Shown here: positions 1 to 64,000 of the stretch, piece by piece
Numbering within the stretch: position 1 is the first letter of the stretch
Layout of the letters: every line of letters starts with the position of its first letter
Assembly: GCA_937975975.1 (NCBI GenBank)
Contig: CALJTR010000011.1
Coordinates: 21,767-85,766, forward strand
Length of the DNA stretch: 64,000 nucleotides
From: an uncultured Candidatus Saccharibacteria bacterium
GTDB lineage: Bacteria; Patescibacteriota; Saccharimonadia; Saccharimonadales; Saccharimonadaceae
Reading direction: 5' to 3'
Position numbers and translations under genes: made by a program
Notes under the pieces: model-generated
Told to the model about the DNA's origin: nothing
Databases searched by the model: none
Seen by the model: only the letters and a program-made list of their open reading frames with translations

Positions 1-167
1 GCCCGCCCGATGATTGCAACTGTTGGAAGTTTCGTTGCCATAATACGGTATATTATAACAGAGGTAATGGGAATGTGCGAGCATGAATAAGTTCTCTGAG
101 TTGGCGGGCCGAAGTCTTTTGAGTGGACGCTGCGAAAGTTTGGTGGTTTACCCGTCCATCTTAGGTG

Positions 168-689
168 TTAGTTCTTAATCCGTTCGGTGCGCACCTGCTC
201 CATCATTTTGATCGACTCCCTCGTCGCTTTGCTTAAATCGTCCATATGATTCAAGAAAAATGTTCGCGTTAGTTCGTACACATGCCACAGCTCCGCTTGT
301 TTCTCCGGCGTGTCAGCGGCTGGCAGGCAATATTTTGTGAGATGCTCGGCACTGAGTGACACATCATGTAATTGTTCGGTTGTTAGTATCGAATCATCAT
401 GCTCTAGGTAGTGCCTCATTTCGTCAAGCATTGTTGGCATCACGTTGTCGTGCCACTCGGCGATCCAATCAGTCATTGGCGGGTCGTCAAGCATGAGGGC
501 GAGGTATTCGCCGAGGTTTGTATTATATTCCGCCTCTTTTCGCGCGTCATGATGCCATATACTTGTGGATGCAAACATCAACGGCCGACCGCGATAGTCA
601 TATAATTCGCGCGGCTCTCCATAATAATATTTATTGGTTAAGTACCGTAATGAATCAACAAATGGTATAAGTTCGTGTGATTTGATCAT
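168..689 (-). CDS. hypothetical protein (173 aa), no recognisable motif
   Basis: Long ORF with codon usage typical of this window. No signature motif I can name. Confidence 0.4.
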   Translation of the reverse strand: MIKSHELIPFVDSLRYLTNKYYYGEPRELYDYRGRPLMFASTSIWHHDARKEAEYNTNLGEYLALMLDDPPMTDWIAEWHDNVMPTMLDEMRHYLEHDDSILTTEQLHDVSLSAEHLTKYCLPAADTPEKQAELWHVYELTRTFFLNHMDDLSKATRESIKMMEQVRTERIKN

Positions 690-722
690 AATAATAAATA
701 TAAATCATGTTAAATATACTAT

Positions 723-1430
723 TTATGATATATTTACCTTTCGCCATTCTCCTTGATTTATATCACCCAGCGCATAATTCCCGAAGTTCGTGCGGTGCAA
801 CCGGGTAACAGTGTAACCGAGCGCTGCAAATGTGCGGCGGATTTGCCGATTGCGTCCCTCGCTCATAGTGATGTGCCACTCGCGGCGGTTGTCGTCAAGG
901 CGCGTGAGTATGAGCTGGCTGCGCCCGTCGTCAAGATCTATGCCGAAGTCGCTGATCATTTGCTGGTGGAGCGGCTCAAGATCGCGGTCAAGGCGGACGC
1001 GATATTGCTTCGTCTTAGCGAATTTGGGGTGCGTCATACGGTACGCGAAGTCGCCGTCGTTGGTGAGAAGTAGTAATCCAGAACTATCTTTATCAAGGCG
1101 CCCGACGGGTTTAAGTGTGTGAAGTTTAGGTGGCAGCAACGAGTAAATTGTCGGCGCATTGCCTTGCGCGCGGCGCGAACAAACGTAGCCGACGGGTTTG
1201 TTGAATGCGATGTAGTGTAGCGCGGCAGGCTTACGGGAGACTGGTGCCCCTGCGACGTCAATGCTATCGCTTGGTGTAATACGTGTACCAAGCGTAGCGA
1301 GCGCATGATTAACCATGACGGTTTCGTTTTCAATTAAAACATCAGCCTCGCGGCGCGAGATACCGAGCTGCCGCGCGAGGAACTTATTGAGCCGTTCCGA
1401 TGACTTGCCGGTGTCGTGCAGAGTATTCAT
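723..1430 (-). CDS. rRNA pseudouridine synthase, RsuA/RluB family (S4 domain plus PseudoU synthase)
   Basis: N-terminal S4-like 'LNKFLARQLGISRREADVLI' and the catalytic motif 'GRLDKDSSGLLLLTNDGDF' typical of RsuA/RluB. Confidence 0.75.
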   Translation of the reverse strand: MNTLHDTGKSSERLNKFLARQLGISRREADVLIENETVMVNHALATLGTRITPSDSIDVAGAPVSRKPAALHYIAFNKPVGYVCSRRAQGNAPTIYSLLPPKLHTLKPVGRLDKDSSGLLLLTNDGDFAYRMTHPKFAKTKQYRVRLDRDLEPLHQQMISDFGIDLDDGRSQLILTRLDDNRREWHITMSEGRNRQIRRTFAALGYTVTRLHRTNFGNYALGDINQGEWRKVNIS

Positions 1431-1451
1431 GTTGTATAATTTGCCTGCGGA

Positions 1452-2975
1452 TTATAGCATAGATTGCGATGCTGGCGTATCTGCTCGGGCAGTTTCTTCA
1501 AATTCTAAGCCAGATCCGGATGTATTGCTGCTAGCGGTTGCGGGCGTAGGAATTTGCGCCGGTGGCGCAGAAGAAGCTGAGAGTGGTAGCGCAGCGGCTA
1601 AAGGAGGTGTTGTCTGGTTTGTGACAGGTTGCTTCGTGCTGCTACCTCCTTGTGCGGGTGTGGCTGTCTGTGGTGCGATTGGTGCTGTGGTGCGCTGCGA
1701 TATTGGTGTTGATTGTACTGTGTATGATGGTGACGTTGACGTAGTTGTTGGCGCTGATGTCGGCTGCTGCGGTGGAACGGGAGATGTTTGCGCTTGAGAT
1801 ACGGGTGGCGTTGATGGTTGAGGCTGGGGTGTGATTGGTGTTGGCGATGTTACTGGCTGCGGCGCATTAGCAGCTATCGCGCTTGGCAGTGTCGGCTCTT
1901 GTTTGAACGAGTCTGAGTCTGGGCGATCGGTAACAGCGGACAGATCAACGAGAGGAGTGTTGTCCGGTGCTGTAAATGCCGTTGGTATTGCTTCAGGTGC
2001 GGGGCTGGCTGTAGTGGTTGTTGACGGCGGCGAAACGGGTGGTGCGATTGGTGTCGGCTGTGGAGTGGGTGTTGATACAGACGCAGGCTGCGGCGCAGGA
2101 ATAGCATCAATTGTCTGCGTACCGGCGAGTTCTTGACTCATGCGTGCGGTGATGTCGACGATGTCTTTTGAATTATCGTGCTCAAGTGGCTGAATAATAT
2201 GCCCTGATGAACCTGGGCGCGGCGTTGAAAATGGCGCGACCGGCTGCGGTAATGTTGACGGTTGCGGTGCGGTTGTCGCGGACGCGATAGGCATGGCTAA
2301 GCTAGCAGAACTTACCGGGACTGGTGCTGTGACGGGCGTTGGTGTAGTTGTGGTTGTTGACGGCGGCGAAACGGGTGGTGCGATTGGTGTCGGTGTCGGC
2401 TGAGTAATGATGCGTGGTTGCGATGATTGCGGCGCAGCCGATGGATTTGGGCGCGTCGGCAACGTGATTGATGATGTTGTGCCAGGTCGCGGTGGCGTCA
2501 TGGTGACAGATGTTGATTCTGTCCGCTCAGGTGTACTTATATCATAGATGTCGTCATCGGTGTCTTCAGAAGACACGAGTGGCGCTGGTCCGCTTGCGGT
2601 CGACGAATTATCCTCAAGCACTTCATGTACGGTACGGACGACATCTTCAATACCGACCTGTGATTTAACAAGGTAGCGGTCGGCACCAAGTGCTAGTCCG
2701 CGCCGGCGCTGCTCTTCATTTGACAGCGCGGTCATCATGATTACCTTAACGTTTTTGGTTTCGGTGGTGCTGCGCAAAATGTCGAGCATATCAAAACCGC
2801 TAATCTTTGGCATCATCACATCGCTCACGATGAGATCGGGGCGCTCTTTGATCGCCAGTGCAAGCGCTTCTTCGCCGTCGCCAGCAGACACAATGTCATA
2901 CCCCTCGGCGCCGAGCCGAACGTTATAGATTTCGCGCAAGCTCTTGTCGTCTTCTACTAATAATATTTTTGTCAT
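1452..2975 (-). CDS. Response regulator, receiver domain only, with a ~380-aa Pro/Thr/Ser-rich low-complexity C-terminal tail
   Basis: N-terminus 'ILLVEDDKSLREIY...DLIVSDVMMPKISGFDML' is a CheY-like receiver carrying the conserved Asp and Lys. The remainder is PTPxxAPPVSPPSTTTT-type repeats. No DNA-binding or other output domain. Confidence 0.7.
   Translation of the reverse strand: MTKILLVEDDKSLREIYNVRLGAEGYDIVSAGDGEEALALAIKERPDLIVSDVMMPKISGFDMLDILRSTTETKNVKVIMMTALSNEEQRRRGLALGADRYLVKSQVGIEDVVRTVHEVLEDNSSTASGPAPLVSSEDTDDDIYDISTPERTESTSVTMTPPRPGTTSSITLPTRPNPSAAPQSSQPRIITQPTPTPIAPPVSPPSTTTTTPTPVTAPVPVSSASLAMPIASATTAPQPSTLPQPVAPFSTPRPGSSGHIIQPLEHDNSKDIVDITARMSQELAGTQTIDAIPAPQPASVSTPTPQPTPIAPPVSPPSTTTTASPAPEAIPTAFTAPDNTPLVDLSAVTDRPDSDSFKQEPTLPSAIAANAPQPVTSPTPITPQPQPSTPPVSQAQTSPVPPQQPTSAPTTTSTSPSYTVQSTPISQRTTAPIAPQTATPAQGGSSTKQPVTNQTTPPLAAALPLSASSAPPAQIPTPATASSNTSGSGLEFEETARADTPASQSML
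2014..2393. repeat. 44-bp perfect direct repeat inside the response-regulator tail
   Basis: The 44-bp sequence gtggttgttgacggcggcgaaacgggtggtgcgattggtgtcgg occurs at 2014-2057 and again at 2350-2393, 336 bp apart. It encodes PTPIAPPVSPPSTTTT. Confidence 0.8.
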
Positions 2976-3026
2976 CTTACCCCCTATTGTACCGATATTG
3001 TTGTAAAAAATCTATAGCGCTTACGG

Positions 3027-4928
3027 TTATTTTGGCGGATCGCGCGGCGGAACTGATAGCGAAACTTGCTGCCGAAGCTGTTTGATGTACTGTTCTGGAT
3101 TGGCTTCAATTGATGATAGCGGCGTATTGGTGTATGGGGTTTGTGCGTCCGGTGCGGTGGGTGGCGTGTCGATTGGCTGCGGCGTTGGTTCGGACGAGGA
3201 TTGCGCCGGCGTCGCTTGCATTGTATTTTGGGCTAGCGGCTGGTTTTGCTGCTGCGCTTTTGTGGCGGCAATTGATGCTTTGAGCGCGGATTCTTTGATT
3301 AAACGCTGCGCGGTTGCATTGTCGGCGCGCGGAATTGATACAAAAAATGTACTTCCCTTTTTATACTCGCTCTCAACCCATAAGCGCCCGCCGATCGTTT
3401 CGGCAAGCCGGCGGCATAAGTATAAACCGAGACCGGTGCCATTGATTTCGCGCGTGTCGGTGTTGTCGACGCGGTAGAATTTTTGGAATAAGTGCGCTTG
3501 GTCTTCGCGCGGAATGCCGATGCCGGTGTCGGACACGCTGATAGTGACTTGTTTATCATTGCCAGTGATATCGACAGCGACCGAGCCGGCAGGCGTGTAT
3601 TTAATAGCGTTTTCAATGAGATTTTGGACGATTTCACGCAAATGATCGTTATCAACATTAGCATAAAAGATCGGGCTGACTTGTTTGGTGCCATCTTCAT
3701 TTTCCTCGTTTTGTGTTGGCCGGTAAATGAGGTCAAGCCCTTTTTCGTCGGCGTGCGGTTTGAGTCCTTCGACGATGTCGCCGATGAACGGAATGACGTC
3801 AATGATGTGCGGGTCATTCTTCAGGCGGTGGTCGTCGGCTCTGCTAATATCAAGCAGGTCGGAGAATAGCCGCCCTAAATGTTGCGCCGACTCGTGTGCT
3901 TTTGTAATGTAGCCGCGCGCACGGTCGTCGACTGAAGCGGTTTGCGGGTTGAGTGCCAGCCCCAAATAGCCTTCAATGCTTGCGACGGGCGTGCGCATTT
4001 CGTGGCTGGCGGTGCTGACGAATTCGGCGCGCTGGCGCTCGTCGCGGCGTTCGGCGGTGATGTCGCGGAATACGACAATGACGCCGTCATGCGCATCGTC
4101 TGTGCCGATCGGGCTGACGGAAATGTACGCCAAAAATGATTTGCCAGACTGCGTTTGCACGCTTAATGTATCGTCTTTTGCCGGCTTGTTGTTGCTGAGC
4201 GCGATCATGACTGGATTGGTGCTGTCTGAAATGTCCGTGCCGGTTGACGTCTGTAATTTCAAAATGGTCTTGTAATTGAACCCGACGGCATCTTGCTCTC
4301 CCCAGCCGATCATTTGCTGTGCAGCGGGATTGATAAGCTTCACTGTTCCTTTGTCGTCGAGTGCGAGTACGCCGTCGCCGATTGCGTTAATGACAACCTC
4401 CGATGTACTCGCTGCCTTATCAAGTTTGGTGGCGAGCTCTTGATACGAGCGGTCTTTTGCGGCGTCGTGTGCGGCAGCGGATTGGCGCAGCCAAAACGGC
4501 AAGCCAGCGCAGAATGCGATCGCAAGCACGGCGATAATCGGCAGCGACTGCGCAACGGGCGTGCTTTCCATAATAACCTGCTGTGCGGCAAATGCGACGA
4601 CGAGCCCGCCGAAGAGCGCAATCATTTGCTTACCAAGTACGCCGGCAATCGGCGCAAACATGACGAGTAAACTCATAAACGGCGAACGAACGCCGCCTGT
4701 CGTCATGACAAGCGCAACCGCCATCACGCAGCAGAGCGCATAATTCAGCCAGCACGACACGGTAAGTTTATGGTACGGTGCGGCGAAATACGACGCTACG
4801 GCGACGATGAGCGCCATTGCCGCAAGAATGCCCGGTATAACCGGCACGAATAATCGTTCGCTCGCAGCATCTGATCCGGCGGCAAGAGACCACGCGCATA
4901 GCCCGACGATAGCGCCGCTTATAATCAT
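3027..4928 (-). CDS. Sensor histidine kinase (TM region, PAS, HisKA, HATPase_c) with a Gln/Pro/Thr-rich C-terminal tail
   Basis: H-box 'EFVSTASHEMRTPVASIEGYL'. ATPase motifs 'DTGIGIPREDQ' and 'GTGLGLYLCRRL'. Hydrophobic N-terminus. Lies directly upstream of the receiver gene on the same strand. Confidence 0.8.
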   Translation of the reverse strand: MIISGAIVGLCAWSLAAGSDAASERLFVPVIPGILAAMALIVAVASYFAAPYHKLTVSCWLNYALCCVMAVALVMTTGGVRSPFMSLLVMFAPIAGVLGKQMIALFGGLVVAFAAQQVIMESTPVAQSLPIIAVLAIAFCAGLPFWLRQSAAAHDAAKDRSYQELATKLDKAASTSEVVINAIGDGVLALDDKGTVKLINPAAQQMIGWGEQDAVGFNYKTILKLQTSTGTDISDSTNPVMIALSNNKPAKDDTLSVQTQSGKSFLAYISVSPIGTDDAHDGVIVVFRDITAERRDERQRAEFVSTASHEMRTPVASIEGYLGLALNPQTASVDDRARGYITKAHESAQHLGRLFSDLLDISRADDHRLKNDPHIIDVIPFIGDIVEGLKPHADEKGLDLIYRPTQNEENEDGTKQVSPIFYANVDNDHLREIVQNLIENAIKYTPAGSVAVDITGNDKQVTISVSDTGIGIPREDQAHLFQKFYRVDNTDTREINGTGLGLYLCRRLAETIGGRLWVESEYKKGSTFFVSIPRADNATAQRLIKESALKASIAATKAQQQNQPLAQNTMQATPAQSSSEPTPQPIDTPPTAPDAQTPYTNTPLSSIEANPEQYIKQLRQQVSLSVPPRDPPK

Positions 4929-5123
4929 AATCGCTTCGCTCAGCCGACGATGCCAAAACCGGTTGATAAATTGAGCCGTAGCGCCCCCTAATTTCGTTAG
5001 TGCTTATGTCTGCTTAGTAGTATATCGGGTTGTCTCGGAGGATTCAAGCACTGGATGCTCGTTGGCTTTATGCGAATCCCTGCGGTATAGCATAGGCGAA
5101 ATAATTTTTAGCTATTTTTAAGG

Positions 5124-5987
5124 TTGTCGGATATAATAAGAGATATGCGACAGATTTTCAAAACAACTCTTTTGATGACAGTGCTGACGGCGCTATTTAT
5201 GGCGGTCGGCTATATGATTGGCGGTCGGTCCGGCATGCTGCTGGCGCTTGGGGTTGCAGCGGTTTCGAACGTTGTGACGTATTTCTTTAGCGATTCAATC
5301 GTACTGAAGATGCAAGGCGCTCGGCCGCTTGGCGATCGGTATCCGCAGGTTGAGCGGATTGTGCAGCGGCTCGTTGCTCTTGATAACCTGCCAATGCCGA
5401 AGTTATATTATGTTGACACGCCGATTCCAAACGCTTTTGCAACAGGACGCTCGCCGAAGCATGCGGCAGTGGCGGTAACGTCGGGTATTATGGAGATTCT
5501 AGAAGACGACGAGCTTGAGGCGGTGTTAGCGCATGAGCTCGGACATGTGAAGAACCGCGATATGCTCGTGTCGACAGTTGTCGCAACGGTGGCGGGTGCA
5601 ATTAGCTATTTGGCGCAATTTGCATTTTTCTTTGGCGGCTCGGACGACGAGGACGCAAACCCGCTTGCGATGATTTTAATGGCGATACTGGCGCCGATTG
5701 CCGCGATGATGATTCAGATGGCGGTATCGCGCAGCCGCGAGTATCTAGCAGATGAACATAGCCACGATGTGCTTGGCACGGGCGAGCCGCTTGCACGAGC
5801 GCTCCGCAAGCTTGAAGATTGGAAATATTCGCAGCCGCCTATTGGTGCGTCGCCTGCGCAGGAAGCATCGGCACACCTCATGTTTGCGAATATGTTTTCA
5901 ATGCAAGGACTGGCGGCACTCTTTTCGACGCATCCGTCGACTGAGGATCGCGTTGAACGGCTGAAAGAACTTGACGAAGGCAACTAG
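5124..5987 (+). CDS. htpX: Zinc metalloprotease HtpX (M48 family)
   Basis: HEXXH motif 'HELGHVKNRD', N-terminal TM helices, and overall HtpX-like architecture. TTG start at 5124 or ATG at 5145. Confidence 0.8.
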   Translation: MSDIIRDMRQIFKTTLLMTVLTALFMAVGYMIGGRSGMLLALGVAAVSNVVTYFFSDSIVLKMQGARPLGDRYPQVERIVQRLVALDNLPMPKLYYVDTPIPNAFATGRSPKHAAVAVTSGIMEILEDDELEAVLAHELGHVKNRDMLVSTVVATVAGAISYLAQFAFFFGGSDDEDANPLAMILMAILAPIAAMMIQMAVSRSREYLADEHSHDVLGTGEPLARALRKLEDWKYSQPPIGASPAQEASAHLMFANMFSMQGLAALFSTHPSTEDRVERLKELDEGN

Positions 5988-6808
5988 TGGCGTGTAACGG
6001 CTGGCGGGATAGGATTGTTCACCGGTGGCTGCGTATTCCCTATCGCCTGTCGGTGCGGTACAAGCGGTTGCGGCGTCCGTTCGCGACGACGTACGTACTG
6101 ATCCATGGGCTCGCGGATACGGGTGCGCTGTGGCAGCCGCTACTTGCGCAATTGCCGAAACAGAGTAACTATATTGTGGTAGATTTGCTCGGGCATGGTG
6201 AATCACCGCAGCCGCATGACGAATCAATTTATCGCGCATCGGAACAGGCGCGGCATGTGCTTGCAACTTGTGTAGCAACGGGATTGTCTGGCCCGGTCGT
6301 ACTGATTGGACATTCGTTTGGCGCGTTAGTGGCGACGGAGTTTTCGCATATGTACCGCGGGATTGTACGGCAGGAGGTGCTCGTGTCGCCGCCGATTTAC
6401 CGCGATGAAACGGGTAGTCGGCGCGATTGGCTGCGTCAAGATAAATTATTGCGTAGCGTTTACCGCCAAGTATTGAAAACGCCCGACTTGGTAGTAGCAG
6501 GCTATGAGCTGGGCGACAGATTAGGCGCACTCGGTTTTTCGCGCACGCAGTTATCGAAAAACACGTTTGCGGGATTTGAGAATACGCTGCGAGCGGGTAT
6601 TATAAGCCAGCGGACGGGGCGACTATTGCGGCACATAACGATTCCGACAACAATCATCTACGGACGGCTTGACCCGCTATTAGTGGCACGCAACTTTACT
6701 GCCCTTGCACATACAAATTCATGTATTACCGTGCGTCCACTCTCAACTGGACACGCGATTCGCGAGCGCACGTTGCGTGAAATTGTGGCAGTAATACAAT
6801 CTCGCTAG
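5987..6808 (+). CDS. Alpha/beta-fold hydrolase
   Basis: 'VLIHGLADTG' oxyanion region and the nucleophile elbow 'GHSFGA'. Its start overlaps the htpX stop. Confidence 0.6.
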   Translation: MACNGWRDRIVHRWLRIPYRLSVRYKRLRRPFATTYVLIHGLADTGALWQPLLAQLPKQSNYIVVDLLGHGESPQPHDESIYRASEQARHVLATCVATGLSGPVVLIGHSFGALVATEFSHMYRGIVRQEVLVSPPIYRDETGSRRDWLRQDKLLRSVYRQVLKTPDLVVAGYELGDRLGALGFSRTQLSKNTFAGFENTLRAGIISQRTGRLLRHITIPTTIIYGRLDPLLVARNFTALAHTNSCITVRPLSTGHAIRERTLREIVAVIQSR

Positions 6809-6906
6809 CAATACATACGTGCGTTTGAAAGCGGTCCTCTTGGCTGAGCGGTGTTGCTGGTCTCTAGCTGTTACGGCTTACGATAAGTGGAGCCGCTATT
6901 TACCGC

Positions 6907-9693
6907 TTAATATCGCGGTGGCAATTCAATTGTGTAGTCTGTTGTGATGTTACCTGTCGTGTTGGAGATATAGTTTGCCGCCCAAAGGTATGCGTCGGCG
7001 CGCATGTTGATAATTTCGGCAGGGTCGTTGTAACCATCAACATCTCCCGCTCCGCGTCTGTCGCTGCCGAATGTCCGTCGCAATTGAAGCTCGCGCGCAA
7101 GCACGGGACCATTAATGCGCAGCTGCTGGTTGCATGTATTGGCATTGAGCCCGTTTGCATAATTAACGCCGCGCGCACGAATCGCCGTGAGGTTTGGCGT
7201 TTCGTCGACTTCGCATGTCGAGACGATGCCATCTTGCGTGTTGTTTTTGTTTGGCGTCGCCGCAAGCCACGCGTCCACCTGCGTGACATTATTTCGTATG
7301 ATGATGTTGCTTGCGACTATGACGAGCTGCGTGATATCGCTTGATTTATGGTAACTTGACGGAGCGTAGGTGATATTGCCGTCAATAATAACGGTTCCTG
7401 CGCTTTTGATGATAATTGATTTGCCTGCCCCTACTTCGCCGCTGATTTTTACGACGCGCGCTGTGGCGTTATAAACGCCGGATGCCATACCGCCAAGTGA
7501 AACATTACCGGCGTGATTGCGTACATTTGAGGTAAATTGTCCGCCAATGTTTGGTTGCGCCGGAATCGTTCCCCATTTTCCGTAGCCGCCGCCTGGTATG
7601 CCGGCGTTTGCAAACGATAAATTATTGCGGGTTGTTTCGGTTGAAGTGTTCGCGTTTGCTGCGCCCGCGCCGACGCCCGACAATCCGCCAGCTGATGCCG
7701 ACCGAATCACGCCGTTCTGCGGCGTCGTCATGCCGTATTCGCCCCAGCTGCCGAAGAGCTGTCCGCTGTCGGCGAGAGAGCTCATTGCGGTGATGATTGA
7801 CGATCGCGTGTATTGTGTGGCGGGTAGCCCGGTAACAACGCCGGAGTTTGATCCGACGCGAATACCATTACCCCAAACTTGTACGGATGGTTTTTTCGCA
7901 ATACGGTAACACTTTGGATATGCAACTCGGCGGTGCGTATCGCCGCCTGCACGTGTGCCCCAATTGTAATGGCGGATAGTCATGGTTCGACACACGAGAT
8001 CGCCGACTTGCGCGCCTGTCGTTTTCAGCTTTTCATTGTTCACTTGATTGCCGCCGCTACTTAATGCGGAGACAATAGCGCCTGCGAGCGTATTACAATC
8101 CGGCACATATGCGTGCAAGTCTGGATTGCCTTTCATCCATTCGCAGGCGTGAACAATTGAACCAAAATCAACTTCGGCGTAGCGCAGCGATCCGGAGCTC
8201 GTCTTGTTAAATATTTGATTAAAAATAGCTGTTACAGCACTCTCTCCGCCGGCTGATTGGATAACTGCGTTCGGGATTTTGAAGTCGTATGTGCCCCAAT
8301 CTACCCCAATATTACGCAAAACACCACCTTCGTTTTGGATGATACTCGGCGCATCGACTTGCGTGTCTTGATTGGTAGCGCCAATTGACGTGCTGCCGTC
8401 GCCGATTTTTGGAATGAGGTCAAAGGTTGATTTGACGACGAAGCAGGCTGGAACAGAGTTGTCCCACACATGATCTACAGAAGTGTTCCAATACCATGCA
8501 ACTTTTTGACATACATACCAGCCTATTTTGCTGCCATCACTTGGTATGCGCATGCCGAGACAATCATCGTCATAGCTGTATAGACTGAGCGCATCTGGTT
8601 TAATAAAAATGGTATCCCAACTGCGGTATTTTTGCCCCGAGCACTGTGTCTTGGCAGGAGGATCTGCACCTCGCCACACAACTATTTTTGTGTCGCTGCC
8701 ACAGCTGTTCCAGTTTTGGCGCTCACAATTTACAACCTCATGATAATTGCGGAAAAATGTGTTTTTGATATTTATTTTTAGCTCAAGTTCTTGTCTTCCG
8801 TATCCAGGTAATTCAACGTTGCGTAAGTTGCTCGAAAAGCGTGCGAGCTCACCTGAGCCTATTGTCGGCTGATCGGATGCATGGTTGATTGCACCCCATC
8901 CATCCGGCTGAGAATTCTTATAGTTTTTGTAAGATGTGTAGCCAGAACCAGATTTGGCTACAGCATACGTCTGTCCGTTAACATCCCATCCTTGCGGTTT
9001 GGCGCGCCGGCGCAGCCAGAAATTTGTGCCCTCAGTGTCGCAATTAACAGATTCTCCGCTATAGGTTTTTACGATATTTCCGAATTTTCGTGCCAAGCAG
9101 CTCGTCCCTCTGAATTTCACTCTTTCTGCGGGACCGCCAGGTTTAGCAACACCGTTAATATCAATTTCTAGCTCAAGCTGATCATTTGAGTTAATCCACC
9201 ACCATGCACCGTGTCCGCCACGATGGCCTCGATCAAAGAATATACTACCGTTAGAGTCTTTATGTCCATTCAAATTGAGTACGCGTACATTGCGTCCGCT
9301 CCCACCGATGGAAAATAATGAGTAGATGTGGGTGTCGCTTGAAAGCTGCGTGTTCCACGATCCGCGGATATTTGCACGCAGCTTAGTAGCATTCCATTCT
9401 ACCCAAATAGGATTATCTGGCGTCGATCCCGCCTCACTTAAATAGCTAGATCCTGGATTTGAGAGCCAGAACACAGCGCATGGGTACGGAATGAGTCTGC
9501 TGTCTCCACATGGATTACCACCCCAACTAGTTTCTTCTGCATGATTTCGACCCGAGCCCTTTCCGTTGCTACCTCGCCATGCACTTGCTGGTTGATGCGC
9601 GCATGCCGCCAGCACGAACACTACGCCTACCACCAATAAAATTGTCCGTGCAACATTTTTACCTAATATCTGGTTAAAATATGTACGTATCAC
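6907..9693 (-). CDS. Large secreted lipoprotein-like protein (928 aa), Trp/Cys-rich, with a C-terminal beta-helix-like region
   Basis: Signal peptide with lipobox 'VLAAC'. Many W, C, G and N residues. C-terminal repeats 'VVKISGEVGAGKSIIIKSAGTVIIDGNITY...NIIIRNNVTQVDAW' suggest a parallel beta-helix. GTG start overlaps the upstream stop (GTGA). Confidence 0.6.
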   Translation of the reverse strand: MIRTYFNQILGKNVARTILLVVGVVFVLAACAHQPASAWRGSNGKGSGRNHAEETSWGGNPCGDSRLIPYPCAVFWLSNPGSSYLSEAGSTPDNPIWVEWNATKLRANIRGSWNTQLSSDTHIYSLFSIGGSGRNVRVLNLNGHKDSNGSIFFDRGHRGGHGAWWWINSNDQLELEIDINGVAKPGGPAERVKFRGTSCLARKFGNIVKTYSGESVNCDTEGTNFWLRRRAKPQGWDVNGQTYAVAKSGSGYTSYKNYKNSQPDGWGAINHASDQPTIGSGELARFSSNLRNVELPGYGRQELELKINIKNTFFRNYHEVVNCERQNWNSCGSDTKIVVWRGADPPAKTQCSGQKYRSWDTIFIKPDALSLYSYDDDCLGMRIPSDGSKIGWYVCQKVAWYWNTSVDHVWDNSVPACFVVKSTFDLIPKIGDGSTSIGATNQDTQVDAPSIIQNEGGVLRNIGVDWGTYDFKIPNAVIQSAGGESAVTAIFNQIFNKTSSGSLRYAEVDFGSIVHACEWMKGNPDLHAYVPDCNTLAGAIVSALSSGGNQVNNEKLKTTGAQVGDLVCRTMTIRHYNWGTRAGGDTHRRVAYPKCYRIAKKPSVQVWGNGIRVGSNSGVVTGLPATQYTRSSIITAMSSLADSGQLFGSWGEYGMTTPQNGVIRSASAGGLSGVGAGAANANTSTETTRNNLSFANAGIPGGGYGKWGTIPAQPNIGGQFTSNVRNHAGNVSLGGMASGVYNATARVVKISGEVGAGKSIIIKSAGTVIIDGNITYAPSSYHKSSDITQLVIVASNIIIRNNVTQVDAWLAATPNKNNTQDGIVSTCEVDETPNLTAIRARGVNYANGLNANTCNQQLRINGPVLARELQLRRTFGSDRRGAGDVDGYNDPAEIINMRADAYLWAANYISNTTGNITTDYTIELPPRY

Positions 9694-10265
9694 TGTGGCT
9701 TACCTTGGTTGTTTTGAGTGACACCTCCGCGCAAAGCTTCCATTTGCTGCAAGCTTGTCATCGTTTGCAGCTTTGGGCTTGGATAAATACCTTTATCGGC
9801 AAGCGCGGCTATTTTATGGTATGTATTATTAAGCTCATCGGTTTGTGATCCGGTATTGATAAGTGCGAGATAATAGTAACGCATATACAGACACGAAGCA
9901 TCACTATCGCTGCCGTTTTTTGACGTAATAGTTGAAACAAGATCTTTTAATTTAGTGGTATCAGACAGCGATTCGTTGTACTTTGTAACAAGACTATCGT
10001 TGCAGATATTTTTTGATACGACTACTCGTTCGTTTGGTTGTTTAACGCCAGCATATAACCACCCTATAGCGAGCATACCTCCAAAACTGCCGATGATAAT
10101 AATTGCTATGACGATACGACTTTTTGCGCCTAGCGTAACCCCTGCTTTATTCTTGCTCATGCTTTTAGTATATCGCAAAACGAAGCTGCCGGCAATAATA
10201 AAACATCGCCGCAGTACGCGGCGTGTATTGATGAGGCTTATTATAATTTTCATTGTGAGTCTCAA
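9690..10265 (-). CDS. Small membrane-anchored hypothetical protein (probable start at 10160, MSKNK...)
   Basis: Single TM 'IVIAIIIIGSFGGMLAIGWLYAG' followed by a hydrophilic domain. Its stop overlaps the GTG start of the 928-aa gene, so the two are translationally coupled. Confidence 0.5.
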   Translation of the reverse strand: MRLTMKIIISLINTRRVLRRCFIIAGSFVLRYTKSMSKNKAGVTLGAKSRIVIAIIIIGSFGGMLAIGWLYAGVKQPNERVVVSKNICNDSLVTKYNESLSDTTKLKDLVSTITSKNGSDSDASCLYMRYYYLALINTGSQTDELNNTYHKIAALADKGIYPSPKLQTMTSLQQMEALRGGVTQNNQGKPQ

Positions 10266-10739
10266 TCAATATAAAATATGGAACTCCTTTTCGTGATTTA
10301 TTTTGCCATTCCATTTGCCGACAAACTCATCCTTGGCGAGAACTTTTGGCGGCGAATTGTCGGGTAGCAATACCAAGTATTTATCGCCCTGGATTTGCGC
10401 AAGAACGGCGAATTTTTATTCCTTAAACCCGACAATAACTGGTAACGGCAATTTGTTGAGCACCTTTACTTTGACGGTGGTGGCGTGCGCCTTGAACTTA
10501 AACGATTTTGCGACACGGAGCATATCCCCCTCATTCATACCTTCGCGCGGATCAATCGCCAGCGCATGTATAATCTGTTCTGGGTCTACAGGAATATTAT
10601 GTAAATGCGCGAGCGTGGTGAAGCAGTATATGCCAGGGTCTATTTTTGCGCAAGACATTCTTCCGTGCATGCCTGCTCGCCCCGAAACTACTGCCGTCTT
10701 GTCAGTGTCATCCAACGGTACATCTGCATTATGTTTCAC
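10266..10739 (-). pseudogene. C39-like peptidase domain (bacteriocin-processing peptidase fold), interrupted by an in-frame TAA; catalytic Cys/His apparently not conserved
   Basis: The upstream segment ends '...LRVAKSFKFKAHATTVKVKVLNKLPLPVIVGFKE*'. The same frame continues 'KFAVLAQIQGDKYLVLLPDNSPPKVLAKDEFVGKWNGKINHEKEFHILY*'. Together they match the C39 domain pattern (L..AA..GL.A......L..L.LP.I......H.VVL..........DP......L..EF...W.G). No ABC transporter domain follows. The stop codon lies near 10415-10417. Confidence 0.55.
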
Positions 10740-10847
10740 GCGCTAATTATCCTCACTTTACGGGAATTTTACTTATGCGAGCTTTATTGTATCAATAAGT
10801 AAAATATCTGGTATTAACTATAGTAAAGACGATTAACGGCTCAAAGC

Positions 10848-13800
10848 TTAAGCAGTTGGCGCAGTCCAGTATTGCGACACGATGGATTGCACCTGTAGCG
10901 GTCGCTCTAAGGTTGCTTGCTCCCAGGTCATACCGCTATCCTTTTCAAACGATGACATCGCCTGGATGAGGCTTTCGATTTGAGTAGACGAGATACTATA
11001 GCCGTCAGATGACTTCATTGTTTCTATCTTATATCTGCCATCGTCTCGTTTCCATGAATCTACTGATATAGAATCCTTTGAATTTTTATATCTAATCTTC
11101 ATATTATAGTAATCCTCGTAACCAAATATTATACTATCGCGCGTATATCCCAATAAGAATGTATCGACTGCCCCATTATAGTCCCTAACGTAGTCATTAC
11201 CGTGTCCGGGCTCAAACACATAAGTGTCGCTATCTGCGCCACCCCATAAACGATCGTTACCCGCCCCTCCTGTGATTAGATCAGCGCCATCTCCTCCATC
11301 TATAGAGTCATCACCTGCGCCTCCTTGCAAAGTGTCCATTCCAGCATCACCAATTAAAGTATCCTCTCCGTCATCACCATACAGCTCATCGTCATAGCGG
11401 CTTCCCGCCAATGAATCGTTACCTGCTAAACCTCGGAATACAACCCTATCTCCGTCGTATGAATATAGGCGATCTTGACCGTCCGTCCCACTACGATTAT
11501 GAAATTCATGGTAAATGTAGTCCCGACTCCAGACAGTGCCGTCCGCAAAAGATATTTCCTCCATCTCCCTGCCGGGCGTTCTCTCATAACCACGAGACGA
11601 AGACTCACCAAAGTGGTCTATGATCGTAATACTATCCTTACCGCCACAAATAGATAAAACTAGATTATAATCACCATTTTTTACCACCAAATCCATCGAC
11701 ACGTCATTAGGCTTTATGGTATCGCCAAACTGAATTTTATCAAACCCGCTATATTCGTAAATTGTGTCATGTCCATCGCCTCTATCAAACAGATAAGTAT
11801 CGTTCCCTACTTTCTTATAGCCAGACGATGTAAAAGTATCGTTCCCCGCACCTCCCGAGAGAATATTATTTCCACCGCTAGCTCCTATCGTGTCGTCACC
11901 GTCTCCTCCGTATAGCGTATCGTCACCATCTCTACCTATTAGACAATCTGCATCTGCGAGTCCGTAAAAAGTAAACCCATAATCGTCAAAGGCTGTTAGC
12001 GTATCTTTACCATCGGTACCATATGATACATGCGTCATTGCACGAATATCATTTTCATTCCAGACGGTGCCGTCCGCAAAAACTACCTTTTCGATCTTAT
12101 TACCAGCTCTTTCTTCATACCAAAACCATCCTTGATAGCCATAATAATTCTTTATGGTTACGCTGCCAGAATCACCGACATATAATACTAAATCGTAGTC
12201 TCGTATGCCACTATCGCCATAGAAACTTTCCACGCGTCTCAATTTTACATCAGCAGGTTTTATACCGCTACCAAAAATAAGCGTATCAGTACCGTCATAG
12301 TCTGTAATTTTGTCATGTCCGTCACCTAAATTGTATACATAGGTATCATCACCATAGTGATCATTGGACTCGTCATCTCCTATTCCGCCAACAAACAAAT
12401 CATCGCCAGATCCACCAGACAAGGAGTCGTTGCCCCTATTACCATAAAGCTTATCGTCCCCTTCCTCTCCCTCTAGGTAGTCGTCTCCCTCGCCGCCTAT
12501 TAGAACGTCATTACCTTCGTCGCCGATTAAAAAATCATTTCCTGAACCGCCAGATACAAAATCATCCCCTCCCTCTGCCTTCACATAGTCATTGCCGCTC
12601 CCGGCATATATTGTATCGCCCAACTCAGTTCCCTTTACTTTATCATCTCCACCGAAAGCTTCTACGTAAGCGGCTTTTTTGAGAACCAAACCTCCGTTTG
12701 TTCTCCAAGCCTCAATATCATCTTTCTCGTCAGTGCCTTTTATATATACATCACCGCCCAGCAGCAGCCCAATGCCCAACGCAACGGACTCGGATATTTT
12801 AGTAGTCGTCGCAATAGCGTCAGCTAATACACCCGCTGCAATACCCACAGCCTCGCTAGCACCCCGTATGATACTACCGCCAACTTGTGCAGCAACCTCT
12901 ATGGCAGCCGCCGTTACGGCAATTGTTATTTTTATTTCAGCCAGCGGGATATCAACGAAAATAAACTTTACGCCATTTGCCACAAAGCTTGACACATTTG
13001 CAGCGCCCTGCAAAGCATTCGCTTTCCAGGTTACGTTACTGCCAGCAACGGCTTCGGACAACTTACCATTTTCGAGCAGCGATCCGAGTTCATGTGTTGG
13101 CATTTTAGACCCTTGACTATCTTTACCGAATAGAGCTTTTTGAACCGCATCAGCGACTTCGGGCGGTATCGGCGTACTGCTGTTTGCACGAGCTTTATTG
13201 ACGATTTCCGCGATGAGATGCCTGCTCATTTCATCAACAGCTCCATCTTGTTTGCTCGTATCTTTCAGATATATCGTATCGCCAAGCTGAACTCCATATT
13301 CCCCGATAATGTCATTCTGGTTAACGTAATCCGTAATATATCCTTTGAATGATGCCGGATCAACATGCGGCATTGCTTGCCCGATACCAACCGCATCAAA
13401 TGTCACTGACTTGCCTGTCTTGTTTGTGATGTATGTCATGTATTGTGCAATCCCGCCGCCAAGGCTATGACCAGTGAAGCTGTAGCCGCTATAGTTGCCC
13501 TTGCCGATATTTTTCAGTGTTTTATCGAAAAAGGCAAAGGCGTCGTTAAACTGATTTGGCTTTCCAAGCGCATTGCCGCTAACAGCGAGCTGCGCATCTG
13601 TGATTGCATCTTGCAAGAATGTATAAATATCCTTGTTTGGCTCGGTACCGCGAAAAGCAAAAACAATCTCTTTCGTATCGGGATTCTGAAAGGCCGCGGC
13701 AGCAAAACCGGAGGTAGTGTTGGGTTGGAAGTTGATTAGTTTCCAACTCTGAATGGCATTAGCGCCTTCTTTAAGGGCAATAAGCTCAGGTTTATTGAGG

Positions 13801-13925
13801 TCGTCTTCTGGTATCGCTTTACCGCTCATAAGCTGCCCTACAGTCCAGCCTATATGATAATTTGAAAAATTTATATATGCCAAAGCACTGAGACTCATGT
13901 ACTCAATAGCGTTACATGTGGACAT
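10848..13925 (-). CDS. Lipase class 3 (alpha/beta hydrolase) domain protein with RTX nonapeptide repeats and three haemolysin-type Ca-binding-protein-related (HCBP) modules; no N-terminal signal peptide
   Basis: 'IVFAFRGTEP' and 'FTGHSLGGGIAQYM' are the lipase_3 signature. There are runs of GGxGxDxL-type repeats ('GGSGNDFLIGDEGNDVLIGGEGDDYLEGEEGDDKLYGNRGND'). Three modules have the form '...DTLIFGSGIKPADVKL...DLVLYVGDSGSVTIKNYYG...IEKVVFADGTVW'. Confidence 0.75.
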   Translation of the reverse strand: MSTCNAIEYMSLSALAYINFSNYHIGWTVGQLMSGKAIPEDDLNKPELIALKEGANAIQSWKLINFQPNTTSGFAAAAFQNPDTKEIVFAFRGTEPNKDIYTFLQDAITDAQLAVSGNALGKPNQFNDAFAFFDKTLKNIGKGNYSGYSFTGHSLGGGIAQYMTYITNKTGKSVTFDAVGIGQAMPHVDPASFKGYITDYVNQNDIIGEYGVQLGDTIYLKDTSKQDGAVDEMSRHLIAEIVNKARANSSTPIPPEVADAVQKALFGKDSQGSKMPTHELGSLLENGKLSEAVAGSNVTWKANALQGAANVSSFVANGVKFIFVDIPLAEIKITIAVTAAAIEVAAQVGGSIIRGASEAVGIAAGVLADAIATTTKISESVALGIGLLLGGDVYIKGTDEKDDIEAWRTNGGLVLKKAAYVEAFGGDDKVKGTELGDTIYAGSGNDYVKAEGGDDFVSGGSGNDFLIGDEGNDVLIGGEGDDYLEGEEGDDKLYGNRGNDSLSGGSGDDLFVGGIGDDESNDHYGDDTYVYNLGDGHDKITDYDGTDTLIFGSGIKPADVKLRRVESFYGDSGIRDYDLVLYVGDSGSVTIKNYYGYQGWFWYEERAGNKIEKVVFADGTVWNENDIRAMTHVSYGTDGKDTLTAFDDYGFTFYGLADADCLIGRDGDDTLYGGDGDDTIGASGGNNILSGGAGNDTFTSSGYKKVGNDTYLFDRGDGHDTIYEYSGFDKIQFGDTIKPNDVSMDLVVKNGDYNLVLSICGGKDSITIIDHFGESSSRGYERTPGREMEEISFADGTVWSRDYIYHEFHNRSGTDGQDRLYSYDGDRVVFRGLAGNDSLAGSRYDDELYGDDGEDTLIGDAGMDTLQGGAGDDSIDGGDGADLITGGAGNDRLWGGADSDTYVFEPGHGNDYVRDYNGAVDTFLLGYTRDSIIFGYEDYYNMKIRYKNSKDSISVDSWKRDDGRYKIETMKSSDGYSISSTQIESLIQAMSSFEKDSGMTWEQATLERPLQVQSIVSQYWTAPTA

Positions 13926-14681
13926 TTAACGATTCTCCTTTTCTCTATAACAAGTTGTGAAATCATCTGGTATTCTATCACCGTATTTACTATGAGCTGC
14001 TGAGCATAGATATTCTTTTCCTTCTATTGTCTTGGCTTCCATAACTATTGATAGACTTTTTATGTTTTGAGACTTTATATACTCAACTAGTTTCTTAGCA
14101 ACGTTAGCGTCAAGCAGCAATTTGCGCTTATCTACGTTTGTTGTATTTATAGCCACTTCATAATTGAACCCTTCTTCGTAAGTCTTTGCCTGATCATAAG
14201 TCGGAGTTGTCTTCGTGGCTGTTTTCACCAAATCTCCCGATAGTATTATTGTAGCCCTTATTTTGACATTCGGATCGTTACCGTAAATAGACGCCACAAC
14301 GGGAGCAAGTTCTTTATTTGCCTGTACACTCCATATAGCAGCGACATACTGGTCGCTACAACCGTAGCTGTTGCAGCCTACGTGGAACTTGAGATTCGGG
14401 TTAGATCTTGGATGTGCAAAGTCGGTACTCCACGTGCCTTCAACGGCAAAACCGCCATTTTTATATTTCGGCTCTGGTACAACAAATTGTTCGTTGTACT
14501 TCTTTTCGAGATAGGAGACCAGTTCCCGTTGTCTGCCGATAGTACTAACATTTAATAGAGAGTATACGACCGCACACACCATCGCTATACTTAATAAAAC
14601 AAGCGCAAGAACGCCAAGCCAAATCCCCCAAGAGCGATTACGCCTATTGGCTAATGCTGGCGGCATAGAGGCTTTTATCAT
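13926..14681 (-). CDS. Membrane-anchored hypothetical protein (251 aa), directly abutting the start of the lipase-RTX gene
   Basis: N-terminal TM 'WLGVLALVLLSIAMVCAVVY', Cys-containing extracytoplasmic domain, SD 'AGGGTGGT' upstream. Its stop is adjacent to the downstream start, consistent with an operon. Confidence 0.55.
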   Translation of the reverse strand: MIKASMPPALANRRNRSWGIWLGVLALVLLSIAMVCAVVYSLLNVSTIGRQRELVSYLEKKYNEQFVVPEPKYKNGGFAVEGTWSTDFAHPRSNPNLKFHVGCNSYGCSDQYVAAIWSVQANKELAPVVASIYGNDPNVKIRATIILSGDLVKTATKTTPTYDQAKTYEEGFNYEVAINTTNVDKRKLLLDANVAKKLVEYIKSQNIKSLSIVMEAKTIEGKEYLCSAAHSKYGDRIPDDFTTCYREKENR

Positions 14682-15014
14682 ATTTATACCACCCTATAGA
14701 CCGAATCCTCTGACTGTATTCTCGTCATGTATGTCCATAATTTTATTGTATCTTAAGTATAAGCGTTATGCAAAACAAAGGTCGAATACTTTAAGATAAC
14801 GCGTAAGTGTTCTTGTGCAGCGTATCATCGCAGCCGCAGCGGTCATTATTTCCGCGTGCCTAAGCCCAAATTTGATAAGACGCTTGAGGATTTTGTGCGG
14901 ACTATTACTCAAAATCCCAACCTACGACGAAATAAAGTTTGGAGCCCACAAAAACAGCCCGCTACCAGAGGTAAGCGAGCTGTTTCGAATCAGGATGGAT
15001 GATAAATCCTTTGA

Positions 15015-15089
15015 TGGTGATCGTACCGGGAATCGAACCCGGATTGTCAGGATGAGAACCTGATGTCCTAACCGTTAGACGATACGACC
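15015..15089 (-). tRNA. tRNA-Glu (anticodon CUC), CCA encoded
   Basis: Manual fold: acceptor GGTCGTA/TACGATC, D-arm GTCT-AACGGTTA-GGAC, anticodon stem TCAGG/CCTGA with loop TTCTCAT, T-arm CCGGG-TTCGATT-CCCGG, 3' ACCA. Confidence 0.75.
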
Positions 15090-15112
15090 TAGCGCCATCT
15101 ACTATATCAAAA

Positions 15113-15505
15113 TTACTCGTTCGCGTCTACCGCTGAATTGCCAATCTGCTGCACGATTTCAAGCAGGCGCCGCGGCGTAATCTCCGCTTTCACGAAATAT
15201 GCGTCGACATTGCGTTCAATTTCTTGGCGCGTTTCTTCGTCTTGATCAAAATTCGTCATGACGGCAACATGCGAATGCTTTGCGACCGGGTTCTTTTTGA
15301 TCTCACGCAAGATTTCCTGTCCGCGCAGCTCTGGCAGCATGATGTCAAGCAGTACCAAGTCGTACGTCTTGTTGGTTGCCATCACCAGCCCGTCGCGCCC
15401 GTCGATCGCCCATTCGACGTCGTAACCTGCCTGGCGCAAACTGCGCACATACATTTCGCCGATGAACCGGTCGTCTTCAATCATTAAAATTGTTTTTATC
15501 GCCAT
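15113..15505 (-). CDS. Stand-alone response regulator receiver protein (CheY-like, 130 aa)
   Basis: 'ILMIEDDRFIGEMY...DLVLLDIMLPELRG' followed by a conserved Lys region. No output domain. Confidence 0.75.
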   Translation of the reverse strand: MAIKTILMIEDDRFIGEMYVRSLRQAGYDVEWAIDGRDGLVMATNKTYDLVLLDIMLPELRGQEILREIKKNPVAKHSHVAVMTNFDQDEETRQEIERNVDAYFVKAEITPRRLLEIVQQIGNSAVDANE

Positions 15506-15519
15506 AAGTGTAGACTCCT

Positions 15520-17073
15520 TTACCCTGAATAGGTTGCGTGATTGGTAATTGATTCGCCATGCCGCGCGACGAGCGCCGTGTTAATATGTCCGTTTGCTTG
15601 CAAGGTTTCGGCGACGCTGGCGTAGACCGGCAGCGTGAACGAAAACGTTGAGCCGACACCTTCGGTACTTGATACGCTGATCGTGCCGCCGTGGCTTTCA
15701 ACGATTGCTTTACAAATGTACAGCCCAATTCCTGTGCCGGCGACGGTTTCGCGCGAGCGGTGCGAGCGGTAGAATTTGTGAAATAGATTGCCGACGACGT
15801 TTGCCGGCATACCGATACCATTGTCAACAACCGAAACCTTCACGAACGCGCCTTCAACGGCGGCGTTAACGCGCACGATGCCGCCGTTATTTGAATATTT
15901 GATGCCGTTGTCAATCAGGTTTGATAAAACTTCGCTAATGCTTGACGGGTCGGCGGCGACAGTCGGCAAATTATCGGGAATATCAACAACGAGCTGGCGG
16001 TGCTGCGACGAAGCGCGCAAGTTCATGTCGTCGCGGATTGTTTGGTAAATGCGCGCGAGCGACTCTTCGCTGAGATGGATTTTCAAGTGCCGCCGGTCGT
16101 ATTTGCTTGTGTTCAAAATATTGTTGATATAGCCGGACAGGCGGTTGCCGCTGACGATGAGGCGCTGAAATAGCTCTTTTTGCTCGGCGGTAAGTACGTC
16201 TTCAAGCTCAAGCGATAGTACATCTAAGTAGCCGCGAATGACTGTAATTGGACCGCGCAATTCGTGCGCCGCAAACGAGATGAAATCTAACCCGTCGTCT
16301 TCCGGCTGGTAGATATCTGATTCGTCGTACGCGATTAGCACGACTTCAGCAGCGCTCCCCTGTTCAAAGCTGGCAGTTACGTTGAATATCCGCCGGTCTT
16401 CATCGCCGATGATTTTATTTGGTACGCGTAGCCAAGTTTGCTGGGCGTGTACCGTGTTGGTCTCGCAAGCGGCGAGCCAATTTGTAAAATCGTCTGGCTC
16501 ATCGAATAATAACTCTAATTTGAGCGCACCCTCTTTCGTTTGCTTGACGGGTGCTGCGCGGTTGGCGAACGAAATCTCGCCGGCGGTATTCATGACGACG
16601 ATGCCGGTGTTTGTCTGATTGAGCGCAGTGAGCAGCGTTTTATAGCGTTGTGAGGCATGCGAATCGTCTGCATCAGCATTATCGGCGGAATTATTCTTGT
16701 AAATATACAGCAGCATATCGTGAAAACCGTCTTTGGCGTAGCGCGGTAAATTTGGATTGCCGAGCGGCTGGTCGACAGTTTGTCCGGCGGCGCGCGCGAT
16801 CGCAGTTGCTAAATCGCGCAAGGGAGCCAGCAAGAACAGCATTAAATAAATATTCAGCGCTACTGACGTTATAATTGTTGCGCCCATCGTGACGATAAAC
16901 GGCAGCGCGTCGATGTGCGCGCCTGCCACGATTAACGCCCCGCCGACTACCAGTGTGACGAGCAGCTGCGTGAGGAGCGAAAGCAAGATCGCGTTCCGGC
17001 GGTAAATTCTCCAATAGTCGCGCATTTCGGCGACGCGCTTCGGCGCATGGCGCGTGTTTTTCCCTAATGCCAC
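15520..17073 (-). CDS. Sensor histidine kinase (2 TM, HisKA, HATPase_c)
   Basis: H-box 'FISFAAHELRGPITVIRGYL'. ATP-lid 'GTGIGLYICKAIVESHGGTI'. Overlaps the upstream gene by 10 bp. Confidence 0.8.
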   Translation of the reverse strand: MALGKNTRHAPKRVAEMRDYWRIYRRNAILLSLLTQLLVTLVVGGALIVAGAHIDALPFIVTMGATIITSVALNIYLMLFLLAPLRDLATAIARAAGQTVDQPLGNPNLPRYAKDGFHDMLLYIYKNNSADNADADDSHASQRYKTLLTALNQTNTGIVVMNTAGEISFANRAAPVKQTKEGALKLELLFDEPDDFTNWLAACETNTVHAQQTWLRVPNKIIGDEDRRIFNVTASFEQGSAAEVVLIAYDESDIYQPEDDGLDFISFAAHELRGPITVIRGYLDVLSLELEDVLTAEQKELFQRLIVSGNRLSGYINNILNTSKYDRRHLKIHLSEESLARIYQTIRDDMNLRASSQHRQLVVDIPDNLPTVAADPSSISEVLSNLIDNGIKYSNNGGIVRVNAAVEGAFVKVSVVDNGIGMPANVVGNLFHKFYRSHRSRETVAGTGIGLYICKAIVESHGGTISVSSTEGVGSTFSFTLPVYASVAETLQANGHINTALVARHGESITNHATYSG

Positions 17074-18188
17074 GCGACGCCTCCTCCGCTATTCGCCACT
17101 GCGCCTATCCAGGTTTGCCCGCGATTGAGCGCGATTTCTTTGCCGTTGGCGTCGAAAAATCGTAACGGCTCGGCGCGGCTGCCTTTGCGCCATGTTGCTT
17201 CGGCGACTGTGCCATTTTGGAAAACGTATGCCGTGCCGCTTCCGATCGTGACAATACTTTGCCGCCAACCGTCTTCATGTACAGTAGTCTCATTGACGCG
17301 CATAGCAATGACAACGCTCGGCGCAATACGACCTTCTTCACGATCGTTACCAGCTGCGCCGCCAATGCTGCGCAGGTATGAGTTGCTTGCTTTATCGTAG
17401 TCGTAGTGCGTGTTGTAGAGCGGGCCGCTAAAGTTGATGTCAATACTCGTGGCGTTTGGCTGTTCGCTGGCTGTGCCGTCGGCGCGCGCTTGCCCGGAGA
17501 ACTGCGAGTTCTTGTAGCCTTTCGCGGCGTTGAGCGCGTCGAGTTTTTCAAAGTTCGTGTAGACATTGTGCGGCGCATATCGGTCGCGAGCGCGCCAATA
17601 GCTGCCGCCGTTGAAGAACTGGTCAATGTCGCGGTAGCTGCCGTTGCGGATTTCGGCGAGTGCTGCTGCGCTGCCGCCGACATGAGCAACGCTTGCTTGA
17701 TACGGCGCGAGCCAATCAACGTAATACATGCGCAGGCTGCGCACTGGTCCGACTAGACCTGGTTTATGCTGTTGGTATAAACACAAAAATCGCGTGATGC
17801 CTCCTTCGGCGATCGCCTCATAGACGACTTCCGCCTGTTTTAGCCCGGACTGCGGGCGCGAATCCGGCGAGTTCTCAATCATCACTGCAGTGACTGGTTT
17901 GGTGACAGCGGCTTCGTCGGCAACTTCTATTCCATTGAGCTGCGAGTAGAATTTTGTCGGTCCGGTTTTCTTCTTGCGTACAATTGGCGTGTGGTCGGTT
18001 TGCGCAACAGGCGGCTGATAGGTTAAATAAAACGCTGCCGCGCAGCCGATAAAAATTAGCAGCACGCCGCAAATCAATATCGTCGCTAGGCGGTGGCGCT
18101 CAATAAACGCGCGAAACCGTTTGATTTTGCCTGGCTGCTGTTTGGCGAGCAGCTTGCGGCTGAGCTCGGTTGATCTTTTTGTGTCCAT
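17064..18188 (-). CDS. Membrane-anchored extracytoplasmic protein, DUF3048/YerB-like (tentative)
   Basis: N-terminal TM, then 'PVRSLRMYYVDWLAPYQASVAHVGGS', which resembles DUF3048 lipoproteins. Sits in an operon with the histidine kinase and receiver genes. Confidence 0.4.
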   Translation of the reverse strand: MDTKRSTELSRKLLAKQQPGKIKRFRAFIERHRLATILICGVLLIFIGCAAAFYLTYQPPVAQTDHTPIVRKKKTGPTKFYSQLNGIEVADEAAVTKPVTAVMIENSPDSRPQSGLKQAEVVYEAIAEGGITRFLCLYQQHKPGLVGPVRSLRMYYVDWLAPYQASVAHVGGSAAALAEIRNGSYRDIDQFFNGGSYWRARDRYAPHNVYTNFEKLDALNAAKGYKNSQFSGQARADGTASEQPNATSIDINFSGPLYNTHYDYDKASNSYLRSIGGAAGNDREEGRIAPSVVIAMRVNETTVHEDGWRQSIVTIGSGTAYVFQNGTVAEATWRKGSRAEPLRFFDANGKEIALNRGQTWIGAVANSGGGVAWH

Positions 18189-18323
18189 GCTTATGGTTAT
18201 TATAACAGATTGCGTACCGTACCGTGACGTTTTGATGCGATACTTGCGGCTTAGTATCGTTATAGGTTGAAAAACAACAATACTATTGCTAATTTTATAT
18301 AAATATTATATAATAAAAGGATA

Positions 18324-18905
18324 ATGTCTACGAAAAATCATTTTGAGCATACGCTGCCTCCTCTGTCATTGGCTAATGGAACGCAGCTGAGCGCCGGGTT
18401 GTACAGTGTTGAAGGCGGAACGCGCTATCGAATGGTATTTGGCGATCATCCTGAGCGCTTGAGTTCGCCGCGCGTCACATTTAACTCAGAGGCTGGCAGA
18501 ATTGCACATTTTGCTGGTATGCTATTTCGCGGTGCTCCGCGAGATTCCATGGCCGGCATGTCGATGATTGACTATTTTACTAAAGTGGCGCAGGGAGAAT
18601 TGGGACTGGCGATTGGCGAGACTTCAACGATGCGTAAGCCCATCATTGTTCGTTGCCTAGCAAAATACGGTTTTCTCGCGAGCCGGCTGGAGAGTACGAG
18701 CGTGCACGCCGGGCTGCTGCCGCGCGGGATTGATGACGGCCATCATCCGAATGTTCACTTTATTTCGGGCAATCAATCGGAATTTGAAGATTTGCGTTGG
18801 CGACGATTTTATCGCGTCATAGACAAAAGAGAACTTCCCTACCGTTATCCGCTTGAATATCCGTCAACAGAGATAGATCTACACACATCGTTCGCGCTAG
18901 AATGA
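18324..18905 (+). CDS. hypothetical protein (193 aa)
   Basis: ORF with SD 'AAAGGA' and an AT-rich promoter-like region upstream. No recognisable motif. Confidence 0.45.
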   Translation: MSTKNHFEHTLPPLSLANGTQLSAGLYSVEGGTRYRMVFGDHPERLSSPRVTFNSEAGRIAHFAGMLFRGAPRDSMAGMSMIDYFTKVAQGELGLAIGETSTMRKPIIVRCLAKYGFLASRLESTSVHAGLLPRGIDDGHHPNVHFISGNQSEFEDLRWRRFYRVIDKRELPYRYPLEYPSTEIDLHTSFALE

Positions 18906-20363
18906 CGCTAGTCTCCTGAGCGTTGTCTCTTTACCGAGTAGCGCGAGGGTGTCGTTTAGCTGCGGACTGAATGGCGCCCACGTAGTAGCAATACGGATGA
19001 GACTAAACAAGATACCGGGTTTTTGACCAGTTTTTTCTAGTAAACCATTGAGGCACTGCTGAATTGATTCCGGCGTCCAATCGGTGAGCGCGGCAAGTGA
19101 ATCGTGCGCAGTACGCACGAGGGCTTGGCGCTCACCAGGCGAAAGTTTTTTGAGCTGTTTGTTCGTCTCAATGAGCGAGTCGTCGCGCGCAGGTTCTTCA
19201 AAAAAGTAGCTGGTGAGCCGGGGCAAGTCGGTAAGCGTTTTTAAGCGGTCTTGCGCCAGGGCGAGAACGCGTTTTTTATAATCTTCACTCGCCTGCGCTG
19301 CGGCGGGCGGCCAGTAAGTAGAAGCAGCCGCAGATTGTTTTGGAGATTCGTTGCCGACAGGATTGTTCACTCGCATATATAAATCATCCAAACTCAAGCG
19401 CCGGATCCACTGTCCGTTCATCCAAAGCAACCGCTTTTCGTCAAAGCGTGCGCCGGATTTTTGCACGCGGCTGAGGCTGAATTTCTCAATCAGCTCGTCG
19501 CGGCTGAAGATTTCTTGCTCAGTGCCATCGTTCCAACCCATGCCTGCAAGAAAATTCAGCATCGCTTCGGGCAAAATCCCATCAGTGCGATAGTCGGTGA
19601 CACTTTTTGCGCCGTCGCGTTTACCGAGCTTTTTTTTGCCGTCGGGCGCCATGATGTGCGGTAGGCACGCTAAAACCGGCGGCGTCAGCTCAAACGCTTC
19701 ATATAAGCTCAAATAGCGTGGAATCGACGAGATATACTCCAAACCACGAATGACATGCGTGATATGCATTTCAGCGTCATCTACGATGTGTGCAAAATTG
19801 TACGTTGGGTAGCCGTCGGCTTTGATAAGAATGAAATCATCAAGCGCCTCTGGTCCAGCAGATAGCTCGCCCATTACTGGATCGTGCCAAGTGTAGCGCT
19901 TTGGATTAGCGACTTTGAATCGCAGCGGCTGCGTACCGTCCCATGCTGGCGGATTTTCGGGGCGGTAATCGCGGTACAAAAATGCTTTTTTAGCGGCACG
20001 CGCTTTGTCGCGGAAAGCCTGCACTTGCTCTGGGGTGTATGGATCGGCGTATGCCAGACCCTTGTCGATTAACGTCTGCGCCCATGCGCGGTAGATTTCG
20101 AGCCGCTCGGATTGGTGATAGGGGCCGTACTCGCCGCCGCGCCGTGGTCCTTCGTCCCAGTCAAGCCCCAGCCATTCAAGTGTATCTAAAATTAAATCCT
20201 CTGCGCCTGGCACGAAACGTGCGCGGTCGGTGTCTTCAATGCGCAAAATAAACGTGCCACCCTGCTGCCGCGCTAAAAGCCACGGAAACAGTGCCGCGCG
20301 GACATTGCCGACATGAATATAACCCGTCGGGCTCGGTGCAAATCGCGTGCGAATGGTTGTCAT
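18897..20363 (-). CDS. gltX: Glutamate--tRNA ligase
   Basis: 'RFAPSPTGYIHVGNVRAALF' is the class I HIGH region. 'KLGKRDG' is KMSKS-like. Length and order match GluRS. Confidence 0.85.
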   Translation of the reverse strand: MTTIRTRFAPSPTGYIHVGNVRAALFPWLLARQQGGTFILRIEDTDRARFVPGAEDLILDTLEWLGLDWDEGPRRGGEYGPYHQSERLEIYRAWAQTLIDKGLAYADPYTPEQVQAFRDKARAAKKAFLYRDYRPENPPAWDGTQPLRFKVANPKRYTWHDPVMGELSAGPEALDDFILIKADGYPTYNFAHIVDDAEMHITHVIRGLEYISSIPRYLSLYEAFELTPPVLACLPHIMAPDGKKKLGKRDGAKSVTDYRTDGILPEAMLNFLAGMGWNDGTEQEIFSRDELIEKFSLSRVQKSGARFDEKRLLWMNGQWIRRLSLDDLYMRVNNPVGNESPKQSAAASTYWPPAAAQASEDYKKRVLALAQDRLKTLTDLPRLTSYFFEEPARDDSLIETNKQLKKLSPGERQALVRTAHDSLAALTDWTPESIQQCLNGLLEKTGQKPGILFSLIRIATTWAPFSPQLNDTLALLGKETTLRRLASF

Positions 20364-20392
20364 ATGGCTAGATTATAACATAAAAGCAAGGG

Positions 20393-21448
20393 CTATAGAC
20401 TCGCCGCCAGCCGCTCTATTTGATCTGGCGCGAGCTGTGCACTGCCTTGTACAGTGTATAATATGCCGCCGTTTACCCATGCAGCGTTGCTATTGTAGGT
20501 ATAAATCGTTAAGCCGTTGATGGTGGCGGTGCTGTATTTGCGGCCAGCGGCCGGTTTGACGTAATTTTCGAGCACGGCGCTTGAGTCCCAGTTCGATTTA
20601 GTCTGCGCGAGCGTGAACGTCTCGCTGCTGCCGTTTGACGCGAACTTCATTGTGACGCTGCCTTTATCGTACGCAACGGGTCCGTTTAACGTGTAGCCTG
20701 CCGGTTGATAGCCCGGGTATGTTGCGTTGATCCCTGCTTGCGCGGCGGCGACGCGCGTGCTGAGCGCCGGCATATTTAAGTACGTAAAATACGCGCCAAG
20801 CAGCATAACGGCGAGTGCGACGCTTGCCGTGCTGACGAATTGGCGGAATTTTGAATATTTTTTCGGTTGCTTAATTTCTTTGCGCTCGGAGCGCGGTTTC
20901 ATCTGCTTGGTGGCAGACTCAATCGCTTGCTGCTTGATGACGTGGGACGGCAGTACGACACGCGCTTGTTCGGCGGCGTTCGCTTGGCGCTTTTGCTCAA
21001 CTGCTTGTACCATCGCATGCCGCATCGGTGCAATGTCGGGCGCGGCTTGCTGTGCTGACGCCCTGGTCTGCGCGCGTGCTGGTATCGCTTTTGCAAAGTG
21101 CGCGACGCGCGGGTGCGTGATCGCTTGCGGCGTGCGTTTCACGGCGCGATGCTTCTGGATTGTCGGGTGCGGCTGTATTTGCGGTTGTGTTGTTATGCGC
21201 GGTGCGACTCTGGGTGCTGTTGACGGTGTAGCGTGCGCAGCAGGCTTGACGCACGCTTTTATGCCGTTGATTGATTTGGTTTTATTGACGTAGCGGCGCT
21301 GTAGCGTTTGCGAGCGCTGTGGGCGGACATGAATATCAACCGCACGCCGCGACGTCGCATCCTGTACGTCCGCACTGCGTTCGGCGCGCAAGATTTTGCC
21401 GGTTTCGGCGTCGTAGATTGTTCCGTTGATGCTTACTTTTTTGTTCAT
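20393..21448 (-). CDS. Hypothetical single-pass membrane protein with a disordered cytoplasmic region and an extracytoplasmic C-terminal domain
   Basis: TM 'ASVALAVMLLGAYFTYL'. Basic, Gln/Ala-rich linker. C-terminal domain has no motif I can name. Confidence 0.45.
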   Translation of the reverse strand: MNKKVSINGTIYDAETGKILRAERSADVQDATSRRAVDIHVRPQRSQTLQRRYVNKTKSINGIKACVKPAAHATPSTAPRVAPRITTQPQIQPHPTIQKHRAVKRTPQAITHPRVAHFAKAIPARAQTRASAQQAAPDIAPMRHAMVQAVEQKRQANAAEQARVVLPSHVIKQQAIESATKQMKPRSERKEIKQPKKYSKFRQFVSTASVALAVMLLGAYFTYLNMPALSTRVAAAQAGINATYPGYQPAGYTLNGPVAYDKGSVTMKFASNGSSETFTLAQTKSNWDSSAVLENYVKPAAGRKYSTATINGLTIYTYNSNAAWVNGGILYTVQGSAQLAPDQIERLAASL

Positions 21449-21534
21449 ACCCTATCCTCTATCGCTACATGCTTATACTTATCATACCACGCAGTGCGCT
21501 ATACACAAATGGCGAAATAATAATGGTATAATAA

Positions 21535-23016
21535 GTGAAAGCTATGTACGAGCATGATTCTAAACGCAAATTGCGCCTGAGACTAACATTCACTTACGCA
21601 GTGATGATCTTGACGACGCTCGGGCTTGTCGTGGTGGCGTTGTTTATCGCGCTTGGCTATCGCTACAATCAGTTTGACGGACGATTTGAACAAGGCGGTA
21701 TGATTCAGTTTAATTCGCGCCCGAGCGGCGCCGAAATCCAGCTGGATGCAGTTAAGCTGTCGAATCGTACGGCGACGCGGATCACTGCGACAGCCGGCAA
21801 TCACGCTGTTATGGTGTCGCGCGACGGTTATAAGCCCTGGCAAAAGCAAGCTACGGTTAAGCCGGGCGCGGTGCTGTGGCTCAATTACGTACGGCTCGTG
21901 CCAACTGACCCGAAGATTGAGACTGCGGCGACGTATGGCAGTATTGCGAGCGTCATGGCGAGTTTCGACCGCTCGCGTTTCGCAGTGATTGAAAACGACA
22001 CGCAACCGACCGTCACTTTTTCGCGTGTGCATGATGCCAACGTTGAGCACAGCTCGGTAACAGTGCCGGCTGATAAAATCACCACGCCAAGCGCTGCCGG
22101 CTCAAGCCACTTCTCGCTTGCTGGCTGGGATTATGCGAATAAACGCGTGCTTGTATTACATACATACGATGATAGTAAAACTGAATATTTGCTTGTGTCA
22201 AAAGACAGCGGCGATCCTGCGCGCAATATTTCTACCGAATTTGGTATTTCGATCGCCGAACTTCAGTATGATCCGACCGACAGCAACATCGCTTATGTTC
22301 TCACGACGAATCACGATATTCGCCGCTTGAACTTATCAACATCTACGTTGTCTGGTCCGCTTGTTACGAATGCAAGCTCGCTCGTCGTAGCGTACAACGG
22401 CTGGATCGGTTATGCTACGCACCCTGACGTCAGCGGTGTGCGCACCGTTGGCTATGTGTCAAAAGATAAGCTCACTGCTAAAACAGTGCAAACATTTACA
22501 AATATGTCCGGTCGCAGCCTTAGCTACACGATTGCGAGCTACTATAACGAGCTCTATCAGTTGGTTGTGGCGGGCGACAGCGCGACCGTATATCACGCCG
22601 AGCTGCCAGGCAGCGATTCCACAGACGTCATCAAAAGCAAGACAATTGCGAAATTATCGCTTGCAAAAGACGTTGCATTCGCTGGTTTTTCGCCGCGCGA
22701 GCAGCGTTTCGTTTACATCCAGAACGGGCGCGACATTGTGACGTATGATTTGGAATTGTCGTCGATTGCTACTGTAGCTCCGTCTGCGGCGCTCAATGCT
22801 AAAATCGGCTGGCTTGACGATTTTCATCTGCTGAGTACGGCAGACGGCACAATTGAGTTTATGGATTACGACGGCACGAATATGCAAACGCTTGCCCGCG
22901 GTGCAAGCCATGCCGCGACATTGCTTGCCGGCAATGATAAATTTTTCTACTATTTCACGCGCGATGAAGCTGCCGGCACAGTACGTTTGATGCGATTGTC
23001 GCTGACGACGGAATAA
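21535..23016 (+). CDS. Membrane-anchored PEGA-domain protein with a C-terminal beta-rich (propeller-like) region
   Basis: 'SRPSGAEIQLDAVKLSNRTATRITATAGNHAVMVSRDGYKPWQKQATVKPG' matches the PEGA domain pattern. TM helix at the N-terminus. Confidence 0.6.
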   Translation: MKAMYEHDSKRKLRLRLTFTYAVMILTTLGLVVVALFIALGYRYNQFDGRFEQGGMIQFNSRPSGAEIQLDAVKLSNRTATRITATAGNHAVMVSRDGYKPWQKQATVKPGAVLWLNYVRLVPTDPKIETAATYGSIASVMASFDRSRFAVIENDTQPTVTFSRVHDANVEHSSVTVPADKITTPSAAGSSHFSLAGWDYANKRVLVLHTYDDSKTEYLLVSKDSGDPARNISTEFGISIAELQYDPTDSNIAYVLTTNHDIRRLNLSTSTLSGPLVTNASSLVVAYNGWIGYATHPDVSGVRTVGYVSKDKLTAKTVQTFTNMSGRSLSYTIASYYNELYQLVVAGDSATVYHAELPGSDSTDVIKSKTIAKLSLAKDVAFAGFSPREQRFVYIQNGRDIVTYDLELSSIATVAPSAALNAKIGWLDDFHLLSTADGTIEFMDYDGTNMQTLARGASHAATLLAGNDKFFYYFTRDEAAGTVRLMRLSLTTE

Positions 23017-23070
23017 CAGAGACACGGAGAACAATTTGACCCCGCCTCCTTCTCTAAATGGGTAACGCTG

Positions 23071-24417
23071 CTAGCGCGCACCAACACCAAACAACCGTTC
23101 AATAAATGTCGGCGAGTTTGCAGGCATCTTCTTGGCAGAGTTGGTTTTAGCTGCCGGTTTGGTTGTCTCTGTGGATGCTGCCGCTTCGTCTGGACTCGGA
23201 CTAATTTGCTCGCCAAACACCAGTAGCCGGTTGAGCGCCGTGCCGAGCGGTACGCACGTAATGAGCGTGATATACGGCTTGTCGCTGCCGATTTGGAGCG
23301 CGCTCACGTCGGTCGGTTTGACGACCTGCGTGCGTGTGATTTTGTACGTGTAGCGTTTGCTATTATAATTGACATAAACGACATCGCCGGCTGCCATTCG
23401 TTCAAGCCGCGCGAAGACGAATTTATGATTGCCGCTATCAAGCCAATCGTTTGCAGAGTGCCCCGACACGACGAAATTGCCGCGCTCGCCTGGGCGGGCG
23501 TTTGCGCCTTGTATATTAAACCACACCACGCCGCGCGTCATAGCAGCATTGAGCGAATCTTGGCTGGACGCATCGGCGTCCCAGACGATCGGTTCGTCTA
23601 CAGCGATTTTTGGAATAATAAGCTTTGGGTCGGCGGATACGGGCGTCTCTGCGTTCGACGATACGATGATCGATTCTGGATCCATCGCGCCTGGCGCAAC
23701 ATACGCCTCGACGTATGCAAATAAGACGCGGTTGTATTGCAAGAACAAAAATACGAGCAATACGCCGAGCGCCGCCATGATTGGCACGAAATGGCGGCTC
23801 TTGCGTACTTTTGCCGCGCGTTTTCTGATTTTTTGCCGCAGCGAACCGCGCAAGTCGTCGATCGCTTCATTCGGCGTGAGCGCCTCCGTGTTTTCGACTG
23901 CGCGGAGTTTTTCGGCGGCAGTGCGGTGGACTTCTGCTTGGTCGTTGAGCGATTTTTTGGCAGCTGCCACTTGCGAGGTGTAGTACCGTTCGTAGTATTG
24001 CTGGTAGTACGATTGCCAAGCGGTGTGATACTTTTGCCACGAACTGTCTTGGGTTTTGAGCGGCGAATCGTGGCTGAGCGTGCGGCTGTATGGATTATCT
24101 TCGCGCGTATTGACTGCGCCTGGCCCCGGCGCGATGCGCTGCTGCGGTGTCGCCTGTGTTTGTGCGACGGTACCGGTTGGCTGGGCATAACCGTAGTGTG
24201 CGGCTGTGGGTTGGTTTGCCGGCTTTGATGTCGCTGATGGTGTTGGTGTACTTGGTGCGGCGCCAGTTGCGTGCGGATCATTCTGGTAGATTGTGTCAAT
24301 CTGTCCGCGAACAATGTTTGCCGCCGCCTGCTTCTGTGCAGGATTGTCAGAAACACTAATATCGGCGTCCGCAGACTGCCGCGACGGCACCGATAACGAG
24401 GACCGATCATCGTTCAT
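23071..24417 (-). CDS. Sortase-family transpeptidase with a long (~200 aa) disordered Q/A/T/P-rich N-terminal region
   Basis: C-terminal catalytic domain has 'VVSGHSAND' (His) and 'YITLITCVPLGT' (the TLxTC active-site Cys motif). TM segment 'FVPIMAALGVLLVFLFLQY'. Confidence 0.7.
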   Translation of the reverse strand: MNDDRSSLSVPSRQSADADISVSDNPAQKQAAANIVRGQIDTIYQNDPHATGAAPSTPTPSATSKPANQPTAAHYGYAQPTGTVAQTQATPQQRIAPGPGAVNTREDNPYSRTLSHDSPLKTQDSSWQKYHTAWQSYYQQYYERYYTSQVAAAKKSLNDQAEVHRTAAEKLRAVENTEALTPNEAIDDLRGSLRQKIRKRAAKVRKSRHFVPIMAALGVLLVFLFLQYNRVLFAYVEAYVAPGAMDPESIIVSSNAETPVSADPKLIIPKIAVDEPIVWDADASSQDSLNAAMTRGVVWFNIQGANARPGERGNFVVSGHSANDWLDSGNHKFVFARLERMAAGDVVYVNYNSKRYTYKITRTQVVKPTDVSALQIGSDKPYITLITCVPLGTALNRLLVFGEQISPSPDEAAASTETTKPAAKTNSAKKMPANSPTFIERLFGVGAR

Positions 24418-24575
24418 ATATGTGTCATAGTATAGCGTATTTAAGGCGCGAACACAAAAATGCTTGTTGGTTCCTATGTGCTCTTGAATGCGCTGGGATA
24501 GGCTTTATCTCGCCCGTTTTTAGGTAAAAATAAAAGTTTCGCTTTGAGCAAAACTTAATTTTATCACTATGCTTG

Positions 24576-24662
24576 TGGTACCGCGGGCCGGACTTGAACC
24601 GGCACGTCCATAGGGACATCAGATTTTGAGTCTAACGTGTCTACCAATTCCACCACCGCGGC
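24576..24662 (-). tRNA. tRNA-Leu (anticodon CAA), long variable arm, CCA encoded
   Basis: rc sequence GCCGCGG-TG-GTGG-AATTGGTAGA-CACG... Anticodon stem TTAGA/TCTGA with loop CTCAAAA. Variable arm GATGTCCCTATGGACGTG. T-arm GCCGG-TTCAAGT-CCGGC. 3' end CCGCGGTACCA. Confidence 0.75.
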
Positions 24663-24788
24663 GTAGAAATTGTTTACAATAAGTATAGCATATACTAAAT
24701 TTTTTAGCGAATCTCGCCGAAAAATTTGCCGAAATGGTCTAAAAGCGCCAAAAAGCCGTCGAATTCCGCTTATTTTTATATATTATTA

Positions 24789-24817
24789 TTGACAATAAAT
24801 AAAGATTGTGCTATTAT
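24789..24817 (+). promoter_or_regulatory. Near-consensus sigma70-type promoter (TTGACA-N17-TATTAT) plus strong SD (AAAGGAGGAAG) for the LPXTG protein gene
   Basis: ttgaca at 24789-24794, tattat at 24812-24817, 17-nt spacer. 'aaaggagga' lies 6 nt before the ATG at 24865. Confidence 0.6.
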
Positions 24818-24864
24818 GGACTCATAAGCCAATGTGAGGTACAGAGGCGTAAAAGGAGGAAGTA

Positions 24865-26004
24865 ATGATAAATCTAAAGAAAGTTCTTATCGGAGCGGTC
24901 GCGAGCGTCGCGGTTGCTGCCGGTATCTGGTATGCGTTGCCGGCACATGCTGTCTGCGACGGATACATCAACGTTGTAAAGTGCGGTACGCCAACGCATC
25001 AGTCGTTGAAAGACACGTACTATGGCAGCAGCCACATGAAGACGCTTTACAACCGATACTATATTAATGACAGCATGATTAATGGCACTGGCATGAAAAC
25101 CGGTACGGTTTATAAAGACGGTCGTGTCGTCGTTGACGGCAAGACAGTTGCAACAGGCGCGCGCACAATTCAGAGTAATACGCGTCATCCAGAGTCATCG
25201 TATGGCACAGATACAGTTGATGGCCATACGTATTACAAGTTTAATGTGCAAAATAGCTTCGTCTACGATCACTTTGAGGTGTTTGCATGGTTTGACAGCT
25301 ATGGCAAATTCATTGCCGCAGTGATTAAGGATTGTGGAAATCCAGTGTGGGCAGTAGCAGTCTTTGAATACAAGAACATCCAGGTTTGCGACCTGACGAC
25401 GAACAAGATTGTTACGATTAAGGAAAACGAGTTTAATAGCAAACGCCATTCGAAAAACATCAACGACTGTAAGCAGATCCAAGTCTGTGATCTAGCGAGC
25501 TACAAAATCGTCACGATCAAAGAGAAGGAATTTAATAGTAAGAAACACTCGAAGAACATCAACGATTGTAAAAAAATCCAGGTCTGTGAGCTTAGCAGCA
25601 GTACGATTGTCACGATCCGCGAAAGCGAATTCGACAGTAAAAAGCATTCAAAGAACTTGTCGGACTGTGAAAAGATGCAAGTTTGTGAGCTGAAAACTGG
25701 TAACATCGTTACTATCAAACAAAGCGAGTTTAGCCAGGAGAAGCACTCAAAAGATTTGTCGGATTGTGAAAATGTGAAAGTTTGCCGCATCAAAGACAAA
25801 TCAATCGTGACAGTCAAGAAGAGCGATTTGAACGACGAATATACGACTGACATGTCAAAATGTGAAGCGCCGACAACTCCGCCGACTACGCCGAACGAAT
25901 TGCCGCACACTGGTTTGGGCAGCATGGTCGCTCCACTGGTTGGACTGGGCAGCTTAGCCGCCGTCGCCACCGCGTACGTCATGAGCCGCCGCCAACTGCA
26001 ATAA
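24865..26004 (+). CDS. LPXTG-anchored cell-surface protein with five 33-aa Cys-containing tandem repeats
   Basis: Signal peptide 'MINLKKVLIGAVASVAVAAGIWYALPAHA'. C-terminal sorting signal 'LPHTG' plus a hydrophobic stretch plus 'RRQLQ'. The repeats 'QVCDLTTNKIVTIKENEFNSKRHSKNINDCKQI' occur five times at 25381-25875. Confidence 0.8.
   Translation: MINLKKVLIGAVASVAVAAGIWYALPAHAVCDGYINVVKCGTPTHQSLKDTYYGSSHMKTLYNRYYINDSMINGTGMKTGTVYKDGRVVVDGKTVATGARTIQSNTRHPESSYGTDTVDGHTYYKFNVQNSFVYDHFEVFAWFDSYGKFIAAVIKDCGNPVWAVAVFEYKNIQVCDLTTNKIVTIKENEFNSKRHSKNINDCKQIQVCDLASYKIVTIKEKEFNSKKHSKNINDCKKIQVCELSSSTIVTIRESEFDSKKHSKNLSDCEKMQVCELKTGNIVTIKQSEFSQEKHSKDLSDCENVKVCRIKDKSIVTVKKSDLNDEYTTDMSKCEAPTTPPTTPNELPHTGLGSMVAPLVGLGSLAAVATAYVMSRRQLQ
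25381..25875 (+). repeat. Five tandem 99-bp coding repeats (33 aa each, 2 Cys per unit) within the LPXTG protein gene
   Basis: Units begin at 25381, 25480 and so on. The consensus is QVC(D/E)L...(I)VTIK(E)(S)EF(N)SK(K)HSKN(I/L)(N/S)DC(K).(I). Confidence 0.8.
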
Positions 26005-26029
26005 ACAAATCTGTACCAAACGAGATACT

Positions 26030-26056
26030 CGGGGAGACGCTCCCCGGGTATTTTTG
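26030..26056 (+). terminator. Rho-independent terminator after the LPXTG gene
   Basis: cggggag-acg-ctccccg hairpin followed by tattttt. Confidence 0.6.
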
Positions 26057-26142
26057 TTGGAATGATGCAGGCGGTACGTGTATTCCACTTCCTCCTCTTT
26101 ATATTTGGTATGTTTTTTTAACTTGTTCTGCGGGGTGCCGCA

Positions 26143-26940
26143 TTACGGATTATGGGCGGCAACACTTGTTGCAATAGCCTCAAGCGGCTGGCTCGGTGTC
26201 CATAGCAGATACGCGGCGGCGCGCGCTGCGGTTTCGCCCCGCCATATGCGCATCGGGTCGCGCCAATCAGTCGTCACAACTTCGCCACCGTGCGCAATGA
26301 TAAGTGTATCACGGTGCAGTGTCACGATCGTTAGCGGGTATGTGATGGTAAATTTATGCAGCGTTTCAACCAGTTGCATTAAGGGCATGTTAAATGTCAG
26401 AATCTTGGGATAATACAATTCGCGGAATAATTTTTGCAGCTGCGCAAAACTCAGTACGAGCACTGTGCGCGGGCGCGTGGCAATTGCTTCAGCGTCGTTG
26501 CGCACGAGGTCGACTGCGTCGCGCGTGACGACGAGCGGACCGTCGTATGCGCTGAGGAGATCGCTGTAGACAATAGCAGTTTCGCTATTGCGCCCCGCAT
26601 CGCCTGCGAGTAGCAGTCCTGTGCTCCAGCTGCTGAGCGCGCGTAGTTCGTTGATAGCACCGCGGGCTAAACTGCCGCTTGGATTACTTGGTGCAAAGAT
26701 GACATCGGTCATGGCGGGCGGAATTGAGCGTTTCAGCGCGTCTGGCAGTACGACGCGAACTTCCCCTGCTCCGGTGCTTAGCGCGGTTTGGTATGCTTCG
26801 GCAACGCCCGCGAAGCCGAGTTTATTGCCGCCAACAATTCCTAGGCGCCCGCGCTGCGCTCGCTGCTCTGGTTTTGCCCATTCAATGTCGGGAAACAGCG
26901 GCTTCGCTGGGTTTTGTTTGCGCCAATAATCGTATTCCAT
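26143..26940 (-). CDS. YjeF C-terminal domain protein / ADP-dependent NAD(P)H-hydrate dehydratase-like
   Basis: 'RGRLGIVGGNKLGFAGVAEAYQTALSTGAG' resembles the YjeF_C carbohydrate-kinase-fold P-loop region ('GxVLVIGG...GA..LAA.AALRSGAG'). Confidence 0.5.
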   Translation of the reverse strand: MEYDYWRKQNPAKPLFPDIEWAKPEQRAQRGRLGIVGGNKLGFAGVAEAYQTALSTGAGEVRVVLPDALKRSIPPAMTDVIFAPSNPSGSLARGAINELRALSSWSTGLLLAGDAGRNSETAIVYSDLLSAYDGPLVVTRDAVDLVRNDAEAIATRPRTVLVLSFAQLQKLFRELYYPKILTFNMPLMQLVETLHKFTITYPLTIVTLHRDTLIIAHGGEVVTTDWRDPMRIWRGETAARAAAYLLWTPSQPLEAIATSVAAHNP

Positions 26941-27043
26941 TCGTGTCTCTTTTCGTTATTAATTCTTCCTGGCTCAAGCATGTCTTTGTGTACTTATCAT
27001 ACCATTACTTCCTGTTTTCGTTTAGGCAGCGTATAGTGGAATT

Positions 27044-27427
27044 ATGACGAATGACATGAAGCAGCATGAAGCAATGATAAAACAAAGACTAGAACAAACG
27101 CTATCGTCCGGTGAGCTTGTGCAGCTCGCGGCATTCCATGCGCGGCGAATCGCGGAGTTTCAGCATGAGCGGCTGGTCCATCTGTTAGTGACGATGTTCT
27201 TCGCGTGCCTGCTGTTTGCAGCGGCTTGGCTGTTTTTCGCGGCAGTTCCCGCCGGCTTGCTGCTCTCGGTGCTCACGGGCGTACTTACGTTAATTCTATT
27301 TGTGCTAGAGCTGTTTTACATCCGTCATTACTACTATCTGGAAAATGGTACGCAGCGGCTATATCGGCTAACGGTGGCGATTGAAGAGCGGCGTGTAGGC
27401 AATAGGAATGATACTGTAGCTATATGA
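27044..27427 (+). CDS. Hypothetical membrane protein (127 aa)
   Basis: Two predicted TM helices ('LLVTMFFACLLFAAAWLFFAAV' and 'LLLSVLTGVLTLILFVLELF'). Confidence 0.45.
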   Translation: MTNDMKQHEAMIKQRLEQTLSSGELVQLAAFHARRIAEFQHERLVHLLVTMFFACLLFAAAWLFFAAVPAGLLLSVLTGVLTLILFVLELFYIRHYYYLENGTQRLYRLTVAIEERRVGNRNDTVAI

Positions 27428-27430
27428 AAA

Positions 27431-27480
27431 AGCCCGCCCCCAAGAGCGTCCGCGCCAGCCGCTCTGGAGCGGGGGCGAGC
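27431..27480. terminator. Bidirectional rho-independent terminator-like hairpin flanked by an A5 run and a T5 run
   Basis: aaaaa-gcccgcccccaagagcg...cgctctggagcgggggcgagc-ttttt. Sits between convergent genes. Confidence 0.5.
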
Positions 27481-27501
27481 TTTTTCGAGAGAGCGGGTGC
27501 C

Positions 27502-27663
27502 CTACTTGTTCATGCGATCGCGTTCAAAAACAAAAAACATGATCGCACAAACTACAAGTCCAGCACCTATGTGCCATAGATGCTGGACCGCTGCGAAAAC
27601 AGCAGCACCTAACATCCATGTCAGTATAAAAGCCACAACAAGCTCACGAACATGGCGGCTCAT
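27502..27663 (-). CDS. Small hydrophobic protein (53 aa; not in the ORF track because it is under 60 aa)
   Basis: Strong SD: 'AAAGGAGGTGGCAT' precedes the ATG. Encodes MSRHVRELVVAFILTWMLGAAVFAAVQHLWHIGAGLVVCAIMFFVFERDRMNK. Ends at the bidirectional terminator. Confidence 0.45.
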   Translation of the reverse strand: MSRHVRELVVAFILTWMLGAAVFAAVQHLWHIGAGLVVCAIMFFVFERDRMNK

Positions 27664-27935
27664 ATGCCACCTCCTTTCATAGCGTCGACCAGGTCTTCGG
27701 GAGACCTGAGGCGCGGGTGGACAGGTGCTTTGTAGCTGCTTCTAACGTGTAGGGGCGACTAATCGCCCGTAAACACGAGCGAAAAGCTGTTATAATAGTA
27801 ACAGATATTAGACATATAGTCAATAGTATAAGGATTTATATACCTGCGTTTGCCTAGCGGCGCCTGTATGACGCGTGCTGCCCGGATAGCGATTATATGC
27901 CGCATTTATGTTAGATAGTGCATGCCCGAAGCGGT

Positions 27936-28745
27936 CTATGCAAATTCAACACTCACCGGGCAGTGATCGCTGCCCATTTGTTTGGCGTGAATTGTTGGGT
28001 TTTGCACGCGCGGTGCAATTGCGACAGATGCCAGCCAGTAGTCAATCCGCCAGCCAACGTTACGCGCCCGGGCGTTCGCCCAATGCGTCCACCAAGTGTA
28101 AGCGTTCGCTTCGTGCGGGTGGGCGGCGCGGAAAACATCAATAAACCCAGCGTCAAGATACGTTTGAAAACCAGCGCGCTCTTCGTTGGTGAATCCATGT
28201 TTGCCGGCGTTTGATTTTGGGTTTGCAAGGTCAATGTCGGCGTGTGCTACATTCATATCGCCGCAGTATAAGATGGGTTTAGCCGCGCCATACTGCCCCG
28301 TCTCCAATTCTTGCAGATATGCGAGACACGCGGCGTCCCAGCGTTGGCGCAGGTTCAGCCGGCTTAAATCGCCTTTGGAATTTGGTGTATAGCACGTTAC
28401 GAGCCAGAAATCGTCAAATTCTGCGGCGATAATGCGCCCTTCATCGTTCGGATCACCGTAGCGGTCGCCTGTTAGCTGAAATCGCTGGACAATGCCGTTC
28501 GGAAAGCCGTCGCGGTAGCAGTGCGCTGGTGTTTTCGAGAAAACCGCTGTGCCTGAATAGCCTTTTTTTGTTGCCGAGTAGAAATGCTCAGTGTATTCAG
28601 GTAAATCAACTTCTACTTGGCTCGGCGATGCTTTCGTCTCTTGCAAGCAGACGATGTCGGGGTCGTACGTGCTAATGAACCGCGCGAACTCGCCTTTGTT
28701 GATGACGGCGCGGATACCGTTGACGTTCCAAGAGAAGAGTTTCAT
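27936..28745 (-). CDS. xth: Exodeoxyribonuclease III (Xth/APE family)
   Basis: 'MKLFSWNVNGIRA...DIVCLQETK' N-terminal EEP signature. C-terminal 'SDHCPV'. Length 269 aa. Confidence 0.85.
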   Translation of the reverse strand: MKLFSWNVNGIRAVINKGEFARFISTYDPDIVCLQETKASPSQVEVDLPEYTEHFYSATKKGYSGTAVFSKTPAHCYRDGFPNGIVQRFQLTGDRYGDPNDEGRIIAAEFDDFWLVTCYTPNSKGDLSRLNLRQRWDAACLAYLQELETGQYGAAKPILYCGDMNVAHADIDLANPKSNAGKHGFTNEERAGFQTYLDAGFIDVFRAAHPHEANAYTWWTHWANARARNVGWRIDYWLASVAIAPRVQNPTIHAKQMGSDHCPVSVEFA

Positions 28746-28848
28746 GGACCTAGTATAGCGTATGGGCAGGTTATTTATATAATCGTTTGCTGAGTATTTT
28801 TAATCAAGCGTACGGATTTCGCGCGAATCCATGTTATCATAGAATCTA

Positions 28849-29682
28849 ATGACCAATCCACTTCCCAAGCTGGTAACGTTCGACGGCGATGCGCGCAGCG
28901 GCAAAGGTACGATTGTGAGTTTGGTAAAAGATTACGTGCGCGATGAATTATTTCTGCCTGTTATGCTGATTGATGCAGGGCAAGTCTTTCGCGTGCTCGT
29001 AGTGATGATGCAGGAATACGGCGTAGATCTGGACGATCCGGCAGCAATTGATGCATTTCTTGCCGATAAGCGTAACGAAGACGCTTGCGTGCGCCGCGTG
29101 AAATTCGTGTATCATCTGCCGCGAGCAGACCGCGATGCGTTGCTCTACACGCCGGAAATCAGTGCGAACAGCGTAAAAATTGGTGCTCGTCCGCGCAGCC
29201 AAGCATTCAAAGATGCGTTGTTGCGCAAATGGCTGCGCGATGCGCGCGAAGAGGGCGTGGAGATTGTATTGCTAGACGGGCGTGCGCTCGGCGAAGTCGG
29301 CGAAGAGCTTGCCCGTGCTGGATTATGCGAGCATGTGCTTGATTTGTTTTTCGTGTGCGATCCGGTAGTAAGCGCCCAACGTACCCTTGGTATGATGCCG
29401 CGTCCGTACGCCGAGTTAAATGCTGATGACCGCGCTCGTGTTGACGATCAGGCGGCGCAAATCGCCGCTCGCAACCGCGCCGATCGTACGCGCTCAGTAC
29501 AGCCGGTCGTGCCGCCTGCTGGCGCACTCACCTACCCTGTGGGCGAGCTGCCAACGGTGCTCCCGCCGCGCGATCCTTGTCCTGCTGCTATTATTGATCG
29601 CAGCATAGAATTACCGCGCGAAACTATGGCGCTGCCGGTTATTAGGTTAGTGGAGACATACTGCCTGCCGCCTGCGTCCTGA
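28849..29682 (+). CDS. cmk: Cytidylate kinase-like protein with a C-terminal extension
   Basis: P-loop 'VTFDGDARSGKGT', 'IDAGQVFRVL' and 'LLDGRALGEV' parallel Cmk motifs ('ITIDGPSGAGKGT', 'DSGAIYR', 'ADGRDMGTVV'). Confidence 0.55.
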   Translation: MTNPLPKLVTFDGDARSGKGTIVSLVKDYVRDELFLPVMLIDAGQVFRVLVVMMQEYGVDLDDPAAIDAFLADKRNEDACVRRVKFVYHLPRADRDALLYTPEISANSVKIGARPRSQAFKDALLRKWLRDAREEGVEIVLLDGRALGEVGEELARAGLCEHVLDLFFVCDPVVSAQRTLGMMPRPYAELNADDRARVDDQAAQIAARNRADRTRSVQPVVPPAGALTYPVGELPTVLPPRDPCPAAIIDRSIELPRETMALPVIRLVETYCLPPAS

Positions 29683-29787
29683 TTCGAATAAAGATATGAA
29701 GTAGTTGAGCACTCTGTTTGGCTAACGTGTTCTCTTTCTGTACGCTTGTTTCTAAGCACTATATGCTCTGACGGCGAGCTAGGATCG

Positions 29788-31035
29788 CTAAAAGTTTCTC
29801 TTCTTACTTGAGAGCAGCTGTTGATATAGTTTGGTATACGCGCGCGCGGTTGCTTCGGGCGATAGCTCGCGGAAGACGGACTTCGTGCCAATGCTTAGGC
29901 AGTGGCGGGTTGATTTATCGGCTAATTGGCGCATACCGGCGGCGAGCGCCTTGCAAGACGGCTCAACGAGCAGGCTGTTGTTTGGGTGCAGTCCGACGTC
30001 GAGTCGGTCGTCGCAGTACAATACGGGCAACCCGGCGGCGAGCGCTTCGGTGATGACGATGGGCTGGTTGTCGAAGCGGTATGACGCGAGAATGAATATA
30101 TCGGCATCGCGCAGATGCTGTACGATCTCTTGCTGGCTGCCAACGTGCCCGGTGAACGTAATGCGCGTATCGCCCCGGGCGTGGGCGCGCAGAGCGGCAA
30201 GCTCTGCGCCGTCCCCGATAATGACGAGTTCGCTGTCTGGAATATCTGCTTGGCGAAATGCGTCGATAACGACCGCGAGGCGTTTTTCCTTGACGATGCG
30301 GCTGACGCTTACGAATCGTAATGCATGTGATGTCCGCTTGCGCCTTGTATTTGCGATAATCGCCTCAAACGAGCGGCTATAGCCGGTAGGAATGCTAGCA
30401 TTTGGAATATGCATACTAGCACCGGCAGCCTGAATGTAGCGCAGCATGTAGCGTGATGGCGTAGTGATGGCGTCAACACTCGTCGCCATGAGTGCTTGCG
30501 ATCGCCAGTCAAACAACCCGAGCGGCGACTCTTCGCACAATACGGTATGGTCAATTGCAACCAGGGCTTGTGTGCTGCCGCGAATGCGTCGTAGTTTGTA
30601 TGCGCCTAGCCGGTAGCCAATGCTGCCGAGAAACGCGATAATTGGCGCTGTACTATGTGCGCCCGCCATGTTGGTATGAAAGGTATGCACGTGCGGAATG
30701 TGTTGTATGCGTGCAATATGCGCCGCTAGCTGCACGGCACCAGTGTCGGTTTGGCTATGAATGATATCAAATTTGTGCTCGCGTGAAATTTGCTTAGCGA
30801 GCGCACGAGTACTGACAATAATTCGCGTGTGCTTTGGCAGCCCCGGGAAGCGATATGACGGCAGGCGAATCGTTTCAGCGTTTGCGGGTGGCACTAGCTG
30901 TACGGCAGGCGCGAGCAGCGTGACGCGGTGCCCTAAACGCACCAGCTCTTCAATTTGCATTTGTACGGAACGACTAACGCCGCTGGAATCAGGAAACATG
31001 TCTTCAAGCACGAGCGCAATATGAAGCGTTTGCAT
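29788..31035 (-). CDS. Glycosyltransferase family 4 (probable start MQTLHIALV at 31035; the ORF extends to 31119)
   Basis: GT-B fold signatures: N-terminal 'LEDMFPDSSGVSRSV' and a C-terminal 'E...E' region 'IVKEKRLAVVIDAF...LVIIGDG...FILASYRFDNQPIVITEALAAGLPVL'. Confidence 0.7.
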   Translation of the reverse strand: MQTLHIALVLEDMFPDSSGVSRSVQMQIEELVRLGHRVTLLAPAVQLVPPANAETIRLPSYRFPGLPKHTRIIVSTRALAKQISREHKFDIIHSQTDTGAVQLAAHIARIQHIPHVHTFHTNMAGAHSTAPIIAFLGSIGYRLGAYKLRRIRGSTQALVAIDHTVLCEESPLGLFDWRSQALMATSVDAITTPSRYMLRYIQAAGASMHIPNASIPTGYSRSFEAIIANTRRKRTSHALRFVSVSRIVKEKRLAVVIDAFRQADIPDSELVIIGDGAELAALRAHARGDTRITFTGHVGSQQEIVQHLRDADIFILASYRFDNQPIVITEALAAGLPVLYCDDRLDVGLHPNNSLLVEPSCKALAAGMRQLADKSTRHCLSIGTKSVFRELSPEATARAYTKLYQQLLSSKKRNF

Positions 31036-31094
31036 ACTTGCATTATACAATATGCAGTAGCTTTTTTGCCGCATGCGCTCTATAATACGATGGC

Positions 31095-31961
31095 ATGAAA
31101 CGATCAACACGACCGCCAAGCTTGAGGCAGATCGCTAAGACGCTCGGCTGCGAGGAGCGCCAGCGAAACGGAATCTGCTGGTTGGAGTGCAACACGAGTG
31201 CCAGCAAAGTTGCGGTTGTAGTCCACGGCGTGACGGGTGGTAAAATTGACATGATGCCGCTTGCTAGGCAATATGTGCGTGCCGGTTATGCTGTGTATGC
31301 CGTTGATTTGCCGGGACATGGCGGCTCGGAGCTGCCGGAATTGCGGTCGTACGACGATTTAGCGGCGTGGTTGGCGCGCGTGATTGATGCGATTGGGCGG
31401 ACGCCGGATTTGCTGAGTAGTAATTCATATGGTTCGTCTGTCGTGTATCGTTATATGGTTAACGGTTTGTTGCCGCAAAAAACGCGTGTTGTGCTTGCTT
31501 GCCCGACGCCTCATACGTCGCAGGTTTCAAATGCATTGCAGGTTGTTTCGACACACATGCCAAAAAAAGCGTTTTGGGCCGTGTACAATATCTACCTTGG
31601 ACAATTGATTCGCGGTGCGGTCGGTATGAATACGTATGATCGCGACACGTGGTCGTGGTTTCTTGAGTCTGAAAAATACAAAAAAGCAACAACGACACTG
31701 CGGACATCGACTATATTATCAACGCTACTTTATAACGATAACCCATTTACGGCGTCCCCTTCCCTAGAAGTTCAGCGGCGCGTTACGGTCGTGATGGGGG
31801 CAAGAGATAGGGTTGTCTCCGAGAAGGCGCGCAATGCGATGCGCCAGCTTTTACCTGAGGCGAAGATCCGTATCGTACCAAGTGCCGGTCATATTCTGCA
31901 CTTTGAAGCTTGGCGCGATTTGCTGCCTGACGAGCCGGGTGCGCGCAATATGATATACTAA
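31095..31961 (+). CDS. Alpha/beta-fold hydrolase
   Basis: 'VVVHGVTGGKIDMMPL', 'VDLPGHGGS' and a nucleophile elbow-like 'SNSYGSSV'. Confidence 0.5.
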   Translation: MKRSTRPPSLRQIAKTLGCEERQRNGICWLECNTSASKVAVVVHGVTGGKIDMMPLARQYVRAGYAVYAVDLPGHGGSELPELRSYDDLAAWLARVIDAIGRTPDLLSSNSYGSSVVYRYMVNGLLPQKTRVVLACPTPHTSQVSNALQVVSTHMPKKAFWAVYNIYLGQLIRGAVGMNTYDRDTWSWFLESEKYKKATTTLRTSTILSTLLYNDNPFTASPSLEVQRRVTVVMGARDRVVSEKARNAMRQLLPEAKIRIVPSAGHILHFEAWRDLLPDEPGARNMIY

Positions 31962-31970
31962 GGGGTAGTT

Positions 31971-33230
31971 ATGAGAATTGGACTGTTTATCGACGATTAC
32001 TTACCGTCGGTGCACGGCGTGGCAACGTCGACAGCAACATACAAGCAAGCGCTGGAGAATTTAGGGCACGAGGTGTTTGTTGTTGCGCCGAAAGTCGAAG
32101 ATTACGACGATTACGACGACCACGTAATTCGTATGCCATCGTCGAAGAATTATGTGTTTGAAAAGCGCGAGGTGGCGTATATTTACCCGGGGCTTGCAAA
32201 GCGCCTCGACGAATACGACTTTGATATTGTACATAGCCAGACGCAATTTTATTTAGGCGTGTTAGCGCACAGCGTTGCAAAGCGCCAGAATATCCCGCAT
32301 GTCACGACGATCCACACGCTCTACACCGAGCTCATCGACGACTATCCGTTTATGGTGACGGCGGGGCTGATCGCGGCAACGGTAGCGTTTCCTGTGGTGC
32401 TGAGAACGAAGCCGATTATGCCAAAAATGTCGCGCGAGCAGATCCGCGAACTTGACCGCAGTAGAATCAAAGATATGCTGTCGCGTCAAGGTTGGCGGTT
32501 GACGGCAGCGTTTGCGAATAAGTGCGACGCATGTTTATCGCCGTCGAAACATTTAGCGAAGATTCTGGTTGATGAAGGCGGCTTGACGACGCCGTATTAT
32601 ATTTTTCCGAACAGTATTGATACAAAAAAATATCGCCATGCGCGTGCTATAGACTCGCCAATTGCAAAAAAGCGCGGTGAAAAATTTATCATTTGCGTGG
32701 CGCGGCTCAGCCCCGAGAAACGGCAAATGGCGCTTGTCGAGGCGATGCCGCACATTGCCGATGAGACAATCAAGCTCGTGTTCGTCGGCGGCGGCCCGTA
32801 CGAACGCGAACTGCGTGATCGCGTGGCGGAATTAGGGTTAGAAGACCGCGTGATATTTACCGGAATGTGTTCAAGCGCGCAGGTAGCGTCGTTGCTGAAA
32901 CAGGCGGATGTGTTCGCGCTTGCGTCGTATCATTTCGATAATCAGCCGATGACGTTTCTGGAAGCAGCCGCAGCAGGTTTGCCGATTGTGTACTGCGACG
33001 AGCGCTTGACTGAGGCGCTTACGCCGAAGAACTCAATTTTGACCGGCGGTATTGAGGGCGAAGATTTTGCGCGCGTCTTGACTGATATACTCAGCGACCG
33101 CGAGAAACTTAAGCGCTTATCGGCAGGCGCATTGCGCGTCGCGAAAGCGTTCGACTCAGAAACGATGGCGAAAAAGCTTGTTGAATTGTATCAGCGCCTG
33201 ATTGACGCGCGGCGGGAACTTGAGCAATAG
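31971..33230 (+). CDS. Glycosyltransferase family 4
   Basis: 'MRIGLFIDDYLPSVHGVATSTATYKQALENLGHEVFVV' plus 'VARLSPEKRQMALVEAM...LVFVGGGPYE...FALASYHFDNQPMTFLEAAAAGLPIV'. Confidence 0.75.
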   Translation: MRIGLFIDDYLPSVHGVATSTATYKQALENLGHEVFVVAPKVEDYDDYDDHVIRMPSSKNYVFEKREVAYIYPGLAKRLDEYDFDIVHSQTQFYLGVLAHSVAKRQNIPHVTTIHTLYTELIDDYPFMVTAGLIAATVAFPVVLRTKPIMPKMSREQIRELDRSRIKDMLSRQGWRLTAAFANKCDACLSPSKHLAKILVDEGGLTTPYYIFPNSIDTKKYRHARAIDSPIAKKRGEKFIICVARLSPEKRQMALVEAMPHIADETIKLVFVGGGPYERELRDRVAELGLEDRVIFTGMCSSAQVASLLKQADVFALASYHFDNQPMTFLEAAAAGLPIVYCDERLTEALTPKNSILTGGIEGEDFARVLTDILSDREKLKRLSAGALRVAKAFDSETMAKKLVELYQRLIDARRELEQ

Positions 33231-33335
33231 CTTGAATGCCGTAGCATTTGAAGCGTTTGAGCGTATTTTGCTGTTTGCTACGCTTTTGTCGTGCGAATAT
33301 GGCGTTTAGCTAAAGTGTGATTTATCGGCGTATTC

Positions 33336-33815
33336 TTAGCGCATCAGCCGTTTTGCCTCGCGGTCTTGGTCGCGGCGTTTGATCGTTTCGCGTTTATCGT
33401 AGCGCTTTTTGCCTTTACCGAGCGCGATGACGAGCTTAATAAACCTCCCCTGCGTCAGCAATTTTGTCGGTACGATCGTCATACCCTGCGTGCGGCTCGC
33501 GGCGAGCTGGTCGATTTGTTTGCGGTTTGCAAGCAGCTTGCGCGGGCTCGTGTCAACTGTGCGCGCTTCAGGCTTGCCGCGCTCGTTATGACGCAGGCTA
33601 AAACTAGCGTTATTCAGCCATAATTCCCCATTCTTTACTGTAACAAATGCGCCTTTTAGCTGGACGTGCCCGTTGCGGGCGGCGCGTACCTCCAGGCCGG
33701 TGAGCGCTAGCCCTGCTACAATTTCGTCGTCCAGCGTATAATCAAACCGCGCCCGGCGGTTAATGATCGCGGACGAACTAGCGTGTTTTTTGCTGTGCGG
33801 GCGCTTCTTGCTCAT
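33336..33815 (-). CDS. smpB: SsrA-binding protein SmpB
   Basis: 'IINRRARFDYTLDDEIVAGLALTGLEV...KLLANRKQIDQL...GMTIVPTKLLTQGRFIKLVIALGKGKK'. Size and basic tail are typical. Confidence 0.85.
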   Translation of the reverse strand: MSKKRPHSKKHASSSAIINRRARFDYTLDDEIVAGLALTGLEVRAARNGHVQLKGAFVTVKNGELWLNNASFSLRHNERGKPEARTVDTSPRKLLANRKQIDQLAASRTQGMTIVPTKLLTQGRFIKLVIALGKGKKRYDKRETIKRRDQDREAKRLMR

Positions 33816-33910
33816 ACTACATCATTATACCATTGCAGTATAATGATATTACACACTACATATAGTGGATAACGATGTATTTTACACATTATATATAGCG
33901 TCATAATGAC

Positions 33911-35104
33911 ATGTGCGTTATACTAGAACTCATGAATTATGAGGGTAGCCAGGCGCCGCGAGTGTCTAAATGTAGTGCTGAATTTAACGAATGCGATATG
34001 TCGCAGCTGCCGTTTCGCGTCAATGAGCTGCCGCAGATTCGCACAACGTACGATCCGGCGGCGCTACAAGAGCTAGCAGTCTCGCTTGATGGCGGCGCTG
34101 AACCGCCGCACTTGCGCCAGGTTAATCCGATTCAAGTTAACGAATTTGATGATGTAGGTAAATTACAGGCATACTTAGATGAATATCGCGTATTTTATAA
34201 CAGTGATGGACATACGGTGGCGATTCCGGATAGCAGTGAACTTGAGCGCCGCCCCGACGGTACGTGGCGGATTTTGATCGCTGGGCATCGCCGCTGCCGT
34301 GCTATGCGTATAGTCGCCGATAAATATGGGTATGCGCTTCGCGAGAGCGATGTGCGCATTGACGTGTATCATAATCTGCCATTTGCCGACGCGGTGAGTT
34401 TGCAGGGGCGCGAAAACGAGCATTGTGAAGTTGATCCAGCTGAAGCAGCGAATGATATTGCACGGCATTATTATTACTTTCAGCATAAGCACGACGGACG
34501 TATACCAACGCAAAAAGAATTAGTATTGCTAACTGGCTACTCTGCCGACCGCGTGAGCAAAGCGTTGCGTTATCATTCTCTGCCCAGTGAGTTGAAAGAT
34601 TATTATACGAGCGGACAATTGCCGTTTAATATTGTGGCGCGGTTACGTTCGCTGTACGATGCTGAATATTCGTATCGCACGCAGAAGTATCCGCGGCAAG
34701 CTGTCGAATGCTCTGATGAATTGTCGCGCGACGCATTGCACCAAACCGCAGGCTTTGCGAATGAGTTGGCGGCGCTTAAATCGAAAGGTTTCGGCGCTGA
34801 TATGCTGCGTGAAAAGTTAAGTGCTAAGATGAAATCACTTGAAGTCGTGCAAGATGAACTATTTATGCTAGAGGAAACACCGGTTGAATACCGCACGCGT
34901 ACGCGTCGCCGTCATGTTGATGTAATGGCGCAGCAACTTGGTGCGGAGATTGATACACCGCCTGAAACATGGTCGCCTGCGTTGCGGAAATTTATCGCGA
35001 AAGCTGCCGTCCGTGCAGCAGAGATTGACCAGGCGGTAATTCAGCGCGCCGAAGATGATGCCCGCGTTGCTGCAGGTAGTATGGCGCAAGTAATGTTTGC
35101 ATAA
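33911..35104 (+). CDS. ParB/Srx-fold (ParB N-terminal nuclease-like) domain protein, orphan; true start probably internal (MNYEGS... or MSQLPF...)
   Basis: 'WRILIAGHRRCRAMRIV' matches the ParB box II (LIAGERRWRA). Long helical C-terminal region. No parA nearby. Confidence 0.5.
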   Translation: MCVILELMNYEGSQAPRVSKCSAEFNECDMSQLPFRVNELPQIRTTYDPAALQELAVSLDGGAEPPHLRQVNPIQVNEFDDVGKLQAYLDEYRVFYNSDGHTVAIPDSSELERRPDGTWRILIAGHRRCRAMRIVADKYGYALRESDVRIDVYHNLPFADAVSLQGRENEHCEVDPAEAANDIARHYYYFQHKHDGRIPTQKELVLLTGYSADRVSKALRYHSLPSELKDYYTSGQLPFNIVARLRSLYDAEYSYRTQKYPRQAVECSDELSRDALHQTAGFANELAALKSKGFGADMLREKLSAKMKSLEVVQDELFMLEETPVEYRTRTRRRHVDVMAQQLGAEIDTPPETWSPALRKFIAKAAVRAAEIDQAVIQRAEDDARVAAGSMAQVMFA

Positions 35105-35130
35105 GAGTACGTTAGGGTACAAAAAGAAAA

Positions 35131-35177
35131 GCCGCCCCAGACAGGAGCACGAACGGACAACGTATGTCCGGGGCGGC
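35131..35177 (-). terminator. Hairpin terminator for the 35209-35598 gene
   Basis: gccgccccagaca ... tgtccggggcggc inverted repeat. On the minus strand it is followed by a T-rich run (+ strand aaaaagaaaa). Confidence 0.5.
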
Positions 35178-35208
35178 TCAACTGTGGGGCGCTGCAGGGG
35201 CGCACACG

Positions 35209-35598
35209 CTAGTCGCTCTTTGAGGAGAGGACGTTGGCTATGATGATAGCGTAGCGCCGCGCCAGCGTAAAGCTGGCGACGCTAGCGATAGCGAGACTCA
35301 TGGTGCCGATGGCGCCACTCACGGTGCGGCGGGTTGCGGTGACCTGCCGATTAGTGAGCCCAAACGCAAGGGCTCGGTCGGATACGAGCTCAATGAGCCC
35401 CATGAGTCCGACGACACCAAACAACACTGCACCCGCAGACAACTCGGCATCTGTCAGTGTGAGTCCCACCACCGGCGTGCCGGCGAACTCGTATGTCTCC
35501 GAGCGCCGGAACGGCGCGCGATAGCGAACATCTGTCGCATTGAGCTTCTCGCCTTTCGGCGAGAAGCTGCTCGGTTCGGCGATAGTTGGCTGAGTCAT
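35209..35598 (-). CDS. hypothetical protein (129 aa)
   Basis: ORF with coherent codon usage. Ala/Gly/Leu-rich with a hydrophobic core segment. Confidence 0.4.
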   Translation of the reverse strand: MTQPTIAEPSSFSPKGEKLNATDVRYRAPFRRSETYEFAGTPVVGLTLTDAELSAGAVLFGVVGLMGLIELVSDRALAFGLTNRQVTATRRTVSGAIGTMSLAIASVASFTLARRYAIIIANVLSSKSD

Positions 35599-35778
35599 GA
35601 CCCACCCTCTCTCTACACGAGACTCCGAGAATTATGCGCGGCTGCGCGTGGAGTCTATGCACGATTATGTCAAGTTTATGTGTATAAGTCAAGAGATGTC
35701 TTGTAACTCAGGGATTTTCACATATTAAAAAATAAAGTATACCTAAAATCAACACTGAGCCGTGATATACTATTCCGT

Positions 35779-37437
35779 ATGATTGCTGACGTCCATATTA
35801 CTGAGAAATCGTTTGGTCCTACGGTGTTGATGGCCGGAGTGAAGTTTGGCGTGGACGACGGCGAGAAAGTCGGGCTCATCGGGCGCAATGGCGCAGGAAA
35901 AACGACGCTATTTGGTATATTGACAGGCACGGATAAAGATTTCACTGGTAGCATAATTTTTCGCCGCGGCAGCGTGGTTGTGGCAACGGCGCAGGAACAT
36001 CACGGTGTCGGCGATATAACAGTGCTGGAGTACATCTTGAGCGGGCTGCCGGAGTACGCGCGATTGCGGCATATTCTGCATACTTATCCTGAGACGATGG
36101 GTAATGACATGGCGAAGATCGAAGAATATACGCAGGCGCTTGATCGGTTTGGGCAAAAAGGATTCTATCAAATTGAGGAGCTTGTGACCGAAGAGTTGAG
36201 GAATTTTCAGATGGACGGCGCGGCGGAACGTCCCCTCGCCTCGCTGAGCGGCGGGCAGAAGCGGCTGGTCGAGGTGGTGAAAATTATGCACGCGCAGGCG
36301 GATTTAGCACTGATAGACGAGCCGACGAACCACATGGATTACGTGGCGAAGAAGCAGTTTATTGATTGGATGAAAACATCAAAACAAGCGATGCTGGTTA
36401 TTACGCATGACCGCGATGTACTGAAAGAAGTTGACCGAATTATTGAGCTGAAGGATGGTGCGACGGTAAGCTTTGAAGGAAACTATGACGCGTATTTGAA
36501 ACATAATGCGTTCGCGACGGGCAACGCGATGAATGAATATGAGACGGTGGCGCGGCGGATTGCGAATCTAAAAGATAAGGTACTGCAGTTTCGGCGCATG
36601 AAAGAGCGGGCGCGCGACCCCGATACGATTAAACAATTCAAGCGGCGCGAAAATCAAGCGGCGGCAGAGCTGGCGGAGTTAGAAAAAATCGAAATGCCAA
36701 CCTTTTGGATTGACCGTGAGCATGTAGCGCAGTTGGATTACAAGGTTGCGGATCGTTACCAAAAATTCAAGGCGCGTAACATTCATTTGCGTATGAAGGA
36801 TGGTGCGATGCGCTCGCGGCGCAAACTCGTTGAGGCGCGCGATGTGGCGCTTGGATATGGTGATACGCTGCTGTTTGAGGGCGTGAATATTGATCTGCGC
36901 GAAGGCGAAGCGGTAGAGCTGCGTGGGCGCAACGGCGCGGGTAAGACGACGTTGATTCGGGCACTGCTAGCGGGTTCTACTCAGGATTCAAAAGCAGCTC
37001 CCGTACTTTACGGCGGTACGCTTGCCCTTGACCCGCATGTGCGCGTGGGTGTATATGAGCAGGAAATCGCGTCGACGTATCTGAATATGCCGTTACACGA
37101 TGCGATTGAGCAAATGTATATTGACCGCAAGCTGGCGATTGGCGAGACGAAAATCCGCCAGCTAATGGGTGATTATTTGTTTACTGATGCTGATGGCGCG
37201 ACGCCGCTTATTCGGTTGAGCGGCGGGCAGAAGGCGCGGTTTCAGATTATTAGCATGCTGGCAAATGATCCGCAGTTGCTAATTCTAGATGAACCAACGA
37301 ATCATTTGGATTTGCCGAGTATTGAAGAACTAGAGACGGCGCTTGAGCGCTACGCGGGTGCAATACTTTACGTTAGCCACGACGATTATTTTCGCCGGAA
37401 GATCGGCGGCGCGGTTGTACAGATTGGCGCAGTGTAG
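35779..37437 (+). CDS. ABC-F family ATPase (two tandem ABC domains, no TMD)
   Basis: Two Walker A motifs ('GRNGAGKTTL' appears twice). Two signature motifs ('LSGGQKRLVEV' and 'LSGGQKARFQI'). The inter-domain linker is typical of ABC-F translation factors. Confidence 0.8.
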   Translation: MIADVHITEKSFGPTVLMAGVKFGVDDGEKVGLIGRNGAGKTTLFGILTGTDKDFTGSIIFRRGSVVVATAQEHHGVGDITVLEYILSGLPEYARLRHILHTYPETMGNDMAKIEEYTQALDRFGQKGFYQIEELVTEELRNFQMDGAAERPLASLSGGQKRLVEVVKIMHAQADLALIDEPTNHMDYVAKKQFIDWMKTSKQAMLVITHDRDVLKEVDRIIELKDGATVSFEGNYDAYLKHNAFATGNAMNEYETVARRIANLKDKVLQFRRMKERARDPDTIKQFKRRENQAAAELAELEKIEMPTFWIDREHVAQLDYKVADRYQKFKARNIHLRMKDGAMRSRRKLVEARDVALGYGDTLLFEGVNIDLREGEAVELRGRNGAGKTTLIRALLAGSTQDSKAAPVLYGGTLALDPHVRVGVYEQEIASTYLNMPLHDAIEQMYIDRKLAIGETKIRQLMGDYLFTDADGATPLIRLSGGQKARFQIISMLANDPQLLILDEPTNHLDLPSIEELETALERYAGAILYVSHDDYFRRKIGGAVVQIGAV

Positions 37438-37632
37438 ACTGATAGTTCCCCTGTCTTCTTAATCCTATAACTGGCGGCGATTGAGTCGCATACTGTTTTA
37501 TCATGAGTAGCATAAGAAAATAGCCCCCGAAACGGCTCAAGCTGAACTTTCGGACAAAAGCCCGAGAATGCTTAACGAGAAAGCATTTAATCAGGCTTGA
37601 TGCCGAATCGGCGAGCTATTTTCAGAGGCGAG

Positions 37633-37851
37633 TTAGTCGCTAGCAGCGAAGCGCAGCAACCCTGCTACGGTCATAATAAGAAAAACGACCAAACAAGACT
37701 GGAAGAAAGATACTGCTGGTACCCCATCCAGCCCGGACGCGTGAAGCGCGCCCAAGAGGATCATAATGATCCATGCCGGAATGGCGATAACAATTGCCAT
37801 ACAGGCAACAAATGCAATAATGAACAAAACAACAATGAGAGCAGTCTCCAT
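37633..37851 (-). CDS. Small membrane protein (72 aa, 2 TM)
   Basis: SD 'GGAGAGG' 8 nt upstream of the ATG. Highly hydrophobic sequence. The opposing + ORF is low-complexity and likely spurious. Confidence 0.45.
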   Translation of the reverse strand: METALIVVLFIIAFVACMAIVIAIPAWIIMILLGALHASGLDGVPAVSFFQSCLVVFLIMTVAGLLRFAASD

Positions 37852-37946
37852 TGCCTTATCCTCTCCAAAGAACGACCTCTCCGCGCGGGATTGCGCGAAA
37901 AGCTATTCTATATATATCATGTATGGTGTGATTGGTCAAGCGAAAG

Positions 37947-38216
37947 CTAAGCGAGCAGTCCTTTGCCGCGCAGCGCTGCATCAATTTTAGCGCGGTCAAA
38001 GCCGCGGACGATAACGCCGGCAATGTCGGTAACGGGGACGCTGCTGGCACCCCCGCCAACTTTGGCGAGCAGCTCGTCCATTGCGCCCTCGTCGGTTTCA
38101 ATATCGCGTACGGTAAACGGCACGCCGAGGTGCTCTAAATATTGTTTCTCGGTTTTGCAAAATGCGCACCAGGCGGCGCTGTAAACGATGACGTGTGATT
38201 GTGCAGCTTTTGACAT
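37947..38216 (-). CDS. Glutaredoxin-like protein (CxxC thioredoxin fold)
   Basis: 'VIVYSAAWCAFCKTEKQYL' is a CxxC active site in glutaredoxin/NrdH-like context. 89 aa. TATAAT about 23 nt upstream. Confidence 0.65.
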   Translation of the reverse strand: MSKAAQSHVIVYSAAWCAFCKTEKQYLEHLGVPFTVRDIETDEGAMDELLAKVGGGASSVPVTDIAGVIVRGFDRAKIDAALRGKGLLA

Positions 38217-38286
38217 TATGACCCCTTTTCGTTAATCATAATCATTATACACACAATATATAGCGTACGCAATAGGCTATCAAGCG

Positions 38287-38487
38287 CTAGATGTGCTGCT
38301 TGGTCAAGTACCAGCCGCCGTCAACAGGCGACTGATAGCAAGTAAGTTTCAAGTCTAAATGGTACTTTTGTAGTTCGCGAATAGCACGCAGAGCGTCGCT
38401 GCGGCTGGCGAAGCGCTTTTTCTCGGGCGCTCGGGCGGAATTATTGCGGTAGCGCTGGTGTTTGGGAGTGCGATTACGGCGCGGCAT
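38287..38487 (-). CDS. Small basic hypothetical protein (66 aa); may be spurious within the atp leader region
   Basis: ORF only. No SD checked, no motif. Confidence 0.25.
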   Translation of the reverse strand: MPRRNRTPKHQRYRNNSARAPEKKRFASRSDALRAIRELQKYHLDLKLTCYQSPVDGGWYLTKQHI

Positions 38488-38550
38488 GTTTGTAGTATAC
38501 GAGGTTCGGGCTTTACAGACAATCTGGTTGCCTGATACAATTAACTGCGT

Positions 38551-38829
38551 ATGAGTAAACTCTCTGGCGATAGCGACAGCCGTGCGGCGGGCGCCACATC
38601 CTCTGCGAGCGTGCCGGCGTCGGCGATTATGGCGACAATGGCAGATACGACGTGGCGTATGTTTACGCCGAGCGTTGGTCTGACGCTGGCTGGTGTATGG
38701 CTAGATGCGCAGTTCGGTACGAAACCGTGGCTGATGTTTGGTGGCATCATATTAGGGTTTGTTGGCGCGTTTGTACTCGTAAAGCGGCAAATCGCGGGCG
38801 GTACGCGGCGAAAGGCGGCGCAGCGATGA
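38551..38829 (+). CDS. AtpZ/AtpI-like small membrane protein preceding atpB
   Basis: 'FGTKPWLMFGGIILGFVGAFVLV' is typical of the ATP-synthase gene-1 family. Its stop overlaps the atpB start (ATGA). Confidence 0.5.
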   Translation: MSKLSGDSDSRAAGATSSASVPASAIMATMADTTWRMFTPSVGLTLAGVWLDAQFGTKPWLMFGGIILGFVGAFVLVKRQIAGGTRRKAAQR

Positions 38830-39764
38830 CAGCGGCTGGATTCGGGCTAGGTACAGCAATAAGCGGCGCAGGTACGATGATTTCTGATGGGGCAGCGTTG
38901 GCATTTGGCGCGGCTAGTGGTGCCGTGGCAACGTTTGCGGCGGCTGGTCCGCATATCTCGGTGAAAGCCGATACAGTCGCGACGATTGGCGGATTTGCGG
39001 TAACGAATTCGCAGGTGCTCGGCGCGTTTGGGCTGATCGTGCTTGTATGGCTGATGTTTCGGATGCGTTTGGCTGTGCTGGGGCGCAGAAAACATACATT
39101 CGCAACACGCTTGATGCAGTGGACGTTTGAAGGACTGTACAGCACGGTTAAGCAGGTAATCCAGGATGAGGCGTGGGCGCGGCGAGTCGCGCCGTTAACG
39201 ATTACGATATTCTTTTTTGTAGTGGCGCAATATTGGCTGGGGCTATTACCTGTCGTTGGTCCGATCACGGTTGGCGAGCACGGTACTCCCCTGTTGCGTG
39301 GTGGCGTAGCGGACTTAAACATGACATTTGGATTGGCGATTGTGACCATTGTCGCGGCGCAGGTGTATGCGTTTAAGTATATGGGTTTCCGCGGCAATAT
39401 GGGGCGCTACTTTGTAAACCCGCTGCGCGATCCGATTATGTCATTTGTCGGTATCTTAGAGCTGGTGGCGGAGTTCTCGCGCATGCTGGGCCTGAGTTTC
39501 CGCTTGTTTGGCAACGTGCTAGCAGGTGAGGTACTGTTAATCATGATTGCGTATTTGACGCAGGTGATTTCGCCGATGGCGCTTCAACCGTTTTACTTTT
39601 TTGAGCTGTTTATTGGTGGCATTCAAGCGTACATTTTCTTTATGTTGTCAACCGTATTTATTTCCCTAGGTCTCGTGCCGCATGGCGACCATGGCGAGCC
39701 GTACGCTTCAGTTGATCATTCCCCTGTTGATAGTCCGAAACTAGCGGCGGAGAATGAATCATAA
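38826..39764 (+). CDS. atpB: F0F1 ATP synthase subunit a
   Basis: 'LSFRLFGNVLAGEVLL' is the subunit a signature carrying the essential Arg. Multiple TM helices. Confidence 0.85.
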   Translation: MTAAGFGLGTAISGAGTMISDGAALAFGAASGAVATFAAAGPHISVKADTVATIGGFAVTNSQVLGAFGLIVLVWLMFRMRLAVLGRRKHTFATRLMQWTFEGLYSTVKQVIQDEAWARRVAPLTITIFFFVVAQYWLGLLPVVGPITVGEHGTPLLRGGVADLNMTFGLAIVTIVAAQVYAFKYMGFRGNMGRYFVNPLRDPIMSFVGILELVAEFSRMLGLSFRLFGNVLAGEVLLIMIAYLTQVISPMALQPFYFFELFIGGIQAYIFFMLSTVFISLGLVPHGDHGEPYASVDHSPVDSPKLAAENES

Positions 39765-39799
39765 ATCGATAACAATAAATATAAGGAGAATTATCAATT

Positions 39800-40012
39800 A
39801 TGGAAGCATTATCATTTGCTCTCACTTATGCAATTCCGGCAGCGTTTGCCGCGATCGGGTGCGGTATGGTCGGTACGGCTGCGATGAATGCGGCTGGGCG
39901 TAATCCAGAAAAAATTAACGATTTGCGCACGATGATGATTCTTGGGATTTCATTTATCGACGCCTTGGCAATTATTGGTTTCGTGGCGGCAATCGTTGGA
40001 AAGGTTATGTAA
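39800..40012 (+). CDS. atpE: F0F1 ATP synthase subunit c
   Basis: 70-aa hairpin proteolipid 'GMVGTAAMNAAGRNPE...ILGISFIDALAIIGFVAAIV'. Confidence 0.85.
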   Translation: MEALSFALTYAIPAAFAAIGCGMVGTAAMNAAGRNPEKINDLRTMMILGISFIDALAIIGFVAAIVGKVM

Positions 40013-40027
40013 GTAGCAGGGGTCATC

Positions 40028-40567
40028 GTGATAGAAAGTGTGACACAATTTGCGGCGGCGCACGCGGAAAAGGCGGATATGTTTACGTCGCTTGGACTTG
40101 ACTGGAAAGCGCTTGGTTTGCAAACGGTTGCGTTTTTAGTGCTGCTTGTCTTGCTTCGCAAGTTTGTGTATCCGCCGCTTGTTGAAACGCTGGATAAACG
40201 CGATGCTGAAGTTAGAGCGGGCGCTAAAGCGGCGCGCCAGGCGCAGAAAGCGGCCGACGAAAGCGAAGCGCGCACGGCAGCGATGCTCAAAAATGCGCAG
40301 CGCGAGTCGCGGGCGATTGTGTCGTCGGCAAAGCAAGAAGCGGTAGATATGATAGCCGATGCTGAGGCGAAAGCGTCGTCGCAAGCGAAGCAGATTATTG
40401 AGAATGGGCGGCGCGACGTGGCGGCAGAATTAGCGGCGGCAAAGAAAAGTTTGCGCAGCGAAATGGTTGACTTAGTAATTGAGGCGACTGCGGGCGTAAC
40501 GCGCCATACCGTTGATGCGCGCAAAGATACGCAGCTGATTGAGAAAAATCTCGGGGAGCTGCAATAA
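40028..40567 (+). CDS. atpF: F0F1 ATP synthase subunit b
   Basis: N-terminal TM plus a long charged coiled coil rich in A, E and K. Position in the operon. Confidence 0.8.
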   Translation: MIESVTQFAAAHAEKADMFTSLGLDWKALGLQTVAFLVLLVLLRKFVYPPLVETLDKRDAEVRAGAKAARQAQKAADESEARTAAMLKNAQRESRAIVSSAKQEAVDMIADAEAKASSQAKQIIENGRRDVAAELAAAKKSLRSEMVDLVIEATAGVTRHTVDARKDTQLIEKNLGELQ

Positions 40568-40948
40568 ATGGCGCAGGTGATTTCGCGGCGGCGGCTCGCA
40601 AGCTACGCGGCTGGCGTGTTGGCGGCGGGCGGCGACCGCGGTTTATTGCTGCGCGAAATCGCGGCGTATTTGATTGAGACAGAAGCGACGCGTACGGCAG
40701 ATTTGGTCGTTGCGGCGATTGAAGAGGAACTGCAAGCGCGCGGCATCGTCGTCATTGAGGCGGTTTCAGCGCACCCGCTAAGCGATGAACTGCGCGCGCG
40801 CATACGCGCGCTCGTTGGCGGGCGCGAGGCGCATTTTCGCGAGCGCATCAATCCGGATGTTATTGGCGGTGTGAAAATCGCCTTGCCCGATAGCGAGTTT
40901 GACGGCACGATTCAACGTAAATTAATCGCCCTCAAGGGCGCGAAGTAA
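40568..40948 (+). CDS. atpH: F0F1 ATP synthase subunit delta (short, 126 aa)
   Basis: Position between atpF and atpA. C-terminal 'GGVKIALPDSEFDGTIQRKL' resembles the OSCP/delta C-terminus. Shorter than the typical ~180 aa. Confidence 0.6.
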   Translation: MAQVISRRRLASYAAGVLAAGGDRGLLLREIAAYLIETEATRTADLVVAAIEEELQARGIVVIEAVSAHPLSDELRARIRALVGGREAHFRERINPDVIGGVKIALPDSEFDGTIQRKLIALKGAK

Positions 40949-40957
40949 AGGAGCAAT

Positions 40958-42493
40958 ATGGCTGATAACGCAGTGGCGGAATTGTCTGAGAGCCTGCGGC
41001 GGGCGATCGCGGGACTTGAGGCGAAAGAAGGATTGGAAAAAGTTGGTATCGTGACGCGCGTCGGCGACGGCGTAGTTTGGGTACACGGACTGCGCCAAGC
41101 GGGCTATTCGGAAGTGTTAGAAGTGCAAACGGATGGCGGTATCGTTGAAGCGTTTGTACTAAACTTGATGGAAGACGAAATTGGCGCAGTACTGCTAGGC
41201 AGCGACCAGGGCGTGGCGGCTGGCGATAAGGTCAAGCTGAAAGGCGAAGTGCTCAGCGTGCCGGTCGGCGAAGAGCTGCTCGGGCGAGTGGTTAATCCGC
41301 TTGGCCAACCGCTTGACGGTGGTTCGGAGATCAAGGTGAAACATCGCTTGCCAGTGGAGCGCGAAGCGATTGGCGTGATGGGGCGCAAAAGCGTGCACGA
41401 GCCGCTGATGACCGGCATCATGTCGATTGACGCTATGTTCCCGATCGGGCGCGGACAGCGCGAGTTAATCATCGGCGACCGCCAGACGGGCAAGACCGCC
41501 ATCGCGCTTGATACGATGATCAACCAGGCGCGCCAAAAGACCGGCGTTGTCAACGTATATGTAGCGATTGGCCAGAAATTATCGAAAATTGCCCGGCTTG
41601 TTGAACGCCTGAAATCTGAAGGCGTAATGGAACAAACGATTGTTGTGGCGACGGGTCCGAGTGATCCAGCTTCCCTGCTCTATTTGGCGCCATACGCCGG
41701 TACATCGATGGGCGAATACTTCCGCGATAGCGGCAAGCATGCGCTAATGATTTACGATGACTTAACGAAGCATGCTGTGGCATACCGCCAGATGTCGCTG
41801 TTATTGCGCCGTCCGCCGGGCCGCGAAGCGTTTCCAGGCGACGTATTCTATTTGCACTCGCGTTTGTTGGAGCGTTCGGCGAAATTATCGGATGAATTAG
41901 GCGCTGGGTCGTTAACTGCCCTTCCAATTATCGAAACGCAGGCAGGTGACATCTCTGCTTACATTCCGACCAATGTGATCTCTATTACAGACGGCCAGAT
42001 TTTTATGGAGACAGATCTGTTTTATCAAGGCATTCGCCCGGCAATCTCAGCGGGCTTAAGCGTGTCGCGCGTCGGCGGCGCTGCACAAACAAAGGCGGTA
42101 AAGTCGGTCAGCGGCAACCTGAAGCTTGGTCTCAGCCAGTTCCGCGAGCTCGCGAGTTTTGCGCAGTTTGGCTCGGATTTGGATGATGCAACAAAATCGC
42201 AAATTGAGCGCGGCCAGCGCTTGACGGAGCTGCTCAAGCAGCCGCAGTATCAGCCAATGAGCGTTTGGGAGCAAGTTGCATCAATCGCGGCAGTGAGCGA
42301 AGGGCTATTTGATGATGTGCCGGCAGCAAAGATTAAAGAGGCGCAGCAAGCACTATTGGAGCGCTTGTGGGCTGAACACAAAGATGATATGCGCGCGCTT
42401 ACAAAAGGTGATAAAAAATTCGGCGAAGACGAAAAAATTGCAAAAATCGTGAGAAATACTGCTAAAGCGATCGCGAAAGGATACGAGGAATAA
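40958..42493 (+). CDS. atpA: F0F1 ATP synthase subunit alpha
   Basis: P-loop '[11 protein letters not shown]'. '[45 protein letters not shown]' is highly conserved. Confidence 0.9.
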
Positions 42494-43359
42494 ATGGCGT
42501 CAACTCAGCAACTAAAATCGCGCATTCGCTCGGTGAAAAGCACGAAGCAGATCACGAAAGCGATGCAGATGGTAGCGGCGAGCAAAATGCGCCGAGCGCA
42601 AGAGGCGACAAAGAGTTCGCAGGCGTATACGATGGCGGCGCGCGAACTGCTGACGTATCTAGCGGCACAAGGCGCGACGAATGGACATAAATGGTTCACG
42701 GTGCGTCCAGTGAAGTCCCGTCTGCTTATCGCCGTTGCGAGCGATAAGGGTTTGGCGGGCGCGTATAATGCGAATATTCTGAAGGCTTACGTACGCGAAT
42801 TGAAGGCTGACGATGCGGCAAATATTGCAAACAAAACGATTGCGGTAGGGCGTAAAATTGCTCAGGCGGCAACGCGCATCAAAGATACGGAAATAGTCGG
42901 TACATATGAAGATTTGCCGGATCATTTTTCGGGCGCCGAGTTTCACGCAATTCTAAACACCGCGAAGGATCTCTTTGAAGCGGGTCAGGTTGATGCGGTG
43001 GACGTCATTTTCACGCGGTTTGTCAGCAGCCTAACACAGCGGGCGGACGTAGTGCGCCTGTTCCCTGCCGGTTTTACGCCAACTGACGATGTGCAGCCTG
43101 ATATCGCCGAAGCGAAATTTGAACCGAGCCCGAAGCAGATTATTGACGATATCGCCTACCGGCTAATTAGCGCGCGCCTGTTCCAGGCACTGATGGATTC
43201 GCGCGCCAGCGAGCATAGTATGCGCATGCTTGCTATGAAAAATGCTACCGATAACGCGACCGATCTTGTTGATGCGTTGACACTTGAAATGAACAAGGCG
43301 CGACAAGCGGCAATTACGCAAGAGTTGACAGAGATTAGCGCTGGCGTGGAGGCGATGCA

Positions 43360-43363
<4 letters not shown>
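42494..43363 (+). CDS. atpG: F0F1 ATP synthase subunit gamma
   Basis: 'MASTQQLKSRIRSVKSTKQITKAMQMVAASKMRRAQE...' N-terminal gamma signature. C-terminal 'ITQELTEI'. Confidence 0.9.
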
Positions 43364-45211
<1,848 letters not shown>

Positions 45212-45214
45212 CCA

Positions 45215-45640
45215 ATGCAGTTTCAGCTGGTGACATTGGCTGGCGTCAAGCTTGACGAAGCAGTTTACGAAGTGATTTTGCCGACTACCGAAGGCGTGAT
45301 TTCGGTTTTTCCGAGCCACGAGGCGCTCGTAACAGTGGCAGTGCCGGGCGTGGTAACAGTGCGCCGCCACAAAGAGGATCGCGATGATGAGCTGGAATAT
45401 TTTGCGATTTCGGGCGGCGTAGTTGAGATCAATCAGGAGCGCGTGCGCATTCTGGTTGACGAAGCAGAACACGGCGACGACATTATTGAAGCGGAAAGCC
45501 AAGCGGCGCTAGAGCGTGCGCTGAAGCTGCAAGAAGAATCAAACGACCAGGTTGAGCTCGAAAAAGCCCACCAGCTGGTTGACCGCCATGCGGTACGGTT
45601 GAAAGTTGCCGAGCTGCATCGGCGCCGGCGACGACATTAG
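45215..45640 (+). CDS. atpC: F0F1 ATP synthase subunit epsilon
   Basis: Position after atpD. N-terminal beta-sandwich 'FQLVTLAGVKLDEAVYEVILPTTEGVISVFPSH' plus a helical C-terminus. Confidence 0.8.
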   Translation: MQFQLVTLAGVKLDEAVYEVILPTTEGVISVFPSHEALVTVAVPGVVTVRRHKEDRDDELEYFAISGGVVEINQERVRILVDEAEHGDDIIEAESQAALERALKLQEESNDQVELEKAHQLVDRHAVRLKVAELHRRRRRH

Positions 45641-45837
45641 CGGCTAGATATCTTTTCGTTTTCTTATAGCCTTTAGTAGTGCGCGTGTACTTTCGAGGCG
45701 TTATAATAACTTTGATGGCGACTCGCAAGGACCGGTCGTAATTCTTATAAAAAGAAAATGTGTTAGATGGTTGATCAAATATCCATGTAAAAGAATACAA
45801 TGACGTATGGGTTAAGTAGATTTCAGGTTTTGTGTTG

Positions 45838-47028
45838 CTACTTTTTGCGCGCAGTAGCTAATAACGTGATTGAGATAATTGCGATGATGATTGTTGGTAT
45901 CGTAGACTGTACAACTCGTGCTCCTGTATTTGGTGGCTTGATTGTAGATTTTCTTGTGTTGGTTCCTGTCGGTACTCCTGAAGGATTGGGGGTAGCGCTA
46001 GAAGCAATTACTGCATCGGCTTGTATAGCATTGTGGTCTGAGGCATAGGAGTTGCCATATTTTGTTGAAACAATACGATAGGTGTTGATAGTTATATTTT
46101 TGCCGTTTGACGCAAAGATATGGTCAATCCGATTTTCGCCATAGCTAAGTTCTCTCGACAGTGAAAATCCGTTATAGCTTGACCGTGTATTATTATCAAA
46201 CGCCTTGTTCTCGGCTAGAGCATATGCATCGGAAAAGTCAGACGATAAAATGCCGTTAGTAAGCGTTGGCGAACCATCTTTTGCGTTGTAATCCCCTGTC
46301 AAGAATACTGGTAGATTAGATCCCGAGGCTATACGGCTAACACTATTCATGAGGCTTCTAGCTTGCTGGAGCGAATAAGCTGAACGTTCTGCGGGTGTTG
46401 CGGTACCAATATTACCGTCTGAACCAACAAACTCGTCTTCATAGGATAGGTGTGAATTAAAGAGATAAAATTGTTGATGGGAGGTCTTGTCTTCAAGTTT
46501 CAGCCACGTAGCAATAAGTGGGCGCGGTAATCCGTAATCTTTTTTGAATAAGTTTGTCGGTTCGGAAGATATGGAAAAGCAACCATTTCCTAACATAGAA
46601 TATTTAGCTGTTTTAAAAACAATCGGGTTGTTGTACGGCTTATATGTCGTCGTTGGGTCGGTTGACCAGCTGGCGCTACAGCCGTCGTATTCAGAGTTGG
46701 CTAAGGTGTATCCGGCACTCTCTAGGTTATTTTTTACAAATTCTAATTGACTAAGCGTGAACGTGTTGTCGTTGCGGCGAAATGCCCCGCTCACCTCCTG
46801 AAGTCCAGCTACATCCCAGTTATTATCAACAATGGTTTTAATGATGAGGTTCTTCCGGAAGTCTGGTGCATCCCACGACGTAGGAGTTCTGTCATTGTTG
46901 GGTCGGTATGTAAGCATGTTAAACGACGCCAGCCTGATTGGCGTAGAGGTGGACTCTGCGCGAGTGATCGGCGATGTAGTAAAAACGAGGCTTACAATAA
47001 GTGTGATGCCTATAAATACTTTTTGCAT
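45838..47028 (-). CDS. Secreted endonuclease/exonuclease/phosphatase (EEP) family protein with a C-terminal sortase-type sorting signal (KPPNTG + TM + RKK)
   Basis: Signal peptide. 'RLASFNMLTY', 'GLQEV' and 'RIDHIF...SDHNAI' are EEP motifs. C-terminus 'IKPPNTGARVVQSTIPTIIIAIISITLLATARKK'. Confidence 0.65.
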   Translation of the reverse strand: MQKVFIGITLIVSLVFTTSPITRAESTSTPIRLASFNMLTYRPNNDRTPTSWDAPDFRKNLIIKTIVDNNWDVAGLQEVSGAFRRNDNTFTLSQLEFVKNNLESAGYTLANSEYDGCSASWSTDPTTTYKPYNNPIVFKTAKYSMLGNGCFSISSEPTNLFKKDYGLPRPLIATWLKLEDKTSHQQFYLFNSHLSYEDEFVGSDGNIGTATPAERSAYSLQQARSLMNSVSRIASGSNLPVFLTGDYNAKDGSPTLTNGILSSDFSDAYALAENKAFDNNTRSSYNGFSLSRELSYGENRIDHIFASNGKNITINTYRIVSTKYGNSYASDHNAIQADAVIASSATPNPSGVPTGTNTRKSTIKPPNTGARVVQSTIPTIIIAIISITLLATARKK

Positions 47029-47161
47029 TTTTATTTTCCCTTTTACTCTAATTTACTCTAATCTATACTTACATGATACAGGTTATGGTTATTGTTGTCA
47101 ATGATCTAAATCAGGTAATTCACAGACAGAACGATTGTGGCCAAAACCAGCTACATAGAAA

Positions 47162-48193
47162 TCATATCGCGTAGCGGGTGTTTTTTATGAAATTACGCGC
47201 CTCATCGGTTGACGTTGCGTGCATCAGCTGGTCGCGCAGTTCTTTTGCGCCGTCGAAGCCTTTAACGTAGATTTTGAAGAAGCGTTTAAGTGTTTCGAAC
47301 GGTCGTCCAGTTTGCGGCTGGTAGCGATCAAAGAGGTCAAGATGGTAGTTGAGGAGATTAAATAATTCTGTGCACCGAACTACTGCGCTATCGTTATTAG
47401 TCGAAATAGTTTCGTTCTGCTCCAGATTATTCTGAGAATGTAAACACCCGGTGTCGTTTGCGGCGAAACAAAACGGGTTCGCAAACACGCCCCGTCCGAT
47501 CATAATACCGTTGACGCCGGGGTGCTTGGTTGCGAGCGCTAGTCCATGCTCCCGGTCGCGTATGTCGCCGTTAATCGTTAGCAGCGTATGCGGCGCTACC
47601 GCGTCGCGCAGCGCGATAATATCGTCAATCAGTTCATAATGCGCCGGCACCTTACTCATTTCTTTTTTCGTTCGCAGATGAATAGTTAGGTTGACGATGT
47701 CTTGCTCTAGTAGTGTTCGTAGCCACTCGCGCCATTCATTGACGTGTGTGTAGCCGAGTCGTGTTTTTACGCTGACGGGTAATCCGGCGGTCTTAGCGGC
47801 ATGAATAGCGGCAATCGCGACGTCTGGGCGGCGAATCAGCGCTGCTCCGCCTGATTTGATGGCGCTCTTCGCTGGGCAGCCCATGTTAATGTCAATACCG
47901 TCGAAGCCGAGCCGCGCGCAATGCGCCGCGAATTGCTCCATGTCACCCGGCTCCCCTCCCCAGATTTGCGCCACTAGCGGGTGTTCGTCATCAGTTTTAA
48001 GTAGTCGTCCGGCAATTGCTTTATCGCCAGCGTGCACCCAGCCTGTTGCATTGGCAAACTCGGTGAAAAATACGTCTGGCGCGCCTGCCCGCTGCACGAC
48101 ATGACGAAACACAACGTCCGTCACTGCTTCCATCGGTGCGAGCGCAAAAAACGGTTGCGGCAGGTTATTCCAAAATGATTTCATCTTTGCCAT
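47162..48193 (-). CDS. tRNA-dihydrouridine synthase (Dus family)
   Basis: 'FFALAPMEAVTDVVFRHVV' N-terminal Dus signature. TIM-barrel FMN motifs 'GFDGIDINMGCP'. Catalytic Cys context. Confidence 0.8.
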   Translation of the reverse strand: MAKMKSFWNNLPQPFFALAPMEAVTDVVFRHVVQRAGAPDVFFTEFANATGWVHAGDKAIAGRLLKTDDEHPLVAQIWGGEPGDMEQFAAHCARLGFDGIDINMGCPAKSAIKSGGAALIRRPDVAIAAIHAAKTAGLPVSVKTRLGYTHVNEWREWLRTLLEQDIVNLTIHLRTKKEMSKVPAHYELIDDIIALRDAVAPHTLLTINGDIRDREHGLALATKHPGVNGIMIGRGVFANPFCFAANDTGCLHSQNNLEQNETISTNNDSAVVRCTELFNLLNYHLDLFDRYQPQTGRPFETLKRFFKIYVKGFDGAKELRDQLMHATSTDEARNFIKNTRYAI

Positions 48194-48200
48194 TGTACCA

Positions 48201-48240
48201 TGGAAATAAATAAGCCCCTACCTCGTTCTTGAGGTAGGGG
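48201..48240 (-). terminator. Rho-independent terminator (cccctacctc-gttctt-gaggtagggg); on the minus strand it is followed by a T-rich run
   Basis: Perfect 10-bp stem. On the minus strand it is followed by cttatttatttcc. Lies downstream of the candidate ncRNA. Confidence 0.6.
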
Positions 48241-48261
48241 GAGGCTCGACGGCAATGGTGC

Positions 48262-48672
48262 CGGAGCTATAGAGAGGGGGCGGAGTGGAGAGGTAGGAGG
48301 AGAACAGCCCTTCTCCACTCCGGGCGGGAGCATATGCTCGGGAGTACGGTGCTATTTGCCGCGCTCCAGCTGACCGCCACCATTCGTCACGCCCGAAGAG
48401 ACGAACGGCCCCAGTGGGCGCGGCGGGAATCGAACCCGCCACAGCTTGCGCGTAAGGACATACCTCCCCGCGCAAGCTGGTTGCCATACGCGCCTGGCGA
48501 TTTCTTTTGCTGTTCCGCGCATTAACTGCGCAGACAGCCGGGAAGAAATCGCAAACCCGACCCTAATTTACGTCCGGGTAGGACGAGCGGGCGAAACCTA
48601 AGCTCCGTATTCTCGGGTGCTGTACGAGGCACCCGACCGCTGTTCAGCGAGACAGTAGCCTACCAGCGACTA
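48262..48672 (-). ncRNA. rnpB: Candidate RNase P RNA (rnpB-like, divergent type A); boundaries approximate
   Basis: ORF-free. Minus-strand sequence blocks parallel bacterial RNase P: 'GAGAAUACGGAGCUUAGG' (cf. GAGGAAAGUCCGGGCUCCAUAGGG); 'AACAGCAAAAGAAAUCGCC...AUGGC' (cf. AACAGAGAGCAAACCGCCGAUGGC); 'CGCGCAAGC'; 'GGGCGUGACGAAUGGUGGCGGUCAGCUGGAGCGCGGCAAAUAGCACC...CCCGGAG' (cf. GGGUGAAAGGGUGCGGUAAGAGCGCACCGCGCGGCUGGUAAC...CCCGGAG); 3' 'AUAGCUCCGGCACC' (cf. ACAGAACCCGGCUUA), able to form a 7-bp P4 with 'CGGAGCU'. Terminator immediately downstream. Confidence 0.4.
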
Positions 48673-48851
48673 CTGTCCCGATCACTCTTAAGCCGCCCCT
48701 GCTCGGCGGCACGAGCTTTGTTGCCCATGCTGCCGGCCGTCTTGGCGGCCTTGGCGTTCATGTCACGCTGTTCACGAGACGCGGTGCCGTTCTGCACGGC
48801 GTACGCAGCGCGGTCGTACGCCGTCTTAGAGCGGTCAGAAAAGAATCCCAT
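48660..48851 (-). CDS. Small hydrophilic protein (63 aa from MGFFSDRSK...), stress-protein-like composition
   Basis: Strong SD 'GGAAGGAGGTG' 6-9 nt upstream of the ATG at 48851. Charged, Ala/Lys/Arg-rich sequence 'AKTAGSMGNKARAAEQGRLKSDRD' (reminiscent of KGG-type stress proteins; weak). Confidence 0.4.
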   Translation of the reverse strand: MGFFSDRSKTAYDRAAYAVQNGTASREQRDMNAKAAKTAGSMGNKARAAEQGRLKSDRDSSRW

Positions 48852-49128
48852 GAGACACACACCTCCTTCCCGCCGAAGTATCGGCGAGATTGTCGGCGAA
48901 TCCCGTACAAAACGCTCCCGTACCAGAGCGTTTCGGGTGTGCTCATCGGGAGCAACACCAGGATTCGCTCAGTTGGAACATTTGTATCGTACCATGCTCT
49001 GCAGGGTTGGTCAAGTTTATTGCTATAATTTGGGTTGATTAGGATATTTTTAATGATTGCTGCGCGCTGGGTCAGGGCGTGCTTTAGGCTCGTTTCGCGC
49101 GGGTGGATCAGCGTGATCTGCGCGGCAG

Positions 49129-52100
49129 CTAGTTCTGTGCGCTTGTCTCGGTTCTTGCAATCAAATCTTTCTCAAATTGCAGCATACCCTTATAATCCGC
49201 GGAGTAATCGCTCGCGTCTGGCAGCTCAAGCGTGATGATACAGCGCCAGACTGCGGCGATGAGTGCAGCGAATTGTGTGAGCTCCTCAGTGCTGAATGTT
49301 TGGTCGAGGCTATGAATATTGCCATGCGAATCCGGCTCAACGAACTGCAGGATCGCGCCGTCAAACTCGTAGCTGGCGTAATCGCGCGAGTGCTGGCAGA
49401 GTAATTGGTAAAACATAAGTTGTTGGCGGTATTTGTGCAGCTTGATTTTTTCGTAATCGCCCCGCCCTGTCCAGCTTGTGCTTGGCTTGCCGGTTTTGTA
49501 GTCTGTCACGAAGATATGATTGTCGTTGATGTCAACGAGGTCAAGCGAGCCGGTCAAGCGGGCATCGCCCAGCGTAACACCTTGCGACGCGAAGTTGAGT
49601 TCAGCTTTTTGCGCAGGCGTGAAGCTGTCGTATTCGGTATGTAAGAATTTACTAAGCGCATCGGTACCGCGCTTAGCGTAGTGGTTGAATTCGTCTATGT
49701 TGAGGCGCTGGTCGTGCAGTTCGCGGACAAAATCACCAATGACGTCTTCAGCGGGGCGGCGTTCGCCGGTGGCACTCAAGTGAGTGTGGGCGCGCTGCAA
49801 TGCGGCGTGAATAGCGGTACCGAAGCTGGCGCCCGCGCTTTTCGCTTGTGGAAAGCGCAGCAAATTATTCATTAAGAATCCTTGCGGCCCACCGTGCGAG
49901 ATATCAATGAAATTGTTGAGATGTGTAGCGGAAAGCTTGTACTGTTCTAACATTGGCGCGAGTAATGCTTTCATGCTAGCGGTTGGCTTACGGATAATGC
50001 GGTCATGCCACGCGGTTTGCGCTTGTGCGGTTAACTGCGCGACTGTTTCTGGCGTGCGGTGTACGATTGGCTGCAAATTCACGCCAGTCAGGAAACCGGC
50101 GACGAGCGTATCTTTGCCGTTTAGATCGGCGCGCGAGTACGTTAAAAACAGTTGGCGTTTCGCGCGCGTCATAGCGACGAAATAGAGGCGCAGGCGCTCA
50201 TCGTAGGTGTCGGCGTTCGGCGCAATGGTGATATTTTCCGGGTAGCTGATGGTGCGGCTGCGCCCGCGGACGCGCTCGCCCCATTGCGCGTCGATGGAAT
50301 TAATGACGTAAACGGTGTCAAACTCAAGCCCTTTAGACTTGTGGGCGGTCATTAGGTTGATAGCGTCGTCGATTGTATCGCTGCGGCGGCGGACGCTAGT
50401 GATCGGCGTGTCAAGTTGGCGGTAGTCGTCAATGAAGTCGACGAAATCGGCGATGGTGAGATGGTCGCCGCGATAGTCGCGCAGTTTGCTGCGGATTGTG
50501 CGCAGGGCTTCAAGCGCTTCAAGGTACGCTTCGGGATTTTTTGCGAGTACGTCTGCGCTGAAGTAATGTTCATAGAGCGGCGATGTAAATTGCCGTTTTT
50601 TGCCGTTTGGCACGCCGATAAGCTCGTCGATAAATTCTTCGACCGATTCGTGCGCGGCTGCCCTTGCCCGCTCCAGCAACCATGCTGCAAATGGCGCAAG
50701 CGCGGGCGTTGCAAGCATGGTGTTAATCCATGACGTGCGGTTGCGGTAGGCGTTGACGCTTAGTTTCCAGATCGTTTCAGGCGAGAAATCGTACATTGGG
50801 TGCGACACGAGCTCGGGCAGCAGGCTGTCGGCTTCGTTGTGTTGCCCGCTGGCGATGGCAGTGACGGTGCGCGCGAGCAGCTCAATTGCCGCGATGCGTT
50901 CGTCGTCCAGCACATTGTCGCGCCGTTCGTAGTTGACTGCAATGCCGCGCTCGTGCAAATACGGCAGCAGTTCGACTAAATCGCGGTGGCGCCGGCTAAT
51001 TACGGCGATGCCGCTCGGGCGAGCGCCATGCGCGATCTGCTTGGCGATATGCTCTGCGATCCAGGCGCGTTCGTCTGCGGGCGTAGTATGTTCGTGCAAT
51101 TCAACCATCTTGCTTTCTGCTACATGCGATGTCAATTGTTTATTAATCTCCATCGTTGTCTCTAAGCGTCCGCTTGCCTGCGTAATGACAGCGCGCGCGT
51201 TGTCAAGGATCTTTTGCGCTGAGCGGTAGTTTTCGGTGAGTACGACATGGCGGTAATTTGGATAGCGCTCGCGGAATCGGTGGATATTGCCGACGTCTGC
51301 ACCTTGAAAACTGTAAATTGCCTGGTCGTCGTCGCCAACCGCCATAATATTCGGCGCGTCGCCTGTTGGACTGTCGGTGAGGTTAAACAGAATACGCAGC
51401 TGTGCTAAATTCGTGTCCTGAAATTCGTCAACGAGAATATAATGATAGCGTTCTTGCAGATTGAATTTGAGTTCGGGCGATTGCTCAATTGCTTGCACAA
51501 CATTTAGAATCATGTCGTCGTAATCGTATGATGCTGCTTTTTGCATCAGCTCGCGGTAGCGGTTATATACTGGCGCCATAGCGCGCAATTTAGCGTGGCG
51601 TTTACGATCCTTAAACACAAATGCGCCGGTTGAGTCTTTCTCCATCCAGGCGTTGCGCCAGGCAGTGATTGGCGTGGTTTTGCCGGATTCAACCGCAGCG
51701 TCGAAGGCATGCGCCAGGCTAAGCGCCAGATTGTTTGCAAGCGGCGTAATTGCGGGCGGTAATTTCGGCAGCGGCAGCTCGGCGACTGTTTTTGCGATGG
51801 GCGCGATGAGTGTGATTGTCGTTTTGCTGATTCTGTTTGCAAAAATTGACGCTAAATTCGCTTCGACTGCGTTAAGTGTCTCGTCGTTATTATCAATAAT
51901 TTGCAGCAGCTCCCCGCTCGTTAGGCCTGCCTGCTTCAGCTCGCTGATCACTTGCATCGCATCGCGCAAATGCGTGTATTCGCCATTCATTTTGCTTGCG
52001 AGCGGATTGTCGTGGTGTAGCTCGTCGAAAATTTGCATCATAAATGCGTGCATCGTTAAATCGTCGGCTGGTTTGAATGCTGCGCCATGGTAAAAATATT

Positions 52101-52434
52101 CGCTGTTGTGATTGATCGTTTCCGTGCCAAAACTGTGGAATGTTTGAATCGCTACTTTGTAGGCATCAGGCCCGATAATACGCGCCAGGCGCGCTCGCAT
52201 TGCTGTTGCGCCACTGTCGGTAAACGTGAGGCACAAAATGTTTTCGGGCAGCGTGTCGGTTTTATGTAGAATATTTGCGACGCGCATACTCAGCAGCTCG
52301 GTCTTGCCGGTGCCTGGCCCCGCCACTACGAGCAGCGGTCCGTCAATTGTATCAACCGCCTCGCGCTGGGCGGCGTTAAGTTTATTGTAGCGCGTGTGAA
52401 AAGTCGTCATTGCATTTATTGTACCGCATATCAA
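49129..52434 (-). CDS. UvrD/PcrA/AddA-like superfamily 1 DNA helicase fused to a C-terminal RecB-family (PD-(D/E)XK) nuclease domain
   Basis: Walker A 'VVAGPGTGKTELL'. Helicase motifs ('VLVDEFQDTN', 'NYRS'). C-terminus has 'DLVDINDNHIFVTDYKTGK' and 'QLMFYQLL', which is RecB nuclease motif III and QxxxY. Confidence 0.75.
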   Translation of the reverse strand: MICGTINAMTTFHTRYNKLNAAQREAVDTIDGPLLVVAGPGTGKTELLSMRVANILHKTDTLPENILCLTFTDSGATAMRARLARIIGPDAYKVAIQTFHSFGTETINHNSEYFYHGAAFKPADDLTMHAFMMQIFDELHHDNPLASKMNGEYTHLRDAMQVISELKQAGLTSGELLQIIDNNDETLNAVEANLASIFANRISKTTITLIAPIAKTVAELPLPKLPPAITPLANNLALSLAHAFDAAVESGKTTPITAWRNAWMEKDSTGAFVFKDRKRHAKLRAMAPVYNRYRELMQKAASYDYDDMILNVVQAIEQSPELKFNLQERYHYILVDEFQDTNLAQLRILFNLTDSPTGDAPNIMAVGDDDQAIYSFQGADVGNIHRFRERYPNYRHVVLTENYRSAQKILDNARAVITQASGRLETTMEINKQLTSHVAESKMVELHEHTTPADERAWIAEHIAKQIAHGARPSGIAVISRRHRDLVELLPYLHERGIAVNYERRDNVLDDERIAAIELLARTVTAIASGQHNEADSLLPELVSHPMYDFSPETIWKLSVNAYRNRTSWINTMLATPALAPFAAWLLERARAAAHESVEEFIDELIGVPNGKKRQFTSPLYEHYFSADVLAKNPEAYLEALEALRTIRSKLRDYRGDHLTIADFVDFIDDYRQLDTPITSVRRRSDTIDDAINLMTAHKSKGLEFDTVYVINSIDAQWGERVRGRSRTISYPENITIAPNADTYDERLRLYFVAMTRAKRQLFLTYSRADLNGKDTLVAGFLTGVNLQPIVHRTPETVAQLTAQAQTAWHDRIIRKPTASMKALLAPMLEQYKLSATHLNNFIDISHGGPQGFLMNNLLRFPQAKSAGASFGTAIHAALQRAHTHLSATGERRPAEDVIGDFVRELHDQRLNIDEFNHYAKRGTDALSKFLHTEYDSFTPAQKAELNFASQGVTLGDARLTGSLDLVDINDNHIFVTDYKTGKPSTSWTGRGDYEKIKLHKYRQQLMFYQLLCQHSRDYASYEFDGAILQFVEPDSHGNIHSLDQTFSTEELTQFAALIAAVWRCIITLELPDASDYSADYKGMLQFEKDLIARTETSAQN

Positions 52435-52492
52435 GTGCCGCAGGCTACTTGCTGATGAGAGTTTTGCGGCGTCTATACTTCTCGCTCTTGAA

Positions 52493-53035
52493 GTGCGTAA
52501 ACGCTCTGAGCTTACGCCTCGGCGATTATGCTATAATTATCCTATGGAATCCGACCAGTTGGTTGATAGTTTGGCGCTGGAGCGGGCGGCAAACGAGTTG
52601 TTTGGCATGCCGATTGAAGTCGACACGATAGTCGCGCAGCGCCTTGATTGCGGGCAGAACGCGCAGGCGACGTTTTTTCTGTCGAAAAAACGCCAATTGT
52701 ATTGCTATATTGAAGGTCCGGCGCATTTAACGCTCGGCGATATCAAAAAAATGGCGACGCGCATGGGCGTACGCGTGGAAATGTTTGTGCCGCCGCGAGG
52801 CCGCCCGATGTACTTTGACGATGTTGCGCGGCGCAAATTCGTCGCTATCTATCCGGGCCGCCGCGATATTCAGCCGGATGACTTGCGGTATTACCGTACG
52901 CTTGCGCCGTATTGCCCGGCGCTTCTCATCATCAACGAGGTGAAAGACGATATGATTTATTGCGCCGATCATGACGCGCGTACTGGTTGGCGTCCGGCGG
53001 TGAAGCTAGCATACCGGAGGATCCTGACCAGCTGA
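52493..53035 (+). CDS. Hypothetical protein (180 aa) translationally coupled to the P-type ATPase (TGATG overlap)
   Basis: ORF with the stop TGA overlapping the ATG at 53035. No motif I can name. Confidence 0.4.
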   Translation: MRKRSELTPRRLCYNYPMESDQLVDSLALERAANELFGMPIEVDTIVAQRLDCGQNAQATFFLSKKRQLYCYIEGPAHLTLGDIKKMATRMGVRVEMFVPPRGRPMYFDDVARRKFVAIYPGRRDIQPDDLRYYRTLAPYCPALLIINEVKDDMIYCADHDARTGWRPAVKLAYRRILTS

Positions 53036-55404
53036 TGCGCGATTACGCGGAAATCATAAAGCGGAATGTGCTTTCGCCCGTCGTACTGGCGGTTTTTGTG
53101 TTGGCGGGCGCGCTGCTCTACGTGCGCGAGTATCGCGATGCATGGTTTATGTCGGTGGTGATTTCTATCAATACGGTGATCGGCGTCGTGCAGGAAATCC
53201 GCGCCAAACGTGTGCTGAAAAAGTTGGAGTTGATGAATGCGCCAGTCGCGCGCGTGGAGCGTAAAGGCAAAATCGTTGAGATTTCGTATGATAAATTGCG
53301 GCTCGGCGACACGCTGCACATTCGCGCGGGTGATGAACTGCCGGCAGACGGCGACGTAACACGGTCGCACGGGCTAGAACTGGATGAGAGTATGCTGACC
53401 GGTGAATCGGCGGCTGTTGAGAAATCGGCGCATGACCGCGTATACGCTGCAACTGTTGTGACGGCGGGCGACGGCGTGGTCGCTGTGCGGGCGCTTGGGG
53501 CAGATACGCGCGCTGGTGCGATTAGCGCGGTGCTGAAGCGCTACACGCCGGCGCTTACGCCGCTGCAGCGCGCGATCCAGACGGCGATTACTTTTTTGAC
53601 ATACGGTGCAATTGTACTATCGCTGCTAATTTTTGTGAGTTATTATTTTTCTGGATTTGATTCAATACAGATTTTGAAAACAATTACCGTTGCGTCGGTG
53701 ACAGTGATACCCGAGGGTTTATTGCTCGCGAGTTCCCTGCTATTAGCGTTTGGGTCGCTGCATTTGGCGCAGGCAAAGGTGCTGCCGCAAAAATTATCGG
53801 CAATTGAGGCGATGGCGCTCCTCGGCGTGCTCTGCGTAGATAAAACTGGTACGCTAACGAGCGATGAAGTAACGCTTGAGTCGTGCGAATCGTTTGACGC
53901 GCATACCGATACCGCCCGCTTAGCGGCGCTCGTGGCGCGCGAAACGGGCGGCGGCAATATTACGGCGGCAGCAATTTTGGCGGCGGCTAATCCGCCGGCT
54001 GATGCGAATATTACCGGCGTTCTCGCTTTTTCGTCGGCGCGAAAACTGGCGGGCGTCCGCGCGGTCATGAGCGGCAAGACGCGTACGCTCGTTATGGGGG
54101 CGCCGGAATTTGTGGCGAAACTTGCGCCATTAAGTAGTAAACAGTCTGAGCAAATTGACTCGTGGGTGTCTCGCGGCATGCGTGTGCTGCTGCTTGCTGG
54201 GTTCTCTGACGCAAAAACGCCGCTTAAAAATCTTGCGCGCGGCTCGGGCAAACCGCTTGGAATCGTTATACTGCGCAATAGTTTACGCGATGGCGTACAG
54301 GATACGGTGCGCTTTTTGCAAGGGCATGGCGTGTCGATTCGTGTGATTAGCGGCGATAACCCGCGTACGGTGCAATATATTGCGCGGGCAGCAGGTATTC
54401 ATAACCCTGAGAAATCAATCACCGGCGCCGAACTGGCAAAATTAAGCGATGAAGCCTTTATGCGCGCTGCCGACGAGCATACGATTTTTGCGCGCGTCTT
54501 GCCGGAGCAGAAAGAGCGCCTGATCGCCCATTTTCGCAACCAGGGTAAATTCACTGGTATGGTTGGCGATGGCGTAAATGATGCGCTTGCGCTTAAGCAA
54601 GCCGATCTTGGCGTCGCTATGCGTGCTGGTGCGCCTGCTAGCCGCCGCGTTGCCGACTTGATTCTACTGAACAACTCATTCACGTCGCTGCCGGCTGGTA
54701 TGCAGCTCGGCAATCGGATCATTCAGGCGATTGAAATCATCGCGATTCTCTTCTTCCATAAGATTATCTACGGTGTTGTGCTGCTATTTTCGACGATTGT
54801 GCTTGGCGTTGTCTATCCATATGCACCGCGCCACGTGACATTCTTAAACATCTTTCTCGTGACGATGCCAACAATTATGTGGACGCTGTTTCCGCCTTCG
54901 CCTGCGCATCGTGTGGATCCGCGTGGCTTTTGGCGCGATACACTACGGGCGGTTGCGCCAATCGCTATCCTCACAGGCTTGACGATTGCGGCTGTATATT
55001 GGATTATGCTGAAAACGCCTGGCGTCCAGCCGTCGCAGGCCGCCACGATGACGGTACTCATCGCGACGTTTTTTGGCGTGTATCTCGTGTTTTTGGCGGG
55101 AATTATGCTTGGTGTTACGCTTGATAACCGCGCGAAATTGGCGCGTGCGCTGTACTTGGCTGCAGTCGCGGTGGTGGCAATTGCCGGTTTCGCGATTGTT
55201 CCACTGCGCCGCTTTTTTGACTTCACCGCGCCAAATGCGGCGCTGCTGTGGCCTGGCGCAGCGATCGTAGCGGCTGTGGCGGTTGTGCAGTATATTATTG
55301 CTGAGCGCGCTGGCTTGATGATTGAGCGCGGTATGGACGGGGTATCGCGCACGTCGGATACTGCGCCTAACTCCCTAAAAAAAGAAATAACCCCGCACGA
55401 GTAA
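53035..55404 (+). CDS. Cation-transporting P-type ATPase (type II/III-like; PEGL motif)
   Basis: 'LTGESAAVEK' (TGES), 'VIPEGLLLAS' (PEGL), 'CVDKTGTLT' (phosphorylation site), 'GDGVNDALALKQADLGVAM'. About 8-10 TM helices. The ORF track extends to 52987; ATG at 53035 preferred. Confidence 0.8.
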   Translation: MRDYAEIIKRNVLSPVVLAVFVLAGALLYVREYRDAWFMSVVISINTVIGVVQEIRAKRVLKKLELMNAPVARVERKGKIVEISYDKLRLGDTLHIRAGDELPADGDVTRSHGLELDESMLTGESAAVEKSAHDRVYAATVVTAGDGVVAVRALGADTRAGAISAVLKRYTPALTPLQRAIQTAITFLTYGAIVLSLLIFVSYYFSGFDSIQILKTITVASVTVIPEGLLLASSLLLAFGSLHLAQAKVLPQKLSAIEAMALLGVLCVDKTGTLTSDEVTLESCESFDAHTDTARLAALVARETGGGNITAAAILAAANPPADANITGVLAFSSARKLAGVRAVMSGKTRTLVMGAPEFVAKLAPLSSKQSEQIDSWVSRGMRVLLLAGFSDAKTPLKNLARGSGKPLGIVILRNSLRDGVQDTVRFLQGHGVSIRVISGDNPRTVQYIARAAGIHNPEKSITGAELAKLSDEAFMRAADEHTIFARVLPEQKERLIAHFRNQGKFTGMVGDGVNDALALKQADLGVAMRAGAPASRRVADLILLNNSFTSLPAGMQLGNRIIQAIEIIAILFFHKIIYGVVLLFSTIVLGVVYPYAPRHVTFLNIFLVTMPTIMWTLFPPSPAHRVDPRGFWRDTLRAVAPIAILTGLTIAAVYWIMLKTPGVQPSQAATMTVLIATFFGVYLVFLAGIMLGVTLDNRAKLARALYLAAVAVVAIAGFAIVPLRRFFDFTAPNAALLWPGAAIVAAVAVVQYIIAERAGLMIERGMDGVSRTSDTAPNSLKKEITPHE

Positions 55405-55440
55405 CCCGTGCGGGGACGCCTGGATTTCAGGCGGTTTTGC
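55391..55440 (+). terminator. Tandem terminator hairpins after the P-type ATPase gene
   Basis: ccccgcacg-agtaacc-cgtgcgggg, then cgcctg-gatttc-aggcg-gttttgc. Confidence 0.55.
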
Positions 55441-55487
55441 TGGTTAGTTTACTTTGCACCCACCAGCTGAGTGCAGACACCTGCTGC

Positions 55488-55739
55488 TTACTCCTCTTCC
55501 TCTCTCATGCCCTGAAAGACAATTAGGTTGAAAGCTAACGTAATGCCAGTAGCCAGTAGAGCTATTACCGAGCGTGTATGTTCGATAATACACACTTGTA
55601 TTGATAACGCAACAGCGAATGCTGCCGCTGCTGACCATCTGATGATGGTATTGTACCGCGCTTTGTCTAAGGCGTACATAACCATCCCCGGAAAGGGGAG
55701 AGAAACGACGAACAGGAGGACAATGAAAACGGTAAACAT
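55488..55739 (-). CDS. Small membrane protein (about 83 aa from MFTVFIVLL...)
   Basis: SD 'AAAGGAGA' 6 nt upstream of the ATG at 55739. Two hydrophobic helices. Confidence 0.45.
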   Translation of the reverse strand: MFTVFIVLLFVVSLPFPGMVMYALDKARYNTIIRWSAAAAFAVALSIQVCIIEHTRSVIALLATGITLAFNLIVFQGMREEEE

Positions 55740-55966
55740 TCTTACCGTCTCCTTTCTTGTTCTATGAGGTGCCAGCCTTTGACACCTCAAGTCTTCAAGT
55801 ATCCGACTTGAAGACAAAGTGCCTAATGATAGCTGGTGCTACCAAAAAGGCTAATATGCTATTATATATCATATAAAGACTACAAAGTCAATACTTTTTA
55901 CTAAAATTATGTCATAATATCAAAAAATCAGCTTCCGGAAGCCGATTTCCCTAGCCTCGCGGCGAA

Positions 55967-56725
55967 ATGTGCGCTACAGTGGGCAGTGAAATGACGAAAA
56001 TAGAGAAAATAATGGCACGCGGAGCAGGACTTCATCCGGCGCAGACCAAGATTTTGCGGGAGCTGCTATTTATGCCGACGGCACGCTTTGCCGAGCTGCA
56101 AAAAGCCAGCGGATTAGAAAGCGATCATGCGAAATTTCACATCAAACGACTGGTCAAGCTGGGCTATGTCAACAAGATTGGTAATGTATACCAGCTCAGT
56201 GTAACAGGTAAAGAATACGCTAACAAACTTGACACCGATGCCGGCGTGATTGAACGGCAGCCGAAAGTCGCTGTGCTGCTCGTCGTTGAACGGTATAATC
56301 CCAAAACGCATATGGCAGAATATCTATTACAGAAACGACTGAAACATCCCTACTTCGGATTTTGGGGCGCACCGACCGGCAAGGTGCGTTGGGGCGAAAC
56401 ACTGCTAGACGCTGCCGCACGCGAGCTAAAAGAAGAAACCGGGCTAACCGGTGTATTTGAATATCGCGGCATATACCATGAGCGCGTGCGCCGCCAAGCG
56501 ACAGGCGAAATAATCGAAGATAAATTGTTCCAACTGATGTTTTGCGACCGGTTTAGCGGCGAACTGCAGGTGGAATTTGATGGTGGATATAACACATGGC
56601 ATACGCTTGAATATATGGCATTAGAGCCGAAAAAGTATAAAGGTTTTGAAACCGAAATAGCAGCGTGTTTGGATAGCGTGCCGCTTACCGAGCGGATGCA
56701 TGACTACGGCGACAGTGAATTCTGA
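55967..56725 (+). CDS. NUDIX hydrolase with an N-terminal winged-helix (HTH) domain
   Basis: Nudix box '[27 protein letters not shown]' (GX5EX7REUXEEXGU). N-terminus '[39 protein letters not shown]' is HTH-like. Confidence 0.75.
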
Positions 56726-59268
56726 CATATAAAAAACTTACCAGCCGATGAATCAGTGAGTTAACTGCTTGTATGGAGATTGCACACTTTTTCGGCGGCG
56801 GACAGGGGCTACCCGCCCCCTGTCGCCATTCACTACCACTCAGAAAAGCTGTTGTAATGTTATATTCCAGCACCATCGCGCGGGATGATGCACCACGATG
56901 GGCATGGGTCTCGTAGTCCTTCCTCCTGTCCCTGATGACTCCATGGCTGCATAGGACGTTTGCCTGCGGGCATAGCCGAACCTCCTTGGCTAACGGTGTG
57001 GGCCGTCTTATCCGTATGGCCGCTCGGTGAATGATGAGGCGGCCTACAGGACAGACAACGCTAGGAGGAGCGGAGGAGTCCAGGGGCGGATGAGAGGAAC
57101 GCTGAGGGCAGAAGGATGAGAATATGCAATTACGTATTTATTCCACGTGCCGGCATCAGATTGAGCCGACGAACCTCTTCATCGAATTTACTTGCTTAAC
57201 ATTTTTAGCTCCACTCGCTTACGTACGTTAAAAGAACCGCCTCCGCAAGTAGTACTGAGACTATCGCAAACACCACCTTGAATAGAATAATGTATGGGTA
57301 AATCTCCGGGAATAGCCAGCAATAAAAGCAGGAACTAGTGTAGCAAGTGGTGTAAACCCTTGGAATGGAGCGTTGACGCCGGAGGAATCTTTTATCGAAA
57401 GCGCAATAATCTCGGAAATAGCAAAAGAGACAAGAGATGCGATGAACGCAGGTATGGCAAGCATTGACCTTTTTGGATTCATTACGATACGAAGGCTAAA
57501 AGGAATCCTATGTGGGGTTGGCGCATACACATATACCGCCTGACCATCCCAGCGCGTAGTAATAGTATCAAGATACTGATTTTCCGAACGTCCATACGCA
57601 TGCAGACGCCCAGAAGACCTCAGGCCTTCACATCAAACTTCATCAACGCTCATACCATCAGGAATTAAAAAACGTCCATGTAAAGCGATTTTTATTGTCT
57701 GTATTAGCATGGGTCAGAACAAATGAAGAGGAGGTCAAACCAAATTTACTTATACGTTCTATTAATGAAGAAAGAAAATTATTTTCTGGCTTAAATGCGT
57801 TTGCTTGTTTGGCAATGGCCGTATTAAATTTGAATCTAATTTTTGCGCGCTTTACTTGTTCATCGTTTGGTACACTAATCCATACAAACGTTGGGACATT
57901 CAATAAGTTGATAGTTTTACATACCCTCTTGACATCAGAGAGAATGTCAAGTACCTTGCATATATCGGCATTAAGGACTCATCCGGTGCACCCAATACGA
58001 ACATTTTATATACTCGACTAACGATATCAGGGGCGTCATATATCTTATGAAGATGTCTCTTATTGCTGCCAATTTGAGTCGGTCCAAACAGCATTAGGGT
58101 TAAATATCTGACCACTTCTTTTCGGGTAAGCAAGCAAGTCTGCTCTTCCCATGGGCTATCTAATGATAGGGTCATGTGCGGACGAAATCCTAGAGTATCT
58201 AGGGGTAGCAGCAATCTAGAATCCCCATATGGGACCGGGTAAACCTTCATCAGGTCCTGTAAGCGCCCGAAATCAAGTCGTATATGAGCGTTCGACTGAT
58301 GGTTTCTCTGTCCAAGTAGTCAAACTGACTTACTTTGCGCGCAAGCCAGTCCTGTCTGCTTGCGAGTAGGTAGCAAAAATTAACCGAGTGCGTAACTAAC
58401 TCAGACGGGGTCGGAGGAAAATCAAGAATAGAATCCGTTTATTGAGTTCTAAATAATTGACAAACGAAAACTGTTAGGTTATGCCGATAATCTTTTCGCC
58501 ACTTCTTTCTCGCGTTTTCTAGCCAACACTTCCTCAATCTCTCCACGATGCTTATCAATGAACTCGGTCAACAACTCTGGCTCCTCGGCGCCAGCGGGTA
58601 CGACGATTGTTCCGCGAGCCTTCACTTTCACGTCGTCCGCCCCTTCCTTCTCGGTAGGAAACATCATTGCCCTCTCCACAATTTTTACTAACTTTTTCAA
58701 TAAACCAGAACTTGGGGTGCATGATTCCCCTTGACGAGAATCTTCGTGCTGGCAGACGGGTTCAAAGGAGCCAGCATCTGTATGTTTTGATCGTTTCTCC
58801 ATAATTACTATCCATAGTAGCATATTTTACAATGTAACGAACATAGAACATTAGACAAATGTATTTTGTTGAATATTCCCATCAGAGTCTAGCCTCCGTC
58901 GCTCTGGTCGAGAATAGGTAGCGGCGGGGACGCAGGCAGAGCCACTGTCCACCTTCGGTGCCCAGCAGGCAACCACCCCTCTGAGGTGGCTCTCCTGCGG
59001 TCGCCCGGGTGTGTTCCGCATGCTCGCGCCCGGTGAACACCATGTCGCGCCTCTCTCCTCTCTGAGAAGATGTCTCGTTCAGCACCATTGATGATCCCGA
59101 GGCCTACGCGCCAGCGGCCGGTACCAGGTACCAGGTACTGGGTGTCGCGAAACCCTGATCAAACAGAAATACACCCAGGAGACCATGCCCTAGACGCACA
59201 ACTTGTTTGAGCCTAGACGGAACGGTTTGCCGCTCGACAAAACAGGTTATTGATAGAAGTGATACTTT

Positions 59269-60615
59269 TTATTTTCTATCCAATACAACTAGATGTTCTA
59301 TATGTGGCGTGTGAGGGAAAAAGTTGTAGCCGCGGTGGGCGCGGATGTCGTACTTTTCGGTGAGGAGAGCGGTGTCGCGGGCTTGGGTAACGGGGTTGCA
59401 GCTGAGGTAGATAATGCGCGGCGGCGCAGTTTCGAGTAATTTGGCGATGACGTCGGCATGCAAGCCAGCGCGCGGCGGGTCAACGATGACAACGTGGTTA
59501 GGGGTGATGAAGTCGAGGGCTTTTTCGCTGGGAGCGAGGACAGCGCGGGCATTAGCGCGCCCGAGAGCGGTAATATTGCGCTGCATTTCAGCGACGGCGG
59601 ACTCGTTGATTTCGATGAGCGTGACATTTTTGCCGCCGATAGTCAGCCCGATCGTACCGACGCCGGCGTAAAGGTCAATCACTGGGAGATTCTCCTCGCC
59701 GGTGTCATTACTCGCAGGCGTTGTGCATTTTGGATAGGAAACCCACTCCCGCATATCGCGCAAAGCTTGCTCGTACACAGGTATATTTACCTGAAAGAAT
59801 CCTTCGCAGGCGTAGCGAAATGGCGTGCCAAGAATCATATCGGTGAGTGTGGTATCGCCAAATTTTGCGAGGCGCGCGGTGATGCGGCTAGCTGGGCTGC
59901 GCGGGTCAGAATAGATGACCTCCCCGCCCTGCGCGGGTAGCGTTTCTGCTTCTTCGTGCGTAATGATATTTGGCAGCCTATCTTTTATATACAGCTGCCA
60001 GACACAGCTCCCCCGTTGATTACTACGAATGAGTAATGTTTTTAATTGGCGGGCAGAGATATGCTTGCGGCGTAGCATATCGCGAACGCTATGCGCGAGC
60101 ACGATGACTTCGGGTGGCAATAAACTACATTCATTGACGATGATTTTGCCTTTACTGCCACGACGGAAGAATGCGAGGTCAAGCGTATCGGGGTGCGATT
60201 CGCCTGCTCTCTCGCTAAACCAGCTAAATTCTACCTTATTGCGGTATTGAAATTCGCGTCCATCAGTATACACGTTGATTTTGTGCGGCAATACAATAGC
60301 ATGCAGCTTAAAGGCTTCTTCAATCAGCGCTGCCTTGTAGTGCTGTTCGGCGCTAAACGTCATGATTTGCCACGGGCTTGTGCTCAGGTAGCTATCGGCG
60401 TCGCGCGGTGCGATGCGCTCGGGCGAGGCGTGCAGGACTTCGGTGACGATGCCTTCAATAAAGTGCGCTTTCTTTTTTGTTAGGCGAAATGTCACGGTTT
60501 CGTCTGGTAATCCACCCCACACGAAACATTTGCGTCCATCGCTTAGCGTTCCGAGTGCTTGCCCGCCGCCGACAATCTTTTCGAGCGTCACTGTTTCGTA
60601 TCGTGGCTGTTTCAC
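59269..60615 (-). CDS. 23S rRNA (uracil-C5)-methyltransferase RlmD/RumA family (TRAM plus class I SAM MTase)
   Basis: N-terminal TRAM 'VTLEKIVGGGQALGTLSDGRKCFVWGGLPDETVTF'. 'FFQVN' plus the SAM-binding 'VIDLYAGVGTIGL'. C-terminal 'DPPRAGL'. Confidence 0.75.
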   Translation of the reverse strand: MKQPRYETVTLEKIVGGGQALGTLSDGRKCFVWGGLPDETVTFRLTKKKAHFIEGIVTEVLHASPERIAPRDADSYLSTSPWQIMTFSAEQHYKAALIEEAFKLHAIVLPHKINVYTDGREFQYRNKVEFSWFSERAGESHPDTLDLAFFRRGSKGKIIVNECSLLPPEVIVLAHSVRDMLRRKHISARQLKTLLIRSNQRGSCVWQLYIKDRLPNIITHEEAETLPAQGGEVIYSDPRSPASRITARLAKFGDTTLTDMILGTPFRYACEGFFQVNIPVYEQALRDMREWVSYPKCTTPASNDTGEENLPVIDLYAGVGTIGLTIGGKNVTLIEINESAVAEMQRNITALGRANARAVLAPSEKALDFITPNHVVIVDPPRAGLHADVIAKLLETAPPRIIYLSCNPVTQARDTALLTEKYDIRAHRGYNFFPHTPHIEHLVVLDRK

Positions 60616-60714
60616 TATCCTATCTTACCGGTTTTGTAGATGTTTGAAAAGCTTGATTGCCAGAGTTTATGCTACAATGGAAAAAATAATGACTTGGAGT
60701 GAGGGGTAGGTGTT

Positions 60715-61299
60715 GTGCGGAAAATGAGGCAGCGAATTTTGATATATGGCGATTCAAATGTATGGGGTGCGCGTTTTGGAGGAAGCCGCGTACCGCATAG
60801 CCGCCGCTGGGCGAACCAAGTGCGTCGCATGTTGCGCGGGAGGGCGGATATTACTACTAATGGCGTATGCGGACGCGTTGCAGGCAGTTTTCGTACTGAT
60901 AAGCCGCATAAAAATGGACACGATTATTTTGTTGAATGTTTACATGCAGCACTTCCCGTCGGCTTGGTGATTATTGCACTCGGTACGAATGATTTGCAGC
61001 AACGATTTCACCGAACGGCCGATGATATCATAGCTGATCTAACATGGTATGCTGAATGCGCTAGTGGTGTGCGCGTCGTATATATTTTGCCACCACCGTT
61101 TGCGGTTGACGATACATCTGGGCCGGAATTTACATCGGAGTCGCTTGCGGTACAGCAGCAGCTAATAACGCGTCGTGCCGAGCTGGGCGATACGATTGTG
61201 CTGGGTAGGCTTCCACTGTCTGACGGATTACATTTTTCACCGCGCGGGCACGACAGAGTTGCAAAAATAGTCAGAAATTACATTCGAAAAAAGCTGTAA
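60715..61299 (+). CDS. SGNH/GDSL-family hydrolase
   Basis: Block I 'ILIYGDSNVWG' with the GDS nucleophile. Block III 'GTNDL'. Block V 'DGLHFSPRGHDRVA' (DxxH). Confidence 0.7.
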   Translation: MRKMRQRILIYGDSNVWGARFGGSRVPHSRRWANQVRRMLRGRADITTNGVCGRVAGSFRTDKPHKNGHDYFVECLHAALPVGLVIIALGTNDLQQRFHRTADDIIADLTWYAECASGVRVVYILPPPFAVDDTSGPEFTSESLAVQQQLITRRAELGDTIVLGRLPLSDGLHFSPRGHDRVAKIVRNYIRKKL

Positions 61300-61312
61300 C
61301 GGAAACAACGCC

Positions 61313-63712
61313 TTAGTTTGTTTGCCCGTGCCACGCTTCTTCGGCGGTTTGCGCTTCGCCGCGCGCTGCTGGCCATACCCAGGCGTCAATCTCTGGTAAA
61401 TCAACGCCGTTTGCTTTGATGTAGGCGGTGTTTTCGTCGATTTTCGCTTGGTAGATTGCAGCGCGGTGTTCAGCCTCTTCAAACGGCATGATACCGCACC
61501 GTCCGAGTTGCCGCAGCGCAGCGATCGCGAGATCGTAGCGGCTGGTCTCGTTGCGTACGTGCATGTCAAACGGTGTCGTCGTGCTGCCGATTTCCTTGTA
61601 GCCGCGAATGTCAAAGCGGTGCGAATGTACGTCGTAGTTAAATAGAATCGACTTGAGCGTTTGCGGATAGCCGTGGAAATTGAAAATAACCGGTTTGTCG
61701 TGGGTAAAAATCTCGTCGAATTTCTTTTGCGTTGCAACATTGCGCAGCGTGCCAAGCCCCATGGTCGTTAGGCTGGACACATTGACGCAGCGGATTCTTG
61801 CAGCTGGACACTCGGTTTTGATGATATCAATTGCTGCCATCGTTTCCTTTGTCGGGTAGTCGCCGCAAGCTGCCATTACAATATCTGGGCTTTCATCGCT
61901 AGCGAAATCCCAAATCATCAAACCTTCGCTGACCTGCTGGCGTGCTAATTCGGTTGATAGCCAGCGTGGCTCAAGCGTTTTACCGGCAACGAGCGCGTTG
62001 ATTTGACGCACGCTTGATAGCATTTCTTCAAGGCATACGAGCGTGACATTGCCGTCTGATGGAAAATAAACGTTCGAAAAGTTGCTTTGGCGGCGCAGAA
62101 TGTCATCAATAAAGCCAGGGTTTTGATGGCTGAAGCCGTTGTGATCTTGCCGCCAGCCGCTTGATGTGAGAATATAATTCAGGCTCGGAATCGTGCCGCG
62201 CCAAGCGACGCTACGGCTTTGTGTGAGGAATTTAGCATATTGATCAACCATGCTTGAGACAACTTGCAAGAATGCCTCGTAGCTTGCGAACATTGCGTGG
62301 CGACCAGTTAAGACGTAGCCTTGCATTAGACCTTGCATATTGTGCTCGCTGAGCATCTCCATGACGCGCCCGTCTTGCGAGAGATCCTTGTCCCAGCTCA
62401 TGATCGGCCACTGCCAGCTGCGGCTGGTAGCTTGGAAAATTTCATCAAGTTTATTTGAATATGTTTCGTCTGGGCTCATGAAACGAAAATTTTTGTTGTC
62501 AGCATTTTGGCGGAAGACCTCTGCTAAATAGGCGCCGGCGCGTCGCATACTGCTTGAGCCGATTGTACCGGGCGTTTCGGCATCTTCGGCGAAGTCGTTG
62601 ATATTCGGTAATATGAGTGGTTTATAAACACCATCGCCGCCGTGCGCGTGTTTACTCATACCGAGGCGTTTTTCAGGCGTGCTTGGCAAAATATCGCCTA
62701 CGAAGTCTCCAAATCCGGTGAGCTCGCTAAACAGTTCGTTAAACTTATAGCTCTTTAGCCAGTGGTTTAAGATCTTCAGTTGTTCAGGGTCGGACTTTGC
62801 CTCGCTGAGTACGGTCTGGTGTGCTAGGCAGTTCCCCTCAATTTTATTACCTTCAACCTCTTTTGGACCCGTCCATCCTTTGAGCGTGCGCATAACAATC
62901 ATCGGCATGCGTGGTGCAATTTTGTCGCTGCTAGCGCGAATTTCCGCAACGAGCGCATGCGCCCATTCAAGCGCTGCTGCCATCTCGTCGTGCGGGTCAA
63001 CACCTTCTTTTGTCGCGTCGACAATACGAGGTTCGTAACCGTAGCCGCTGAATAATGTCATTAGTTCGTAATTGCTCATACGCCCGAATACAGTTGGCGC
63101 GGAAATTTTGTAGCCGTTGAGATGAAGAATCGGCAGTACGACACCGTCCTTGCGCGGATTGAATAGCTTGTTCAAATGCCATGCGCCAGCGGTTGGACCG
63201 GTTTCTGCTTCACCGTCTCCTATTAAGCATGCTACTAGTAGGTTGGGATTATCCATCGCGGCGCCATAGCTCGTGCTAAGTGCGTAGCCAAGCTCCCCAC
63301 CCTCTAGAATGACGCCGGGCGTTTCGGGATTTGAATGGCTAGGAAACCCGTACGGCCAGCTAAATTCACGGCATAGTTTGCGGATACCGGCGAGATTCGG
63401 TTGCATGCTTTGATCAAAATGCCCAAGCGTGCCTTCAAGGAACAAGTTGGCTTGCAGTGCCGGGAACCCATGTCCCGGACCAAGCACAAACATAGCATCT
63501 TGATCGTGTTGTTTTGCGAAGTAGCTGAGGTGCGCGTATGCGAAATTAATCCCCGGTCCGCTGCCCCAGTGTCCTAAAATGCGCGATTTTACGTCGTCAA
63601 ATGTAACGTCGCGGCTGAGTAGATGGTTTTCTGCTAGAAAAATTTGCGCCACAGTCAGGTAATCAACTGCACGCAAGTATTGTTTGATAGATTGTTTATC
63701 GTGCGTCTTCAT
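61313..63712 (-). CDS. xfp: Phosphoketolase (xylulose-5-P/fructose-6-P phosphoketolase)
   Basis: 'ILGHWGSGPGINFAYAHLSY' and 'EGGELGYALSTSYGA' are phosphoketolase signatures. ThDP motifs. 799 aa. Confidence 0.9.
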   Translation of the reverse strand: MKTHDKQSIKQYLRAVDYLTVAQIFLAENHLLSRDVTFDDVKSRILGHWGSGPGINFAYAHLSYFAKQHDQDAMFVLGPGHGFPALQANLFLEGTLGHFDQSMQPNLAGIRKLCREFSWPYGFPSHSNPETPGVILEGGELGYALSTSYGAAMDNPNLLVACLIGDGEAETGPTAGAWHLNKLFNPRKDGVVLPILHLNGYKISAPTVFGRMSNYELMTLFSGYGYEPRIVDATKEGVDPHDEMAAALEWAHALVAEIRASSDKIAPRMPMIVMRTLKGWTGPKEVEGNKIEGNCLAHQTVLSEAKSDPEQLKILNHWLKSYKFNELFSELTGFGDFVGDILPSTPEKRLGMSKHAHGGDGVYKPLILPNINDFAEDAETPGTIGSSSMRRAGAYLAEVFRQNADNKNFRFMSPDETYSNKLDEIFQATSRSWQWPIMSWDKDLSQDGRVMEMLSEHNMQGLMQGYVLTGRHAMFASYEAFLQVVSSMVDQYAKFLTQSRSVAWRGTIPSLNYILTSSGWRQDHNGFSHQNPGFIDDILRRQSNFSNVYFPSDGNVTLVCLEEMLSSVRQINALVAGKTLEPRWLSTELARQQVSEGLMIWDFASDESPDIVMAACGDYPTKETMAAIDIIKTECPAARIRCVNVSSLTTMGLGTLRNVATQKKFDEIFTHDKPVIFNFHGYPQTLKSILFNYDVHSHRFDIRGYKEIGSTTTPFDMHVRNETSRYDLAIAALRQLGRCGIMPFEEAEHRAAIYQAKIDENTAYIKANGVDLPEIDAWVWPAARGEAQTAEEAWHGQTN

Positions 63713-63818
63713 ATTAACTGTATTATAAAGCTTATGGTTATGTTTTGCTAGAGCATTGTGCTGGGTTGGGTTGTTGCGGTATACTGTAAATGGTAGTAAA
63801 TATTATCAGGAGGCGATT

Positions 63819-64000
63819 ATGAGCAAGCTGACGGATATTATTTCATTAACTCATCAAGACGCAGAGCGTCTAGCACGGGCGGGTGTGTACACGATAAAAC
63901 ACCTACTCTTAGCTGGATCAACATCGGCCGGTCGAATGTGGCTCGCCGATCGGTCGGGGCTAGACGATCATGTAGTAAAGCGCTGGGTGCACCAAGCTGA
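63819..64000 (+). CDS. Partial CDS (5' end only), hypothetical; HhH/DUF4332-like N-terminus
   Basis: SD 'AGGAGG' upstream. Runs off the window end. Confidence 0.35.
   Translation, partial: MSKLTDIISLTHQDAERLARAGVYTIKHLLLAGSTSAGRMWLADRSGLDDHVVKRWVHQA

Follow-up and report, generated by a model that had tools for sequence, protein, structure and literature searches.

Comparison of loci across related genomes indicates that the five minus-strand ORFs at 6907–14681 of the window (the whole 64-kb stretch of DNA analyzed, originating from human oral metagenome Saccharibacteria) belong to two side-by-side modules, A (10299–14681) and B (6907–10160), and not to one system. The most unusual feature of the locus, newly recognized here and missed in the initial annotation, is a hypervariable cassette lying across the junction between the genes of a 251-aa protein and a 1025-aa RTX-lipase. 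The best explanation, which is considered fairly probable, is that two independent modules were joined by a deletion, module A being a polymorphic RTX-lipase locus that has lost its exporter. Module A is a copy of a locus widespread in Saccharibacteria, which would produce a secreted Ca-dependent class-3 lipase or phospholipase.

Locus layout and the two modules

The ORF list contains all five genes claimed in the initial annotation, at the positions given there, co-directional and tightly packed on the minus strand; the overall interpretation given there is partly supported. The gene pair of module B, encoding a small protein and a 928-aa protein, was found without any RTX gene in three loci of relatives (L017, L018 and L019), which speaks against the proposed single dedicated system. 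In L018 and L019, the pair occupies the same chromosomal site as in the window, with the whole of module A absent, and in L017 it adjoins type IV secretion genes. Beside a lipase locus, the pair is found only within the species-level clade of the window (1 of ~60 lipase loci).

It is improbable that all five genes form one effector system, in which the C39-like, small and 928-aa proteins are envelope partners responsible for lipase export or positioning in a way not yet described. Besides the tight packing of the genes, this is suggested by the presence of all five together in the window, L011, L020 and L100; in L020, the C39-like stub and the small membrane protein form one in-frame fusion, which, together with purifying selection on the stub, could hint at a function linking the modules. 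However, apart from the lipase-free occurrence of the pair, the usual neighbors of the lipase family are HlyB and HlyD, the stub of the window contains two stop codons, in L100 a frameshift separates the stub from the small gene, and the DNA between the modules contains a terminator-like hairpin and a promoter-like site. The GC-rich hairpin (10207..10223, minus strand), located between the stub and the small gene, and the promoter-like site after it (10195->10167, minus strand) were detected by consensus scan and are a possible boundary between transcription units; terminator-like sites in total are not above the shuffled expectation, so the hairpin is weak evidence.

The upstream boundary of module A is represented by tRNA-Glu(CUC) (15015..15089, minus strand; ARAGORN), which is also located ahead of the array in L009, L020, L022 and L100. 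A second tRNA-Glu, with anticodon UUC, follows hlyD in L009, and tRNA-Glu(UUC) is located directly before module B in L019.

Module B appears to be a surface pair unrelated to the lipase module. Its first gene (9690..10160, minus strand) encodes a small membrane-anchored protein of ~156 aa, and the second (6907..9693, minus strand), overlapping the first by 4 nt, encodes a secreted Cys/Trp-rich protein of 928 aa; no Pfam or NCBIfam family was found for either the small protein (191-aa ORF) or the 928-aa protein. The ORF of the small protein is listed as 191 or 187 aa, and its start was set at the conserved MSKNK (position 10160) by alignment with the homologues of L017 (156 aa) and L019 (147 aa). 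The 928-aa protein has only 11 close clusters, while its C-terminal 370–540 aa fall into a family with 1,843 representatives. Many Cys and Trp residues of the protein, as well as the C-terminal ELPPRY, are invariant. The lipobox-like LAAC is present only in the window allele, homologues carrying ordinary signal peptides, and the AlphaFold model (pLDDT 44) is too low in confidence to confirm a beta-helix. Values of dN/dS are 0.08–0.11 for the small protein and 0.09 for the 928-aa protein.

RTX-lipase and its exporter

The RTX-lipase (10848..13925, minus strand; 1025 aa) was characterized by Pfam/NCBIfam matches and a family alignment. It contains a class-3 lipase/phospholipase domain (aa 1–300; Ser154, Asp205 and His ~278), an Ala/Gly-rich linker (aa ~300–430), three units consisting of an RTX block and an HCBP_related domain (aa ~430–965), and a conserved C-terminus of ~60 aa. 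All domain calls made initially for this signal-peptide-less protein were matched by Pfam HMMs: HemolysinCabind (E=1e-52, 11 stretches), HCBP_related (E=3e-25, three stretches) and Lipase_3 (25.6 bits at a gathering score of 22). The protein contains nine GGxGxD motifs and the GHSLGG nucleophile elbow; FTGHSLGG and Asp205 are invariant in the family alignment A3. Profile matches include fungal class-3 lipases (E=3.6e-5) and, weakly, the T6SS lipase effector 7ubz (E=0.003). The reading of the protein as a secreted effector is kept as plausible. An N-terminal catalytic domain, whose lipase activity and target are predicted, precedes the RTX/HCBP beta-roll repeats, and the conserved C-terminus would carry the signal. 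These C-terminal ~60 residues (10851..11030, minus strand; TQIExLIQAMxSF...GMxWxQA...QSIxSQYWTxPT) are a candidate for the type I secretion signal or domain; they are kept to the last residue in family members whose identity is otherwise only ~35%, both with and without an adjacent HlyB/HlyD pair.

The combination of lipase_3, RTX and three HCBP modules, initially regarded, together with its neighbors, as an undescribed operon type, is the architecture of a large family (1,464 homologues), core to oral Saccharibacteria; ~60 of the best 80 genome loci are from Saccharibacteria. RTX/T1SS systems are typical of diderms, GC3 of the cluster (0.38–0.49) is below that of the flanking core genes (0.56–0.64), and the ABC transporter of relatives is remarkably close to HlyB of E. 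coli (E=6e-222). These features would fit a recent horizontal transfer from a Gram-negative oral bacterium, with neither the RTX gene nor the hlyB fragment being native, which is nevertheless highly improbable: the lipase-RTX architecture, together with the partner gene, is nearly restricted to Saccharibacteria, where it occurs in strongly diverged lineages and at a syntenic site, and, according to an earlier pangenome study, an RTX protein is conserved in almost every oral TM7 genome. It is plausible that the phylum acquired hlyBD in the distant past.

Genes of a full C39-ABC transporter and a membrane fusion protein (MFP) are located beside the lipase gene in L009, L010 and L014, with a count of 13 (+6 edge-cut) of 53 loci, while ~34 of the 53 have no HlyB/HlyD within 10 kb. 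The MFP of relatives matches HlyD with E=1e-52, and both relatives' proteins pass the curated TIGR01846/TIGR01843 cut-offs, with 936–944 bits for HlyB (cut-off 726) and 327–332 bits for HlyD (cut-off 209). In relatives, the unfolded lipase would be pumped out C-terminus first via the adjacent HlyB-type ABC transporter and HlyD-type adaptor, the inactive C39-like domain of the transporter presumably binding the substrate.

In the window, only a remnant of the hlyB-type gene is present (10299..10739, minus strand), encoding residues ~4–117 of the C39-like domain, as found by tblastn and a profile match. ABC proteins of relatives are 57–59% identical to it over residues 4–117 (10640 to 10299) across a stop codon. 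Two stops were read directly in the sequence, an in-frame TAA at 10416–10418 and then a TGA at 10266–10268; hlyB is cut after codon 117, and nothing is left of its transmembrane and ATPase domains or of hlyD. The 107-aa ORF matches Peptidase_C39 with 33.7 bits at only profile positions 12–80 of 133; the remnant matches the C39-like domain of HlyB (3ZUA) with E=1e-12, Pro occupying the Tyr9/catalytic-Cys position. Its initial assignment as a separate partner with a degenerate C39-like domain was rejected, as the ORF represents the first ~117 codons of an HlyB-type gene, with homology crossing the TAA. The truncation point is identical in L011, L020 and L100, and the codons of the window's stops are intact in L020 and L100. 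In the lineage of the window, a deletion would have taken hlyB beyond codon 117 together with all of hlyD, so that the stub became joined to the module B leader, and the two stop codons would have been gained by the stub later. The ratio of non-synonymous to synonymous changes in the stub is 0.20–0.31 (p=0.001–0.006); such purifying selection is not expected of a plain remnant, and the C39-like domain, whether free-standing or fused, may serve a function outside the present explanation.

The export of the lipase, initially called unexplained, is largely accounted for by relatives, where HlyB and HlyD adjoin the lipase, and the earlier statement stands for the genome of the window, where the pair is lost. 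No exporter was found within the 64-kb window; as this is the only part of the genome searched, continued export is an assumption. One MAG contains a pair of lipase loci, L050 and L024, one with T1SS and one without, which may serve as a precedent for export in trans. Since the lipase and its partner are intact and constrained, the lipase is probably still made, and its export by a transporter encoded elsewhere appears likeliest.

The lipase and the 251-aa partner are still under purifying selection. In two strain pairs, both already sharing the hlyB truncation, dN/dS of the lipase is 0.04 in the lipase domain, 0.13–0.19 outside it and 0.13–0.15 for the whole gene; the value for the partner is 0.12. 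It is unlikely that module A is a decaying relic, with a lipase neither secreted nor useful in the absence of an exporter and a locus heading to loss. Truncated hlyB, lost hlyD and the two nonsense mutations in the stub agree with such decay, as do the lack of the whole module at the same site in the related lineage L018/L019 and the short form of the lipase in the window, which has 1025 aa compared to 1200–1740 aa for longer forms and is devoid of the SPM domain. However, the lipase ORF is intact in >20 contigs and several diverged strains, the dN/dS values are low, the C-terminal signal is conserved, and cassette exchange is ongoing among strains of the clade.

Partner protein and hypervariable cassette

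The partner protein (13926..14681, minus strand; 251 aa) consists of an N-terminal TM anchor, a conserved domain (aa ~50–117) and a variable C-terminal half (aa ~118–251); positive residues precede the TM helix, so its globular part faces outward. No family match was found in Pfam or NCBIfam, and structure prediction gave a model of modest confidence with uninformative fold matches. The gene lies directly upstream of the lipase gene in 49 of the 53 Saccharibacterial loci; of the dedicated partner proteins proposed initially, only this one is retained, and not the C39-like ORF or the module B pair. The ATG of the lipase directly abuts the TAA of the partner, with AAGGAG 8–13 nt upstream, and the partner gene is translationally coupled to the lipase gene. 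In the Firmicute Kroppenstedtia, the partner domain accompanies a non-RTX lipase, i.e., the linkage of partner and lipase is independent of RTX.

The cassette (13720..14330, minus strand; ~610 bp) spans the gene junction and includes the C-terminal half of the partner and the first ~68 residues of the lipase. Between the window and L011, its flanks are 94–100% identical and its interior 24–66%, with sharp boundaries. Lipase variants P0006–P0010 show 24–44% identity in aa 1–50 and 90–100% elsewhere, and divergence of the partner is confined to its C-terminal half. Each half of the cassette is represented by at least five allelic types within the clade, and the pairing of partner and lipase N-terminus is preserved across distant genomes. 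Orphan arrays, containing extra partner genes and orphan lipase N-termini, were found in L009, L015 and L020, and their copies match alleles expressed in sister strains: silent copies of L020 share 99–100% identity with the partner alleles P0135 and P0134, and 80% identity was found between a silent copy and the lipase N-terminus of P0010. A 116-nt conserved anchor is present inside the L020 orphan, and the predicted ancestral arrangement was located in L100. The window itself contains one partner gene and no orphan cassettes.

Together, the cassette and arrays bear the hallmark of a polymorphic effector/immunity locus whose layout is the mirror image of the usual one. The C-terminal half of the partner and the first ~68 lipase residues would be swapped as a unit, with the conserved flanks recombining, and the cassettes displaced in this way would accumulate upstream in the form of additional partner genes and orphaned lipase N-termini. 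The mirroring of classical polymorphic toxin loci may be due to the C-terminal position of the secretion signal. The 251-aa protein is a putative cognate immunity-like protein, which, being anchored and facing outward, most likely binds and neutralizes the lipase at the producer's own membrane. Co-variation within the cassette is not proof of interaction between partner and lipase, because adjacent DNA co-varies by linkage alone. Variation limited to ~68 lipase residues and conservation of the N-terminal half of the partner are atypical of toxin/immunity pairs.

The 251-aa protein may alternatively be a surface anchor, foldase or secretion accessory, with the cassette varying an exposed complex as an antigen or receptor, under pressure from host bacteria, phage or human antibodies; this is possible, although doubtful. 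The TM anchor and N-terminal domain of the partner are highly conserved, with only the distal half varying, and in the lipase only the extreme N-terminus varies. In type I secretion, the N-terminus exits last, and RTX adhesins carry retention modules; this end of the lipase could therefore stay attached. Antigenic variation systems, too, typically contain arrays of silent cassettes. However, relatives keep extra full-length partner genes in tandem, each with its own TM anchor, similar to immunity arrays, while foldases and anchors specific to a lipase as a rule occur singly and are conserved; the partner domain beside the non-RTX lipase of the Firmicute likewise argues against this reading.

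Comparison with known systems

The closest known type I-secreted lipases are family I.3 lipases/polyurethane esterases of Pseudomonas and Serratia (LipA, TliA, PueA/PueB), with adjacent ABC, MFP and OMP genes. Similar to these, the protein lacks a Sec signal, begins with a lipase domain containing a GHSLG-type elbow and carries RTX repeats in its C-terminal part, and in Saccharibacterial relatives the exporter genes lie beside the substrate gene, the MFP also matching Serratia LipC (5nen, E=2e-31). In contrast to family I.3, the catalytic domain is of class 3 (fungal type): searches of solved structures with the lipase gave no family I.3 lipase among the matches, and the PueAB model of NCBIfam matches the RTX part only. 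Other differences are the lack of an outer membrane and of a TolC-type gene nearby, the cognate membrane partner, the cassette polymorphism and the loss of exporter genes in the window.

The gene order in relatives, namely, a small upstream gene, the RTX protein gene, hlyB and hlyD, resembles that of hlyCABD of E. coli, as do the above-threshold HlyB and HlyD and the C39-like domain without the catalytic Cys. Unlike that operon, the effector is a lipase and not a pore-former, TolC is lacking, and the window keeps a 117-codon hlyB stub without hlyD. Assignment of the upstream gene as the HlyC acyltransferase was rejected, since its product has no Pfam match and is membrane-anchored and outward-facing.

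The experimental analogue is represented by the staphylococcal T7SS reverse lipase toxins TslA/TslM with their arrays of membrane-anchored immunity genes. In these toxins, a phospholipase at the N-terminus is combined with a secretion domain at the C-terminus; the immunity proteins TilA/TilM are membrane-anchored with an extracellular domain and are encoded by multiple non-identical tandem genes in loci that are recombination hot-spots (PMC10730906, PMC13560087). The Saccharibacterial lipase likewise has its catalytic domain at the N-terminus and its predicted secretion domain at the C-terminus, with an anchored, outward-facing partner, non-identical extra partner genes in tandem and a locus prone to recombination. 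The differences are the T1SS/RTX mode of export instead of T7SS/LXG-like export, variation limited to the cassette, and the putative nature of partner immunity. The partner as a DUF576 or DUF1433 protein was rejected, as no Pfam match was found.

Similar to the polymorphic toxin systems CdiA, Rhs and MafB, known for orphan toxin/immunity cassettes, the locus combines a conserved delivery region with a variable end and a linked cognate gene, its displaced orphans keep the recombination anchor, and silent copies match expressed alleles of other strains. However, the variable part is N-terminal, both the partner gene and the orphans are upstream, and only a sub-domain of the toxin varies. Pairs of T6SS Tle lipase effectors and periplasmic Tli immunity proteins share a lipase effector with an adjacent gene for an extracytoplasmic immunity protein (putative here), a weak match to 7ubz being another common point, and differ in the T6SS, which is lacking here, in domain architecture and in the envelope, which is monoderm-like here. 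Other N-terminal toxins fused to RTX repeats were described in the Lipocone preprint.

The RTX-lipase and its family

Five minus-strand ORFs are present in the window where the initial annotation had placed them: genes for a 251-aa membrane-anchored protein, a 1025-aa RTX-lipase and a C39-like domain (module A, 10299-14681), followed by genes for a small membrane protein and a 928-aa secreted protein (module B, 6907-10160). The domain composition proposed for the 1025-aa protein was recovered with Pfam models. HemolysinCabind matched it in 11 stretches (175.9 bits against a cut-off of 23, E=1e-52), HCBP_related in three modules (E=3e-25) and Lipase_3 (PF01764) at aa 88-207 with 25.6 bits, above the gathering threshold of 22. 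Nine GGxGxD-like motifs in three blocks are typical of an RTX substrate.

A single-sequence search of the lipase domain against solved structures gave nothing useful; only a search with the family profile worked, and it found fungal class-3 lipases (E=3.6e-5) as well as a T6SS lipase effector (E=0.003). The motif FTGHSLGG, containing Ser154, and Asp205 are invariant in an alignment of 15 diverse family members; the alignment is poorer around the candidate catalytic His at about residue 278, where ‘THE’ is set against ‘AHG’. The NCBIfam model SA1320_fam matches the lipase core in part (E=1e-12, 47 bits against a cut-off of 230). No solved member of the family I.3 lipases of Pseudomonas and Serratia was matched by the lipase domain in phmmer and profile searches, and the PueAB model NF050046 aligns to the RTX region only (aa 637-770); family I.3 was therefore rejected as the identity of the catalytic domain.

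Homologues of the 1025-aa protein number 1,464 at E<1e-10, most of them 1200-1740 aa long and of the same layout, with a phospholipase-like/Lipase_3 domain followed by RTX and HCBP repeats. With the lipase domain alone as the query and one genome per species, Saccharibacteria account for about 60 of the best 80 loci. This predicted secreted phospholipase occurs in almost all members of the group; earlier work, two papers in all, mentions it just as an ‘RTX protein’ in annotations. A recent transfer from a Gram-negative donor was rejected as the origin of the RTX gene and the hlyB fragment.

The lipase gene is under constraint, with dN/dS of 0.15 for the gene and 0.04 for the catalytic domain between the window and L011, a locus of the same species-level clade whose RTX-lipase gene is ~96% identical in DNA and 93% in protein, and of 0.13 against a second strain, L100. 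The N-terminus is without a signal-like hydrophobic stretch, and conservation of the C-terminal ~60 aa extends to the very last residue throughout the family, both with and without an adjacent type I secretion system (T1SS); T1SS signals are not known to share a consensus sequence. Because the catalytic residues and the C-terminus are conserved and the gene is constrained, the lipase of the window looks functional, as predicted from its sequence, and would still carry the presumed export signal. The segment at 12636-13025 (aa ~300-430) is an Ala/Gly/Ile-rich, mildly hydrophobic linker with dN/dS of 0.25, in the position of the ‘SPM’ domain (PF26745) of longer family members. A membrane-spanning or pore-forming region at aa 320-350 was considered and dropped, since its Kyte-Doolittle values are borderline and it is not conserved in the family.

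The HlyB/HlyD exporter of relatives and its remnant in the window

The initial annotation had left open how an RTX protein lacking a signal peptide is exported from a monoderm-like cell. The relatives provide an answer, but the genes concerned have been lost from the window. In relatives, the lipase gene is followed by a gene of a 705-735-aa C39-ABC transporter and a gene of a membrane fusion protein of ~448 aa. The ABC protein matches HlyB of E. coli end to end at E=6e-222, against only 1e-107 for bacteriocin exporters, and the membrane fusion protein matches HlyD at 1e-52. The ABC proteins score 936-944 bits with TIGR01846 (cut-off 725.55) and the membrane fusion proteins 327-332 bits with TIGR01843 (cut-off 208.65). 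As the HlyB/HlyD pair adjoins the lipase gene, it offers the signal-less RTX protein of these relatives a straightforward exit route. Compared with the HlyA/HlyB/HlyD system, the window lipase shares the RTX repeats, whereas HlyB and HlyD are found in the relatives and not in the window; judged by homology, the export route is thus known from relatives and lost in the window genome.

Among the called genes within 10 kb, no gene of the TolC type (OEP family) was found in the relatives L009, L010 and L014. Saccharibacteria are regarded as lacking an outer membrane, and a sortase is encoded in the window. A HlyB/HlyD system can persist in a lineage without an outer membrane.

The C39-like ORF is a remnant of hlyB. 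In tblastn, residues 4-117 of the relatives’ ABC proteins align to 10640-10299 (minus strand) with 57-59% identity, crossing an in-frame TAA at 10416-10418, and homology then ends. There is no trace of the ABC membrane and ATPase domains of hlyB in the window, no tblastn match to hlyD anywhere in it, and no second exporter, other HlyB-type copy or paralogue of any cluster gene elsewhere in the 64 kb. The sole ABC ATPase of the window, at 35779-37437, is an ABC-F type protein with two ATPase domains and is not an exporter.

In the 107-aa ORF, the Peptidase_C39 match covers only profile positions 12-80 of 133. The stub aligns with the solved C39-like domain of HlyB (3ZUA) and has Pro in place of Tyr9, the site occupied by the catalytic Cys in true C39 peptidases. 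Both the stub and the relatives carry DPG opposite the ‘DYG’ of HlyB; the catalytic Cys of the DCG motif is absent, which indicates the inactive C39-like type and not a true, bacteriocin-processing Peptidase C39.

Truncation after residue 117 is common to all members of the species-level clade (L011, L020 and L100) and is therefore old. For three lineage pairs, the non-synonymous/synonymous ratio of the stub is 0.20-0.31, with a significant synonymous excess (p=0.001-0.006); the comparison of the window with L011 gave too few changes. The stub is not evolving neutrally. In L020 (13175-14242) it is in frame with the small membrane protein via a 45-aa linker, forming one open frame of 355 codons; in L100 a frameshift parts the two, and in the window (10160-10739 region) the stub is interrupted by the TAA and by a TGA at 10266-10268. 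One possible source of the constraint is a free-standing substrate-binding domain, and a C39-like domain may be functional on its own or when tethered to the membrane.

Export in trans is plausible, since one MAG (SRR9217414-mag-bin.22) contains two paralogous lipase-RTX loci, one with adjacent HlyB/HlyD genes (L050) and one without them (L024), which suggests that one pump can serve several substrates. The window genome, in which the pump has been lost and the effector kept, represents a natural experiment on such export.

The partner gene and the hypervariable cassette

The 251-aa protein had been proposed as a partner of the lipase, and a homologue is encoded directly upstream of the lipase gene in 49 of 53 Saccharibacterial loci. 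In the window, the TAA of the partner gene abuts the ATG of the lipase gene, and the sequence AAGGAG lies 8-13 nt before the ATG. The 251-aa protein is anchored at its N-terminus and contains conserved Cys pairs; Arg residues ahead of the anchor imply that its body faces outward. No Pfam or NCBIfam family was matched by the 251-aa, 191-aa and 928-aa proteins. Structure prediction gave only a mediocre model of the partner, and the folds that it matched were uninformative. The conserved part of its gene has dN/dS of 0.12 (window against L011).

Among closely related strains, the N-terminal half of the partner is 92-100% identical, and the C-terminal half occurs in at least five types that are 22-60% identical to one another. 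In the variants compared, lipase residues 1-50 are 24-44% identical and the remainder 90-100%. The variable region is a single DNA block of ~610 bp with sharp edges (window ~14330-13720), which takes in the C-terminal half of the partner as well, so that the adjacent gene co-varies with the lipase segment. As in polymorphic toxins, a strain-variable segment of the lipase is joined to a conserved delivery region.

Spare copies of the cassette were found upstream of the main genes in relatives. L009 contains copies of 243+88 aa and 196+92 aa, and L015 copies of 165+66 aa and 232+103 aa, each consisting of a partner gene followed by a short ORF equivalent to lipase residues ~1-70. The pairing of partner and N-terminus is kept among L009, L011 and L015, though their main lipases are only 33-40% identical: the 243/88 copy of L009 is ~49% identical in each part to the 246-aa partner and lipase N-terminus of L011, and its 196/92 copy is 65% and 52% identical to the 165/66 copy of L015.

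L020, the nearest species representative, carries a 2.6-kb insert with two extra partner genes and a 106-aa orphan. In its variable half, the first of the partner copies agrees at 99-100% with the allele that L011 expresses, and the third copy and allele P0134 show 100% identity. The orphan shares 80% identity with the N-terminus of the lipase that the strain of lipase variant P0010 expresses. The order partner, partner, lipase was predicted from this orphan and then found in that strain (L100). The orphan also includes 116 nt that are 95.7% identical to the conserved lipase segment immediately after the variable part and would serve as a ready recombination anchor. At least two partner genes are present in 36 of the 53 loci and orphan lipase N-termini in 19. 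The window contains one partner gene and no orphan cassette; orphans and immunity-type arrays were found in relatives, including L020.

Judged from sequence, the features typical of polymorphic toxin/immunity loci are present in mirror image. One end of the effector varies and is attached to a conserved delivery region, the neighbouring gene co-varies and its product is placed where the lipase would act on its producer, copies in the arrays are non-identical, and orphans have been displaced. The mirror-image layout is expected if the secretion signal is C-terminal. The closest studied parallel is provided by the staphylococcal T7SS ‘reverse’ lipase toxins TslA and TslM, whose immunity proteins are membrane-anchored and encoded in variable tandem arrays at recombination hot-spots (PMC10730906, PMC13560087). 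The reverse toxins (Tsl1/Tsl2) differ in having a C-terminal LXG-like helical domain and a Lap/WXG100 partner; the C-terminal region in the window is RTX/HCBP, and no WXG100-type neighbour is encoded at the window cluster. In the cultured Firmicute Kroppenstedtia sanguinis, the partner domain adjoins a non-RTX lipase (hhalign 95.4%, E=1.7e-8), which makes the link between lipase and partner independent of the export route.

Co-variation of adjacent partner and lipase segments can arise from linkage alone, and it is possible that the partner is a surface anchor or foldase subject to antigenic variation. The polymorphic hallmarks, the Tsl parallel and the Kroppenstedtia partner together favour, by analogy, an immunity role for the 251-aa protein.

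The Kroppenstedtia locus (L085:8792-13175, strain DSM 45749) encodes a 360-aa protein with a class-3 lipase core and no RTX repeats, followed by two membrane proteins with the 251-like domain. A TadE-like N-terminus of the 360-aa protein and neighbouring genes for TadE-like proteins and an M23 peptidase were recognized by eye only; this lipase/partner pair may be delivered by a Tad-type system.

The system combines features of RTX lipases secreted by T1SS with those of polymorphic effector/immunity loci, both of which are known, and literature searches returned no description of such a lipase/partner/exporter system in Saccharibacteria. Its unusual features are HlyB/HlyD without an outer membrane, N-terminal cassette switching, and a C39-like stub under selection after loss of the pump. 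A C-terminal secretion signal would allow polymorphic-toxin logic to run in mirror image.

Like other Patescibacteria, Saccharibacteria do not synthesize lipids and live attached to a bacterial host. With a recognizable exporter, a cognate membrane partner and cassette polymorphism, the lipase is a candidate means of attacking hosts, scavenging lipids or competing with other epibionts. One tentative reading, more doubtful than probable, is that a TolC-less HlyB/HlyD system delivers a polymorphic phospholipase onto the membranes of hosts or rivals, membrane-anchored immunity arrays protect the producer, and mirror-image switching of N-terminal cassettes re-assorts specificity; the selected C39-like domain could be dedicated to holding the unfolded RTX substrate in the cytoplasm, in concert with a transporter whose genes lie elsewhere. 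If so, the locus would serve epibionts as a weapon against one another and be a candidate for the route, so far missing, by which they obtain host lipids.

The second module and genomic setting

The five genes had been read as one secreted-effector system. What stands is a lipase of the secreted-effector type with one genuine partner, the 251-aa protein, although the exporter has been lost in the window; the small membrane protein and the 928-aa protein belong to a separate module. Linkage of all five genes was not upheld in relatives: the module B pair accompanies the lipase only in L020 among ~60 lipase loci, and in L018 and L019 it occupies the same chromosomal position as in the window without module A, in the order response regulator, tRNA-Glu, small protein, 921-aa protein, abhydrolase and PAS kinase. 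Weak evidence in the same direction comes from the DNA between the stub and the small-protein gene, where a hairpin resembles a terminator and a further site resembles a promoter.

The small membrane protein starts at a conserved MSKNK and is about 156 aa long. The genes of the small and 928-aa proteins have dN/dS of 0.08-0.09 (window against L011). For the 928-aa protein, only 11 close clusters were found; over its last 370-540 residues it falls into an unannotated family that has no Pfam model and counts 1,843 representatives at 50% clustering. Over 6907-8300 (C-terminal ~460 aa), members of the family align to the last residue, and ELPPRY at the very C-terminus is invariant among close homologues. 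With pLDDT of 44, the predicted structure of the 928-aa protein is too poor for a fold search. No relatives of module B were found on viral contigs. In L017 (436-12697), a 60%-identical pair of the small and 928-aa proteins immediately follows a type IV secretion/conjugation-like gene set (TrbC, TrbL, PrgI, TraC-like, VirB4-like, CHAP and TraG-like) and a Bro-N gene, which hints that module B may travel or work with a system of this type.

More than 20 contigs carry the cluster. The window sequence was obtained from human oral metagenomes, and among named genomes the nearest are MAGs of Candidatus Saccharibacteria. GC3 of the cluster is 0.38-0.49 against 0.56-0.64 in flanking core genes. In L009, module A lies between tRNA-Glu(CUC) and tRNA-Glu(UUC), and in L019 tRNA-Glu(UUC) directly precedes module B. 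This layout allows a simple history, in which the ancestral order would have been tRNA-Glu(CUC), module A with hlyBD, tRNA-Glu(UUC) and module B; the window’s lineage would then have undergone a single deletion that began at hlyB codon 118 and ended shortly before the module B leader, and the L019 lineage would have lost module A.

A tRNA-integrated island was not upheld, since no att-like direct repeats flank the cluster and tRNA association of module A is limited to some lineages. In L048, L051, L055 and L062, a tRNA gene (Pro, Lys or Glu-UUC) is located about 200-300 nt upstream of the first 251-like gene; most loci have no tRNA directly before the partner/lipase array, and the module occurs in several different chromosomal contexts.

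Contig L004, otherwise 99.95% identical to the window, contains at 1-1111 (window equivalent 15015-15089) an FtsX-like permease fragment beyond tRNA-Glu(CUC) instead of the histidine kinase/response regulator pair; either the DNA was rearranged at the tRNA, or the contig was joined there during assembly. In L011 (15277-16890, window equivalent 1452-2975), two short opposite-strand ORFs replace the gene of the 507-aa response regulator beside the PAS kinase; in the window this gene has GC3 of 0.46, unusually low for its neighbourhood.
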